Sequence record: NZ_CP092205.1
From: a plasmid
DNA length: 64,000 nucleotides
Strand: one strand, 5' to 3'
Shown here: piece by piece, positions 1 through 64,000 of the stretch
How positions within the stretch are numbered: position 1 is the stretch's first letter
How the letters are laid out: each line of letters starts with the position of its first letter
The notes under the pieces: model-generated
The model's database searches: none
What the model was told of the DNA's origin: nothing
What the model saw: only the letters and a program-made list of their open reading frames with translations
Translations under genes and position numbers: made by a program

Positions 1-1434
1 ATTTTAGACATCGCTTCCGATTATGTAGATCTTCGAGGAGAATTAAAAGAATCCGGATTATCCGAAGATGAAAGCAACTTGTTTAAAGCCATGTTACTGG
101 CAGTGTACGAGCCACTTGAAAAGTTAAATTTGATTTTGAAAGGGAAACGTGGCCGTCCTCCCGCTCCTATGGGAACGAAGAAAGATTGGAAGGATGGATC
201 GACACGAATAAAAACTGCCGACGGTTGGAAGCCTGTCAAAAAAGAAAGGCAGGTAAAAGAAGAAAAGCCTACAGCTAAAAAAAGACATTTAAGGGTTATA
301 AAGCCTTCTAAAGAAAGTAGAACTACGAAGAGCGGCTCACTTCCGACAAAACTTCCTTTCAATCAAATCCGAACGATTGAACAATATACCGCAAAAAAAG
401 ATTTCGATCGAAATCAAATCAATTCCTTAAAATTAAAAATCAAAGACAGTGGATACGATCCCGGATTTCCAATTATCGTAGATAATCAAGAAGGAAAATG
501 GACGGTCGTTGCCGGTCATCACAGATACGAGGCGGTCAAGGAATTGATCGCAGAAGGTCACTTTCCTTCCAATTTCGAAATACCAATTGTTCCAAAAGAA
601 TTCGCTTCCAGTAACGACCGACTAACTTCTCAGCTTTCAGAGAATCATCGAAGAAACGTGTTGCCGACCGATGAGGCGAAAGCATATGGGAAGATGATAG
701 AAAACGGCTGGGATGCGAAGAAAATTTCTGAAAAATTAGGGATTACGATCGGAGAAGTGAATAAGCGGTTAGCGTTGAATAACTTAACTCCGGATCTTTT
801 TACACTCGTTCACAAAAAAGACAAATCGCTTCCGTTGGGAGTTGCGGAAGTCATCGGACTTTTTGCAAAAGACGTAAACGACAAGCCGAATGCAACGATG
901 CAGATCCGGGCATACAAATGGTATGTTGCGAACAGATCGAAATACCCAGGTAGAGGTCCGTCTGTAGTTCAAAACTATTTGAAAGAATTACAGTCTGGTC
1001 AGTTCGATCATTTTGATTTCGATTCCGTCGCAACGGATGTTCAAAGGGAAGCACTCAGGACGGTGTCTATGGAAACGGCGGCTACAAACCGTAAGATGCT
1101 CGAAGTCATGATGGATTCATTATCCAAAACCTATCAGCGCGTACTTGGTGACAATGTAACGTCTTTGTCCTCTCAAACAATCAAGGAACTCGCGGCTTCT
1201 ATCGCCGTATCTGCTGACAAAGGAGTCGGATCATCGTCTGTCATTGGGAGGCTTAACGTAATTATTCAAGATTTATCCATTATCAAAGATTCTCTACAAA
1301 TGAAACTCAAAGAGATAGAGGACGATTCGAGTATGCCGATGATGTTCGCAAAATCCTTTCTTTTGGATATTGATGAGACGATTTTTAAAGCAAATCAGGT
1401 TAGGGAAGACTATTCTTTGGTAGTTTTGAAATGA
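1..1434 (+). CDS. ParB-like nuclease domain protein (5' end lies outside window)
   Basis: Frame is open from nt 1 with no stop before the first ATG at 79. ParB/sulfiredoxin-type N-terminal segment PIIVDNQEGKWTVVAGHHRYEAVKEL. Basic low-complexity N-terminal region. Confidence 0.55.
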   Translation: MLDIASDYVDLRGELKESGLSEDESNLFKAMLLAVYEPLEKLNLILKGKRGRPPAPMGTKKDWKDGSTRIKTADGWKPVKKERQVKEEKPTAKKRHLRVIKPSKESRTTKSGSLPTKLPFNQIRTIEQYTAKKDFDRNQINSLKLKIKDSGYDPGFPIIVDNQEGKWTVVAGHHRYEAVKELIAEGHFPSNFEIPIVPKEFASSNDRLTSQLSENHRRNVLPTDEAKAYGKMIENGWDAKKISEKLGITIGEVNKRLALNNLTPDLFTLVHKKDKSLPLGVAEVIGLFAKDVNDKPNATMQIRAYKWYVANRSKYPGRGPSVVQNYLKELQSGQFDHFDFDSVATDVQREALRTVSMETAATNRKMLEVMMDSLSKTYQRVLGDNVTSLSSQTIKELAASIAVSADKGVGSSSVIGRLNVIIQDLSIIKDSLQMKLKEIEDDSSMPMMFAKSFLLDIDETIFKANQVREDYSLVVLK

Positions 1435-1438
1435 AACA

Positions 1439-1675
1439 TTGGAGGAAACTTTGAAAAATCACGAATCATTTAGACACCATCCGGAAGTTCTCCAGTTTCG
1501 AGCTTTGCTTACTGAGGGACTGTTTTTTCACGCTTTATCTCAGCGCGCCTTTGATGAGATTATGACTGCAATCGACAAAGCGTATGTCGATCGAGACAAT
1601 CTTTTGCGCTTTCTACAAAAACGAGAATTGATCGGAGATTTTGAAAGAGAACTACAATACGGAGAATTGGATTAA
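1439..1675 (+). CDS. hypothetical protein (78 aa)
   Basis: ORF 5 nt downstream of the preceding stop, same strand as the ParB-like gene. No recognisable motif. Confidence 0.3.
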   Translation: MEETLKNHESFRHHPEVLQFRALLTEGLFFHALSQRAFDEIMTAIDKAYVDRDNLLRFLQKRELIGDFERELQYGELD

Positions 1676-1877
1676 AAGTGAGAAGAGTAACTTGATATTT
1701 TAATTTCATTTTATGAAAAAGTAAGGAACTCCAGAAGGTAAAGTAATCCAAACTTCTCTCGGTAGATTGTATTCTATGAGACTCGAAGCAATCCCAAACA
1801 AAGTCCGTCGTATCTCCGCCTTTTAGAAAAGATACTTTAGAAAAAGGTTACTTACGTTTTCAGACGTGAGTTTTAGC

Positions 1878-2009
1878 CTATCTGCCATTTTTCTTGAATC
1901 CAAAGACGCATAAGTAAATGACAAAAGCTAAAATCGCACAACCTACCCAAACTGCAACGGTCCAGATGACCGTATACATCAGGATCAATAGAATCAGATT
2001 TGTTTCCAT
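1878..2009 (-). CDS. small hydrophobic peptide (43 aa, one predicted TM helix); below ORF-track cutoff
   Basis: Manual minus-strand translation: METNLILLILMYTVIWTVAVWVGCAILAFVIYLCVFGFKKNGR. ATG start and TAG stop, in an otherwise gene-poor stretch. Confidence 0.2.
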   Translation of the reverse strand: METNLILLILMYTVIWTVAVWVGCAILAFVIYLCVFGFKKNGR

Positions 2010-2288
2010 TCTTTTCTTCCGGGGGAATCAATTGAAGTTTTTGAGTAAATGAATAACACGAAAACTAAGCCAAAAAGACCGGCGTTTAGAGTCAAAGACT
2101 GTCCTTCTCTGATTCCTTTTTCAAAAGAAAGAGTGAAGAGAGGAAATCCGTTAAACCAATGCGACCAATGGTTACGAATTGCAAGTCGCCATCTTTCTTT
2201 ATCAATCAGTGTCTTAGATGAAAATCGAGAAGCCCTGATTCTCCAAAGAAAGAGACTGGTTCGAGTCCAAATTCTTGAAAACATACGA

Positions 2289-2639
2289 CTATAAACCGGA
2301 ACGTCGACTTTCCAAAGCCTTCGCTTTTGATAACAGATCGGACACGATTGCCGACACGCTTTCTACAACTTTAGAAATATCCGATTCAACGCTGAACTTT
2401 CCATACGCGTACTGAGTGAGTTGGTGAAAGATCAAATCCTCGCTATTTCCAGGATAGGACTTTTCCATTTCCTTCGCTTTCACGAGCAATGCTTCAATCA
2501 AAATATTTGCGTCGTTTGCCGCTTCGCTTGCCTCTTCGCTTGCCTCTTTTCCTTTGTTAATACCTAGGCCTGTGAGTTGGCTCAATTGTTGAAAAATTAA
2601 TTGTTGGTTCATACTGCTTCCTCCGCAACATCCAGACAT
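2289..2639 (-). CDS. hypothetical protein (116 aa, helical, acidic)
   Basis: ORF only. Contains a tandem EASEEASEAA repeat. No assignable domain. Confidence 0.3.
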   Translation of the reverse strand: MSGCCGGSSMNQQLIFQQLSQLTGLGINKGKEASEEASEAANDANILIEALLVKAKEMEKSYPGNSEDLIFHQLTQYAYGKFSVESDISKVVESVSAIVSDLLSKAKALESRRSGL

Positions 2640-2820
2640 AAATTCGTTACCACTTGCCTATAGGGCATGATTCTCGTTTTAATTTCGTTTTCAGCCTTAC
2701 AAAGCAGTGGCAAACGGAACACTGCTCTCCAAAAAATCCCTTTAACAATAAGGGACACGTAAGACACGTTCCCATTCTTTTTTCTGAAAAATCATAATTT
2801 TTCTTTTCATCCATGATTGA

Positions 2821-3279
2821 CTAACTCCAGAGTCTTCCGTGAACGGTATATTGAGATACTAAAGTCCAATGGAAAAATTCGTACTTATAAACTTTGTAAC
2901 GAGTAAACCAATTGGAGATGTAACAAGTATTGCATGTGTTGATACAGCACGTACTCGTGCAACACGGTATAAAAACCGTTCCGCCGGTCCAGCAAAGGCC
3001 AATTGTGTTGCTCTGAGAATATCCCGCCGGACAGTCAGGGCAATCAAACCAAGGTCCAAGGTTATGACAGCTAGTGTTTCCCCCACACTGCCCGCAATCG
3101 GTAACGTTTCCACCCTGATCGATATGTGCGTCTACTACGTGCCAAAGGTCTCCGATAGAATAAGAACCTTTTGGAAATACATCGTAACGATCAGGTCCTA
3201 AATTCCCCACCCAATGGCCACCGGCTCCCGATACTGGAGAAGATGGTCCGCTAGGTGGGGTTATGCGAAAGGGAACCAA
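2821..3279 (-). CDS. Cys-rich protein, possibly a tail-fibre distal/receptor-binding segment
   Basis: 152 aa with many Cys (CGQCGGNTSCHNLGPWFDCPDCPAG..CCTSTCCINTCNTC). Lies at the distal end of a minus-strand tail gene string. Confidence 0.3.
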   Translation of the reverse strand: MVPFRITPPSGPSSPVSGAGGHWVGNLGPDRYDVFPKGSYSIGDLWHVVDAHIDQGGNVTDCGQCGGNTSCHNLGPWFDCPDCPAGYSQSNTIGLCWTGGTVFIPCCTSTCCINTCNTCYISNWFTRYKVYKYEFFHWTLVSQYTVHGRLWS

Positions 3280-3461
3280 GTACCTCCATTATCCTTACTC
3301 CAATAGGCAAAGTTCCCTTGCGTCCGTACTTGAAATTTTGCGTTGTCGTAACCGGGTGAAACGGAAGTCCTGATAAAATTTTTAGATTCCACATGCCCAA
3401 AAAGCCAGTTGATCGCATCGGCAATTGACGTTCGGTCACCGATTCCTGGATTTAACTGCAC
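3261..3461 (-). CDS. short ORF upstream of and overlapping the Cys-rich ORF in another frame (possible frameshifted N-terminal part)
   Basis: 66-aa ORF ending GTWFPFA overlaps 2821..3279 by 19 nt in a different frame. Either a separate small gene or a frameshift. Confidence 0.2.
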   Translation of the reverse strand: MQLNPGIGDRTSIADAINWLFGHVESKNFIRTSVSPGYDNAKFQVRTQGNFAYWSKDNGGTWFPFA

Positions 3462-3643
3462 CTCTACCCCAATTAAACCCGGATCATATACGGGTAAAAT
3501 TCGAATGAGGTTTGTAATGGGTCCACCGATAGTATTTTTCTTAAAAGATAAAAGACCGATTCTTCCTGTCGTCGGTGTTGGAAGACCTGGAGAGTTTACC
3601 CATTGTTCAAAAAGACTCGTCCTGTATGTTTTACGAGTCGGTC

Positions 3644-4081
3644 TTACTTGGGGTTGAAATCTTTGAGTGGTTGTATTCCAAAGAGAAACCGCCGAAGAAT
3701 CGGTAAGAGTTTCTCGAGTTCGATTTCATAGATTCCTTCTAAAGAACCGGAGTGAGGAGAAAGCGTTACAGGTGGAAAGATATAAACTGCGTGCGGTCGA
3801 ATATAAAGACCGGCACTTACTTTAATTGTTTGGTTATCAAGTGTAGAAACCGAAAAACCAATTGCCGTATCCGTGTTTCTTCCGATAGTCGCAAGTATTG
3901 CGGTTAGGACTGCGGGAATTGCGGAATGTTCTGATGCCGCTCCCGACAATCGATTGAAATCGTTTGCCGTGACTTTTTGAAGTAAACTTTGATAGTAAAC
4001 TTTAACTTCGTTATCAGTTAAAGGAATCTTTAATTCGTTAGCCATCTGTTTCCCCTGCAAATGCGGCAACGCCGGCCGCAA
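3644..4081 (-). CDS. phage tail/baseplate-associated protein (145 aa)
   Basis: Overlaps the upstream gpI-like ORF, consistent with a tail-gene operon. No specific motif. Confidence 0.3.
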   Translation of the reverse strand: MRPALPHLQGKQMANELKIPLTDNEVKVYYQSLLQKVTANDFNRLSGAASEHSAIPAVLTAILATIGRNTDTAIGFSVSTLDNQTIKVSAGLYIRPHAVYIFPPVTLSPHSGSLEGIYEIELEKLLPILRRFLFGIQPLKDFNPK

Positions 4082-4655
4082 GAATTCGATTGAGTTCGGT
4101 GAGTTGTAAGTCGGATAACTTGTTTAAGTCGTTTGTGAGAACGTAAGTCGCGCCTCTGTCCGGCGTGACAATTGATGAAACAGCTTTGGTATCGGGTCCG
4201 GGAAGGATGATGCCGAGATCGCTTGCGGATACGTCGGTTGCAAAACCTAACTCGTCACAACGAAGAATTGCGAAATCTGGCCTTGGAAAGATCTCTCCAA
4301 TTTTTGGAATCGTAGGTTCGTTTGAAAGAACGTAACCGATGATATAACCGACAAATTCCGAATCGGACATTCCGGAAGGTCGTTGGATTCCGAGTAACTC
4401 GGACCATTTTTCTAGGAAGTGTTGTTCGGCACCCGATAAAACTGCGCTCTTGACCGCAAGATCCTGATATCTAAGATGCCACTCTACGGAGTTGTAAATC
4501 GCACCGACATTGATATCGTTTATATTCGAGACAGGAGTTAGTTCAGGACGAGAAGGATCACCGAACAGTTCTTTGAAAATTGGGTCGGTTTCATTGAACT
4601 GAGGAAGACCATCCAGTAATTTGTTTTCATGTGGCATATTAAGACGGCTCCACAC
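4038..4655 (-). CDS. phage tail protein, gpI-like (205 aa)
   Basis: Sits immediately downstream of and overlapping the J-like gene. Size and position match P2 gpI / Mu gp48 arrangements. Confidence 0.3.
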   Translation of the reverse strand: MWSRLNMPHENKLLDGLPQFNETDPIFKELFGDPSRPELTPVSNINDINVGAIYNSVEWHLRYQDLAVKSAVLSGAEQHFLEKWSELLGIQRPSGMSDSEFVGYIIGYVLSNEPTIPKIGEIFPRPDFAILRCDELGFATDVSASDLGIILPGPDTKAVSSIVTPDRGATYVLTNDLNKLSDLQLTELNRILAAGVAAFAGETDG

Positions 4656-5835
4656 GAGTTACGGTTCCTGAGATGATTCCTCCGGAAGTTCCGCCGGTTC
4701 TTGGAAGATCCACAGTTGGAACAGAAATATCACTCGGAGGTGGAAGAGGGAAAGGAACCGGATCGGATGCGAGTTTTCCATAAAACTCGGTAATGTTTAC
4801 TTTGTAAAAATCCGGATGAGCTTTTAAGATCGTTCCCTCGATTTGTTTTAACAAAACGTCGAAGCCAACTGGTAAAGTATTGAGATATAGAGTAAGCCGA
4901 TTTTGTGCGATATCTAAGGCTTGTTCGTTTGAAAGTTGAGATTCGTTTTGAATTTGTAAATCATACTTAACTGTAATTCCAAGAACTGGAATTCTAAAAA
5001 CTGCGACAAATGTTCCGGCGGCCGCAAAGCCCGGAAAGTTTTCTGGATCCGTTAGATCCCCTTCAATCGTTTTCTGGACAAAATCAAGAAGACTTTGAGG
5101 AGGATTGGAAGTTCCGTCCGAAATATAAAGATTGATCCAACCGATTTCAAACGCACCTGAAAATGGATTCACGTTTGTCGTAAGTTGAATTCCAGCCACT
5201 CCGGGAATTGAGGTCGCTGCTGTATAGATTCCGAGCGGAGTAGAGCGACCAAGAGAAACGATAAAATTGCGAAAACGACGGAGTCTATTTTCTTCGCTTT
5301 CAATATTAGTTCCGCCCGCGAAATCACTCGGATTCCAGATCCTTGTATTTGGCGGAACTTGTACGTTTACAGAACCAAGTCCTTCTTGTGTATCAATCGA
5401 AAGCCGAGTAATGTTATAATCTTTCCCTGGGTTCTTGGCTCTGATTTCGATTTCAACGGAAGATTCTCCAACGGGGATTGTAACGGGCGCAATGGATTCA
5501 TAAACGAGACCGAAGAGATCAAGTGTGAAAATCCCAATATTTACAGGACTCGTATGGCCTGAGTGATCGATTCGAAGAATTCCGATCGCCTTTAAACCGG
5601 GCAATCTCGTAAATCCGAATGCGTTATATACTCCCTCCCTGATCGAATAATCGAATCCGTTCAGAGTCCTTACATCACCTTCCGCAAGAACTGAGGCAAT
5701 TGTCGCAATCCAAGTTGAGATTCTGGATCCCGGATTGAAATTTGATAACCGGGAGCCACTGGCGAGTAAGCTATTTTGTTGAGCCGTTTTGTATTCGAGT
5801 TCCGTTTTAGGAATATAAGGTACGGGAGTTCCCAT
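4639..5835 (-). CDS. baseplate J-like protein (398 aa)
   Basis: Size, position next to the gpI-like gene, and overall character of the baseplate J/gp47 family. Inferred without alignment. Confidence 0.4.
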   Translation of the reverse strand: MGTPVPYIPKTELEYKTAQQNSLLASGSRLSNFNPGSRISTWIATIASVLAEGDVRTLNGFDYSIREGVYNAFGFTRLPGLKAIGILRIDHSGHTSPVNIGIFTLDLFGLVYESIAPVTIPVGESSVEIEIRAKNPGKDYNITRLSIDTQEGLGSVNVQVPPNTRIWNPSDFAGGTNIESEENRLRRFRNFIVSLGRSTPLGIYTAATSIPGVAGIQLTTNVNPFSGAFEIGWINLYISDGTSNPPQSLLDFVQKTIEGDLTDPENFPGFAAAGTFVAVFRIPVLGITVKYDLQIQNESQLSNEQALDIAQNRLTLYLNTLPVGFDVLLKQIEGTILKAHPDFYKVNITEFYGKLASDPVPFPLPPPSDISVPTVDLPRTGGTSGGIISGTVTRVEPS

Positions 5836-5904
5836 ACATGAAAACGTAACTCGATTTCAAAAATCGGACATCCGATAGGGTGAAAGAATTTATTCTTCCA
5901 AGCG

Positions 5905-7854
5905 ATGGGAGTTCTCGATTCGGTTTCTGGATTCGGCGGAGGTGTAGCAGATGGTGCGAAATCCGCTTTTAATTCTGTTACGGGTGGAGCGTTTTCCGGA
6001 AGTTTAGCACCGACTTACCAACCGCAGAATGTATTTTCTCTCTCCTTTTATGAAAAACAAAACAACGGTTCCTATAATCTCACGGACGGGAATGTCGTTT
6101 CGAATGAATATTTTTTTGTAAATGGTCCGCTTCAATATACGGAGAATTTTAAATACCGCGTAGGGATTGAAAAAACTTTCGGCGGAGTCGTGGTCGTTGA
6201 CTATGGACCGGACAACCACGAGATTAAACTGGAAGGTGAGTTTCACATTTACCACCTGGGACTTCCTGCAAAACCCAGGTCTGCGATTCCGGGAGATACG
6301 GGCGCGGGTTTTATTCAATCCGCATTTTCAGCCGCCAAAAGTATCGTTTCGAATACTGTAAGTAGCTATTATGATAAAATCAGAAGCAGTTATCTAAGCC
6401 TTGGAGGAGGGGATTTCCGATCGGGATTGCAAGAATTCCAGGATTTTATGTTCATCCTGCACTATTCCAGAAATCTTGACCCGGTACAATATACGTCAAA
6501 CGATCCTCAAGGTTCAAAGATTGCAAAACTTTTTAGAGAAAGAAGGCTGACTTGGAAGAGTCACGCGATGATTTTTCGCGACTATGACCGAAACCGAACC
6601 GTTGAGGTCGTTGTTCCGTCTAGTGGATTTACGATTACTCGTTCCGTCTCCGATACAAACACGTACAAATATTCGTTGAATCTGGTTGTTGTACGTGAAC
6701 TTGATTCTTCCATTACGAGTCAGCTCATCCGAAGTAATTTCAATCCGTTTAGAACAATTTCAGGACTCATGAACGAGTTAGAAAATATCGTAAATCTCCC
6801 TTTGCAGTTGTCGGGTGCGCTTCTTGGAGTCGCGCGAGGTGTTCAAGTTTTTGCTAACTCTTCCAAAAGACTTCTCTCTTCTTGGGATCGGATGAAAAAT
6901 CAGTTTAACGCGCAAGGAAAGTTAGCACGAAAAACCTTCGAGAGTGCCAAAGCCGACCTTGGGATAAAATCAAAAAAACGGGGATTTAACGCTGAAGAAA
7001 TCTCACAAAGAATTGACGACGCATACAAAAAATCAAGATCGAACGAAGCGGATTTTAGACAAAGTTTAGAGAAAACGTCTATGGATTGTAATGCCTTAAT
7101 TTCTCTTATCGCACAATTTACGGTTCCGGTTCAAACGGGAGGATCGTATGAATCGATGTCCCTACAACCGAACGCGGATTTGAGTGCTTGGATTGATAAC
7201 GACGTTTACCAGTTTGCATTGACGGTAAATCAGATTCTTTTAGAAACACAAAGCGCAATCAATCAGGCGGCTGTTGACAATGAATTTTCCATACATTACG
7301 TTTCATCGGGTGATACCTGGGAAAAGGTCGCAGCGAAAAAATTAGGGGACGCGACTTTAGGCCAAGCACTTGCGCTTTATAACGGACAACATGAAACGAC
7401 CATTCTTGCAAGCCGCGCGATTAAAATCCCCTTTGGGACAAAGACAAATGTGTTTACGGTTTTACCGGACAATCCGACGCCAAGAGATTTAGAAATCGCA
7501 CTTCTTGGATGCGATATAAAGCTCACGGAAAATCGAGGGATTGATATTTCGCCAACGGGTGATTTAGCAATTGTGGAAGGTGACGAAGCTCTTGTGAATG
7601 AGAAGCTCGATCATATCGATATTGTAATAGGATCGATTCCGGGAAGTCCGGAGCTTGGGAATCCTATCGTTTGGGGTGAAACTCTGGATGAAATTTTCAG
7701 TAAGGGATCTATTCAACAGCTAATACAACAGTTTAAGTCGGATCCAAGAGTGAATGACGCTCGCTTTCTGGGAGTATTACAAGATGGGGACAAGATTTTA
7801 TTTCGCTTTTATTTGGAATCTATTTCAGGTGGGAGTAACGTCTTGTCAACATGA
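5905..7854 (+). CDS. phage tail/baseplate hub-like protein with LysM-type motif (649 aa)
   Basis: LysM-like segment HYVSSGDTWEKVAAKKLGDATLGQALALYNGQ. Directly precedes and overlaps the gpV-like spike gene, as do gpD/gp43-44-like or tail protein X fusions. Confidence 0.4.
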   Translation: MGVLDSVSGFGGGVADGAKSAFNSVTGGAFSGSLAPTYQPQNVFSLSFYEKQNNGSYNLTDGNVVSNEYFFVNGPLQYTENFKYRVGIEKTFGGVVVVDYGPDNHEIKLEGEFHIYHLGLPAKPRSAIPGDTGAGFIQSAFSAAKSIVSNTVSSYYDKIRSSYLSLGGGDFRSGLQEFQDFMFILHYSRNLDPVQYTSNDPQGSKIAKLFRERRLTWKSHAMIFRDYDRNRTVEVVVPSSGFTITRSVSDTNTYKYSLNLVVVRELDSSITSQLIRSNFNPFRTISGLMNELENIVNLPLQLSGALLGVARGVQVFANSSKRLLSSWDRMKNQFNAQGKLARKTFESAKADLGIKSKKRGFNAEEISQRIDDAYKKSRSNEADFRQSLEKTSMDCNALISLIAQFTVPVQTGGSYESMSLQPNADLSAWIDNDVYQFALTVNQILLETQSAINQAAVDNEFSIHYVSSGDTWEKVAAKKLGDATLGQALALYNGQHETTILASRAIKIPFGTKTNVFTVLPDNPTPRDLEIALLGCDIKLTENRGIDISPTGDLAIVEGDEALVNEKLDHIDIVIGSIPGSPELGNPIVWGETLDEIFSKGSIQQLIQQFKSDPRVNDARFLGVLQDGDKILFRFYLESISGGSNVLST

Positions 7855-8570
7855 GAGGTACTTTTTCTAACGATCCATTTGATTGGCAGGAAAAACCACA
7901 GTCTCCGGACGCGAGGATGACTCCTCCGATGCTTGCAACCGTAACCGACGTCTTTCCTCGATTTCGTGCAAATGTTTTGACTACATTTGGAGAACCATTT
8001 CAAAAAGTTCGATACTTTGGACCTGCATTGAAACAAGGAGGAAATGCACATGGTAGAGCCTTTGGTCTTAAAAAAAATCAGCTCGTATTGCTTGAGTTTA
8101 TTGGAGGTTCTTTTCGCGCTCCTATCATCACTCAAGTTTTCCCTTTTTCTACCAAGGATTTCGACTTATCCAATATTCAGGACTTCTGGAATAAATATTC
8201 TTTTATCAACCCGGAGACAGACATAATTGATTTTCACGAGTCTGGCTACGCGGTTCGTCAAACGACGAATAAGATAGAGGTTTATGACGATTCACAAGAA
8301 GTCGTATTAGAACTTGATTTTACATCCAAAAAAGCGACTCTCACATTTGAAAACGTAAAGATAAATTCTAAAGTTCAAATCAACGGGGATACAAAAATTG
8401 TGGGAAAAACTACCTTTGAAGGAGACTTGGATATAACTGGAAAAGTCGAAGCTACCGAAAAGATTATTTCAGATGTCGATGTGATCGCGGCGGGAACCTC
8501 TTTAAAAGAACACAACCATCTTTATAACCCAGGTCCATTGCCTCCTACAAAGACTAGTCCTCCGATATGA
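7851..8570 (+). CDS. baseplate spike protein, gpV-like
   Basis: C-terminal LKEHNHLYNPGPLPPTKTSPP resembles the P2 gpV apex motif (HTHKHPGDSGGTTGSP, an HxH site). Size 239 aa. ATGA overlap with the upstream gene. Confidence 0.5.
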   Translation: MRGTFSNDPFDWQEKPQSPDARMTPPMLATVTDVFPRFRANVLTTFGEPFQKVRYFGPALKQGGNAHGRAFGLKKNQLVLLEFIGGSFRAPIITQVFPFSTKDFDLSNIQDFWNKYSFINPETDIIDFHESGYAVRQTTNKIEVYDDSQEVVLELDFTSKKATLTFENVKINSKVQINGDTKIVGKTTFEGDLDITGKVEATEKIISDVDVIAAGTSLKEHNHLYNPGPLPPTKTSPPI

Positions 8571-8593
8571 CCTAATCCGTTACGATTTTCTCT

Positions 8594-10162
8594 GTGTCGA
8601 CTCAAGTGTTCGATCCGGACAAAATAGAAAAGATAACAGAGCGAAGGGGTATTGGTTTTCCGCCAAAATCGTTTGCGATCGAGGTCCATTTACCTGGATC
8701 ATCCAGTAGTATTTTCTTTCCCGTAGAACACGTTACGACTATCAAATCTCATCGTTCCATTTCCGCGCAAAGGGGAGGAATCGCGCTTACAATTCCCTAC
8801 CAAGAAGGATACTTCGTTCAACGAAATGCAGATACTCCTCTGCCTTTATCTCAAATCAAAGAGGGAGAATTTTTAAGATTCAGAGATATATTTCCGGTTA
8901 GGAGTATCGTTTTTATTTATTACGATAACGGATCAGGCAATTCAGAGGAAAGTAGGTTTAACAAGTTAAACGTTGGAAAGGTAAAATCTGCGTCTAGAGA
9001 ATATTCGGCCGATGGAAAAAGTTTTGTAAGCGTGACTATTTCACCGATTGAAACCCTTCTTTCCGACACCGACTTTTTTATCGACTATCAAAGAACGGAA
9101 GGAGAACCACCCACTCGGACCCAAGAATCCTATGCCGGAGTGATCACAAAAGCGACGAAAGTATTTTTACAGGGACAGTTGTCCGATTTAATCAAAAACT
9201 TTTGGGATGAGTTTTTTTGTACATTGATGAACATTTCAAGGTATGCAGATCATCCAGTACTTTCACCGACTACAGAAAACGATCCCGATTCTATTTTAAC
9301 GATCCTTCTTCCAAAAAAAGCATACACGGAATATTTCACATACGAATCTCAAGTGCTATCGAGTTTTTCAATCGGCTCGTACGTCAACTTTTGGGAAATA
9401 CTAAGATCGTATGTTTCTGAACCTCTCTACGAATTGTTCGTGGATCCACTCCAAACCTTTCAAATCGACGGAATGTATGGGAAGGGGGTTTCTTTAGGTG
9501 AGATAGGATCGAATATGATCGAAGAATACGAAGTAGGAAGAAAGGAGGCCCAGGTAGTTTTCAGGCCAACCCCTTTTTACATGTTTGGGAAGGACGGGAA
9601 ATACCGGGATTTAAAAACGTCGAATATCGACGCTTGTTATTATTTAGCCTTTGATGATCTCAAGAATTATCGAATCGAAGATTCGGAAGATTCGATTATC
9701 GCGGGTGTTCACGTAATTCAAAATACATTTCAACAATTTGGAACTGTTCTTTCCGAACCGAAATACGAAGACAGACTTCGTTCAATTTTCGGTCCAAAGC
9801 TGCTTCATGTAAAGATGGCCGGACTCGTTTTTAAAGAGGAAAATCTAAACGAGACAAACAAAGAAAACTACAAAGGTGAACTCGCTAAAATTCGCGATAT
9901 GCTCTTTAATATTTTCTGCGATATCGAAGAGTTAAAAATTGCCAGTGGTTCTTTTGATCTTCCTTTTATTCCATTACGTCCGGGAATGCCCTTTCGTATC
10001 GTAATGGACGCTTCTAAAAAATATCCGATACCGGAAGACGAGATCAGTGAGTTTGGATATATCACAGACGTGATCGATGAATTCTCTCCGGGTCAAGCGA
10101 AAGCAAATACGAACGTATCGTTCAAATGGAGTCCTACGTCCACTTCGGCGTATACTGAGTGA
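8594..10162 (+). CDS. phage structural protein, hypothetical (522 aa)
   Basis: ORF in the tail module. No Walker A, so not a terminase large subunit. No assignable domain. Confidence 0.3.
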   Translation: MSTQVFDPDKIEKITERRGIGFPPKSFAIEVHLPGSSSSIFFPVEHVTTIKSHRSISAQRGGIALTIPYQEGYFVQRNADTPLPLSQIKEGEFLRFRDIFPVRSIVFIYYDNGSGNSEESRFNKLNVGKVKSASREYSADGKSFVSVTISPIETLLSDTDFFIDYQRTEGEPPTRTQESYAGVITKATKVFLQGQLSDLIKNFWDEFFCTLMNISRYADHPVLSPTTENDPDSILTILLPKKAYTEYFTYESQVLSSFSIGSYVNFWEILRSYVSEPLYELFVDPLQTFQIDGMYGKGVSLGEIGSNMIEEYEVGRKEAQVVFRPTPFYMFGKDGKYRDLKTSNIDACYYLAFDDLKNYRIEDSEDSIIAGVHVIQNTFQQFGTVLSEPKYEDRLRSIFGPKLLHVKMAGLVFKEENLNETNKENYKGELAKIRDMLFNIFCDIEELKIASGSFDLPFIPLRPGMPFRIVMDASKKYPIPEDEISEFGYITDVIDEFSPGQAKANTNVSFKWSPTSTSAYTE

Positions 10163-10241
10163 AAAAAAGGAATCCTTTTTGATTTCACTGACTTGAAAAT
10201 CAAGCTCCGATAGCCTTCGTTCTTTCATACTTTCGGGCAGA

Positions 10242-20329: not shown

Positions 20330-21073
20330 ATGAACTACGAGCAACTCTATGAACAAGGAAAATTTCCAAGAACCAAGCTCGTTCTAAATCGAATCGCAAA
20401 AGCGACACAAGAAGCCTGGACGAACAATACACTCGCCGCAAAACCTAGCTGGTGGGGAAAAATGGCAATGTCCAACCGTCCGGGAGGAGGGGGAGGAATT
20501 TTAATTCGGAAAATTCCGGGAGGTTTTCAAGTATATCACCCGAATAAGGGAAAGTATAACTATATGGCAGTCATTGAGCGAGGTAGGGGACGTTACGATA
20601 TGCGACCTTCTCTCTTGGGTGGAAGCCGCGCAAGGATGGGTGCAAACGGTCCTTATGTAATTGTCCCAATCACTAAAAATGAAAACGGAACTCCCGTAAG
20701 TCCAAAAAACAATTCAATCAATTCTGTGATTATCAAAACCGGAAGTTTCAAAGAAGAAAACGCTCATGGACAAATGGTCACTCGAAATCGGTACAAATAC
20801 AGACAAGATCCAGGAATGACCGGTCAAGGAAACGTATTTGCTAAAGAACAAAAATACAAAAATGGAAAAATTCAAAGATCCTTTGTAAAATTCGTCGTAG
20901 TCACAGAAAAAAGCCGTAACTTCTTTCAACCTGCTATTCCCGCTCAGAAAATTTTAGCCGGAATCAAAGAGGATGTAAAATCGGCTTTAAAATCTAAAAC
21001 TTTGAAACAAGCAGTCGCATCCGATACCAAAGATTTGATTTTAGATCTTTTAGCCAAAAAAAAGAACCGATAA
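20330..21073 (+). CDS. phage head-tail region hypothetical protein (247 aa)
   Basis: ORF following the capsid gene. Confidence 0.3.
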   Translation: MNYEQLYEQGKFPRTKLVLNRIAKATQEAWTNNTLAAKPSWWGKMAMSNRPGGGGGILIRKIPGGFQVYHPNKGKYNYMAVIERGRGRYDMRPSLLGGSRARMGANGPYVIVPITKNENGTPVSPKNNSINSVIIKTGSFKEENAHGQMVTRNRYKYRQDPGMTGQGNVFAKEQKYKNGKIQRSFVKFVVVTEKSRNFFQPAIPAQKILAGIKEDVKSALKSKTLKQAVASDTKDLILDLLAKKKNR

Positions 21074-21099
21074 TCCGTTTCGCTCTATGATCCGAGCTA

Positions 21100-21876
21100 A
21101 TGGATACAAGTCTTCGGGAAGAAGAAGCAAGACAACAAGACGGACGGGATAAAGGAGCAATTCTAATCACGTATCCGGCCCCTCCGGAAGATACGGTTGT
21201 AGAATATTTTCGTAACTCCTTACCACTCACCGGTCTTTCTTTACGAAACATAGACGTTCCCATAGTTCACGGACATCCGCTTTACCAAGAAGGAATTTCA
21301 ACAACCGGACCAAATTCAAAATTTCCAAAAGTAGGAATCGAATGCACAACGGATAGAAATACTCAATTTTTAGGATTAAACGAACACCATTTTAAGAATT
21401 CTGAATCTTTTATAAAATTTTTAACTGAAATTTCAGAACTTCCGGAAAGTCAACGTCTTTCCACAAAATCGTTCCTCGATGAATTCAGTCGAAAGAAACA
21501 CTTCCAACAACTTCAATACACCGTAGAGTCAGAGGTCGTCATTTGCGGTTTCGCAACCGGTAACGCCGGTCGGAACACAAACAAATGGATCTATGACGCC
21601 GCCCTCGCCGTGACCCTGCTCATGGCAAATGACCTTCCGGTTCTATATCCCGGGCTTACAGTTTTTCTTCCCGAAGATACAGAACCCAATTTAAGCACAG
21701 CCGATTTTTCAGAACCATTCTGGGGATTTGAAATCCGCGTACGACTTGTACAATCCAAATCCATTTTTCGAACCAAACCCGCATTCCTTTTTCCCGATAC
21801 TCGCTCCTTCGATGTATTTTTAACCCGAAGTAAAACCCGACTGGAAGGCAGCTTCGGGTTAGAGGATAAGCCTTGA
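21100..21876 (+). CDS. phage hypothetical protein (258 aa)
   Basis: ORF in the same operon string. Confidence 0.3.
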   Translation: MDTSLREEEARQQDGRDKGAILITYPAPPEDTVVEYFRNSLPLTGLSLRNIDVPIVHGHPLYQEGISTTGPNSKFPKVGIECTTDRNTQFLGLNEHHFKNSESFIKFLTEISELPESQRLSTKSFLDEFSRKKHFQQLQYTVESEVVICGFATGNAGRNTNKWIYDAALAVTLLMANDLPVLYPGLTVFLPEDTEPNLSTADFSEPFWGFEIRVRLVQSKSIFRTKPAFLFPDTRSFDVFLTRSKTRLEGSFGLEDKP

Positions 21877-22082
21877 TAGACGAAGACGCAAATTTGCAAA
21901 AGGGAACAAAAGTTTTAACCAAACCTAAAACGAATCAAACACCCGAAGAGTTTCTACTCTGTAAAGAAAGAGAACTTGGAAGAACGATTTCTCCCCGCTT
22001 TCGAAACTTCTTTTACCGGGAGTTAAAAGCGAAAGGAAACAGTATCGAAGACGCTTGGAGAATTATCAATCATGGGCTCTAG
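21873..22082 (+). CDS. small phage hypothetical protein (69 aa)
   Basis: Overlaps both neighbouring genes by 4 and 11 nt. Confidence 0.2.
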   Translation: MIDEDANLQKGTKVLTKPKTNQTPEEFLLCKERELGRTISPRFRNFFYRELKAKGNSIEDAWRIINHGL

Positions 22083-23880
22083 AGAAGTTGAATTTCTAGG
22101 GCGCGGATACATCCAACCGGGTGCGCGTGGAGCCTTTAGAGTTAAAGCTCAAAGCACCGGAATCTCTCCGGATCTAAATACTCTAATTCTAATCGGACCC
22201 GCAGACAACGGGTATGACGCAGGAGACACAAGTCTCGAAACGTCGAAACGAGTTTTAGAATTTAGCGGTGCAGATGAAGCAAGGTCCGTCTTTTTCTCCG
22301 GTGATTTAGCGGACGCCGTTTCTAATGCGTTCTCTCCTTCCAAAGATTCTCGATTTGCGGCTGGTCCGCAACTCATCAAAGCTCTGAACATAAATCCGAA
22401 CGCTTATGCAAGCGCGCCGGTTGTTTCTATCGTTGCGACAATTTCGAATACGGTAAAAGCGATCATTCCAGGACCGAGAGGAAATCAAATCCGGTTTCGC
22501 GTAACGAGCGGCGGAACGATCATTCAAATCGGGGACAGTGACGGAATTGGAACTTCTTCACCTTTAGAATCAAACGAATTACAAATTCAATATGTAGGTA
22601 ACGGACAAAACGCAATTCTCACTTTCGATGGGATTTCACTTCGAGTTACACTTTCCGGAACTGCGCCGACCGACGGATCCGTTAACTTAAATGTTCCGAT
22701 CAAAAACTATCCGACGCTTGGAGAGCTCGTCGGTTATGTTTCCAGTAGAGTCGGATATCAAATCACTCTTCTTTCACAGCCCGATCGAAAAACTTCTACC
22801 TTAGACCATCTTTCTCTTACCGACGCCGTAGATGTGAAATCGGCTCCGGTCGCGATGAAATCTCTTCTTTTTCAACAAGAAAGTTTTTTTTTAGGGAACG
22901 GTCTCGCCCAAGTTGCCGCAACTCAAGAAAGAAAGCCTCTCGCAGACATGGCGTCTTTTACTTATCTAAATGGGGGCTCTACGGGTATTGCGACCGCGCA
23001 GGACTATATCGATGCGATTGATTATGTTTTCGATACGGAAGTTTCCAAAGGATTTTACGTCAACGTTTGTACCTCTATCCAATCGGTAGTTCTCTATCTT
23101 GCGGATAAACTGACCTATGGAAATTCACCGGACGGTTCGGATGAACGATTTGGCGGTGCTGGCTTAGATTTAACGAAGTCAGTCGATGCGAGAATCGAAG
23201 ACATCAAAGCAACCAATTCCGAATACATGGTCTTGGGTCTTTCTCCAATCACTCGTTACGCGGCTGATAAGATCACTTTAAAAACTTATCCGGGTTGGAT
23301 GCTCGCGGTTTTACATAACGCAATCAAAGCTTCCACAAACGTAAGAGAAACGGCAACTTACAAAGATCTGAATATCGTAGACGCACCCGAAAAACTTTCC
23401 AAGACACAGATCAAAAAAGTTTTAAGAGCTGGCGGACTCATCGTTACACGAAAGCCAAATAACGGGGCTTTTAAAATCGAAATGGGTCTGACCTCATATC
23501 AAGCCCAAAACCTGATTAAAAATCAAGCGTCCACAGTTTGTACCGCACTCGCTCTCGTAAAAGATTTCAGGGAATGGCTCGACGTTACGTTCATCGGCGA
23601 AGTCCCAACAGATCCGGATGCGCTCGGAACTAACCTAACGGACGCCGACATTCGAACCGCAGTTACACAACGCTTTCGTAATGTATATATTACGCAATAC
23701 GGCTGGCTTACAAGAAATATCTACACAGGTGAACCCGCATTCGACGAGAAGTTCGACATTCGTCGTGACGGTGACGCTTTGTATTTCATTTTCCCTGACG
23801 GCAAGATCGTAAGCCCGATCAACTACATGTTTTTTCTAGTTAATTTGGACGTTGTTCGCGGAGCGAATAACGGAGGTTAA
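22072..23880 (+). CDS. putative contractile tail sheath protein (602 aa)
   Basis: A 600-aa protein directly followed (2-nt gap) by a 143-aa tube-like protein, then chaperone-like overlapping ORFs and tape-measure-like genes. This is the canonical myovirus order. Confidence 0.5.
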   Translation: MGSREVEFLGRGYIQPGARGAFRVKAQSTGISPDLNTLILIGPADNGYDAGDTSLETSKRVLEFSGADEARSVFFSGDLADAVSNAFSPSKDSRFAAGPQLIKALNINPNAYASAPVVSIVATISNTVKAIIPGPRGNQIRFRVTSGGTIIQIGDSDGIGTSSPLESNELQIQYVGNGQNAILTFDGISLRVTLSGTAPTDGSVNLNVPIKNYPTLGELVGYVSSRVGYQITLLSQPDRKTSTLDHLSLTDAVDVKSAPVAMKSLLFQQESFFLGNGLAQVAATQERKPLADMASFTYLNGGSTGIATAQDYIDAIDYVFDTEVSKGFYVNVCTSIQSVVLYLADKLTYGNSPDGSDERFGGAGLDLTKSVDARIEDIKATNSEYMVLGLSPITRYAADKITLKTYPGWMLAVLHNAIKASTNVRETATYKDLNIVDAPEKLSKTQIKKVLRAGGLIVTRKPNNGAFKIEMGLTSYQAQNLIKNQASTVCTALALVKDFREWLDVTFIGEVPTDPDALGTNLTDADIRTAVTQRFRNVYITQYGWLTRNIYTGEPAFDEKFDIRRDGDALYFIFPDGKIVSPINYMFFLVNLDVVRGANNGG

Positions 23881-23882
23881 GA

Positions 23883-24314
23883 ATGGCTAAGAGCGTACGA
23901 CCTAATCCGGCTGTACTCACCGGTAATGACGCAATCGTTAAAATCAACGGACAAGCCGTTGGATTTATGAAATCGTTACGAGTAAACGTCAATAATAACG
24001 TTGAAAGAATTCAAGCACTTGGATATAGAAAACCACGAGGTTTAAAATCTCTCGCGTGGCAAGGAACCGCTTCGGGTGAGTTTCATATACTCAGAACTCC
24101 CGTTGAAGGAGTTGTCGTAATTGATACGCATAATGATGAGCACGCGGATGATCTCTATGACATTTTAGTTATCGACAAAACTTCCGGAAAACGCGTTGGA
24201 CTACTCACGGGAGCGGTAAATACAGACGGTTTTGGGTTAAACAATAATGAGTTCTCCGGAAGAGAAGTCGAATTTGAGCTTATGGATTGGGAACCGATGG
24301 AAGCATTCAACTAA
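23883..24314 (+). CDS. putative tail tube protein (143 aa)
   Basis: Size and position after the sheath gene. Confidence 0.5.
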   Translation: MAKSVRPNPAVLTGNDAIVKINGQAVGFMKSLRVNVNNNVERIQALGYRKPRGLKSLAWQGTASGEFHILRTPVEGVVVIDTHNDEHADDLYDILVIDKTSGKRVGLLTGAVNTDGFGLNNNEFSGREVEFELMDWEPMEAFN

Positions 24315-24578
24315 TCGAATTTGAAATGGTCCCAATAGCTTGAATTCTTTAAGAATATCGAATTTAGAATCTATCGAAAATTTCTGAATTTTAAACATAT
24401 TCAATAGATTTACCGATGGATTGGGTTGTTTTAAAGGGACCAAGTAGTAGGCAATTTATTAGTTGGCAAAAAAGAAGAACAGGTTGATCTTTGGAAGTAG
24501 ACAGTAACTATGAAGCAAAGGTTTTTAGTAGTTACGCGCTGGATCTAAGGCAAATTCCTAAAAACTTTTAGGTTCCTT

Positions 24579-24809
24579 TTGCTTTTACCAGCTTGGTCCG
24601 ACTCTAATAATAAAGAGCAAAAAATGGCAGCGACTCCAATTCAAAAAATTCCAACGCTTACAGGCGAAAAAGCAAAACGTTTTATTGAAAGAGCAGACTC
24701 TTCGGAACGTCCGGCTCTATCTATTTCTGAGCAACAAAGAAAAATGTACGCCGCTCTCTCAGAAAAAAATCAACAAAATTCACTTTTTATAGAGGTTCCC
24801 TCCTTTTAA
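24579..24809 (+). CDS. small hypothetical protein (76 aa)
   Basis: ORF in the AT-rich spacer after the tube gene. Weak. Confidence 0.15.
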   Translation: MLLPAWSDSNNKEQKMAATPIQKIPTLTGEKAKRFIERADSSERPALSISEQQRKMYAALSEKNQQNSLFIEVPSF

Positions 24810-24838
24810 TTTCTTATTTTGAAAGAAAGAAAATAGAA

Positions 24839-25366
24839 ATGATAAGAATGTCGCACACTTTAAATAGAATTTGTTTCTCTTCACTCTTGTTTTTAATTTC
24901 TCTATTTTTATTCAATCAATGTAGTTGGATTAATGCTATTGGAATTTTAAACAATACCGATGAAGTCGTTACACTTTCCGTGACCTTTCAAAAAAAGTTA
25001 ACAACAAAAGAATTTTATCGCAAAATCTCACATTCCTCTAACGAATATATAGAGAACTCGAATTTTTTTAGAGTTCCTGCAAACAAATATTTTAGCCCCG
25101 ATCGATTCTCTACAGAAAAGGGAATCAAAATTCCTATTCAAGAAATCTTGTATGACTCCGAAAAAGGAGAATTTCGTTTTGAATTAAAACCTAAATTCGC
25201 ATATTTTTTTGACTTCGCAATAAATGACAGTAATATTATGGATGCTCTTTTTTCTAAAATTGAAATCTCTAGTAAAGATAAACGAACTACAATTCAAAGT
25301 GATAAATTCATTTCATTTTTTCCAAAAAACGACAACTGCAATTGTTTTCTTTTGATCTACAAATGA
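24839..25366 (+). CDS. hypothetical lipoprotein/secreted protein (175 aa), moron candidate
   Basis: N-terminal hydrophobic signal followed by Cys (LFLFNQCSW). Very AT-rich, inserted between tube and chaperone genes. Confidence 0.3.
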   Translation: MIRMSHTLNRICFSSLLFLISLFLFNQCSWINAIGILNNTDEVVTLSVTFQKKLTTKEFYRKISHSSNEYIENSNFFRVPANKYFSPDRFSTEKGIKIPIQEILYDSEKGEFRFELKPKFAYFFDFAINDSNIMDALFSKIEISSKDKRTTIQSDKFISFFPKNDNCNCFLLIYK

Positions 25367-25456
25367 ATTCTTATGAATCTGAGCAAACGAAGGAAATATT
25401 AAACTTTCCTTTTGTACAAGTTTAAAGTCCGAAAACTTTTTTATGGAAGCATTCAA

Positions 25457-26143
25457 TTAAATCCACTCATCTGGTTTTCGATATACGTTTCCAAATAAAT
25501 CATATACTTCACTTGGAAATTGAGAATTATGGATAGCTGAATTCCGAATATCTTTCATAAAATCGCAATTCTTTTTTAAAACTTGGCTCGGGTTTTTTTG
25601 GGGATTAAGATATCCAACTTGTTTTTTAAAATCGTTTCTTATTATTCTAACGGGTTCTAAAAGGTCGGAGTCACCTGAAATTAGAACAGCTACGTCATAT
25701 TCATTTTTGCAAGCATCATACAGCATATGAGTGGCAAGATTAACATCCGAGCCTTTTTCTTCAGTCTTGATTACATTAGCAAATCCTGGGCTATCAGCTA
25801 ATTTCATCTTCACAGTATGGGATAAGAAATGACCGTAATAGACTTCAAAATTAGGATTTGTTTTTAATGCTTTAATATAATTTTGCTGACGATTCAATGG
25901 TCCATTATCATTTTGCCTAGGTTTTACTTCGGCAGTATAATATTTAATTTTTAGAATTTGATGCAAATTGGATGGAAGAAGAATGGAACAGAGTCTGCTA
26001 AAATCTAACCATTTATATTTGGTCCCTTTTACTTTCCCATAGTAAAAGTTGAAGGCATCAATATAAACATAAGTTCTTTTGGCTGTCATAATAAAGCAAG
26101 GGCTACCTCTTTCGAAGTAGCCCCGCGCCCTACGCATTACCAT
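25457..26143 (-). CDS. NYN/LabA-like (PIN-fold) nuclease domain protein (228 aa)
   Basis: YIDAFNFYY near the N-terminus, KGSDVNLATHML, and VLISGDSDL motifs typical of NYN-domain acidic residues. Opposite strand within a low-GC moron pocket. Confidence 0.55.
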   Translation of the reverse strand: MVMRRARGYFERGSPCFIMTAKRTYVYIDAFNFYYGKVKGTKYKWLDFSRLCSILLPSNLHQILKIKYYTAEVKPRQNDNGPLNRQQNYIKALKTNPNFEVYYGHFLSHTVKMKLADSPGFANVIKTEEKGSDVNLATHMLYDACKNEYDVAVLISGDSDLLEPVRIIRNDFKKQVGYLNPQKNPSQVLKKNCDFMKDIRNSAIHNSQFPSEVYDLFGNVYRKPDEWI

Positions 26144-26283
26144 AGGGGTTATACACCTTTTTATAGCATGATCGATAATTTTGTCAATCGAATAAACTTG
26201 ATAATTTTCAAGTATCTAAAGTATTTGGACATTTTCAAATTAGGCATCTTCTCCGATGTTGCACTTGCGTACATGATTGGAGA

Positions 26284-26931
26284 ATGAGAATTCTAGAACC
26301 AAATAAAAGAGTTATCTTAAATGTAAAATACGAAGGTGGCTCTTACAAATTCGAAGCGGATATCGCCGATCCGAGTACGGAACTCGACATTGAAATCGCG
26401 GTTGCGAAACGATTAAACGGGGCATCGCTTGAATCGATTCCGAACACGACTTACGGGTATATCTACGCAATCGCTACGTTAAACCACGTCATCAAACAAA
26501 TTCCTGAAGATTTTCCAATTTTCGACATTCAGACCTTTGAGCAGATAAGGGACAAAGAGTTTGTTATCAGACTCTTTAAAGAATACGAGAAAAAGGAAAA
26601 CTGGTTTAAATCAGAGTTAAAAAAAAATAGGGACGCTCGACGCACTGAACGACGAAGAGAATCTTCTCGACCTCTTCCTTATGAACCAGATGAAAATACT
26701 TCCGAAAGGGGTAACTCATTTGGGAAATCTTTTTCTAGAACAAAAGAGGTTCATCCTCGAGGCGACGGCCAGACTCGACATTCCGAATCTTCTCATGAGA
26801 GCGAAACTACAATCTCAGAAACGCCAAGTTCTGAAGATGAAACCGATGGAATTCCTGGAGAATATAAGCCCGGCAATGGCTCATATCCTGGAGGCAGAGG
26901 CCGGGTACTCACAAGACATGCTCACGAGTGA
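26284..26931 (+). CDS. tail assembly chaperone-like protein (215 aa)
   Basis: Position between tube and tape-measure-like genes, with an overlapping alternate-frame ORF (26681..26995) reminiscent of a G/GT pair. Confidence 0.3.
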   Translation: MRILEPNKRVILNVKYEGGSYKFEADIADPSTELDIEIAVAKRLNGASLESIPNTTYGYIYAIATLNHVIKQIPEDFPIFDIQTFEQIRDKEFVIRLFKEYEKKENWFKSELKKNRDARRTERRRESSRPLPYEPDENTSERGNSFGKSFSRTKEVHPRGDGQTRHSESSHESETTISETPSSEDETDGIPGEYKPGNGSYPGGRGRVLTRHAHE

Positions 26932-26995
26932 AGGGGAATTAAAACGAAAAGAACTTTTAGACAGAATCGATAACGAATTAAAATTCTATGGCTGA
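26681..26995 (+). CDS. alternate-frame ORF overlapping chaperone gene (possible frameshift extension product)
   Basis: In the +1 frame relative to 26284..26931 and extends 64 nt past its stop. Confidence 0.2.
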   Translation: MNQMKILPKGVTHLGNLFLEQKRFILEATARLDIPNLLMRAKLQSQKRQVLKMKPMEFLENISPAMAHILEAEAGYSQDMLTSEGELKRKELLDRIDNELKFYG

Positions 26996-27617
26996 AGAAT
27001 CCTTAAATATAAAAGTCAAGGCAACGCCTGACTTCAAGTCAGTAGAAAAAGAATACGACCGAATTGCAAAAAAGGGGAAAAAAGGAATCCCTGTTTCCGG
27101 TCTTGGAAAAGTGCCCGAGAAAAAGAGATCTTCCAGTGGGAGCGGAAACGGTGGCGGCAGTTCCGAAAAAAAGAAACTCGAAGCGGCATCTCGGTATGCC
27201 GGGGGAAGTGCTATGGCTTCGAAAGTCGGAGCCGATGGATCGGATTTAGACGAAACTCAAAGAGGTGGTTTTTTTAATACTCTTGATAAAAAGATTTCTG
27301 CCGCTCGCGAACTGTTGCGAAAAAAGAAAAAGAAGAAAGACGGCGAAGATGAAGAATCTTCTCCTAATTCGAGTCCAAGTGGAATTGGTCTCACCTCTGC
27401 AAAACAACTTCAACTTCAAAAAGCAGAAATTAAAATTCAACACGCAAATTTTGACAAAGGAGGATTCTCAGGACTTCCGGGATCTGTAGGCGGAGGAGGG
27501 TCGGGAACAGACGGCGGATCAGTCAAAGGAAATAATTTTTCACTGATGGGAGCCGCGATTCCAATCGCCGGAGCCGCTTTTGCAATCGCGGGAGGAGTGC
27601 TACTCATCTCTACGTAA
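26988..27617 (+). CDS. tape-measure-like protein, N-terminal part (209 aa; Gly/Lys-rich, C-terminal hydrophobic helix)
   Basis: Composition. Followed after 116 nt (containing the repeat element) by a second Gly-rich tape-measure-like ORF. Confidence 0.35.
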   Translation: MAEESLNIKVKATPDFKSVEKEYDRIAKKGKKGIPVSGLGKVPEKKRSSSGSGNGGGSSEKKKLEAASRYAGGSAMASKVGADGSDLDETQRGGFFNTLDKKISAARELLRKKKKKKDGEDEESSPNSSPSGIGLTSAKQLQLQKAEIKIQHANFDKGGFSGLPGSVGGGGSGTDGGSVKGNNFSLMGAAIPIAGAAFAIAGGVLLIST

Positions 27618-27695
27618 TAGAGTGTCTAAAATTCTGCGTCTAAACGTGGGATTTGTGCTCAAATTAACGGTACTCTATTTTATAGGGATCAGTAA
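27610..27695 (+). repeat. copy B of ~90-bp repeat with 8-bp internal inverted repeats (AATAGAGT..ACTCTATT)
   Basis: ctacgtaatagagtgtctaaaattctgcgtctaaacgtgggatttgtgctcaaattaacggtactctattttatagggatcagtaaag. Overlaps the stop codon of 26988..27617 and lies 40 nt upstream of 27734. Confidence 0.6.
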
Positions 27696-27733
27696 AGACA
27701 ATCTCCGCAATCGGGGAACAGTATCACGCGGCA

Positions 27734-28798
27734 ATGCAAAGTCAGTCCGGAACAATTGGCGCGACCGGCGGATACGTTGGAGGTGGGGGAGGGTATTTCT
27801 CAAATTCAGAACTCGCACAAGCAAACGTTGCTCGCGGTCGTGTAACAGGTGAAAACATTTTTGGAAAGGGAAACCAAATCGATTCTAAAACAATGCTCTT
27901 TGCCGCTTCTCAAGGAAAAGGAATTGCTGAAGTCGTAAAAGAGTTAGAAACAATTCGAAAAGATTCAAAAAATGCGGACATTAGTTTTCTTCGAGGAGGT
28001 GCTTCGGCTTCCGGATTTCAGGGTTTAAGACAATCCGAATATATCTCAAAACTAGCAACCATTTCTGAAAATTTAAGAGGAAAAGGATACTCGGGAGATA
28101 TAAGCGACTACGCTAAATTCTCAGCCGGTATGCAAAGAACAGACGGAATCAATATGGATCCTTCAAGACGTATGGCATTATCCGAACAGCTTTCCGATCA
28201 AGGAAGACAAGGAGCTTTTGGAGGAGGAGTCTTTGGTTCTCTTTCCATGGCTGAAGCCTTGAAAGCAAATGGAGGAGACGTGATAAAAGCAATTAGGGAA
28301 TCCGAACTAAATCCCGGAAAATATATGTCTTCGGCAATGGGGGGACTCGATGCAACGACTCGCGGACTCGTAAATAAAATGCAAGGCGGAAGTTTTTCCG
28401 AGATTGCAGGAATGAAATTCGGATACAACGACATAAAATTCGATAACTCTAAAATTGACGCAGGATTTAACAAGGGACTCAGTCTTGATAATGCAAAAAA
28501 AGAAACGTTTGCAACCGACGTTGGAGCGCAGGCCGCACAAATCGGTTACGATATGAATAAAGCGATGATCGATTTATTCAACGAAAACAAGGGCGCGATG
28601 AAAAGTTTAGCAACAACAGTCTCAAACATTGAAAAGTCTGTGATTCCAGTTATCTCCGGACAGATCACATCGCTTGTCGGAACAATCGACAAACTTGCAA
28701 AAGGTGATTTTGGCGGGGCACTCGGGGAAATGATGGGAGGTCTTGGAAAACTTGCGACTCTTGCAAACCCCGCCGGTCTTTTGGTACGATCTAAATAG
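27734..28798 (+). CDS. tape-measure-like protein (354 aa; Gly/Ala-rich, helical)
   Basis: Composition and position in the tail module. Confidence 0.4.
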   Translation: MQSQSGTIGATGGYVGGGGGYFSNSELAQANVARGRVTGENIFGKGNQIDSKTMLFAASQGKGIAEVVKELETIRKDSKNADISFLRGGASASGFQGLRQSEYISKLATISENLRGKGYSGDISDYAKFSAGMQRTDGINMDPSRRMALSEQLSDQGRQGAFGGGVFGSLSMAEALKANGGDVIKAIRESELNPGKYMSSAMGGLDATTRGLVNKMQGGSFSEIAGMKFGYNDIKFDNSKIDAGFNKGLSLDNAKKETFATDVGAQAAQIGYDMNKAMIDLFNENKGAMKSLATTVSNIEKSVIPVISGQITSLVGTIDKLAKGDFGGALGEMMGGLGKLATLANPAGLLVRSK

Positions 28799-28839
28799 TC
28801 TAACTATTCCGATATTTCATTCCAATTCAAAATAGAGGC

Positions 28840-29229
28840 ATGGAAATACATCGTGTCCTTTTTCAGCTTTTCAATAGAACCGGCGTTGCAATCGAAAGAG
28901 AGGTTGAGGAATTCGCTCAAGAATTCCAGGTCCAACAACCTCAAAAACTTACCAAGGCATTTAAACAAACAGACAATCTTGTAACGATCCCGATTCCTGC
29001 AGGGATTCAGTTTAAATACGTTCTCATTCTTGCAACTTACCTAGCCGATGACACAGCGATCGGAATAAAAAAAGACGATCCCGCACCAATTATTGTTCGA
29101 ATCAATGGATCGGCAATCGATCATCCTTTACCGCAAGGGTTTATGGCTTGGACCGGAGGACTTACTTCTTTGAGAGTCGCAACGACCTACGACACGAATC
29201 AAGTTTTAGTAGAAGTTTATTTGGGATAA
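28840..29229 (+). CDS. phage tail hypothetical protein (129 aa)
   Basis: ORF. Overlaps the start of the next tail gene. Confidence 0.3.
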   Translation: MEIHRVLFQLFNRTGVAIEREVEEFAQEFQVQQPQKLTKAFKQTDNLVTIPIPAGIQFKYVLILATYLADDTAIGIKKDDPAPIIVRINGSAIDHPLPQGFMAWTGGLTSLRVATTYDTNQVLVEVYLG

Positions 29230-29817
29230 TGAATTCAGTTTTTGATTTCTTACTAGGAGGGATTGGAAACCAAGTTCGAATCGGAAAGGGTGGTCCTCAA
29301 ATCAAAGGATCCTCTTCCGGTTTGGATATTCGTCTTCCGGATGATTCCGATTTTGGAACTCTGAGAGTTGCCGCGCCTCAGTTTGGAAACGACGCAGTCA
29401 ATCTAGACTGGATCAAAGGGCAAGTTCTTTCGAATTGGAATACGCCCGTTCAATCTTTAGCGGATCTCAGAGCGATTTCTTCTTTCGATCGAAAAGATAG
29501 ACAGATCAGAGAAGTAGAGGATGAACTTGCATTTTATCAATTCGACTTAGAATCAACTGCCGCGGTACCGGATCCGCACGATGTAACTCGAAGTATTGTC
29601 CCCAATGATATTGTACTACCGAACCCTGGTAGATGGTTAAAAACTACAGCTCGTGTACAACAACATTCCCAACTTCTGGGATTAGCCTCAAGCGACGATC
29701 ATCCACAATATCAATTACGTTCTGAAAAAAACTTAATGAATGGATTTCCCGGACTTTCGTAACCACCCAACTAACCACACCTTCCGCTAATTTCAAAAAT
29801 CTGTTAAAATCCTTTTA

Positions 29818-30105
29818 ATGAAAAAACCGAATATCGATTGGCAAAAAGAGTTTGAAGATTTTTCCAAAAGCGGACTTTCCCAGCCTCAGTATTGTAAAGA
29901 AAAAGGGATTAAATATACGACGTTTCGTTACCATTGGGAGAGACGATTAAAAAAACAGGACAAAGACGGCTTTGTAGAAGTGCCTCACTCAGCATTAAAC
30001 GTTAGCTCTGCTTCAGGGTCTGAATTTTTGACTCTAAAAATAGATTCGTCAGGTAAGGCGCATCTTCAAATGAATCTTCAGTTTAGTCTTGGTATATGGA
30101 GCTAA
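29818..30105 (+). CDS. tnpA: IS66-family accessory protein TnpA (95 aa)
   Basis: First small ORF of the IS66 three-gene unit. Confidence 0.7.
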   Translation: MKKPNIDWQKEFEDFSKSGLSQPQYCKEKGIKYTTFRYHWERRLKKQDKDGFVEVPHSALNVSSASGSEFLTLKIDSSGKAHLQMNLQFSLGIWS

Positions 30106-30443
30106 ACCCGGGTAGCAGAAAAGTGTATTTGAGACCTGGGGTCACAGATTTAAGGAAGTCAATCAATACACTTGCGATCATCGTAGAGGGCAGAATGAAG
30201 AAGGACCCATATTCAGAGAGCCTATTTTTATTCTGCAATCGTAAGAAGGACAAACTGAAAATGCTTTATTGGGACAAGAGTGGATTTTGTCTTTGGCAGA
30301 AGAGATTGGAAGAAAGCAAATTTCCGTGGCCGAACACGGAGGAAGAAGTTCAAAAGATTCCCGTGGAAAGATTTCATTGGCTATTGAACGGAATTGATTT
30401 TTTCAAGGAACACAAGAAACTAAAATATCAGAAAGTAAGCTGA
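30096..30443 (+). CDS. tnpB: IS66-family protein TnpB (115 aa)
   Basis: About 115 aa, overlapping tnpA. Conserved RPGVTDLRKSINTLA-type segment typical of IS66 Orf2. Confidence 0.7.
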   Translation: MELNPGSRKVYLRPGVTDLRKSINTLAIIVEGRMKKDPYSESLFLFCNRKKDKLKMLYWDKSGFCLWQKRLEESKFPWPNTEEEVQKIPVERFHWLLNGIDFFKEHKKLKYQKVS

Positions 30444-30485
30444 AACGATTGACTAAAACTTTGTGTTGATTACAACTTCATCATC

Positions 30486-32147
<1,662 letters not shown>

Positions 32148-33141
32148 TCGCTTACGGACTTTCTAATGATCTTGGAAATCCAGGAATACAGCTAGTTTCA
32201 AATGGTTCGATAGTGAGTGTGATTCGCTCTCTTGCGACGGCCGCAAAATCCTATTTTTTACCCGATAAAAACGGAACGATTGCCTTAGATGATCCGTTCA
32301 TCGGTGCGACTGATACGATCAACGGAGCGAAAGGTTTAGTACCCGTTCCACTCATTGCAGACAGAGAACGTTTCTTATCCGGAGACGGAACGTGGAGAAC
32401 AAATTTTGGATCTCTTAAAAATTCAATACTTCAAAATGGATCTTATACCGCCTCCAAATACGAGCGAGTATTGTGCGATGTCTCGGGAGGTAGTATTTCA
32501 ATTACTCTTCCGCTAAGTCCCGATGACAACGTAGTCGTTGGAATTTTAGACATTTCGAATTTAGCCGGAACTCACACGATCACTGTTTTAAGAAACGGCC
32601 AACTGATCGAAGATCTGCCTGAAGACTGGCAATTAGATTTAGACGGTGGATATTGGGAACTTGCCTACTCCGCTCAAAGAGGAAGCTGGTATTTTCTTTC
32701 CATTCCAGCGTATAACAACGTTTCTCCTTCCAGTGGTTTTATCACGGATTCTCCACTTTTTACCGAAACCTCTCTTTCTCCTTCCGCAAGAGCGGTCAAA
32801 CAATACGCCGACACACAAGATTTAATTGTAATTCAAAGTGTTGCGTTAGTCGGCACCATGCAAGAAGGATCCGGGAATGCACCTGTAGGCACTCTTGTAA
32901 AAAACGCTTGGTTTGAAGGAACAACCGACTCGTCCGGTCTTTGTTCGGTTTCTACAGGTCTCGGAAATAATATTTTATCTGTGATCGCTTCCGTCAGTGA
33001 CGGATCCGGGAAATGGTTTTCCATTTCAACATCGGGAGGTGCGAACACACTCTTTTATAACGATTCAGGTCATGTGTCGTTTCAATTCAGTGGGAATCCA
33101 CTCTTTCAAATGCGCGCGGTAAGATTCAAGGTTGAACACAA

Positions 33142-34506
33142 GTGAAATCTTTTAAAAACGATTATTTAAAAGACAACGCTCTACGTGCATACATTGACAA
33201 TCTTGTATCTGCGGAAGTATCAGCCAGAGTGAATGCGATCGCTTCGTTACAATCTTCGATCAATGCAAAAATAAATTCTTCATTAATAGCTGTTCAAAAC
33301 GGTCTCGCGACTCTCGATACAAATGGGATTTTATCTTTAAGTCAACGGCCTGCGGTTGTCGGTGGAGGAAACGTATTTATCTTTCGACCGGGAGAGCCGA
33401 CTCCATCCGGAAATGTATATAACGACTGGACAACGATGATGTCCGCGACATTCAATATTCAAGGATTAAAATACATTCAATTCGACGACTCTCTCCAAGG
33501 AATTGTTGTTCCGGTAGATAACGTAAATTTTTCTGAATTCATTTTACTTTCCAGGTACAAAAAGGCAACGTATACCGATGTTTCTTTTGCATCCGGGTTT
33601 TTACTCAGTACATGGCCTTTAGAGATCAGAGGATTAAATCTCAAATTCGCATCCCATTTTAACGATAACTCGGGAACAAATTCGTTCTCCATGATCGACG
33701 CAAGTATTCAATACAATGGAACCAGTTCGAACGGGATCGATTTTTATATCGGTTCTTTAACTATTTTCATGCAAAACTCCCAAATCGTCGGACCAGGGAA
33801 TTCTCTGTTTTCTCTAAATAATCGGCTTCTTGGAATCTTCACTTTTACGGGGATCTGTAATGTTGAAACAAATTTAATCAAGAGTAACTCGTCAGGTTCT
33901 TTAAACGTTACAAATTACGGAGCTTCCGGTCTTATCAATGGAAATGTCGTACAATCTCAAAGTTTATTCTTGGGAACTCGCACGGATATTGATCTTGTAC
34001 ATACTTTAGAAAAAACGATTTCCTCGAAAGGACAACTGATTACACGCAACGGATCGGGAAACTTTGTAGCCTTTCCGGTCGGTGCAGACAACGAGTTACT
34101 CGCGTATGACTCTTCAACCGCATCCGGTCTAAAGACAGTTCCTCCTCCAAGTGCATTGAATACACCCGGAATGAAAACGGTTACGGATTACGTGAGACAA
34201 TCTTCACCCGTAACAGCTCTTCTTACCGCGGGGAGTAAGACGATCGATTGTTCCAGTGCAAATCTATTCAGAATCACAGGAGGAACCGCGACAATCACAC
34301 TTTCAAATCTAACGGAGAACGAAGTTGTAAATATAGTCTTTGAAACAATAGGTTCTGCATATACAATCACTTGGGCCGGTGGAACTTTCCTTTGGCCGGG
34401 GGCAACAGTTCCGACCCCAACCTCTACGGCTTCCAGAAAAGATATTTTTACTTTTATTAAAATCAATGGTCAAATTTTCGGATCGGCCGTTTTAAACATG
34501 GGTTAA
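33142..34506 (+). CDS. tail fibre-like protein (454 aa; Asn/Ser/Gly-rich beta-rich)
   Basis: Composition. Overlaps the upstream disrupted tail gene by 4 nt. Confidence 0.35.
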   Translation: MKSFKNDYLKDNALRAYIDNLVSAEVSARVNAIASLQSSINAKINSSLIAVQNGLATLDTNGILSLSQRPAVVGGGNVFIFRPGEPTPSGNVYNDWTTMMSATFNIQGLKYIQFDDSLQGIVVPVDNVNFSEFILLSRYKKATYTDVSFASGFLLSTWPLEIRGLNLKFASHFNDNSGTNSFSMIDASIQYNGTSSNGIDFYIGSLTIFMQNSQIVGPGNSLFSLNNRLLGIFTFTGICNVETNLIKSNSSGSLNVTNYGASGLINGNVVQSQSLFLGTRTDIDLVHTLEKTISSKGQLITRNGSGNFVAFPVGADNELLAYDSSTASGLKTVPPPSALNTPGMKTVTDYVRQSSPVTALLTAGSKTIDCSSANLFRITGGTATITLSNLTENEVVNIVFETIGSAYTITWAGGTFLWPGATVPTPTSTASRKDIFTFIKINGQIFGSAVLNMG

Positions 34507-34510
34507 ACGA

Positions 34511-35601
34511 ATGTTTCTTCCTTTCGGATTTTTTAAAAATCAAGTTCCAAAACCGATCTTAGATCCAGCATATCCTAGCGGAGGAGTTGGAAACTATATC
34601 AAAGCAATGGTTCAATCCGGAAATACGATTTTTGTCGGAGGATATTTCACATCGATCGGTGGACAAACGAGGAATCGTATTGCGGCAATCGACGCAACAA
34701 CCGGAAACGTTCTCTCTTGGTATCCGACAGGCGGCGCAAATTCCGACGTATTGGGAATGGCTTTGAATGGAAATACTCTCTATGTAGCCGGTCGATCGGA
34801 GGAGTTACGCGAAACGGAATTACAGCGTTAGACGCAACGACGGGTGCTGTCTTATCCTGGTATCCAACAGGTGGACTTGGAGGTAGCATGGTAGGAAAGT
34901 GTTTAGTTCTTTCCGGAACTACATTATATATCGGCGGAGCCTTTTCATCGATTGGTGGTACGGCTCGAACAAATATTGGAGCTGTGGATACAAATACAGG
35001 AGCAACCTTGTCTTGGTATCCGACAGGTGGGGTCAATTTTTCTTTAAACGTTTTGTATTTAAGTAACGGAGTCCTTTATTTAGGCGGGGGATTTACTTCT
35101 GTCGGAGGGCAGTCACGTACACTTTTAGCCGCCGTAGATCCGACTACAGGGAGTGTCCTTCCATGGAACCCAACAAATGGCTCTGGAAATAATTACATAT
35201 CTGATATTCTTCGTAGTGGAAATACGGTCTATGTTGGAGGGACATTTATTTCTCTAAATAGTACATTACGATTTGGAATTGCCGCGATCAATGCAACTAC
35301 GGGAGCAATCCTTTCTTGGTACCCGGATTTAAACGGTGGTCAAGTCACTGGTCTTGCGATAAACGGAACGTCTTTGTATATAACGGGATTATTTTCAACA
35401 GTCAACGGAGTTGCAAGAAATAGAATTGCCGCAGTCAGTACGATAAATGCGGGAACTCTCCCCTGGTATCCAGTGGGTGGAGTCGATTCAGGTGTGGATT
35501 CATCGTATGCGTTAAATGACAATACTTGGTGGTTAGCGGGTGGTTTCGCAACAGTCGGAGGACAAACCCGCGCTCGAATCGCAAAATTAAATCTTTCGTA
35601 A
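34511..35601 (+). pseudogene. beta-propeller repeat protein (about 8 tandem ~44-aa repeats carrying LSWYPTGG motifs), frameshifted near 34790-34800
   Basis: ORFs 34511..34831 and 34717..35601 are in different frames. Both encode the same repeat family (..IAAIDATTGNVLSWYPTGG.., ..ITALDATTGAVLSWYPTGG..). The repeat unit is truncated at the junction (YVAG / SIGGV). Confidence 0.45.
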
Positions 35602-35628
35602 CGGGAAGAATTTTTTAAACAAAATATT

Positions 35629-37257
35629 CTAAAAAACTAAATCCTTGTCCGGTTCAAATTCCTCTTCGAATTCTTCATTTGACTCTTCGTCGTCTATCCC
35701 GTTTTCATTTTGTTCGGGATTTTCATCATATCCCATTTCAGAATAATCCTGACTTTGAACAGCTCCCGTAGCGTTTTGCTGGATTTGCATCATATTCTGT
35801 TGAAAAATTGGATTTAATATGAGGGCTCCTGCCATTTTGTAATCTTCAACCGGAACGCCATAGAGATCGGCGAGTGTTTCGCCCACTGTCGGATCATCTT
35901 GTGCAATTCGAATTTCATCCACGAGTTTCCAATTCATTACTTCGTCTTTTTGTTTTTGAATTTTATCCTTCTCATCTTCCGGATCCTTTCCGCTAAATTC
36001 GCAAACAATCCCTCCGAAATCATCTTCCCGAAAATTTTTGAGTCTCGTAAACGCAGATTCAAAGTAAGTTAAAAGACTAAGTTTAGCACGAGTCATCGAG
36101 TGCTTGCTTTTTTCGGTTTGGTTTGCTTCTGATAAAGATTGTGAACCGATAAGACGCAAGCCTAATTCCGATTGATCCATTCCATGGCCCATGAGTACAA
36201 GACTCACGCACCACTGCATGAGATCTTTAAATACCATTTCATTCGGAATGTTGAGTGGTGTCCATTTTACCTCACCCGCAGAAGTACCCAAAATCGGAAT
36301 GCGATGGGAGTCATCGAGGCCTGAAATCATTTCTTGCCATTGAAGCTGAAGAGAATCTAACGCTTCTTGGCTGATATCACCTTGGAAAGAGAGATAACCG
36401 TAAGGATGTTGTCTGGAAAACGTATCTCGATTGAATTTTAGAGAATTGATAACGCCAACAAGATCGAGCATACAGGCCTCTAATGGAGAAAAGCCAAAGC
36501 CCCTCATGGAAACGTCTGAAAGATGATTTTTGTGAAGCCAAAGAATTTCGTTCGCTCCAAACGTCTCGACTATGTTGTCATCGATGATTTGAACATACGC
36601 AATGGAACGATCTCCTCTGTACCCTTTTGCGGGATCCACGGGAAAAATTGTCGCAGGATCCAAATATCTGATTTCGATTAACTTGCCGAAGGGATTAAAA
36701 ATTAGAAAAAACGCGATTGAATCGATAGTGAGAGTATCTCTCGTCATCATTTCGAAAACAGAACCTAGGTGATCGCGATTTGCCCAACCGGCCGTTAAAT
36801 CACCCATCTTATCAAACCATTTACCGCATCGTTTCATACGAGTGCTGATTTCATCCGTTACCTCTTCATCCTCGTCTTCCATTCGAAACCACAAACCACA
36901 TTTGGAACTGATCCGCGCAAACTTACTCAAGTCCTCAACGCGAACCGTATGAATTGCAGAAATCAAAGAAGTGCCGTAACTGGCACTGCGAAGATGAGGA
37001 ATAGGGATTCTCCAAGTCGGCCGCAACTGAATCCCATCTCGGATTTGTTGCATCTGATCGTAGTTATATACGGGATTACGGCCGGCGACTTCCGGAGTGT
37101 TCACTTGACCGAACCAGGATTTAGCAAGGTGTAAGAGTCTTTGATTGATCTTTTCGTTTTTAAGTCCGATCTCTTTGGAACGTTCCAGTCTGATTCTCTT
37201 TTCAAGATTCTTTTCATAATCATTTCCACGCGGCCGGCCTTTCCCTTGTTTCACCAT
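35629..37257 (-). CDS. putative phage portal protein (542 aa) with acidic C-terminal tail
   Basis: Size, overall character and the Asp/Glu-rich C-terminus (DDEESNEEFEEEFEPD). Orientation is opposite to the surrounding genes. Confidence 0.4.
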   Translation of the reverse strand: MVKQGKGRPRGNDYEKNLEKRIRLERSKEIGLKNEKINQRLLHLAKSWFGQVNTPEVAGRNPVYNYDQMQQIRDGIQLRPTWRIPIPHLRSASYGTSLISAIHTVRVEDLSKFARISSKCGLWFRMEDEDEEVTDEISTRMKRCGKWFDKMGDLTAGWANRDHLGSVFEMMTRDTLTIDSIAFFLIFNPFGKLIEIRYLDPATIFPVDPAKGYRGDRSIAYVQIIDDNIVETFGANEILWLHKNHLSDVSMRGFGFSPLEACMLDLVGVINSLKFNRDTFSRQHPYGYLSFQGDISQEALDSLQLQWQEMISGLDDSHRIPILGTSAGEVKWTPLNIPNEMVFKDLMQWCVSLVLMGHGMDQSELGLRLIGSQSLSEANQTEKSKHSMTRAKLSLLTYFESAFTRLKNFREDDFGGIVCEFSGKDPEDEKDKIQKQKDEVMNWKLVDEIRIAQDDPTVGETLADLYGVPVEDYKMAGALILNPIFQQNMMQIQQNATGAVQSQDYSEMGYDENPEQNENGIDDEESNEEFEEEFEPDKDLVF

Positions 37258-37398
37258 AAACGCGAGTATATGAAAAAAGAATTTATCGGATTATTTTTTT
37301 CCGGTTTTTTCCGCTGGGAAAAATAGGTTTCGTCGCAAATCCCTATCGGCTCAGAGTACACATATCTTTTTCCGATATTCTTTTTTTAGAGTAAGATT

Positions 37399-37710
37399 GT
37401 GTTCATGAGTAGGAAATCGATCACCCTGCAAGACATAGGGCGTATTCAATATCAAAATCAATTCACAGTTTTGGGAACGGAAAGTTTAAACGATTCCGGA
37501 AGATTGTATTATATAACCAATATACACGCGTTAGGTGACTGGACAATTTTCGTTAAAGGGAACAACGCCGATCAAAAACTCACGAATTATTCCCGGTCTG
37601 GCACGGGAGACTTTCAATTTTTTCTTCCTCTTTGCGTATCGGAAGCCTCTTTCTCCGGAGTAATCGAAGTATCCGGATTTTGGGTGAATGCCTCTCTAGT
37701 GTCGCACTGA
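37399..37710 (+). CDS. phage hypothetical protein (103 aa)
   Basis: ORF only. Confidence 0.25.
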   Translation: MFMSRKSITLQDIGRIQYQNQFTVLGTESLNDSGRLYYITNIHALGDWTIFVKGNNADQKLTNYSRSGTGDFQFFLPLCVSEASFSGVIEVSGFWVNASLVSH

Positions 37711-37711
37711 T

Positions 37712-38173
37712 ATGTTCAATAGTACAAACTTAGTAAAGAAAAAGGTTCTCGTACATGGAAAAGGTGGGGATTACATGGCCTACCGAAATACGAAAACCGG
37801 AAGCGACGTTTTAACTCCAAGAGAGAAGAAAGTTGAAGTTGCAAAAAATCAAAGAAACCGAATTCAACACTCAAGTCTCCACAACGAAAAAGAAAAAGTA
37901 CTCATTCAAGAAATGACAGAACGTCACAAAGCCTTTGAAACCGAAGCTCGTGAACAAAGAAAAACATACGGAGCCGGTCCTAAACTCCCGAGACCAGGCA
38001 TGATTATGAGAGTCTACGCAAAAGGACGGGCAAACGTCGGAGGGATGCTCGCAAAAGTAAAACAAGTCGCAGAAGACGGAAAGACAGTAATTTGCGAACT
38101 GACTTCAGGAAAAACATATTCTCTTCCGATCGATCATCTTGAATTTGCAAAGTCTCAAATCTTCTCCGATTAA
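37712..38173 (+). CDS. phage hypothetical protein (153 aa, basic)
   Basis: ORF, 1-nt gap to the preceding gene. Confidence 0.25.
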   Translation: MFNSTNLVKKKVLVHGKGGDYMAYRNTKTGSDVLTPREKKVEVAKNQRNRIQHSSLHNEKEKVLIQEMTERHKAFETEAREQRKTYGAGPKLPRPGMIMRVYAKGRANVGGMLAKVKQVAEDGKTVICELTSGKTYSLPIDHLEFAKSQIFSD

Positions 38174-38256
38174 TTCAACTGGCCCTATATTGGAGGAGTG
38201 AATTCCAAAACAGTACGTCATTCTAACATTCAAGAAAAATACTATCGAGAGTTCCG

Positions 38257-39198
38257 ATGAGTTTCGGATACGACGGCGACTTAAATCAACAGTCCGAAGA
38301 TTACGAATATCACGACCTGTCCGCTCGAATTTATCCCGAAGTACAGGCGAGTGGCAAACCTCTCCCAAATTGGGGAACTTTAATCCATCCGGATGAACTT
38401 CGCCGAATCGTTTTTTTCGGAAACGAACCTCTCCTAACAACACGCGGAACTCAATTGGAAGATTTTCAGTTAAAGAATTGGGTCGATCAAACGATTCGCG
38501 CTTTTGCAAACGAAATCGATTGGGATATTTATCCCAGGCTTTTTAGAAGCAGACCTCTTCCCGGACAAAATGGAAGATTCGATTTAGAACCGAATAGCGG
38601 CAGTATCGAAGATTATGCAGAATGGGATGATGTTTACGATTATGATTCCACGAAAGGAACAAACTTCTTTTTAAAATTAAGAAGGAAGAATTTGTGTCGT
38701 TTGCACCGTTGGGTTCTTACCTATCCTTGGAACGGATCCACATTGATCGATCTAACTCACAAAGCAACGATTCAATACAAAACCGGAGTTCTAAGAGCGG
38801 TCTATACGCGAGCTCCTTGGGGTAATATGCCCATACCGACTATGGGAATTCAAGCATGGCGCGGGATCACCGGTTCAACTGGCACCTTACCGGGAGCGTA
38901 TCAAGTAGATTACACAACCGGATACGATCATGCGTCCCGAGTTCCGAGAGAATTAAAAGATCAAATTTTCAAGTACTTTGCAATCTGTCTTTTGTCTTCC
39001 TACGGAGAAGGGATCATCGGAGGCGTCGCCAATTACTCAACCTCAGTCGGTGTTATTAGCGAAAGTATAGGGACGACGATGAGCGCTGAGAACGCATTTT
39101 TCGGAGCCCGCATCAAACAACTCAGTAATGAGCTTAAAGATTGGTGGAAAACAGGAAAACTCAGATATACGGGAATTAGTTTTGGTGCGTTAGGATAG
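38257..39198 (+). CDS. phage hypothetical protein (313 aa)
   Basis: ORF only. Confidence 0.3.
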   Translation: MSFGYDGDLNQQSEDYEYHDLSARIYPEVQASGKPLPNWGTLIHPDELRRIVFFGNEPLLTTRGTQLEDFQLKNWVDQTIRAFANEIDWDIYPRLFRSRPLPGQNGRFDLEPNSGSIEDYAEWDDVYDYDSTKGTNFFLKLRRKNLCRLHRWVLTYPWNGSTLIDLTHKATIQYKTGVLRAVYTRAPWGNMPIPTMGIQAWRGITGSTGTLPGAYQVDYTTGYDHASRVPRELKDQIFKYFAICLLSSYGEGIIGGVANYSTSVGVISESIGTTMSAENAFFGARIKQLSNELKDWWKTGKLRYTGISFGALG

Positions 39199-39199
39199 C

Positions 39200-39757
39200 A
39201 TGGGAGAAGTGGATCAGTTGTCGGAAGTACAAGACAAAGATATACAAAACTATTTAGGACTTTTCGGAACGATCGCTATGATTTTATCTCAAATTCTTAA
39301 ATGGGGATTTAAAAAATATCGGGAAAAACGAAAAGCGAAAGTATCGGAACTTAACGAACCTTATCCGGTCACAAGTCCGTATTTCAGATCGATCAAAGAA
39401 GTGACAAGACTCGATATTTTTTTAGATCGAAACGTTGCGACAAAGTCTTCGGAATCTTTATACCAGGATCTCATTTCCCTTTATACAAAAGCTAAAGAAA
39501 ACGGAATGGAATCCATCAAAATTGAATTCGCACACTACGGATTTATCAGTTCCGCCGGTGGTACGGCTTTTCTAAAATTCACGGATTACGTTTCCGAGTT
39601 TAACGGAATCAGATTGGTAATAAAGTTCCCGACCGATTCTCCGGATGCGGTGAAGTTATATTTAGATTTACAACTGCATAGAGCGGGGGCCGATTCCGGA
39701 CGAATCGAGCTTTACTTAAATGATTATACGGAATACGTGAAAAATCATACTCCTTAA
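39200..39757 (+). CDS. phage hypothetical protein (185 aa)
   Basis: ORF, 1-nt gap to the preceding gene. Confidence 0.3.
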   Translation: MGEVDQLSEVQDKDIQNYLGLFGTIAMILSQILKWGFKKYREKRKAKVSELNEPYPVTSPYFRSIKEVTRLDIFLDRNVATKSSESLYQDLISLYTKAKENGMESIKIEFAHYGFISSAGGTAFLKFTDYVSEFNGIRLVIKFPTDSPDAVKLYLDLQLHRAGADSGRIELYLNDYTEYVKNHTP

Positions 39758-39795
39758 ACTTCTTCCGATATTCTATTTTCGTTCATCTTTGAAAG

Positions 39796-40476
39796 ATGGA
39801 ATACAATCATTTCATTCCCGCTTTAATAGAAGAAACCAAATCTCGCTACGAAACTACTCAAGAACGAAAGAACTGGCCTAAATTAAATTTTGAAAAGAAT
39901 CACGTTCTGATCGGAGTCAGGGGAATTTCGATCGAAGACAATCAAGTCTTTCTAAACGACAATCAATTCGATCGATTTAACGACATACTTTTTAACATTT
40001 ATCCGGGCGGGAAGTCGTGGGGGAGTCGAGTCGTCACGATGGACCCGGGAAAAGTTTCAAAAGAAATTCTTTTAAAATATGGAATCACCAAAGGAGAAGC
40101 AAGAGCAGAAGAGGGCTTATATCTCGTAAAGATCGGCCTTCATCACGAACACATTGCTTTCAATCAAGCGTCTGCATTTTCTTTTCGTCGGGATGCAAAC
40201 GGAGATCATATTTGGAATCATTTGGATCCTTTATTCAAAGGGTACATTGGAATGAATATTCACGCTCAAGGTATGGAAAAAGATTCTGTAGGCGTGAGTT
40301 CCCTTGGATGCACTGTTACCCGCGCTCATTGGAGTCATCCGGAATGGCTATCTCTTATTTCCGTCTTTCAAGGAGCAGAGCTTGAAGCTCGCCAAAAGGA
40401 CCCGCACTTTCCAGGCTTCTGTTACGCATTGTACGATCAAAAATCTGCTAAGAAAATCTTAGAGGCAAAGGAATGA
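39796..40476 (+). CDS. possible cell-wall hydrolase/endolysin-like protein (226 aa)
   Basis: Position immediately upstream of a 2-TM holin-like ORF and a lipoprotein. His cluster (GLHHEHIAF) and Cys (SSLGCTV) could form a peptidase site. Speculative. Confidence 0.25.
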   Translation: MEYNHFIPALIEETKSRYETTQERKNWPKLNFEKNHVLIGVRGISIEDNQVFLNDNQFDRFNDILFNIYPGGKSWGSRVVTMDPGKVSKEILLKYGITKGEARAEEGLYLVKIGLHHEHIAFNQASAFSFRRDANGDHIWNHLDPLFKGYIGMNIHAQGMEKDSVGVSSLGCTVTRAHWSHPEWLSLISVFQGAELEARQKDPHFPGFCYALYDQKSAKKILEAKE

Positions 40477-40518
40477 GCGATCATTTCCGATATTTGGGAT
40501 CATGTTAAAAATTATGGC

Positions 40519-40857
40519 ATGACCCCGCCATTAAAAGCCAAAGACGTTTTGGGCATTCAACCGGATTCGAAGGAAGCCCGTGAATTAGAATCCAAACTAA
40601 AATACTCGATCATAGTCAACAAAAGTGTTTTCAGGAGAAGTAACCAAGCCTTCTGGCTCGGTTTATTTTTCGTCCTTGTCGGTCTGTATATACTTTATAC
40701 CTCACCCGATCAAAAAATATCCGAGGGTTTTGGTGGAGTCAGTGTTCACGGACTCTTTCTTACTTCCGGAATCGTTCTGATGTCCTGGTTTAAGACGGGC
40801 GAAATTTTGAAAGCCGTCGGTGAGTTTATCTCAAAAGCGAGGGGAGGTAATCCATGA
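40519..40857 (+). CDS. holin-like small membrane protein (112 aa, two hydrophobic helices)
   Basis: Hydrophobic segments AFWLGLFFVLVGLYILY and GLFLTSGIVLMSWF. Overlaps the next ORF (ATGA). Confidence 0.3.
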   Translation: MTPPLKAKDVLGIQPDSKEARELESKLKYSIIVNKSVFRRSNQAFWLGLFFVLVGLYILYTSPDQKISEGFGGVSVHGLFLTSGIVLMSWFKTGEILKAVGEFISKARGGNP

Positions 40858-41291
40858 AACTCGCTTTTATTTTTGCTCTTTGTTTCCTACTTTTTACCTT
40901 CTGTTCTTCGCCTCCACAAGAACCGGTTTTCGATTACAAATCTGAAACTCAAAATTTAAAAGAGAGTCAGTTTAAAAGGAAAAAGATTTCGGATCCTGGA
41001 GAAATGGAACAGATCTGCAACGACAACGAAGCCGGTCGAGCGAGAGCTCTTACAGCGTATTTAAAGATGAAAGAAGTTTCCGACTACTGGAAGAAAGTTG
41101 CTGAGGATCGGAAATCTGACGCGGAATTTGGGCGATCGATCAAGAATTGGATCACCGTGTTTTTGATTGGAGGAGCGGTCTCTTTGTTCGCTGGAATATT
41201 TTTATATGTGTCCGGAATCGGCTCCAAAGCAATCGGAGGTATTTCTAAAATACTTTCCTATTTGCCTTCCAAAGCAAATCCTACAAAATAA
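40854..41291 (+). CDS. lipoprotein with C-terminal TM helix (spanin-like), 145 aa
   Basis: Signal MKLAFIFALCFLLFTFCSS with lipobox-like Cys. C-terminal hydrophobic helix WITVFLIGGAVSLFAGIFLYV. Confidence 0.3.
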   Translation: MKLAFIFALCFLLFTFCSSPPQEPVFDYKSETQNLKESQFKRKKISDPGEMEQICNDNEAGRARALTAYLKMKEVSDYWKKVAEDRKSDAEFGRSIKNWITVFLIGGAVSLFAGIFLYVSGIGSKAIGGISKILSYLPSKANPTK

Positions 41292-41321
41292 TTTTTCCTT
41301 TCCAATACTATTTACTTTTTT

Positions 41322-41349
41322 AGACCCTGAAAAAAGGGTCTTTTTTTAT
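41322..41349 (+). terminator. rho-independent terminator closing the phage-like late/lysis operon
   Basis: agaccc-tgaaaaaa-gggtct hairpin followed by tttttttatt, 30 nt after the stop of 40854..41291. Confidence 0.6.
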
Positions 41350-42449
41350 TGATCGTAAATATAATTATTCTAATATTGCTATTTCATGCTGGAGCAATTT
41401 TATTGCTCAAGAGATATTATATGACAATTTTTAAAGCAATAAAATTTTCCCAGAATGGTATCGATTTATTTTCATTTATAGCCACTTCAAAATTCATTTA
41501 TGAAAATTTTGAAGTTTCAAAAAGAGTTAAAGACAAAGAACAGGGATATCAGAGATCTTTTTCAAGCACTCGCATTAAAGAGCTATCAAAACATATAACC
41601 AAAGATGCAAATATTATCCCGAATTCAATTTTGGTAAATATTGACTCTGGATTCTTAAATTATAACGAAAATAAAAATGAATTAGAACTTCCTGATTCAA
41701 CTTCTCTAGGATTAATTATTGATGGCCAACATCGGGTAAAAGGAGCATTTGAAGGTAATCAAGATTTTCTATTACCTGTGATTGCTACGGTAGGCCTAAG
41801 TACAAAAGAACAAGCCAAGCTTTTCGTCACAATAAATAAAACTCAAAAAGGAGTCCCTGTTTCATTATATTTAGACCTACTTAACCTAACTGAGGGTGAA
41901 ATAGAGAACTTCGATGACGAGTCAGTCCCTACCGAAAGAAGAGCTGCTGAAATTGCTAGGCGATTAAACGAAGACGAGGAAAGTCCATTGGTAGACCTAA
42001 TTCGTATGACAGGTGAACCGGGGAGAGGGATTGCTTTGAATGAATTTGTAAATAGGTCAAAATATTTACTCGATTCAAGAAAGGGAAAGTTAATTGATTT
42101 TGGATTTGAACAACAATATTTAATTTTCAAAGTTTATTTTCGAGCTTGGAAAGCTGTATTCATCGATCAGTGGAAAGATGAAAGCTCGCAAATTCTTAAA
42201 CAAACTTCTTTTAGTGGCTTATTATTAGCCCTATATGATATATTTCAACTAACGATGCAATACTATAAATTATTCAACACGGATAATTTAATAAAACTTT
42301 TGAACAATATCGCTGATTTTAAATTTTCATCCGACAACATTATTTCAGGTGGTATAAAAGCCCAAGAAAATGTAGCGACTACATTAATAAACAAATTAAA
42401 GAGCCAACTTCGCGAGACAAATAATAATATCAACCTAATCGAGGAATAA
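41349..42449 (+). CDS. DGQHR-motif (DndB-like, ParB-fold) protein (366 aa from TTG at 41349; 342 aa if ATG at 41421 is used)
   Basis: Exact signature LGLIIDGQHRVKGAF. Very AT-rich gene. The stop is followed 1 nt later by the next start. Confidence 0.6.
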   Translation: MIVNIIILILLFHAGAILLLKRYYMTIFKAIKFSQNGIDLFSFIATSKFIYENFEVSKRVKDKEQGYQRSFSSTRIKELSKHITKDANIIPNSILVNIDSGFLNYNENKNELELPDSTSLGLIIDGQHRVKGAFEGNQDFLLPVIATVGLSTKEQAKLFVTINKTQKGVPVSLYLDLLNLTEGEIENFDDESVPTERRAAEIARRLNEDEESPLVDLIRMTGEPGRGIALNEFVNRSKYLLDSRKGKLIDFGFEQQYLIFKVYFRAWKAVFIDQWKDESSQILKQTSFSGLLLALYDIFQLTMQYYKLFNTDNLIKLLNNIADFKFSSDNIISGGIKAQENVATTLINKLKSQLRETNNNINLIEE

Positions 42450-42450
42450 A

Positions 42451-43350
42451 ATGCAACTCTGGGAAATTGCATTAGCGTTCAATAAATGTACAGGCGACGA
42501 AATTAAGTCCTTCAAAAATTATTTTCATGATTTATATTTATCAAATAGCGAATTAGACAATGGGGTAGTAGTAAAAGGATCATATAATTTTATACTATCC
42601 GATGTCGAAAAATTAATCACGAAAATTATTTCTAATTTAATATCCTCCTTTCTTCTAAATAAAGAAGGCATGATAAGTTGGGGATATGTAACAGCCTATT
42701 ACGCCAACTATTTTTCGTTCCAAGCTCTCAACAGGCTTCATCTAAATTTTATTTCATATTCTGAGTCTCTATATTCTTGCACATTCATAAATTATATTAA
42801 TAATGAACTTTTGGTCAAAAAGTCTGATACAAGCAAAACACATATTAGAGAATATCAACTCTACGCCGAAAAAAGAAACAAAATGTCATTGGAATCGAGT
42901 CCTGATCGACTTTGGAGTATTGCCAATTCAAGATTTACTTTCGGAGACGAAGTTAACCTAAGAAATGAAATAAATTACTCAATTTCACAAGATAATTTTT
43001 CTGAATTTTTAATGACGAAAACCGAATTTGACCAATTAAAATCTCATTATAAGAATTCTCCATTCATAAAACCATTAGATCTTGATAAAGAATTTAGATA
43101 CTCATACGAATCCATGAAATATGGACTTAGCAGGTTACGTGTAATTATGTACATCCTAAATAAAATTGCGAATGAAAGCAATCTCTACTCAAGTTATTAT
43201 ATTCGAAGAAACAATCATAGACTAAGAAGCATTGAAGAAAACTTCAAGAACGAACTCCCAATGTGGATGGTTCAATACTTTAATGAAATTTTAATTTTTC
43301 TCGAAATGGATAAAGAGGAAAAGATCCTTCCCTCCGAAGTTAAAAACTGA
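42451..43350 (+). CDS. hypothetical protein (299 aa), translationally coupled partner of the DGQHR protein
   Basis: Start 1 nt after the upstream stop codon. Tyr/Asn/Ser-rich, no recognisable motif. Confidence 0.4.
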   Translation: MQLWEIALAFNKCTGDEIKSFKNYFHDLYLSNSELDNGVVVKGSYNFILSDVEKLITKIISNLISSFLLNKEGMISWGYVTAYYANYFSFQALNRLHLNFISYSESLYSCTFINYINNELLVKKSDTSKTHIREYQLYAEKRNKMSLESSPDRLWSIANSRFTFGDEVNLRNEINYSISQDNFSEFLMTKTEFDQLKSHYKNSPFIKPLDLDKEFRYSYESMKYGLSRLRVIMYILNKIANESNLYSSYYIRRNNHRLRSIEENFKNELPMWMVQYFNEILIFLEMDKEEKILPSEVKN

Positions 43351-43627
43351 TTCACTTTTCGATTTTCAAATACAAGTTTCTTTTTTAAAGTTGTTTGTCA
43401 CAGACTCAATCGGCAGGGCGAAGTTATGGCTATTTGTCCTTGAGAATTTTCTATTTAGCTCAAACTGCCGCCACTTGCAGATAGCGAAATAGGCTTCTCG
43501 ACGTTTGCGATCCTGAAGCGCTTCCGCGCGAAGTGACAAAGCAAATGTGCCAAAGGGCCAAGCGAGAGTCGCGGAACGATCTCGAAGCGCCGCGAGAAGC
43601 CGCGGTTAGGCGATGGAAGCGCATTTA

Positions 43628-44485
43628 TTAAGAAAGTTCCATGATAAACTTATAAATAGCACCCTCTTCTTCCAAAGCTCTAACTTTCTTAGCTAATAAT
43701 TCTTCAAATCGCATTTCTCTATCAATCATAATAAACAATTCCTCTACAGTCAGTAATATAAATCTAGATTGATTATTATTATATTTTTGGAAAATATATT
43801 CACTAAATCCTGAAAAACTGATAAATAAACCTCTAGTAAAATGTGACTTGGAAGTAATTTTATCTGTGAATATTCTTAAATCATCAACTCCTATTAAATC
43901 TCTTTTCCATTTTGCTTCTAAAAGATAAGTATCTTTATTAAAAATAAAGCTGCCATCAATTTGTTCACCCGTAATTTTATATGGAGTTCTTGGACTTAAA
44001 TTGAAAGAAGCAAATAAATAGTTTAGGTATCTTTCGAATTCATATCCGCGTTCATTAGGTTTTTCAATTAGAGTAACTTGGTATAATTTCTTTTTTAAAT
44101 CTGGAAAATTAACTTTAGCTTCTGGTTTTATTTTTTCTTCATTTGTATTTTTTTGTTTAAGATCATTTTTACCTAATAAGCGTCTTGCAATCCCTGCGCA
44201 GAAATTGAAATCATCTATCTCATTCGTATGAATTCCTAAAATTTCTTTTTGATATTTGAGAAGTTCATTTATTAACTTACCTGCAAATATATCTTCTTGC
44301 TCTCTCAGAAGTGATCGCAAAATATTAGCTTTAGAAAGATCAGGGTATAGTTTATATATGTCAATTTTTAAACAATCCAGTATAAACTCTTGAAAAGTCC
44401 TGTTCGTAAAATTTAATACATAACCCGAACTCATCCCGAATAAAATCTCTATCTTTTGCTTTTCAATAAAACTTAAGGATGCCAT
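43628..44485 (-). CDS. Mrr-like restriction endonuclease (PD-(D/E)xK) domain protein (285 aa)
   Basis: C-terminal RGYEFERYLNYLF...ITGEQIDGSFIFNKDTYLLEAKWKRD (Mrr_cat-like D...ExK arrangement). N-terminal about 150 aa unknown. Convergent with the DGQHR operon. Confidence 0.5.
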   Translation of the reverse strand: MASLSFIEKQKIEILFGMSSGYVLNFTNRTFQEFILDCLKIDIYKLYPDLSKANILRSLLREQEDIFAGKLINELLKYQKEILGIHTNEIDDFNFCAGIARRLLGKNDLKQKNTNEEKIKPEAKVNFPDLKKKLYQVTLIEKPNERGYEFERYLNYLFASFNLSPRTPYKITGEQIDGSFIFNKDTYLLEAKWKRDLIGVDDLRIFTDKITSKSHFTRGLFISFSGFSEYIFQKYNNNQSRFILLTVEELFIMIDREMRFEELLAKKVRALEEEGAIYKFIMELS

Positions 44486-44806
44486 TTTTAGACTTAAAAT
44501 TTTAAGAATAATTTTGATGAGTTAAGTTTGTTATAAGATTGCTTATTCAAGAATTCCATTTAATTTTGTGCTTCTGTCGCCTAACTATTAATCTACGCAC
44601 GTCTTATAAACACCTAAAAATAACTGAATATACGAATATCTTAAAACCCCGGAATCTATCAATCCCAAAAGTTTAGAAAATAGAGTTGTAACGCAGTTCA
44701 ACGAGACGGATGGATGATTCTCAAAAACTATTTGGAGTTGATTCTTATGTGATGCAACAGGCCACTTCCGATAATGTAGATTTGGTCTCATTAGTGAACA
44801 TTTGTT

Positions 44807-46166
<1,360 letters not shown>

Positions 46167-46168
46167 CT

Positions 46169-46300
46169 TCATAAACGTACCCATTCATCCTTTAGCGCAT
46201 CGGTAACACTCTATACCGGAAACATGAGTTACACTTTATTCGTTGTAGTTGTACACAGGTGTTTCGTATTTCAATACTTTTCCTGTAAATAAATCTTACA
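46169..46300 (-). mobile_element. remnant 3' end of a second, diverged IS481-like copy
   Basis: 26-bp tcataaacgtacccattcatccttta identical to 44807..44832. Minus-strand frame encodes ..DLFTGKVLKYETPVYNYNE*, matching the intact transposase C-terminus FTGKVLQYKNPMPIH*. Confidence 0.4.
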
Positions 46301-46710
46301 CAAACGCAATCGAATCTATGAATATGGGCCTGAGGAAAATTATCAAGAATCGAGATTCGTTGCCCAACGATAAAGCCGCAGTCAAATTTTTATTTGGCTT
46401 TGAATAATATGTCCAAAAAATGGGCTATGCCCATTCAAGATTGGGATGACGAGCGATCCTTAGAGCGAGTCGCTGAGTTCAAGCGATGAATCAGTTTTCG
46501 ATTCTTTTCGGAGAGTTACTGAGATTAGATTCGTTTTAAAGTATGTCATTTATACAATATTGCTGACACTTCAAAGATTGCGGGAACTCCTCTCACAATC
46601 TTTGAAAAAATCCGTCGCTATTTGCACTTATTTTTGTAATGAGCAAATTAAACGAAAGAACTTCGTCTACAAAGAATACGGGCAATACCTGCCACTCTAA
46701 TTACACGCGT

Positions 46711-46920
46711 CTATTTTTTACTTAGAATGTCTGAGTCTCGAAGATCTTGCTCCGTGAGGCCTGTGATTTCCAGGATAGTCTTTAGATCGATCCCTTTTTG
46801 AAGCATTTTACCGGCTGTTTCTAGTTTCCCTTTTTCAATACCCTTCTCGATACCCTGGCGCATCCCTTCAGAAATGAGCCTTTCCGCGGTTGTCATCGTC
46901 AATTCCTCATATTGTTCCAA
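46711..46920 (-). pseudogene. tandemly duplicated 3' fragment of the Rpn/YhgA-like gene (69-aa ORF)
   Basis: [60 protein letters not shown] aligns almost residue-for-residue with the C-terminus of 46933..47895. Confidence 0.45.
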
Positions 46921-46932
46921 TTTAGATCTGCT

Positions 46933-47895
46933 TTAGAGAAATCCATTTTCCTTGAGGGTCTTTTCGGTAAGGCCTGTGATTTCCAGGATAGTCTTTAGAT
47001 CGATCCCTTTCTTTAGCATCTTACCGGCATCTTCCAGTTTCCCTTTTTCAATACCTTTTTCAATGCCCTTCTCGATACCTTGCTCGATACCCTTCTCGAT
47101 ACCTTGTTGTATCCCTTCCGAAATGAGTCTTTCCGCGGTTGTCATCGTCAATTCCTCATATTGTTCCAATTTAGATCGTTGAAGGACTCCCTTCAATTCC
47201 GATGGCTTCAAATCTCGAACCCAGTAAATATACAATAACAGTTTCCGTAAGATTGCAACCCTTTTCGATTCTTCCTCGACTCCAAGTAATAGGGAAAATA
47301 ACCCCGGTAAGTGAGAAATGAGTTCCAAATCCCCTTCCCGGATTTTTTGAACCACTCCCAGAGTCACTTGAAACGTGATACTTTCCAACTTCTCCTTCAA
47401 TTCTATTCCTTTCAAATCGAACAAGTCGATCCTAAAATCCGGAATAAAGTCCTTGAGAATTTCCGTTTCTTGTTTCGTTAGAATGAATTGTTCCAAAAAT
47501 CGATCTCCCAATTTCCATTCCTTTTCTCCGTGATAGAATACGAACGGAATGACTACGGAAAGAGGCTCTCCATTCCTTTGTTGGTTTCGATAGATTTCTG
47601 TGAGATATCCGAGTAGTTGGATGTAGATGCTATTTTCTAAATAACTTTTGTGTTCGAAGAGTAAATACACGTTGGTCCGATTTCCGGACCTGAGCGGGAT
47701 TTGGAACAGTAGATCGGTTTGTTCTTGTTTTAATTCTTCGCTTACAAAACTCGATTCGGACAATTCTAAGTTTTCCAAGTCAAGTAGTTCTACCACTTCC
47801 CGCGGGAGTGTGTTTTTGAAGAAAGTGGCTGCCTCTTTTTTGTCTTGAAATGTTTCTCGGATCAATCGATCGTGCGGATTGTTCACTTCGGTCAT
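46933..47895 (-). CDS. Rpn/YhgA-like recombination-promoting nuclease / putative transposase (PD-(D/E)XK family), 320 aa
   Basis: N-terminal core with [10 protein letters not shown]-type segment. C-terminal [23 protein letters not shown] module characteristic of the Rpn (transposase_31) family. In-frame GIEK(Q)G tandem repeat. Confidence 0.55.
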
Positions 47896-48143
47896 CCGAT
47901 ATCTTTGGGATATCGTTTGGGCAGGTCAATTGCATTTAGGAATGTGCTTCTTCTCGGATTTGGCTTTTTTTCCGGGACAACGAAATAATTTTCTCCCAAA
48001 GTTTTTTCGGAATTTCTGAATCATATTTGTTCATTTTATAAATATATTTTTACTCTTCAATAGTAGAAGCAGTTTTGAGATCGGCTTTAAAAATCACCAA
48101 AAAATAAAAGTAACAACTCTAGTGTTAAAATTCAAGATCCATT

Positions 48144-49034
48144 CTATCGGATACGTCGACTAAAAATACTAGCGACGATTTCCGCCCTTTTAGCTTTATC
48201 AATGGATGGATGTCTTATCGTAAAATCATAATGTGCATCCACAATGTTAAGCGTGACATTAGCTTTGGATGCGATAAGTTTCAACTGGTACCCGTGATTA
48301 TCTATGATTCGATACAAACCTAAGACGCCGAAAGAAAAAATTCGGCTTAAAAAAGGCAAAGGCGAACCTTCCATAACCAATTCTCGAATTTCGAAAGCGT
48401 CGTAATGCAAAATCGCGACTGACCACAGAATTGCAAAAATCAATAAACCGAAAGCAGAATAGGAACCTAAAAAAATAGATCGTAACGGTAAAACGTAGTT
48501 GAATACAAGAATGGTTAATAATGCGATCAAGATTCCTGAAAGCATCAAAAAAGAACGAATCCTTTTATCCCCTCGCTTTTTAATCATAGCATTACCTAAT
48601 TCCAGGGAACTTTTAATAACAGATAAAAAACCAAACATCATAAGCAAGTGGTAACTAAATAAAGGCGAGAACGAATAGTCTGACATATTATCGATCTTTG
48701 CATAACCACCGAAAAGAGAAATAAACGAGAAGGTAGGCAAAAGAATATATATTAAAATTGTTCTATAAAGATTTAGCTTAAATTTTTTACCGATGATTAA
48801 GCATACGACCAAGTCAAGGAAAAGTGAAATGAATGGAATCGGAAATAAAATCCAATTCGCAAATATTTCTCGAATTGCAATCGGCACTTGCATTCGCATA
48901 CCGAAGCCGATCATCCAGCCGGAAAGCATTAAACATAAGCCGAGGAAATATTTCTGAACTCTTGCACGCGGTGGTATGCGGAAAACATAAATTCCAAGGT
49001 ATAGAATAAAGAATCCGGCTACATAAGTTATCAT
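48144..49034 (-). CDS. polytopic integral membrane protein (296 aa, about 8 TM helices)
   Basis: Hydropathy by eye. No motif assigned. Confidence 0.4.
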   Translation of the reverse strand: MITYVAGFFILYLGIYVFRIPPRARVQKYFLGLCLMLSGWMIGFGMRMQVPIAIREIFANWILFPIPFISLFLDLVVCLIIGKKFKLNLYRTILIYILLPTFSFISLFGGYAKIDNMSDYSFSPLFSYHLLMMFGFLSVIKSSLELGNAMIKKRGDKRIRSFLMLSGILIALLTILVFNYVLPLRSIFLGSYSAFGLLIFAILWSVAILHYDAFEIRELVMEGSPLPFLSRIFSFGVLGLYRIIDNHGYQLKLIASKANVTLNIVDAHYDFTIRHPSIDKAKRAEIVASIFSRRIR

Positions 49035-49067
49035 TCAAAAATCCTAAAGGGCATACTTGCCACGCCA

Positions 49068-49697
49068 TTAGAATTCTTTTGACGCAATTTTCTGTAAAGT
49101 TTCTTTTTCTAATTCTATAATAGAACAAACACAAAGTTTGCCCTTCAAATATAATCCGGGATAGTATATTTTTTCATAAAATCTGTGGGATTCGTAGGCA
49201 CCGAATTTCTTATAAAATAATCCAACACTTTTAAGATTGATTGGATACATTCCATAAACGATTGAGAAATCTTTTTCGATACAAAATTTGGCGGCAGCTT
49301 TGAAAGTTTCTCTTGCCGCTCTCCAACCCTCTAAACTATGAACAAACGCTAAAGAATTCCAATCGGCGACATTCTCCTCTATTACGGCGTAACGCCGTAA
49401 TGGAACTTTTTCTTTTTCGTTGTAGATGACTGCATTCTCAATAGGGATAATGTTGTACGGCTTTTTTTCAATAATACGCATGACAGAAAGAATCTCGTTA
49501 TTTTTTTCAAAATAAAACCAGTAAGACCATTCATCGTAATTAAATGCACGCCAGGGAGTGTCGCTATACCCGGCATTTGCATATGAAACACGTAAGAATT
49601 CTTTGATTTTAGAAAGTTCCTCTCTCGATTCATAACCAGAAATCATTTTGATAGATTTATTTAAAATTAATATAGACATAATTTTATTATGTCTCAT
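49068..49697 (-). CDS. acyltransferase-like protein (209 aa), possibly N-acyl amino acid synthase / autoinducer-synthase-like GNAT fold
   Basis: Weak resemblance (FLRVSYANAGY..NYDEWSYWF) to the R..VF..GW...E.D.YD region of LuxI/FeeM-type enzymes. Tentative. Confidence 0.25.
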   Translation of the reverse strand: MRHNKIMSILILNKSIKMISGYESREELSKIKEFLRVSYANAGYSDTPWRAFNYDEWSYWFYFEKNNEILSVMRIIEKKPYNIIPIENAVIYNEKEKVPLRRYAVIEENVADWNSLAFVHSLEGWRAARETFKAAAKFCIEKDFSIVYGMYPINLKSVGLFYKKFGAYESHRFYEKIYYPGLYLKGKLCVCSIIELEKETLQKIASKEF

Positions 49698-49757
49698 TTA
49701 TATTTAAAATCAAGCAAAGGTTTCTTTTTTTTATAATATTCTAATTTTCCAATCAAT

Positions 49758-50168
49758 CTATTTGTTTAAGTTTAAAACTAAATTCAATATCAATTCGTAT
49801 TTATCGGATTTCGTCATTGAAAGGGCCTTTACGATTTTGAATAATTCAGCATTCTTTTTAATTTTGGTAAAAAATCGAATTTCATCATCGGTAAAATTTC
49901 CACCTCTTTTCTTATCTACAAACATATCCGCTTTACCATAGAAAACCCATTCCGCGGAAACATCTGTTACATATTCAAATGTTATCGCCATTGGCCAAGT
50001 CAAAGGAATTTTACGATTAGCAATTCTAGAAAGATTACTCGAAGCAATCTTCATGCGGCTTGCAATACTGTTTTGAGTTTCCCCAAAGTTTTTCTTTAAA
50101 TATTCGAGGGCATAAGTAAACCGCTCTGCTATTTCCTCGCTAATTATTTCAGTATTATCATGTTCCAT
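49758..50168 (-). CDS. XRE-family helix-turn-helix transcriptional regulator (136 aa)
   Basis: HTH-like segment QNSIASRMKIASSNLSRIANRK near the N-terminus. Confidence 0.35.
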   Translation of the reverse strand: MEHDNTEIISEEIAERFTYALEYLKKNFGETQNSIASRMKIASSNLSRIANRKIPLTWPMAITFEYVTDVSAEWVFYGKADMFVDKKRGGNFTDDEIRFFTKIKKNAELFKIVKALSMTKSDKYELILNLVLNLNK

Positions 50169-50265
50169 AATTTTGCACTATGCATTTTTTTATAATTGAC
50201 AAAATTGCTTGATGCAATATATAAAATGAATCATCCTAAAAACTAAACATTGTCCTGGTCTATAA

Positions 50266-51039
50266 ATGTCTGATTTAGATTTAGTAAAATCCGAAACCAA
50301 AAATCTATTCGAAAGCCCCGCCGTTTTCAATTCCGCTCGAAAAATTTGTAATAGGGTATTTTTTCTACCATTCTTTTTTAAATATTCTAAACAGATTCAA
50401 AACACTTTTGATTCTCGGTTACAAAATAATCTGCCAAAGAACATTCAAAATATCGACTTAGAACATATCGAATTCAAACTAAACTCGTTTCTCTTGAATA
50501 AAGACTATAACGACGAAGAGTTTCAAAAACCGGACTTTGCCGCTTTCCCTGGGTTATCAACACACCCAGCATCCCATCCTTCGGATAGAAAATTAAATAC
50601 CGGCTTCACGGATTTTTTGAATTTCAAAAGATTAGAGGAATCCAAACAACTGATTTCTATTTCTAAACTTCCGCATAATCTACTCAATATTGAGTTCGAA
50701 TGCGGTTTTAACTCTCTCGCCACTTTCTATCGATCTTGTAATAAATTTTACAATTGTTCTCCCAAGGAACTACATAAGTTTTTTTTAGATAATTTATCTG
50801 TTCTTAGGAAAAAAAACATATACGAAATAAGCGCAAGAAAATTAAAACTTTTTTCCTTAACTTACCGGATTCAAATTTTCTCCTTCCTATTACTCTGGTC
50901 AATTCTTAGATCAATTTTAAGAGTCAAACACTCATACAAATTTTATTCGTCAATAGTTAGTTACCACCTAAATCAACATAATCGAATTCGTTTCCATGAT
51001 TTTATAAATCAATGGCGCCCAAGTCCTTCCAATGTTTGA
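50266..51039 (+). CDS. AraC-type HTH domain protein, divergent paralog lacking the membrane domain (257 aa)
   Basis: [48 protein letters not shown] parallels the AraC HTH of the next gene. 8-nt overlap with it. Confidence 0.4.
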
Positions 51040-51940
51040 TATGAATACTTTCGGATTTTATTATGGTGTTTTTCTTTATTCCTGTGGGGCGACATTAGTC
51101 TGTTTTAATTTTATCTTAGGAAATTTAGACAACCCCTGGAATTATTATAAACGCCTTTTATGGATTATTCCAATTACGATTTTTTTTTCTTATTTTATTC
51201 CGAATTTTTATTTTGTATCCATTATTGATATTCTTGGTTTCGGAATTTCTTTATTTACTACCGTCTGGGCTTTTAGAAAATTATTAATAACTCAAAAGCC
51301 GTTTTCTTACTTCAACCTTCCTGTGATTTCCCTCTTCATTTCTATTTGTTTTGTTTTAGATTTTCTTGGCGCGATTTTCGATAATAAAGATTTCTTACTG
51401 ATTTCGGAATTGATTTCCGGTTTGGTGATCTGCTACACGGTTATTTTAGAACGGATATTTCCATTTTTGTTTTGTAAGGTGATCAGCTTAGATTTAGAGA
51501 ATCCAATTCCAGATCATTTGTCCGAAAGCAAGCATCCTTCGAAACACAATCTATTGGATGGCGTCGACTTAATCAAAGTCGAAATGAAACTGAATTCTTT
51601 TTTAGCGTCCAAAGGTTTTAAAGACGAGGAGCTTAGACTCCCCGATTTCGCGTCAGCCTTAGGTCTTTCCACTCATCAGGCCTCTCATTATTTGAACAAG
51701 TATCTGAGCATGAGTTATAATGATTTTTTAAATCATCACAGAATCAATGAGGCAATCAATATGCTCCGTACCCATTCTAAATTTAATCTTTTAGATATCG
51801 CTTTTGAATGTGGATTCAATTCTTCCTCGTCTTTTCATAGGGCTTGCATTAAATTCACGGGAAAATCCCCTTTTAAACTTAAGAGGTATATTCAGCTGAA
51901 TTCCGAATCGAATATAGAAGTAGATACTCAAAATACGTAA
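51032..51940 (+). CDS. membrane-anchored AraC-family transcriptional regulator (302 aa)
   Basis: Four to five N-terminal TM helices. C-terminal AraC HTH pair ([21 protein letters not shown] .. [25 protein letters not shown]). Confidence 0.5.
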
Positions 51941-52576
51941 ATAACGTGAGTTTCGGCCTAAGAAAGTTTGGGCGAATCGCTCGCGACCGCGCTTTAACTC
52001 AATGTTGCTGCCTACGGTCGCAACATATAATTCGTTTTCGCATTTTGTTATACCGAATTCACGTTAATTTATACGAGACTCAGGTTACGAAAGTAATTAT
52101 CAAAGTTCGCCATAAACAGATGTTGAAGTAAATTGATTGAAATCAAATAATTCGGAAGACTTATTAGCACCTGGAATTCCTGTTGAAGTATCGACACGAT
52201 CAAATCCAGATGCTATAAAAATTTTCGATCCATTAACTAAATTAGCCGTATGTCCCGATCTCTTCGTTTGCATCTGTCCAGACCCTACAACTGTCATACT
52301 TCCTGTATCATATAACTCACAAGAAGAAAGAATAGGAGATCCCGTAAGAATTTGATTCCCCCCACATAATATAATTCTATTTGAGGCAGTAGAGACGGCA
52401 GTATGCCCTACCCTAAACTCACTTATATTTCCTACCGAAGAAAATGTATTCAAACCTGAATCATATAATTCCACTACTTTCGTATTCGATACGAAAGGCG
52501 GAGTTGTTACTTTATAAGTAACCACCCAACTAACCACACCTTCCGCTAATTTCAAAAATCTGTTAAAATCCTTTTA

Positions 52577-64000: not shown

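Follow-up and report, generated by a model that had tools for sequence, protein, structure and literature searches.

The RUP element of Streptococcus pneumoniae is a nonautonomous unit of ~100 bp that inserts at TA and whose ends resemble those of IS630-Spn1 from the same host; RUP subtypes are defined by their own ends. A TA target that is duplicated on insertion is the signature of the IS630/Tc1-mariner superfamily. The Correia elements (CREE) of Neisseria are MITEs ~100-150 bp long; their terminal repeats measure ~26 bp, their insertion duplicates a TA, and there are hundreds of copies, which are mostly intergenic and sometimes lie in genes or prophages. When transcribed they form a long hairpin. 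Experiments have shown promoters in them, they contain an IHF site, and their transcripts are processed by RNase III; no transposase partner is known for them.

Among bacterial orders, Leptospirales is reported to be the richest in MITEs, with ~154 per genome, by a census whose text describes no individual Leptospira families (Nadal-Molero et al., NAR 2024, PMC11602168). We analyzed 64,000 nucleotides of one plasmid (record NZ_CP092205.1; the whole stretch is called the window below), which contain three copies of a 90-bp repeat. We put at about 90% the probability that this repeat is a nonautonomous IS630/Tc1-mariner-type MITE moved by an IS630-family transposase, i.e., a mobile element. It is a short noncoding unit with terminal inverted repeats and a TA target-site duplication; dozens of copies are dispersed among unrelated flanks, and a related autonomous element, an insertion sequence (IS) with matching ends, occurs in the same Leptospira hosts. 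A MITE-like element had been one of several readings offered by a first-pass annotation of this DNA, together with a portable promoter or leader and a cis-regulatory RNA, and it is the reading that these properties bear out. The kind of element is already known; the family is new or at least not individually described.

Two probes taken from the core (22 and 23 nt, with at most three mismatches allowed) matched the 64-kb window only at three places, against an expectation of 0.00 from 100 dinucleotide-preserving shuffles, so the repeat is real and not a chance resemblance. Independent of the probes, a repeat finder linked the same three copies (family D8; inverted pairs I1 and I2). The three related copies, called A, B, and C here, thus lie where the first-pass annotation had placed them. 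With the flanking TA included, they occupy 16786-16872 (+), 27601-27694 (+), and 58679-58772 (-):

16786-16787 and 16871-16872: target TA of copy A
16788..16870, + strand: MITE copy A, 83 bp, degenerate
27601-27602 and 27693-27694: duplicated target TA of copy B
27603..27692, + strand: MITE copy B, 90 bp
~27603-27626 and ~27669-27692: left and right terminal repeats of copy B
58771-58772 and 58679-58680: target TA of copy C
58681..58770, - strand: MITE copy C, 90 bp

All copies, from the window and elsewhere, were aligned with their flanks. The unit is 90 bp with TA on each side (88-92 bp in the 26 intact copies), and TA stands directly outside both ends in 26/26 of these. The limits of similarity in the alignment set the start of the element at CTCATC or CTGATC and its end at GATCAG. 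A length of 88-92 bp leaves no room for a transposase, so the element is noncoding. The copies fall into two subfamilies that differ chiefly in the right half (...CTCAAATTAACGGTAYTCTATTTTATAGGGATCAG vs. ...CTAAAATTGGCGGTACTCCTTTATGTAGAGATCAG). The terminal inverted repeats are imperfect and ~26 nt long: in the subfamily-1 consensus, TACTCATCTCTACATAATAGAGTGTC agrees with the reverse complement TACTGATCCCTATAAAATAGAGTACC at 20/26 positions, and in subfamily 2 the left and right 26-nt ends match at more than 20/26. The details previously described for copy B are all there, namely the inner inverted repeat AATAGAGTG...TACTCTATT, the motif GCGTCTAAACGC, and TTGTGC-17 nt-TATTTT, but two of them take on another meaning. 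The perfect 8-bp inverted repeat regarded as bounding the core is formed by the inner segments of the terminal repeats, and the real unit is larger; ctacRta and ttatagg(g/a)atcagta, regarded as separate conserved flanks, are present as the outer halves of the ~26-nt terminal inverted repeats.

Copy B had been read as a leader ahead of a tape-measure-like gene starting at 27734. It lies instead within that gene, as indicated by a split PHROG match, by restoration of the open reading frame, and by an empty site in another assembly. The interrupted gene is laid out as follows:

26988..28798, + strand: split prophage tape-measure-like gene (PHROG 3763)
26988-27617: N-terminal ORF, 209 aa, with the last 4 aa and the stop codon supplied by the MITE
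27695 to 28798: C-terminal part, in another frame, with its first ATG at 27734

PHROG 3763 (564 positions) aligns through positions 1-203 with ORF 26988-27617 and through positions 216-564 with ORF 27734-28798. The stop codon of the upstream half is the TAA at 27615-27617, in the left repeat of copy B, and the conserved protein is interrupted exactly at copy B, between ...IAGAAFAIAGGVL and KTISAIGEQYH.... When 27603-27692 and one TA (27603-27694 in all) were deleted in silico, a 572-aa ORF was regained, and the restored protein is 100% identical to an L. weilii protein (P0001). More distant homologues, from phage LalZ_80412 and from L. weilii plasmid NZ_CP092209.1, are single intact CDSs of 560-566 aa.

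The contig that encodes P0001, from the other L. weilii assembly (L035), carries the same prophage, colinear with 16217-41190 of the window at 96.5-99.6% identity, and provides the empty site. There the sequence reads gtgcTAaagaca, and the filled site in the window reads gtgcTA[90 bp]TAaagaca. The two BLAST blocks overlap by 2 bp at a single TA (10614-10615 of that contig) that corresponds to both 27601-27602 and 27693-27694, and the flanks of the empty site are 98.7% identical upstream and 99.6% identical downstream. This filled/empty comparison, which covers copy B only, is an insertion polymorphism between nearly identical genomes, and copy B is therefore a recent transposition with duplication of its TA target site. 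The strain-specific insertion indicates, indirectly, that the MITE has been recently mobile. The close match of the prophages also places the origin of the window in L. weilii or a species very near to it, although look-ups of five window ORFs (among them 17058-17981, 26988-27617, 27734-28798, and 58226-58543) returned no identical protein.

The protein is cut short after residue 205, and since the insert plus TA amounts to 92 bp (2 mod 3), copy B also shifts the frame. The next ATG, at 27734, comes 12 codons after the junction; visual inspection showed no well-spaced Shine-Dalgarno sequence for it, the nearest candidate, GGGGAA, lying ~16 nt upstream. Copy B thus most likely inactivates the tape-measure-like gene. 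In the annotation of this plasmid, 26988-27617 and 27734-28798 should be corrected to the halves of one prophage tail gene, not two genes sharing a leader.

An IS66-family element of 2397 bp, flanked by an 8-bp duplication, breaks a second prophage gene (503 aa in L035). This neighboring gene starts ~430 bp downstream of the tape-measure-like gene, with an intact 129-aa gene (28840-29229) between the two, and the IS66 insertion itself is 964 bp downstream. Copy B and the IS66 insertion together suggest that the prophage is decaying and that in this strain it is probably defective.

The other two copies in the window are older or independent intergenic insertions. Copy A has a 1-nt insertion in its left repeat and a 9-bp deletion that takes the inner part of its right repeat, in agreement with the previous remark that it lacks the right inverted repeat. 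Its neighbors are a DUF3800 gene (15719-16618, -) on one side and the first head-module gene, at 17058, on the other. A scan of IMG/VR turned up two more contigs of this prophage, which were read around copy A; each has one pattern match, and in both the match is copy A. The same degenerate copy in these two contigs and in L035 implies that copy A is an older insertion. An empty site for copy A was sought in an L. stimsonii prophage with a 90% identical protein (L037), where a larger variable cassette meant that the site was not reached, and in LE1-like phages and plasmids (68-70% identity), where the intergenic region was too diverged. Copy C follows an RHS-repeat gene and precedes a Bor-like lipoprotein ORF (58226-58543, -) by 135 nt.

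The element is common in pathogenic Leptospira. Outside the window, the 23-mer GTCYAAAATTYTGCGTCTAAACG was searched for in one genome per bacterial species. Of the 33 exact matches, L. alexanderi L 60 accounts for 31, and L. alstonii and L. borgpetersenii for one each; with a profile made from these matches, more, diverged copies were recovered in the same 8-kb loci. About 10 of the 31 L. alexanderi matches sit inside copies of an IS256-family element, which leaves ~20 with independent flanks. The 94-nt unit matched 28 records of a plasmid collection, all from Leptospira. L. weilii plasmids, each with 3-11 places, matched at 92.6-96% identity (taking the best place in a record); identity was 91.5% in L. 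borgpetersenii and, over the full length, 74.5-78.7% in L. noguchii and L. interrogans. For the two LE1-like phage genomes of the phage collection, the search reported no copy.

The TA duplication points to the IS630/Tc1-mariner superfamily, and L. weilii plasmids contain an element of that superfamily with matching ends. When the MITE ends were compared with L. weilii plasmid pLiSL17 by short-word BLAST, we found lone end matches in inverted pairs ~1080 bp apart. These pairs enclose an IS of ~1082 bp with ends TACTGATCCCTACAAAAAAGAGTACC and TACTGATCCCTATAAAAATGGTACC, also flanked by TA. Five full-length copies were located (L036, 13191-14273 and 18603-19686, and three in L042), all five with TA on both sides; copies or fragments also occur in three L. 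alexanderi loci (L010, L018, and L019) and in plasmid pDO6, and there is no copy within the 64-kb window. The right end of the MITE matches the first end of the IS (TACTGATCCCTACAAAAAAGAGTACC) at 24/26 positions overall and at 17/17 at the tip. Similarity does not extend beyond the ~26-nt ends: nothing in the IS corresponds to the ~40-bp core of the MITE, and the MITE therefore did not arise from the IS by simple internal deletion.

The two ORFs of the IS (163 and 137 aa) match NCBIfam NF033545, "IS630 family transposase", over positions 1-134 and 179-292, respectively (ORF1: 103.7 bits against a cutoff of 100; ORF2: 82.8 bits), and further match Pfam HTH_33, HTH_23, and DDE_3. The partner transposase thus has the HTH and DDE_3 domains of the IS630 family, alongside the TA target and its duplication. 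Between the two ORFs there is a +1 frame change, which in the two pLiSL17 copies falls at an A8 run. This two-ORF layout is kept in 4/5 of the full-length copies, which differ from one another by 3-5%, and such conservation among diverged copies suggests a native arrangement rather than decay. No single-ORF transposase was found among the full-length copies examined, so that activity of the IS would depend on slippage or frameshifting. An IS630-family element named ISLbp6 is recorded in L. borgpetersenii and L. weilii by ISfinder-based surveys (PMC13046281, PMC8558515). Going by family and host species, the partner IS is probably ISLbp6 or a close relative.

The similarity of the ends and the shared distribution make it likely that this IS630 transposase moves the MITE. 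The transposase would bind the MITE ends in trans, with the inner part of each terminal repeat (the stem-forming "inverted repeat" of the first-pass annotation) as its putative binding place. It would then excise the MITE and insert it at a TA dinucleotide, and the target TA would be duplicated on insertion.

A different reading of the repeat is that it serves as a portable promoter or 5' leader: the right end would carry an outward sigma70-type promoter (TTGTGC-17-TATTTT), and copies would be retained where they drive the downstream gene, in the manner of some Correia elements of Neisseria. We consider this quite unlikely. Copies B and C and most members of subfamily 1 do carry the hexamers at the 17-nt spacing, but the hexamers agree with the consensus at only 3/6 (TTGTGC) and 4/6 (TATTTT) positions, or 7/12 together, and matches as good with the same spacer number 1567 on both strands of the window, i.e., ~1 per 82 nt. 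A sigma70 consensus scan (at least 9/12) around copies A, B, and C found no sense-strand promoter, its hit in copy C being an antisense 9/12 match only. Furthermore, the -10 hexamer is lost with the 9-bp deletion in copy A, and subfamily 2 has CTCCTTTATGTAG where it would stand. As for copy B, which sits in a coding sequence, the supposed downstream gene is the 3' part of the very gene that it interrupts.

The orientation of the copies leads to the same conclusion. Each of the three copies in the window faces a co-oriented ORF, which is what the first-pass annotation had noted in describing the repeat as always aimed at the downstream gene; that description is accurate for these three copies and fails for the rest of the family. 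By a crude ORF call over all loci, 27 copies were co-oriented and 9 opposed, and 9 of the 27 are one copy inside a multicopy IS256-family element. Counting only independent copies, L. alexanderi and related loci gave 18 co-oriented vs. 9 (P = 0.12), a mild and nonsignificant excess. The three window copies had prompted the hypothesis and were therefore left out, which reduced the counts to 15 vs. 9 (P = 0.31). In two annotated L. weilii plasmids, counted by unique site, the gene ahead is co-oriented for 4 copies, and 8 copies point at the 3' end of an opposed gene. Outside the window there are thus ~19 co-oriented and ~17 opposed copies (15:9 by the crude ORF call plus 4:8 by plasmid annotation). 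Orientation is random, the very result that the first-pass annotation had said would count against its proposal. The co-orientation of the three window copies is a coincidence. Neither a conserved promoter of consensus quality nor a consistent orientation toward gene 5' ends was found in the family, and with 7/12 hexamers, a -10 hexamer missing from copy A and subfamily 2, and copy B inside a CDS, the portable promoter or leader is not sustained.

A co-transcribed hairpin might alternatively be conserved as a cis-regulatory or structured RNA that acts as an RNase III target, a stabilizer, or an attenuator. The predicted folds are strong, with a long hairpin of -27.7 kcal/mol in copy B (z = -4.4) and -36.9 kcal/mol in a subfamily-2 copy (z = -6.4), and the RNase III processing of transcribed Correia elements offers a precedent. 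We nevertheless regard this as very unlikely. Both strands fold similarly, and the hairpin is the automatic outcome of paired terminal inverted repeats. Copies stand in both orientations to neighboring genes at distances from 15 to ~1000 nt, and copy A has no inner stem. Rfam gave no match at the gathering score over the whole window and none even at E <= 1 in 27550-27750, which, together with the origin of the hairpin in the terminal repeats, speaks against the cis-regulatory RNA suggested for this DNA. A terminator scan around the three copies found no T-run after the stem, so the hairpin is not an intrinsic terminator; the only terminator-like structure in that scan was the small GCGTCTAAACGC stem in copy C.

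Another class of mobile element, either a REP/BIME palindrome with a RAYT transposase or a MITE derived from IS5 (IS427 group), has a negligible probability: IS5-family transposases are frequent on the same L. weilii plasmids and IS427-group elements make short (2-4 bp) duplications, but the duplication here is exactly TA at every intact copy, the only long elements with MITE-matching ends in the DNA examined encode an IS630-family transposase, and REP elements are ~35-bp palindromes without target duplications, unlike this 90-bp unit with its proven duplication, so that IS630 ends, TA duplication, and size largely rule out both origins.

With the repeat read as an IS630-type MITE, one family behind the MITE richness of Leptospira now has defined boundaries, a defined target duplication, and a candidate parent IS, and it has been active recently enough to differ between L. 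weilii strains. For the specialist this is expected biology and no surprise. Elements of this sort can serve as strain-typing markers, give rise to pseudogenes and to misassemblies in draft Leptospira genomes, and are possible, here unproven, modulators of neighboring genes. By analogy with Correia elements, some copies might have been co-opted, through a weak outward promoter at the right end or through a hairpin that changes mRNA stability, and we consider this unlikely. If it were true, insertion polymorphism would tune neighboring surface-protein, toxin-antitoxin, or Rhs genes, and MITE insertions would disable prophages differently between Leptospira strains. A related and equally doubtful possibility is that the two-ORF transposase with its A8 run acts as a programmed-slippage switch for bursts of MITE activity.

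How the family relates to described elements can be stated at several levels. The cMITE/vMITE census (PMC11602168) reports MITEs common to hosts and their viruses, and the pattern here agrees with it, as copies occur both in prophage DNA and in that of the host or its plasmids. Close to the MITE at the ends is the IS630-family IS of pathogenic Leptospira, which shares with the MITE the tip TACTGATCCCTA... (17/17), the repeat (24/26), TA at both ends, and the hosts L. weilii and L. alexanderi. It differs in being ~1082 bp long and transposase-coding, whereas the MITE is 90 bp and noncoding with an unrelated core of ~40 bp. Correia elements resemble the Leptospira MITE in their ~26-nt terminal repeats, TA duplication, and long hairpin, and the Leptospira MITE likewise has a copy in a prophage gene; the two have no sequence similarity, and the Leptospira MITE has an identifiable partner IS and no regulatory activity shown. 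The closest mechanistic parallel to the Leptospira MITE and its IS is the pair formed by RUP and IS630-Spn1, in a different phylum and with unrelated sequence. In contrast to RUP subtypes with their own ends, the subfamilies of the Leptospira MITE differ mainly in the right half.

The same subfamily-2 copy of the miniature IS630-type element (MITE, 88-92 bp, non-coding) lies inside each of about 10 near-identical copies of an IS256-family transposase gene in Leptospira alexanderi (loci L009, L010, L013, L014, L016, L017, L019, L028, L030, and L031), one of which is given as an example:

L010 2035-3123: IS256-family transposase gene with the MITE inside it

The Pfam Transposase_mut match is split in the MITE-bearing gene (positions 47-191 and 235-373). 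The right junction of the MITE is a normal TA junction; at the left, a duplicate of the IS256 sequence GGAATCAATCTACA stands in place of the MITE tip, or, in L028, a 28-nt duplicate instead. It appears that the MITE first became immobile and was later multiplied as the passenger of an IS256 element with a defective transposase. An IS110-family transposase gene holds, between its DEDD and C-terminal domains, a 26-nt fragment that is identical to the left end of the MITE (TACTGATCTCTACATAATAGAGTGTC; minus strand, L024 ~167-192). Removing these 26 nt restores the reading frame of the gene, and the fragment may be what an excision or deletion left behind of a MITE insertion.

The entire gap between the genes of a CopG-family antitoxin and its PIN toxin is made up of a shortened and diverged MITE copy of 83 bp; this copy shares bases with the antitoxin stop codon, reaches the toxin start codon with its far end, and is oriented against both genes. 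It was found at two places:

L036 (L. weilii plasmid pLiSL17) 41658-41740: 83-bp MITE copy
L042 31104-31186: 83-bp MITE copy

In L. weilii plasmids, MITE and IS630 copies also occur frequently in Rhs or polymorphic-toxin regions (pLiSL17 14214-14624; window 59595-63581; L040 and L041). In pLiSL17, an RHS-like ORF is cut in its C-terminal part by one IS630 copy, and MITE copy C of the window lies directly downstream of an RHS-repeat gene. Four copies of the IS630-family partner element, whose ends match those of the MITE, share one ORF layout:

L036 13191-14273: IS630-family partner element
L036 18603-19686: IS630-family partner element
L042 18179-19260: IS630-family partner element
L042 24727-25808: IS630-family partner element

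All four, diverging by up to ~5%, have the same two-ORF layout (160-163 aa, then 137 aa in the +1 frame), and in the pLiSL17 copies the ORFs meet at an A8 run; the plasmid gene tables list none of the four as a CDS. This layout may reflect programmed frameshifting or transcriptional slippage.

The window also carries two copies of an IS66-family element that are 99.96% identical:

29759-32155: IS66-family element, copy 1 (2397 bp)
52518-54914: IS66-family element, copy 2 (2397 bp)

Each copy has a target duplication of its own, 8 bp long (GGACTTTC and CTTTATAA). The transposase gene at 30486-32147 (Pfam DDE_Tnp_IS66, NCBIfam NF033517) contains a 42-nt tandem duplication (30567-30668). The prophage of another L. 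weilii assembly (L035), otherwise colinear with the window, lacks the first copy, which breaks the window homologue of a 503-aa gene in that prophage (L035 12150-13661).

The ATG (17058) of the first head-module gene lies at the centre of a 21-nt near-perfect palindrome (GGGTCTCTATGTCAGAGACCC, window 17050-17070), which the terminator-like scan flags on both strands. The near-identical prophages of the window and L035 are distinguished by a replaced cassette in the stretch that separates the tail tube region from the gene preceding the tape-measure gene. This cassette spans 1308 bp in the window (24778-26086, with a minus-strand ORF of 228 aa at 25457-26143, PHROG 7929) versus 540 bp in L035 (8559-9099, where the ORF is acetyltransferase-like). 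In the L. stimsonii relative (L037), this site is occupied by a minus-strand cassette that is larger still.

Follow-up and report, generated by a model that had tools for sequence, protein, structure and literature searches.

The window analysed here, the whole of a 64,000 nt stretch of a Leptospira weilii plasmid (NZ_CP092205.1), holds at 41349-43350 two closely spaced genes, the first for a protein with the DGQHR signature and the second for a protein of 299 aa. A preliminary description, made from the sequence alone, proposed them as an undescribed defence module, and the question is whether the two genes belong together, what their products resemble and whether any established system accounts for them. 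The two genes, their motifs and the terminator described below all lie on the plus strand (+).

The program-made ORF of the first gene, 41349..42449, opens with a TTG at 41349 and contains the signature LGLIIDGQHRVKGAF, as described before; these coordinates hold for the ORF, but not for the start of the gene. The TTG abuts the upstream terminator, the long ORF is matched by HMMs only from residues 28-30 on, homologues have a length of about 342 aa and the database copy of the L. weilii protein has 342 aa, hence the true start is almost certainly ATG 41421 and not TTG 41349, giving a DGQHR-domain gene at 41421..42449 with a product of 342 aa. The family assignment, for which the signature had been the basis, is confirmed by a strong profile match, as the DGQHR domain model TIGR03187 scores 144.1 bits against a curated cutoff of 58.85 and is covered over profile positions 1-275 of 276. 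The Pfam DndB model PF14072 also passes (49.4 vs 29.1), but it is covered over positions 1-160 of 338. The DndB equivalog model TIGR03233 gave no match, the PADLOC DndB model reached 16.1 bits (E 0.0011), and the protein fails the equivalog cutoffs both of NF041060 (DpdB; 86.5 bits vs 300) and of TIGR04172 (DNA phosphorothioation-associated DGQHR protein 1, DGQHR_dnd_1; 75.9 bits vs 450). Neither DUF262 nor DUF1524 matched this protein or its partner.

The first protein is a DGQHR-family member with the ParB/sulfiredoxin (Srx) fold, in which a ParB/Srx-fold nucleotide-binding domain at the N-terminus is followed by a helical domain at the C-terminus. With the DGQHR/DndB family (TIGR03187, PF14072) it has in common the domain, the fold and the GYQR/DGQHR/FxxxN motifs. 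The residues D101-G-Q-H-R105 (codons 41721..41735) are the equivalent of ParB/Srx box II and a predicted NTP-phosphate-binding loop, the roles of the motifs in DGQHR-type ParB folds being taken from PMC4619093. Among 33 diverse homologues D101 and Q103 are invariant, as are G42-Y-Q-R45, F135 and N139, while G102, H104 and R105 are conserved in at least 90 %. A search by sequence found no solved structure of the DGQHR family. For its relatives, DndB is an ATP-modulated DNA binder (PMC4507180), DpdB is an ATPase (PMC12839542) and a DndB-like ParB-fold protein has been shown biochemically to bind ATP and GTP (PMC12704722).

The two genes are joined by a tight junction at 42441..42453, in which GAGGA (42441-42445) precedes the stop codon TAA (42447-42449), followed by a single A and the ATG of the partner (42451-42453). 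The partner gene, 42451..43350, encodes 299 aa rich in Ser (11 %), Asn (10 %) and Tyr (7 %), so both the spacing and the composition previously reported are correct. It had further been held to have no recognisable motif and no known fold, and this does not stand, as the protein is HEPN-like by fold as well as by family profile. It has the HEPN four-helix core with a beta-sheet insert after helix 2. Pfam PF05168 (HEPN) matches 16 of 36 family members (best E 1.5e-5) and 6 of 35 in another set; the Leptospira partner alone has no Pfam HEPN match, and no Pfam HEPN family other than PF05168 was matched among 71 members. Run against the PDB, the partner-family profile finds HEPN chains only (9xbd, E 0.0017; 9xbc, E 0.0023; 2hsb, E 0.019), and a Foldseek search of the PDB with the partner returned nothing significant, its best sensible match being 2hsb with a probability of 0.60. 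With moderate confidence, we assign the partner to a divergent AF0298/AbiV-like type of HEPN domain.

The catalytic Rx4-6H motif of HEPN domains is absent from the partner, where a Tyr conserved in 99 % stands at the expected His position. In its place the family has the motif R-[N/E]-x-[I/L]-x-Y, in L. weilii R171-N-E-I-N-Y176 (codons 42961..42978), with R171 and Y176 conserved in 99 % and N172 in 81 %. Residues 171-181 are modelled with a pLDDT below 50, hence it is from the form of the motif and its order in the sequence that we infer this stretch to be equivalent to the HEPN motif. A second conserved residue, His131 (codon 42841..42843), lies directly behind the helix-2 insert; among 80 distinct family members 86 % have His at this position and the others Gln, and an independent set of 35 has His throughout. 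This position matches the alternative active-site His of AF0298-like HEPN-T and AbiV (PMC3710099), two groups that likewise lack the His of Rx4-6H while retaining the Arg, and whose second His is supplied by the insert separating helices 2 and 3. The family may have the AF0298-like HEPN-T/AbiV layout, with its Arg kept, its His lost and H131 present in 86-100 % after the insert, the motif region 171-181 being modelled at low confidence. Lacking a canonical Rx4-6H, the partner could also be a non-catalytic binder of nucleic acid.

Further, we wanted to see whether the pair recurs. Of about 185,600 species-representative genomes, 187 contain relatives of the DGQHR gene; they belong to Cyanobacteria, Bacteroidota, Acidobacteriota, Campylobacterota, Proteobacteria, Planctomycetota, Spirochaetota and CPR, and further relatives occur in phages. 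In 80 of 88 independent loci from many phyla the DGQHR homologue is followed directly by the partner, a recurrence that puts the gene pair far beyond chance, and 81 of 83 ORFs downstream of DGQHR homologues are partners. The gap between the two genes is elsewhere mostly -4 to +13 nt. About 30 viral contigs carry the pairing, and 45 were counted as mobile context. Word-seeded searches with the partner gave 8 and then 11 clusters; the family emerged by exhaustive profile search together with loci seeded by the DGQHR gene. The distant partner clades are homologous both by this exhaustive profile search and by hhalign (99.3 %, 89.6 % and 70.9 % vs 0.1 % for the control). One apparent exception to the pairing, L087, was rejected as such, as it is a single ORF in which DGQHR and partner are fused. 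A supposed effector swap in L066 was likewise rejected; the downstream gene resembles an IS21-type transposase, with HTH and integrase-core-like regions recognised by eye, and we therefore read this locus as an insertion.

The two proteins co-vary with r = 0.96 over 2,415 pairs. In loci where a methyltransferase is added to form a triad, r is 0.90, and methyltransferase, DGQHR protein and partner all co-vary. The two genes co-evolve across many phyla and phages. With a mean identity of 0.28, as compared with 0.50 and 0.53 for the other two triad proteins, the partner evolves at about double the rate, a pace often seen in effectors engaged in arms races. In 17 cyanobacterial genomes the pair is found near acnB, a synteny that looks like stable vertical inheritance and not like the typical turnover of a defence island.

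In L. weilii, an intrinsic-terminator-like hairpin (AGACCCTGAAAAAAGGGTCT) followed by a T-run (41322..41348; hairpin 41322-41341) lies directly upstream of the DGQHR ORF, where it closes the preceding block of phage genes and forms the 5' boundary of the island. It had been described as the terminator of a prophage lysis cassette; the terminator-like hairpin and the phage genes are there, but the lysis role is not borne out, as the three genes upstream of the hairpin, which are phage genes shared with LE1-like Leptospira phages, match PHROGs of unknown function. Similarity to these phages ends at about 40850 and the last PHROG-matching gene at 41291. The AT-rich character of the island is confirmed, with a GC content of 0.32 for the DGQHR gene, 0.30 for the partner and 0.28 for the Mrr-like gene, whereas the phage genes are at 0.42 and the window as a whole at 0.40. 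The neighbours named earlier, a Mrr-like gene (Mrr_cat 23.2 bits, cutoff 21), an IS481 transposase and an Rpn nuclease, are all present, but the classic defence-island setting that they were taken to indicate amounts to local context. No other locus has the Mrr-like gene, which was therefore rejected as a third component. The GC-rich spacer at 43351-43627 has no Rfam family and no repeat copies, and its folding is ordinary on both strands (z -0.38 and +0.85); the sole Rfam match, at 41375-41461, is a sub-threshold one to a plant miRNA model. No tRNA gene that could serve as attachment site was found in the window.

The recurrent neighbours in 83 loci are the partner, methyltransferases and DpnII only. 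A DNA methyltransferase, of the N6A/N4C type, lies within 3 kb in 37 of the 80 partner-bearing loci and is absent nearby in the other 43, L. weilii among them. A gene for a DpnII-family endonuclease is present in seven loci, five of which hold a full cassette with two methyltransferases. Methyltransferases or DpnII accompany the relatives L013, L036-L041 and L138; in the 64-kb window, neither the linked methyltransferases nor DpnII have a homologue. Two arrangements can be told apart. In a beta-class methyltransferase clade, the operon runs methyltransferase, DGQHR gene, partner with overlapping genes and no other recognisable nuclease, and in the Dam-like clades the cassette has its own DpnII-family endonuclease. 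The view of a stand-alone DGQHR protein with an effector hence fits the L. weilii copy, which is without a methyltransferase, but not the family, given the 37 methyltransferase-linked and seven DpnII-linked loci. DGQHR proteins of 800 aa beside Dam-like methyltransferases were considered as carriers of the partner domain and rejected (hhalign probability 0.15 %); Pfam finds nothing but the DndB core in two of three of them, and in the third a sub-threshold match to a Card1-like nuclease. Other conflict genes occur in some surroundings of the pair. L091 has DISARM-like, NERD-helicase and GmrSD genes alongside, L090 is an Acinetobacter prophage whose triad adjoins cI, L007 and L002 have toxin-antitoxin neighbours, and a GmrSD_N gene adjoins the closest relative of the pair.

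DndB has reportedly been described by Makarova et al. in 2013 as a ParB-like domain with a C-terminal HEPN fusion. Unlike DndB and DpdB, the DGQHR protein fails every equivalog model and is not accompanied by dnd or dpd genes; it is obligately paired with a HEPN protein and facultatively joined by N6A/N4C methyltransferases or a DpnII cassette. In PADLOC-DB v2.0.0 the DGQHR protein matches the DpdB and DndB models only, and the partner with 35 of its relatives matches nothing. With the partner lacking a PADLOC v2 model, the pair does not count as an established system, and neither Pfam, NCBIfam nor PADLOC lists the module. The earlier statement that it matches no named defence system is correct in this respect, but the type of operon is on record, since one line of Table 1 in Anantharaman et al. 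2013 (PMC3710099) lists an operon of HEPN, ParB nuclease and DNA methylase as a predicted conflict system, and the pair is therefore not without precedent. The HEPN family of that line, MAE_28990, follows the same operon logic, which is found in our family (a methyltransferase within 3 kb in 37/80) and not at the Leptospira locus. It is listed with a conserved Rx4-6H and classed apart from the PF05168 HEPN-T clade (PMC3710099), whereas the partner family has R-x4-Y with the alternative His and finds only PF05168/AF0298-type HEPN in its Pfam and PDB sequence matches. Going by this table description and the motif, the partner family possibly differs from MAE_28990, on which we found nothing published beyond the one table line in PMC3710099.

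AF0298-like HEPN-T (PDB 2hsb) is the best structural and sequence-profile match of the partner. The partner is, however, more than twice as long (about 300 vs about 125 aa); it carries an insert of three beta strands as well as additional helices, an invariant Tyr follows the Arg at a distance of five residues, and its mate is a ParB-fold protein and not a minimal nucleotidyltransferase. The same separates the pair from MNT-HepT, as it has no nucleotidyltransferase mate, the His of RX4HXY is absent and the upstream protein is a ParB-fold NTPase of DNA-binding type. AMPylation of HepT by MNT is also the analogy from which a modification of tyrosine by a ParB-fold enzyme may be proposed. GmrSD, BrxU and SspE (DUF262 + DUF1524 HNH, Type IV) likewise combine a ParB-fold NTPase sensor of DGQ(Q/H)R type with a nuclease-type effector, occur in defence islands and are at times split into two genes (PMC4619093). 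Here, the effector is HEPN and not HNH, it is a separate polypeptide and, unlike Type IV systems, the pair is often linked to a methyltransferase. PrrC-EcoprrI also has a HEPN effector in or beside a restriction-modification cassette together with an NTP-binding regulator, and HEPN RNases in such operons have been proposed as a second-line suicide defence (PMC3710099). In contrast to PrrC, whose ABC-type NTPase is fused, the regulator of the pair is a separate protein with the ParB/Srx fold; the cassettes that host the pair resemble Type II (DpnII or beta-class methyltransferase) and not Type I, and many copies stand alone. The L. weilii locus is itself not a DpnII-type Type II restriction-modification system, having no cognate methyltransferase or endonuclease in the window.

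Taken as one operon, the pair is probably the sensor-effector module of a widespread and uncharacterised conflict (anti-phage) system. The DGQHR protein would bind DNA and NTP, as do DndB, DpdB and the DUF262 of GmrSD/SspE/BrxU, and may act as a switch reporting the status of DNA, most plausibly the methylation state or the integrity of an associated restriction-modification system. This switch would control the HEPN partner as a toxic effector, most likely an RNase acting via His131/Arg171(/Tyr176), and the outcome would be growth arrest or abortive infection by the logic of PrrC/EcoprrI. The L. weilii copy, whose low-GC island borders on an LE1-like prophage region, would have been acquired horizontally, and being without a methyltransferase it must use methylation in trans or respond to another trigger. 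One could go further and speculate that the DGQHR protein reads DNA methylation from an adjacent methyltransferase or, in genomes such as those of cyanobacteria and this Leptospira, from one acting in trans, and licenses a non-canonical HEPN nuclease with an insert-His/Arg/Tyr site, possibly via NTP-dependent modification of the Tyr, which would make a new methylation-coupled class of abortive infection. We find this doubtful as a whole, and a reading of methylation is not general unless it works in trans, because 43 of the 80 loci lack a nearby methyltransferase.

Among other explanations, the one which survives best, though we hold it unlikely, is that the pair is a DNA-cleaving restriction component, with a ParB-fold nickase or nuclease and a HEPN-fold subunit for DNA binding or specificity, the Leptospira copy then being an orphan with its methyltransferase elsewhere or modification-dependent (Type IV-like). 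The overlapping operons of the beta-class clade, with no other recognisable nuclease, would be explained in this way, as would the co-variation of all three triad proteins, and, as stated in PMC10853773 and PMC12839542, DNA nicking is possible for ParB/Srx-fold proteins. The prophage in the window, further, encodes a polyvalent protein of 1,584 aa with a methyltransferase-domain match just below threshold. The Dam-like clades argue the other way, since their cassette already has a DpnII-family endonuclease and the pair is there an accessory and not the restriction enzyme. The lack of a nearby methyltransferase in 43 loci would be lethal with a classical restriction enzyme, and the known roles of HEPN domains are those of an RNase or RNA binder, not of a DNase (PMC3710099).

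That the pair instead forms a toxin-antitoxin-like addiction module without phage sensing, in which a HEPN toxin is kept in check by the DGQHR protein, through binding or NTP-dependent modification of Tyr176, and the mobile element is stabilised, seems to us quite improbable. A highly conserved NTPase of DNA-binding type with 342 aa is unlike the small and labile antitoxins, the recurrent linkage to methyltransferases and endonucleases would be left unexplained, and the chromosomal synteny in cyanobacteria speaks against pure addiction.

The DGQHR protein could in principle be the DndB- or DpdB-type part of a phosphorothioation or 7-deazaguanine system whose other genes lie elsewhere in the genome, of which 64 kb were inspected, and it does match Pfam DndB and the PADLOC/NCBIfam DpdB models. 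The scores, however, lie far under the equivalog cutoffs of DpdB and DGQHR_dnd_1. Neither the large ORFs of the window nor any of the 83 loci include genes of the dnd, ssp or dpd kind, and a DndC/D/E, Ssp or DpdA-like cluster is likewise missing from the loci. This explanation is therefore very improbable, in agreement with the preliminary description, which had placed the pair outside the dnd/ssp type. Least credible of all, and close to negligible, is a ParB-type partition or regulatory protein of an LE1-like plasmid-prophage with an unrelated passenger as partner, for although the adjacent genes are related to LE1-like phages and the protein has a weak PHROG match to 'ParB-like partition protein' (E 1e-6), the pair is present in 0 of 5 deposited LE1-like phages, no ParA gene is adjacent, and the many chromosomal, non-phage contexts always include the HEPN partner.

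The DGQHR gene does not lack profile matches, the 83 loci are free of dnd, ssp and dpd genes, and across phyla DGQHR homologues keep the partner as their next gene downstream; as none of the findings that were to speak against it was made, the proposal of a conserved and undescribed candidate defence pair stands. If the sensor-effector reading is confirmed, a widespread defence module would be added to the catalogue, and the large 'orphan' part of the DGQHR/DndB family, up to now read via phosphorothioation and deazaguanine systems only, would be given a function. Confirmation would also provide a tractable example of a HEPN domain without canonical Rx4-6H and reveal in what way a ParB-fold NTP-switch connects to restriction-modification cassettes such as DpnII. 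In Leptospira, the pair is a candidate determinant of resistance to phages and plasmids, carried on mobile DNA.

Both reading frames of the preliminary description are present in the window where it had placed them. The single base reported between them was also confirmed, with the DGQHR stop codon at 42447-42449, the ATG of the 299-aa partner gene (42451-43350) following after one nucleotide, and a GAGGA at 42441-42445 ahead of that ATG. The proposed DGQHR start at TTG 41349 can be read as a mechanical ORF, but the true gene is most likely 41421-42449 (342 aa), since the TTG abuts a terminator-like hairpin (41322-41341) and the T-run after it, HMM matches to the long ORF begin only at residues 28-30, and both the homologues (about 342 aa) and a database copy of the same protein, labelled Leptospira weilii (342 aa), have the shorter length. 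The low-GC island stands as well, with a GC content of 0.32 for the DGQHR gene and 0.30 for the partner versus 0.42 for the upstream phage genes; the convergent Mrr-like gene has 0.28.

The gene pairing recurs in other genomes, a co-occurrence that the preliminary description had proposed to test. Scanning a single genome for each species gave 187 DGQHR relatives, and the best 80 of the 187 loci were kept. Counting only loci where a downstream ORF could be called, a partner-family ORF lies directly downstream of the DGQHR gene in 81 of 83, mostly with gaps of -4 to +13 nt, and an HMM tally finds the pair in 80 of 88 loci. The two loci scored as partner-less in the former count are L087 and L066 (L numbers denote loci carrying DGQHR relatives). 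In L087 a single 499-aa ORF (10334-11833) joins the C-terminal part of DGQHR to the partner, which may be a fusion that occurs naturally or one created by assembly; in L066 the downstream gene resembles an IS21-type transposase, read as an insertion rather than an effector swap. The remaining cases in the tallies are contig ends or limits of ORF calling. For L036 (Gracilibacteria), where no partner ORF was called, tblastn gave a partial match to partner residues 47-209 immediately after the DGQHR gene; the missing call may have several causes, an alternative genetic code among them.

Every metagenomic partner homologue has a DndB-family gene directly upstream, and the flanking genes are unrelated from locus to locus. 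The two proteins co-evolve: their Pearson correlation is 0.96 across 2,415 locus pairs, or 0.64 when just the distant pairs are counted, and the partner evolves about twice as fast. An exhaustive profile search with the close partner clade returned 65 representatives (34 at E <= 1e-10), and hhalign scored the distant clades at 99.3 %, 89.6 % and 70.9 % with motifs in register (negative control 0.1 %), hence the distant homology rests on more than iteration.

The DGQHR protein has a ParB/Srx fold and the partner a divergent HEPN fold. Conserved partner positions in 80 distinct sequences are K58, W77, Y83, H131 (86 %), R171 (99 %), N172 (81 %) and Y176 (99 %), and in an independent 35-sequence set the W, Y, H, R and Y are invariant. 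Where HEPN proteins have Rx4-6H, this family has R-[N/E]-x-[I/L]-x-Y, and the conserved His comes directly after the beta insert following helix 2. Anantharaman et al. described this layout in AF0298-like HEPN-T proteins and in AbiV, and proposed an alternative RNase active site for them (PMC3710099). We infer that the two layouts are equivalent from the form of the motif and its order along the sequence; in the structural model the motif region has low confidence.

The pair is further linked to methyltransferase and endonuclease genes. A same-strand DNA methyltransferase lies within 250 nt of the pair in 33 of 83 loci, and one lies within 3 kb in 37 of 80 partner-bearing loci; these are beta-class N6_N4_Mtase (PF01555) or Dam-like D12 enzymes (PF02086). 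In the beta-class clade the methyltransferase gene overlaps the DGQHR gene or directly adjoins it, and the three proteins co-vary. Among the Dam-like clades (Campylobacterota, CPR, some Bacteroidota) the pair forms part of a DpnII-type cassette, in the order Dam-like methyltransferase, DGQHR, partner, DpnII endonuclease and beta-class methyltransferase (L036, L037, L039, L040, L041) or DpnII, DGQHR and partner (L138, L013). One alternative is that the pair itself is a restriction nuclease; these cassettes carry a DpnII endonuclease of their own. The clade nearest the Leptospira pair (cyanobacteria, Leptospira) is mostly without a methyltransferase, and none of the linked types is present in the window. 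In cyanobacteria a housekeeping Dam-like enzyme commonly provides Gm6ATC methylation, which would fit a pair depending on methylation in trans.

A second architecture was seen in IMG/VR contigs (L107-L110, L116, L119, L129), where DGQHR ORFs of about 775-800 aa, with N- and C-terminal extensions of about 250 aa, lie directly beside a Dam-like D12 methyltransferase and have no HEPN partner as a separate gene. At the N-terminus of one of them is a match to Card1-like PD-(D/E)xK, below threshold. These ORFs may represent a further DGQHR system linked to methyltransferases.

Comparison with DndB, DpdB and the DUF262 domains in GmrSD, SspE and BrxU suggests that the DGQHR protein would act as an NTP-dependent switch bound to DNA, reporting either how the DNA is methylated or the condition of the restriction-modification system that accompanies it. 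It would control the HEPN partner, a probable RNase using His131 and Arg171. The outcome might then be abortive infection, as has been proposed for HEPN domains in general where they lie within restriction-modification operons (PMC3710099).

Among relatives of the Leptospira pair on long contigs, the closest (L091, 1-9533) lies in a dense defence island: upstream of it are a DISARM-like set (Eco57I/MmeI-type methyltransferase and DEAD helicase with MZB domain), a NERD-UvrD helicase and GmrSD_N. An Acinetobacter prophage contig holds a methyltransferase, DGQHR and an 'uncharacterised protein' adjoining cI, and among 45 IMG/VR loci the pair occurs in about 30 and the triad with a methyltransferase in 12. 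Toxin-antitoxin genes are neighbours of the pair at some other loci. A less likely reading is that the pair itself is a toxin-antitoxin-like addiction module. In 17 cyanobacterial genomes acnB (aconitase B) lies about 0.1-3 kb from the pair in varying orientation (L010, L012, L014, L017-L019, L021-L025, L028-L033, L137). This suggests either an integration hotspot or a conserved chromosomal position with long vertical retention, and, of the contextual evidence, speaks most strongly against a defence role that is purely mobile. Another, improbable reading makes the pair a dnd or dpd component with its remaining partners encoded elsewhere; neither the pair loci nor the large ORFs of the window yielded any dnd, ssp or dpd gene.

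Upstream of the pair in the window are phage genes (portal, tail fibre, several PHROGs), the final one ending at 41291. DNA similarity to LE1-like Leptospira phages stops near 40850, and the pair is absent from all of the LE1-like phages compared. A role of the pair in prophage partition is improbable. The neighbours named in the preliminary description, Mrr-like (Mrr_cat 23.2 bits, cutoff 21), IS481 and Rpn, keep their assignments, and an adjacent Mrr-like gene was seen in no other locus examined. A 2,397-bp IS66-family element occurs twice in direct orientation (29759-32155 and 52518-54914, 99.96 % identical), flanking a segment of about 20 kb that holds late phage genes, the pair, IS481, Rpn and the Mrr-like gene; this either resembles a composite transposon or reflects recent activity of IS66.

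The spacer between the partner and Mrr-like genes (43351-43627) has a GC content of 0.48 versus about 0.30 on either side. It has no second copy in the window or any fetched locus, no Rfam match and no unusual folding on either strand, and is possibly a remnant of older sequence. Around the Rpn 3' end (46711-47182), repeats of 87-91 % identity (46751-46856 with 46964-47069; 46829-46928 with 47078-47177) and a 69-aa ORF (46711-46920) repeating the Rpn C-terminus suggest a partial tandem duplication. A polyvalent phage protein of 1,584 aa (10242-14996, plus strand) contains an LPD1 domain (72 bits), together with a methyltransferase-domain match, MTS, just below threshold (22.6 bits versus 23); these matches make it a possible DNA-modifying enzyme, encoded on the element that also carries the methyltransferase-less pair. 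Near the window end, an RHS-repeat protein of 1,328 aa (59595-63581, minus strand) is a probable polymorphic toxin.

The preliminary description could match the module to no named defence system, and PADLOC v2 likewise lacks it; it is absent as a system, and the partner as a family, from PADLOC v2, Pfam and NCBIfam, and our literature search found no description of a DGQHR-HEPN module. For the MAE_28990 HEPN family, with a ParB and DNA methylase operon, the published listing gives a conserved Rx4-6H motif and a class apart from PF05168-type HEPN (PMC3710099); going by that listing, our partner family, which matches only PF05168/AF0298, may be a different one. The general theme is thus already anticipated, and we rate the pair among modules of a ParB-type sensor and a nuclease-type effector attached to restriction-modification systems. 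The DGQHR-HEPN family is broad and coherent, a candidate with a predicted function in defence.
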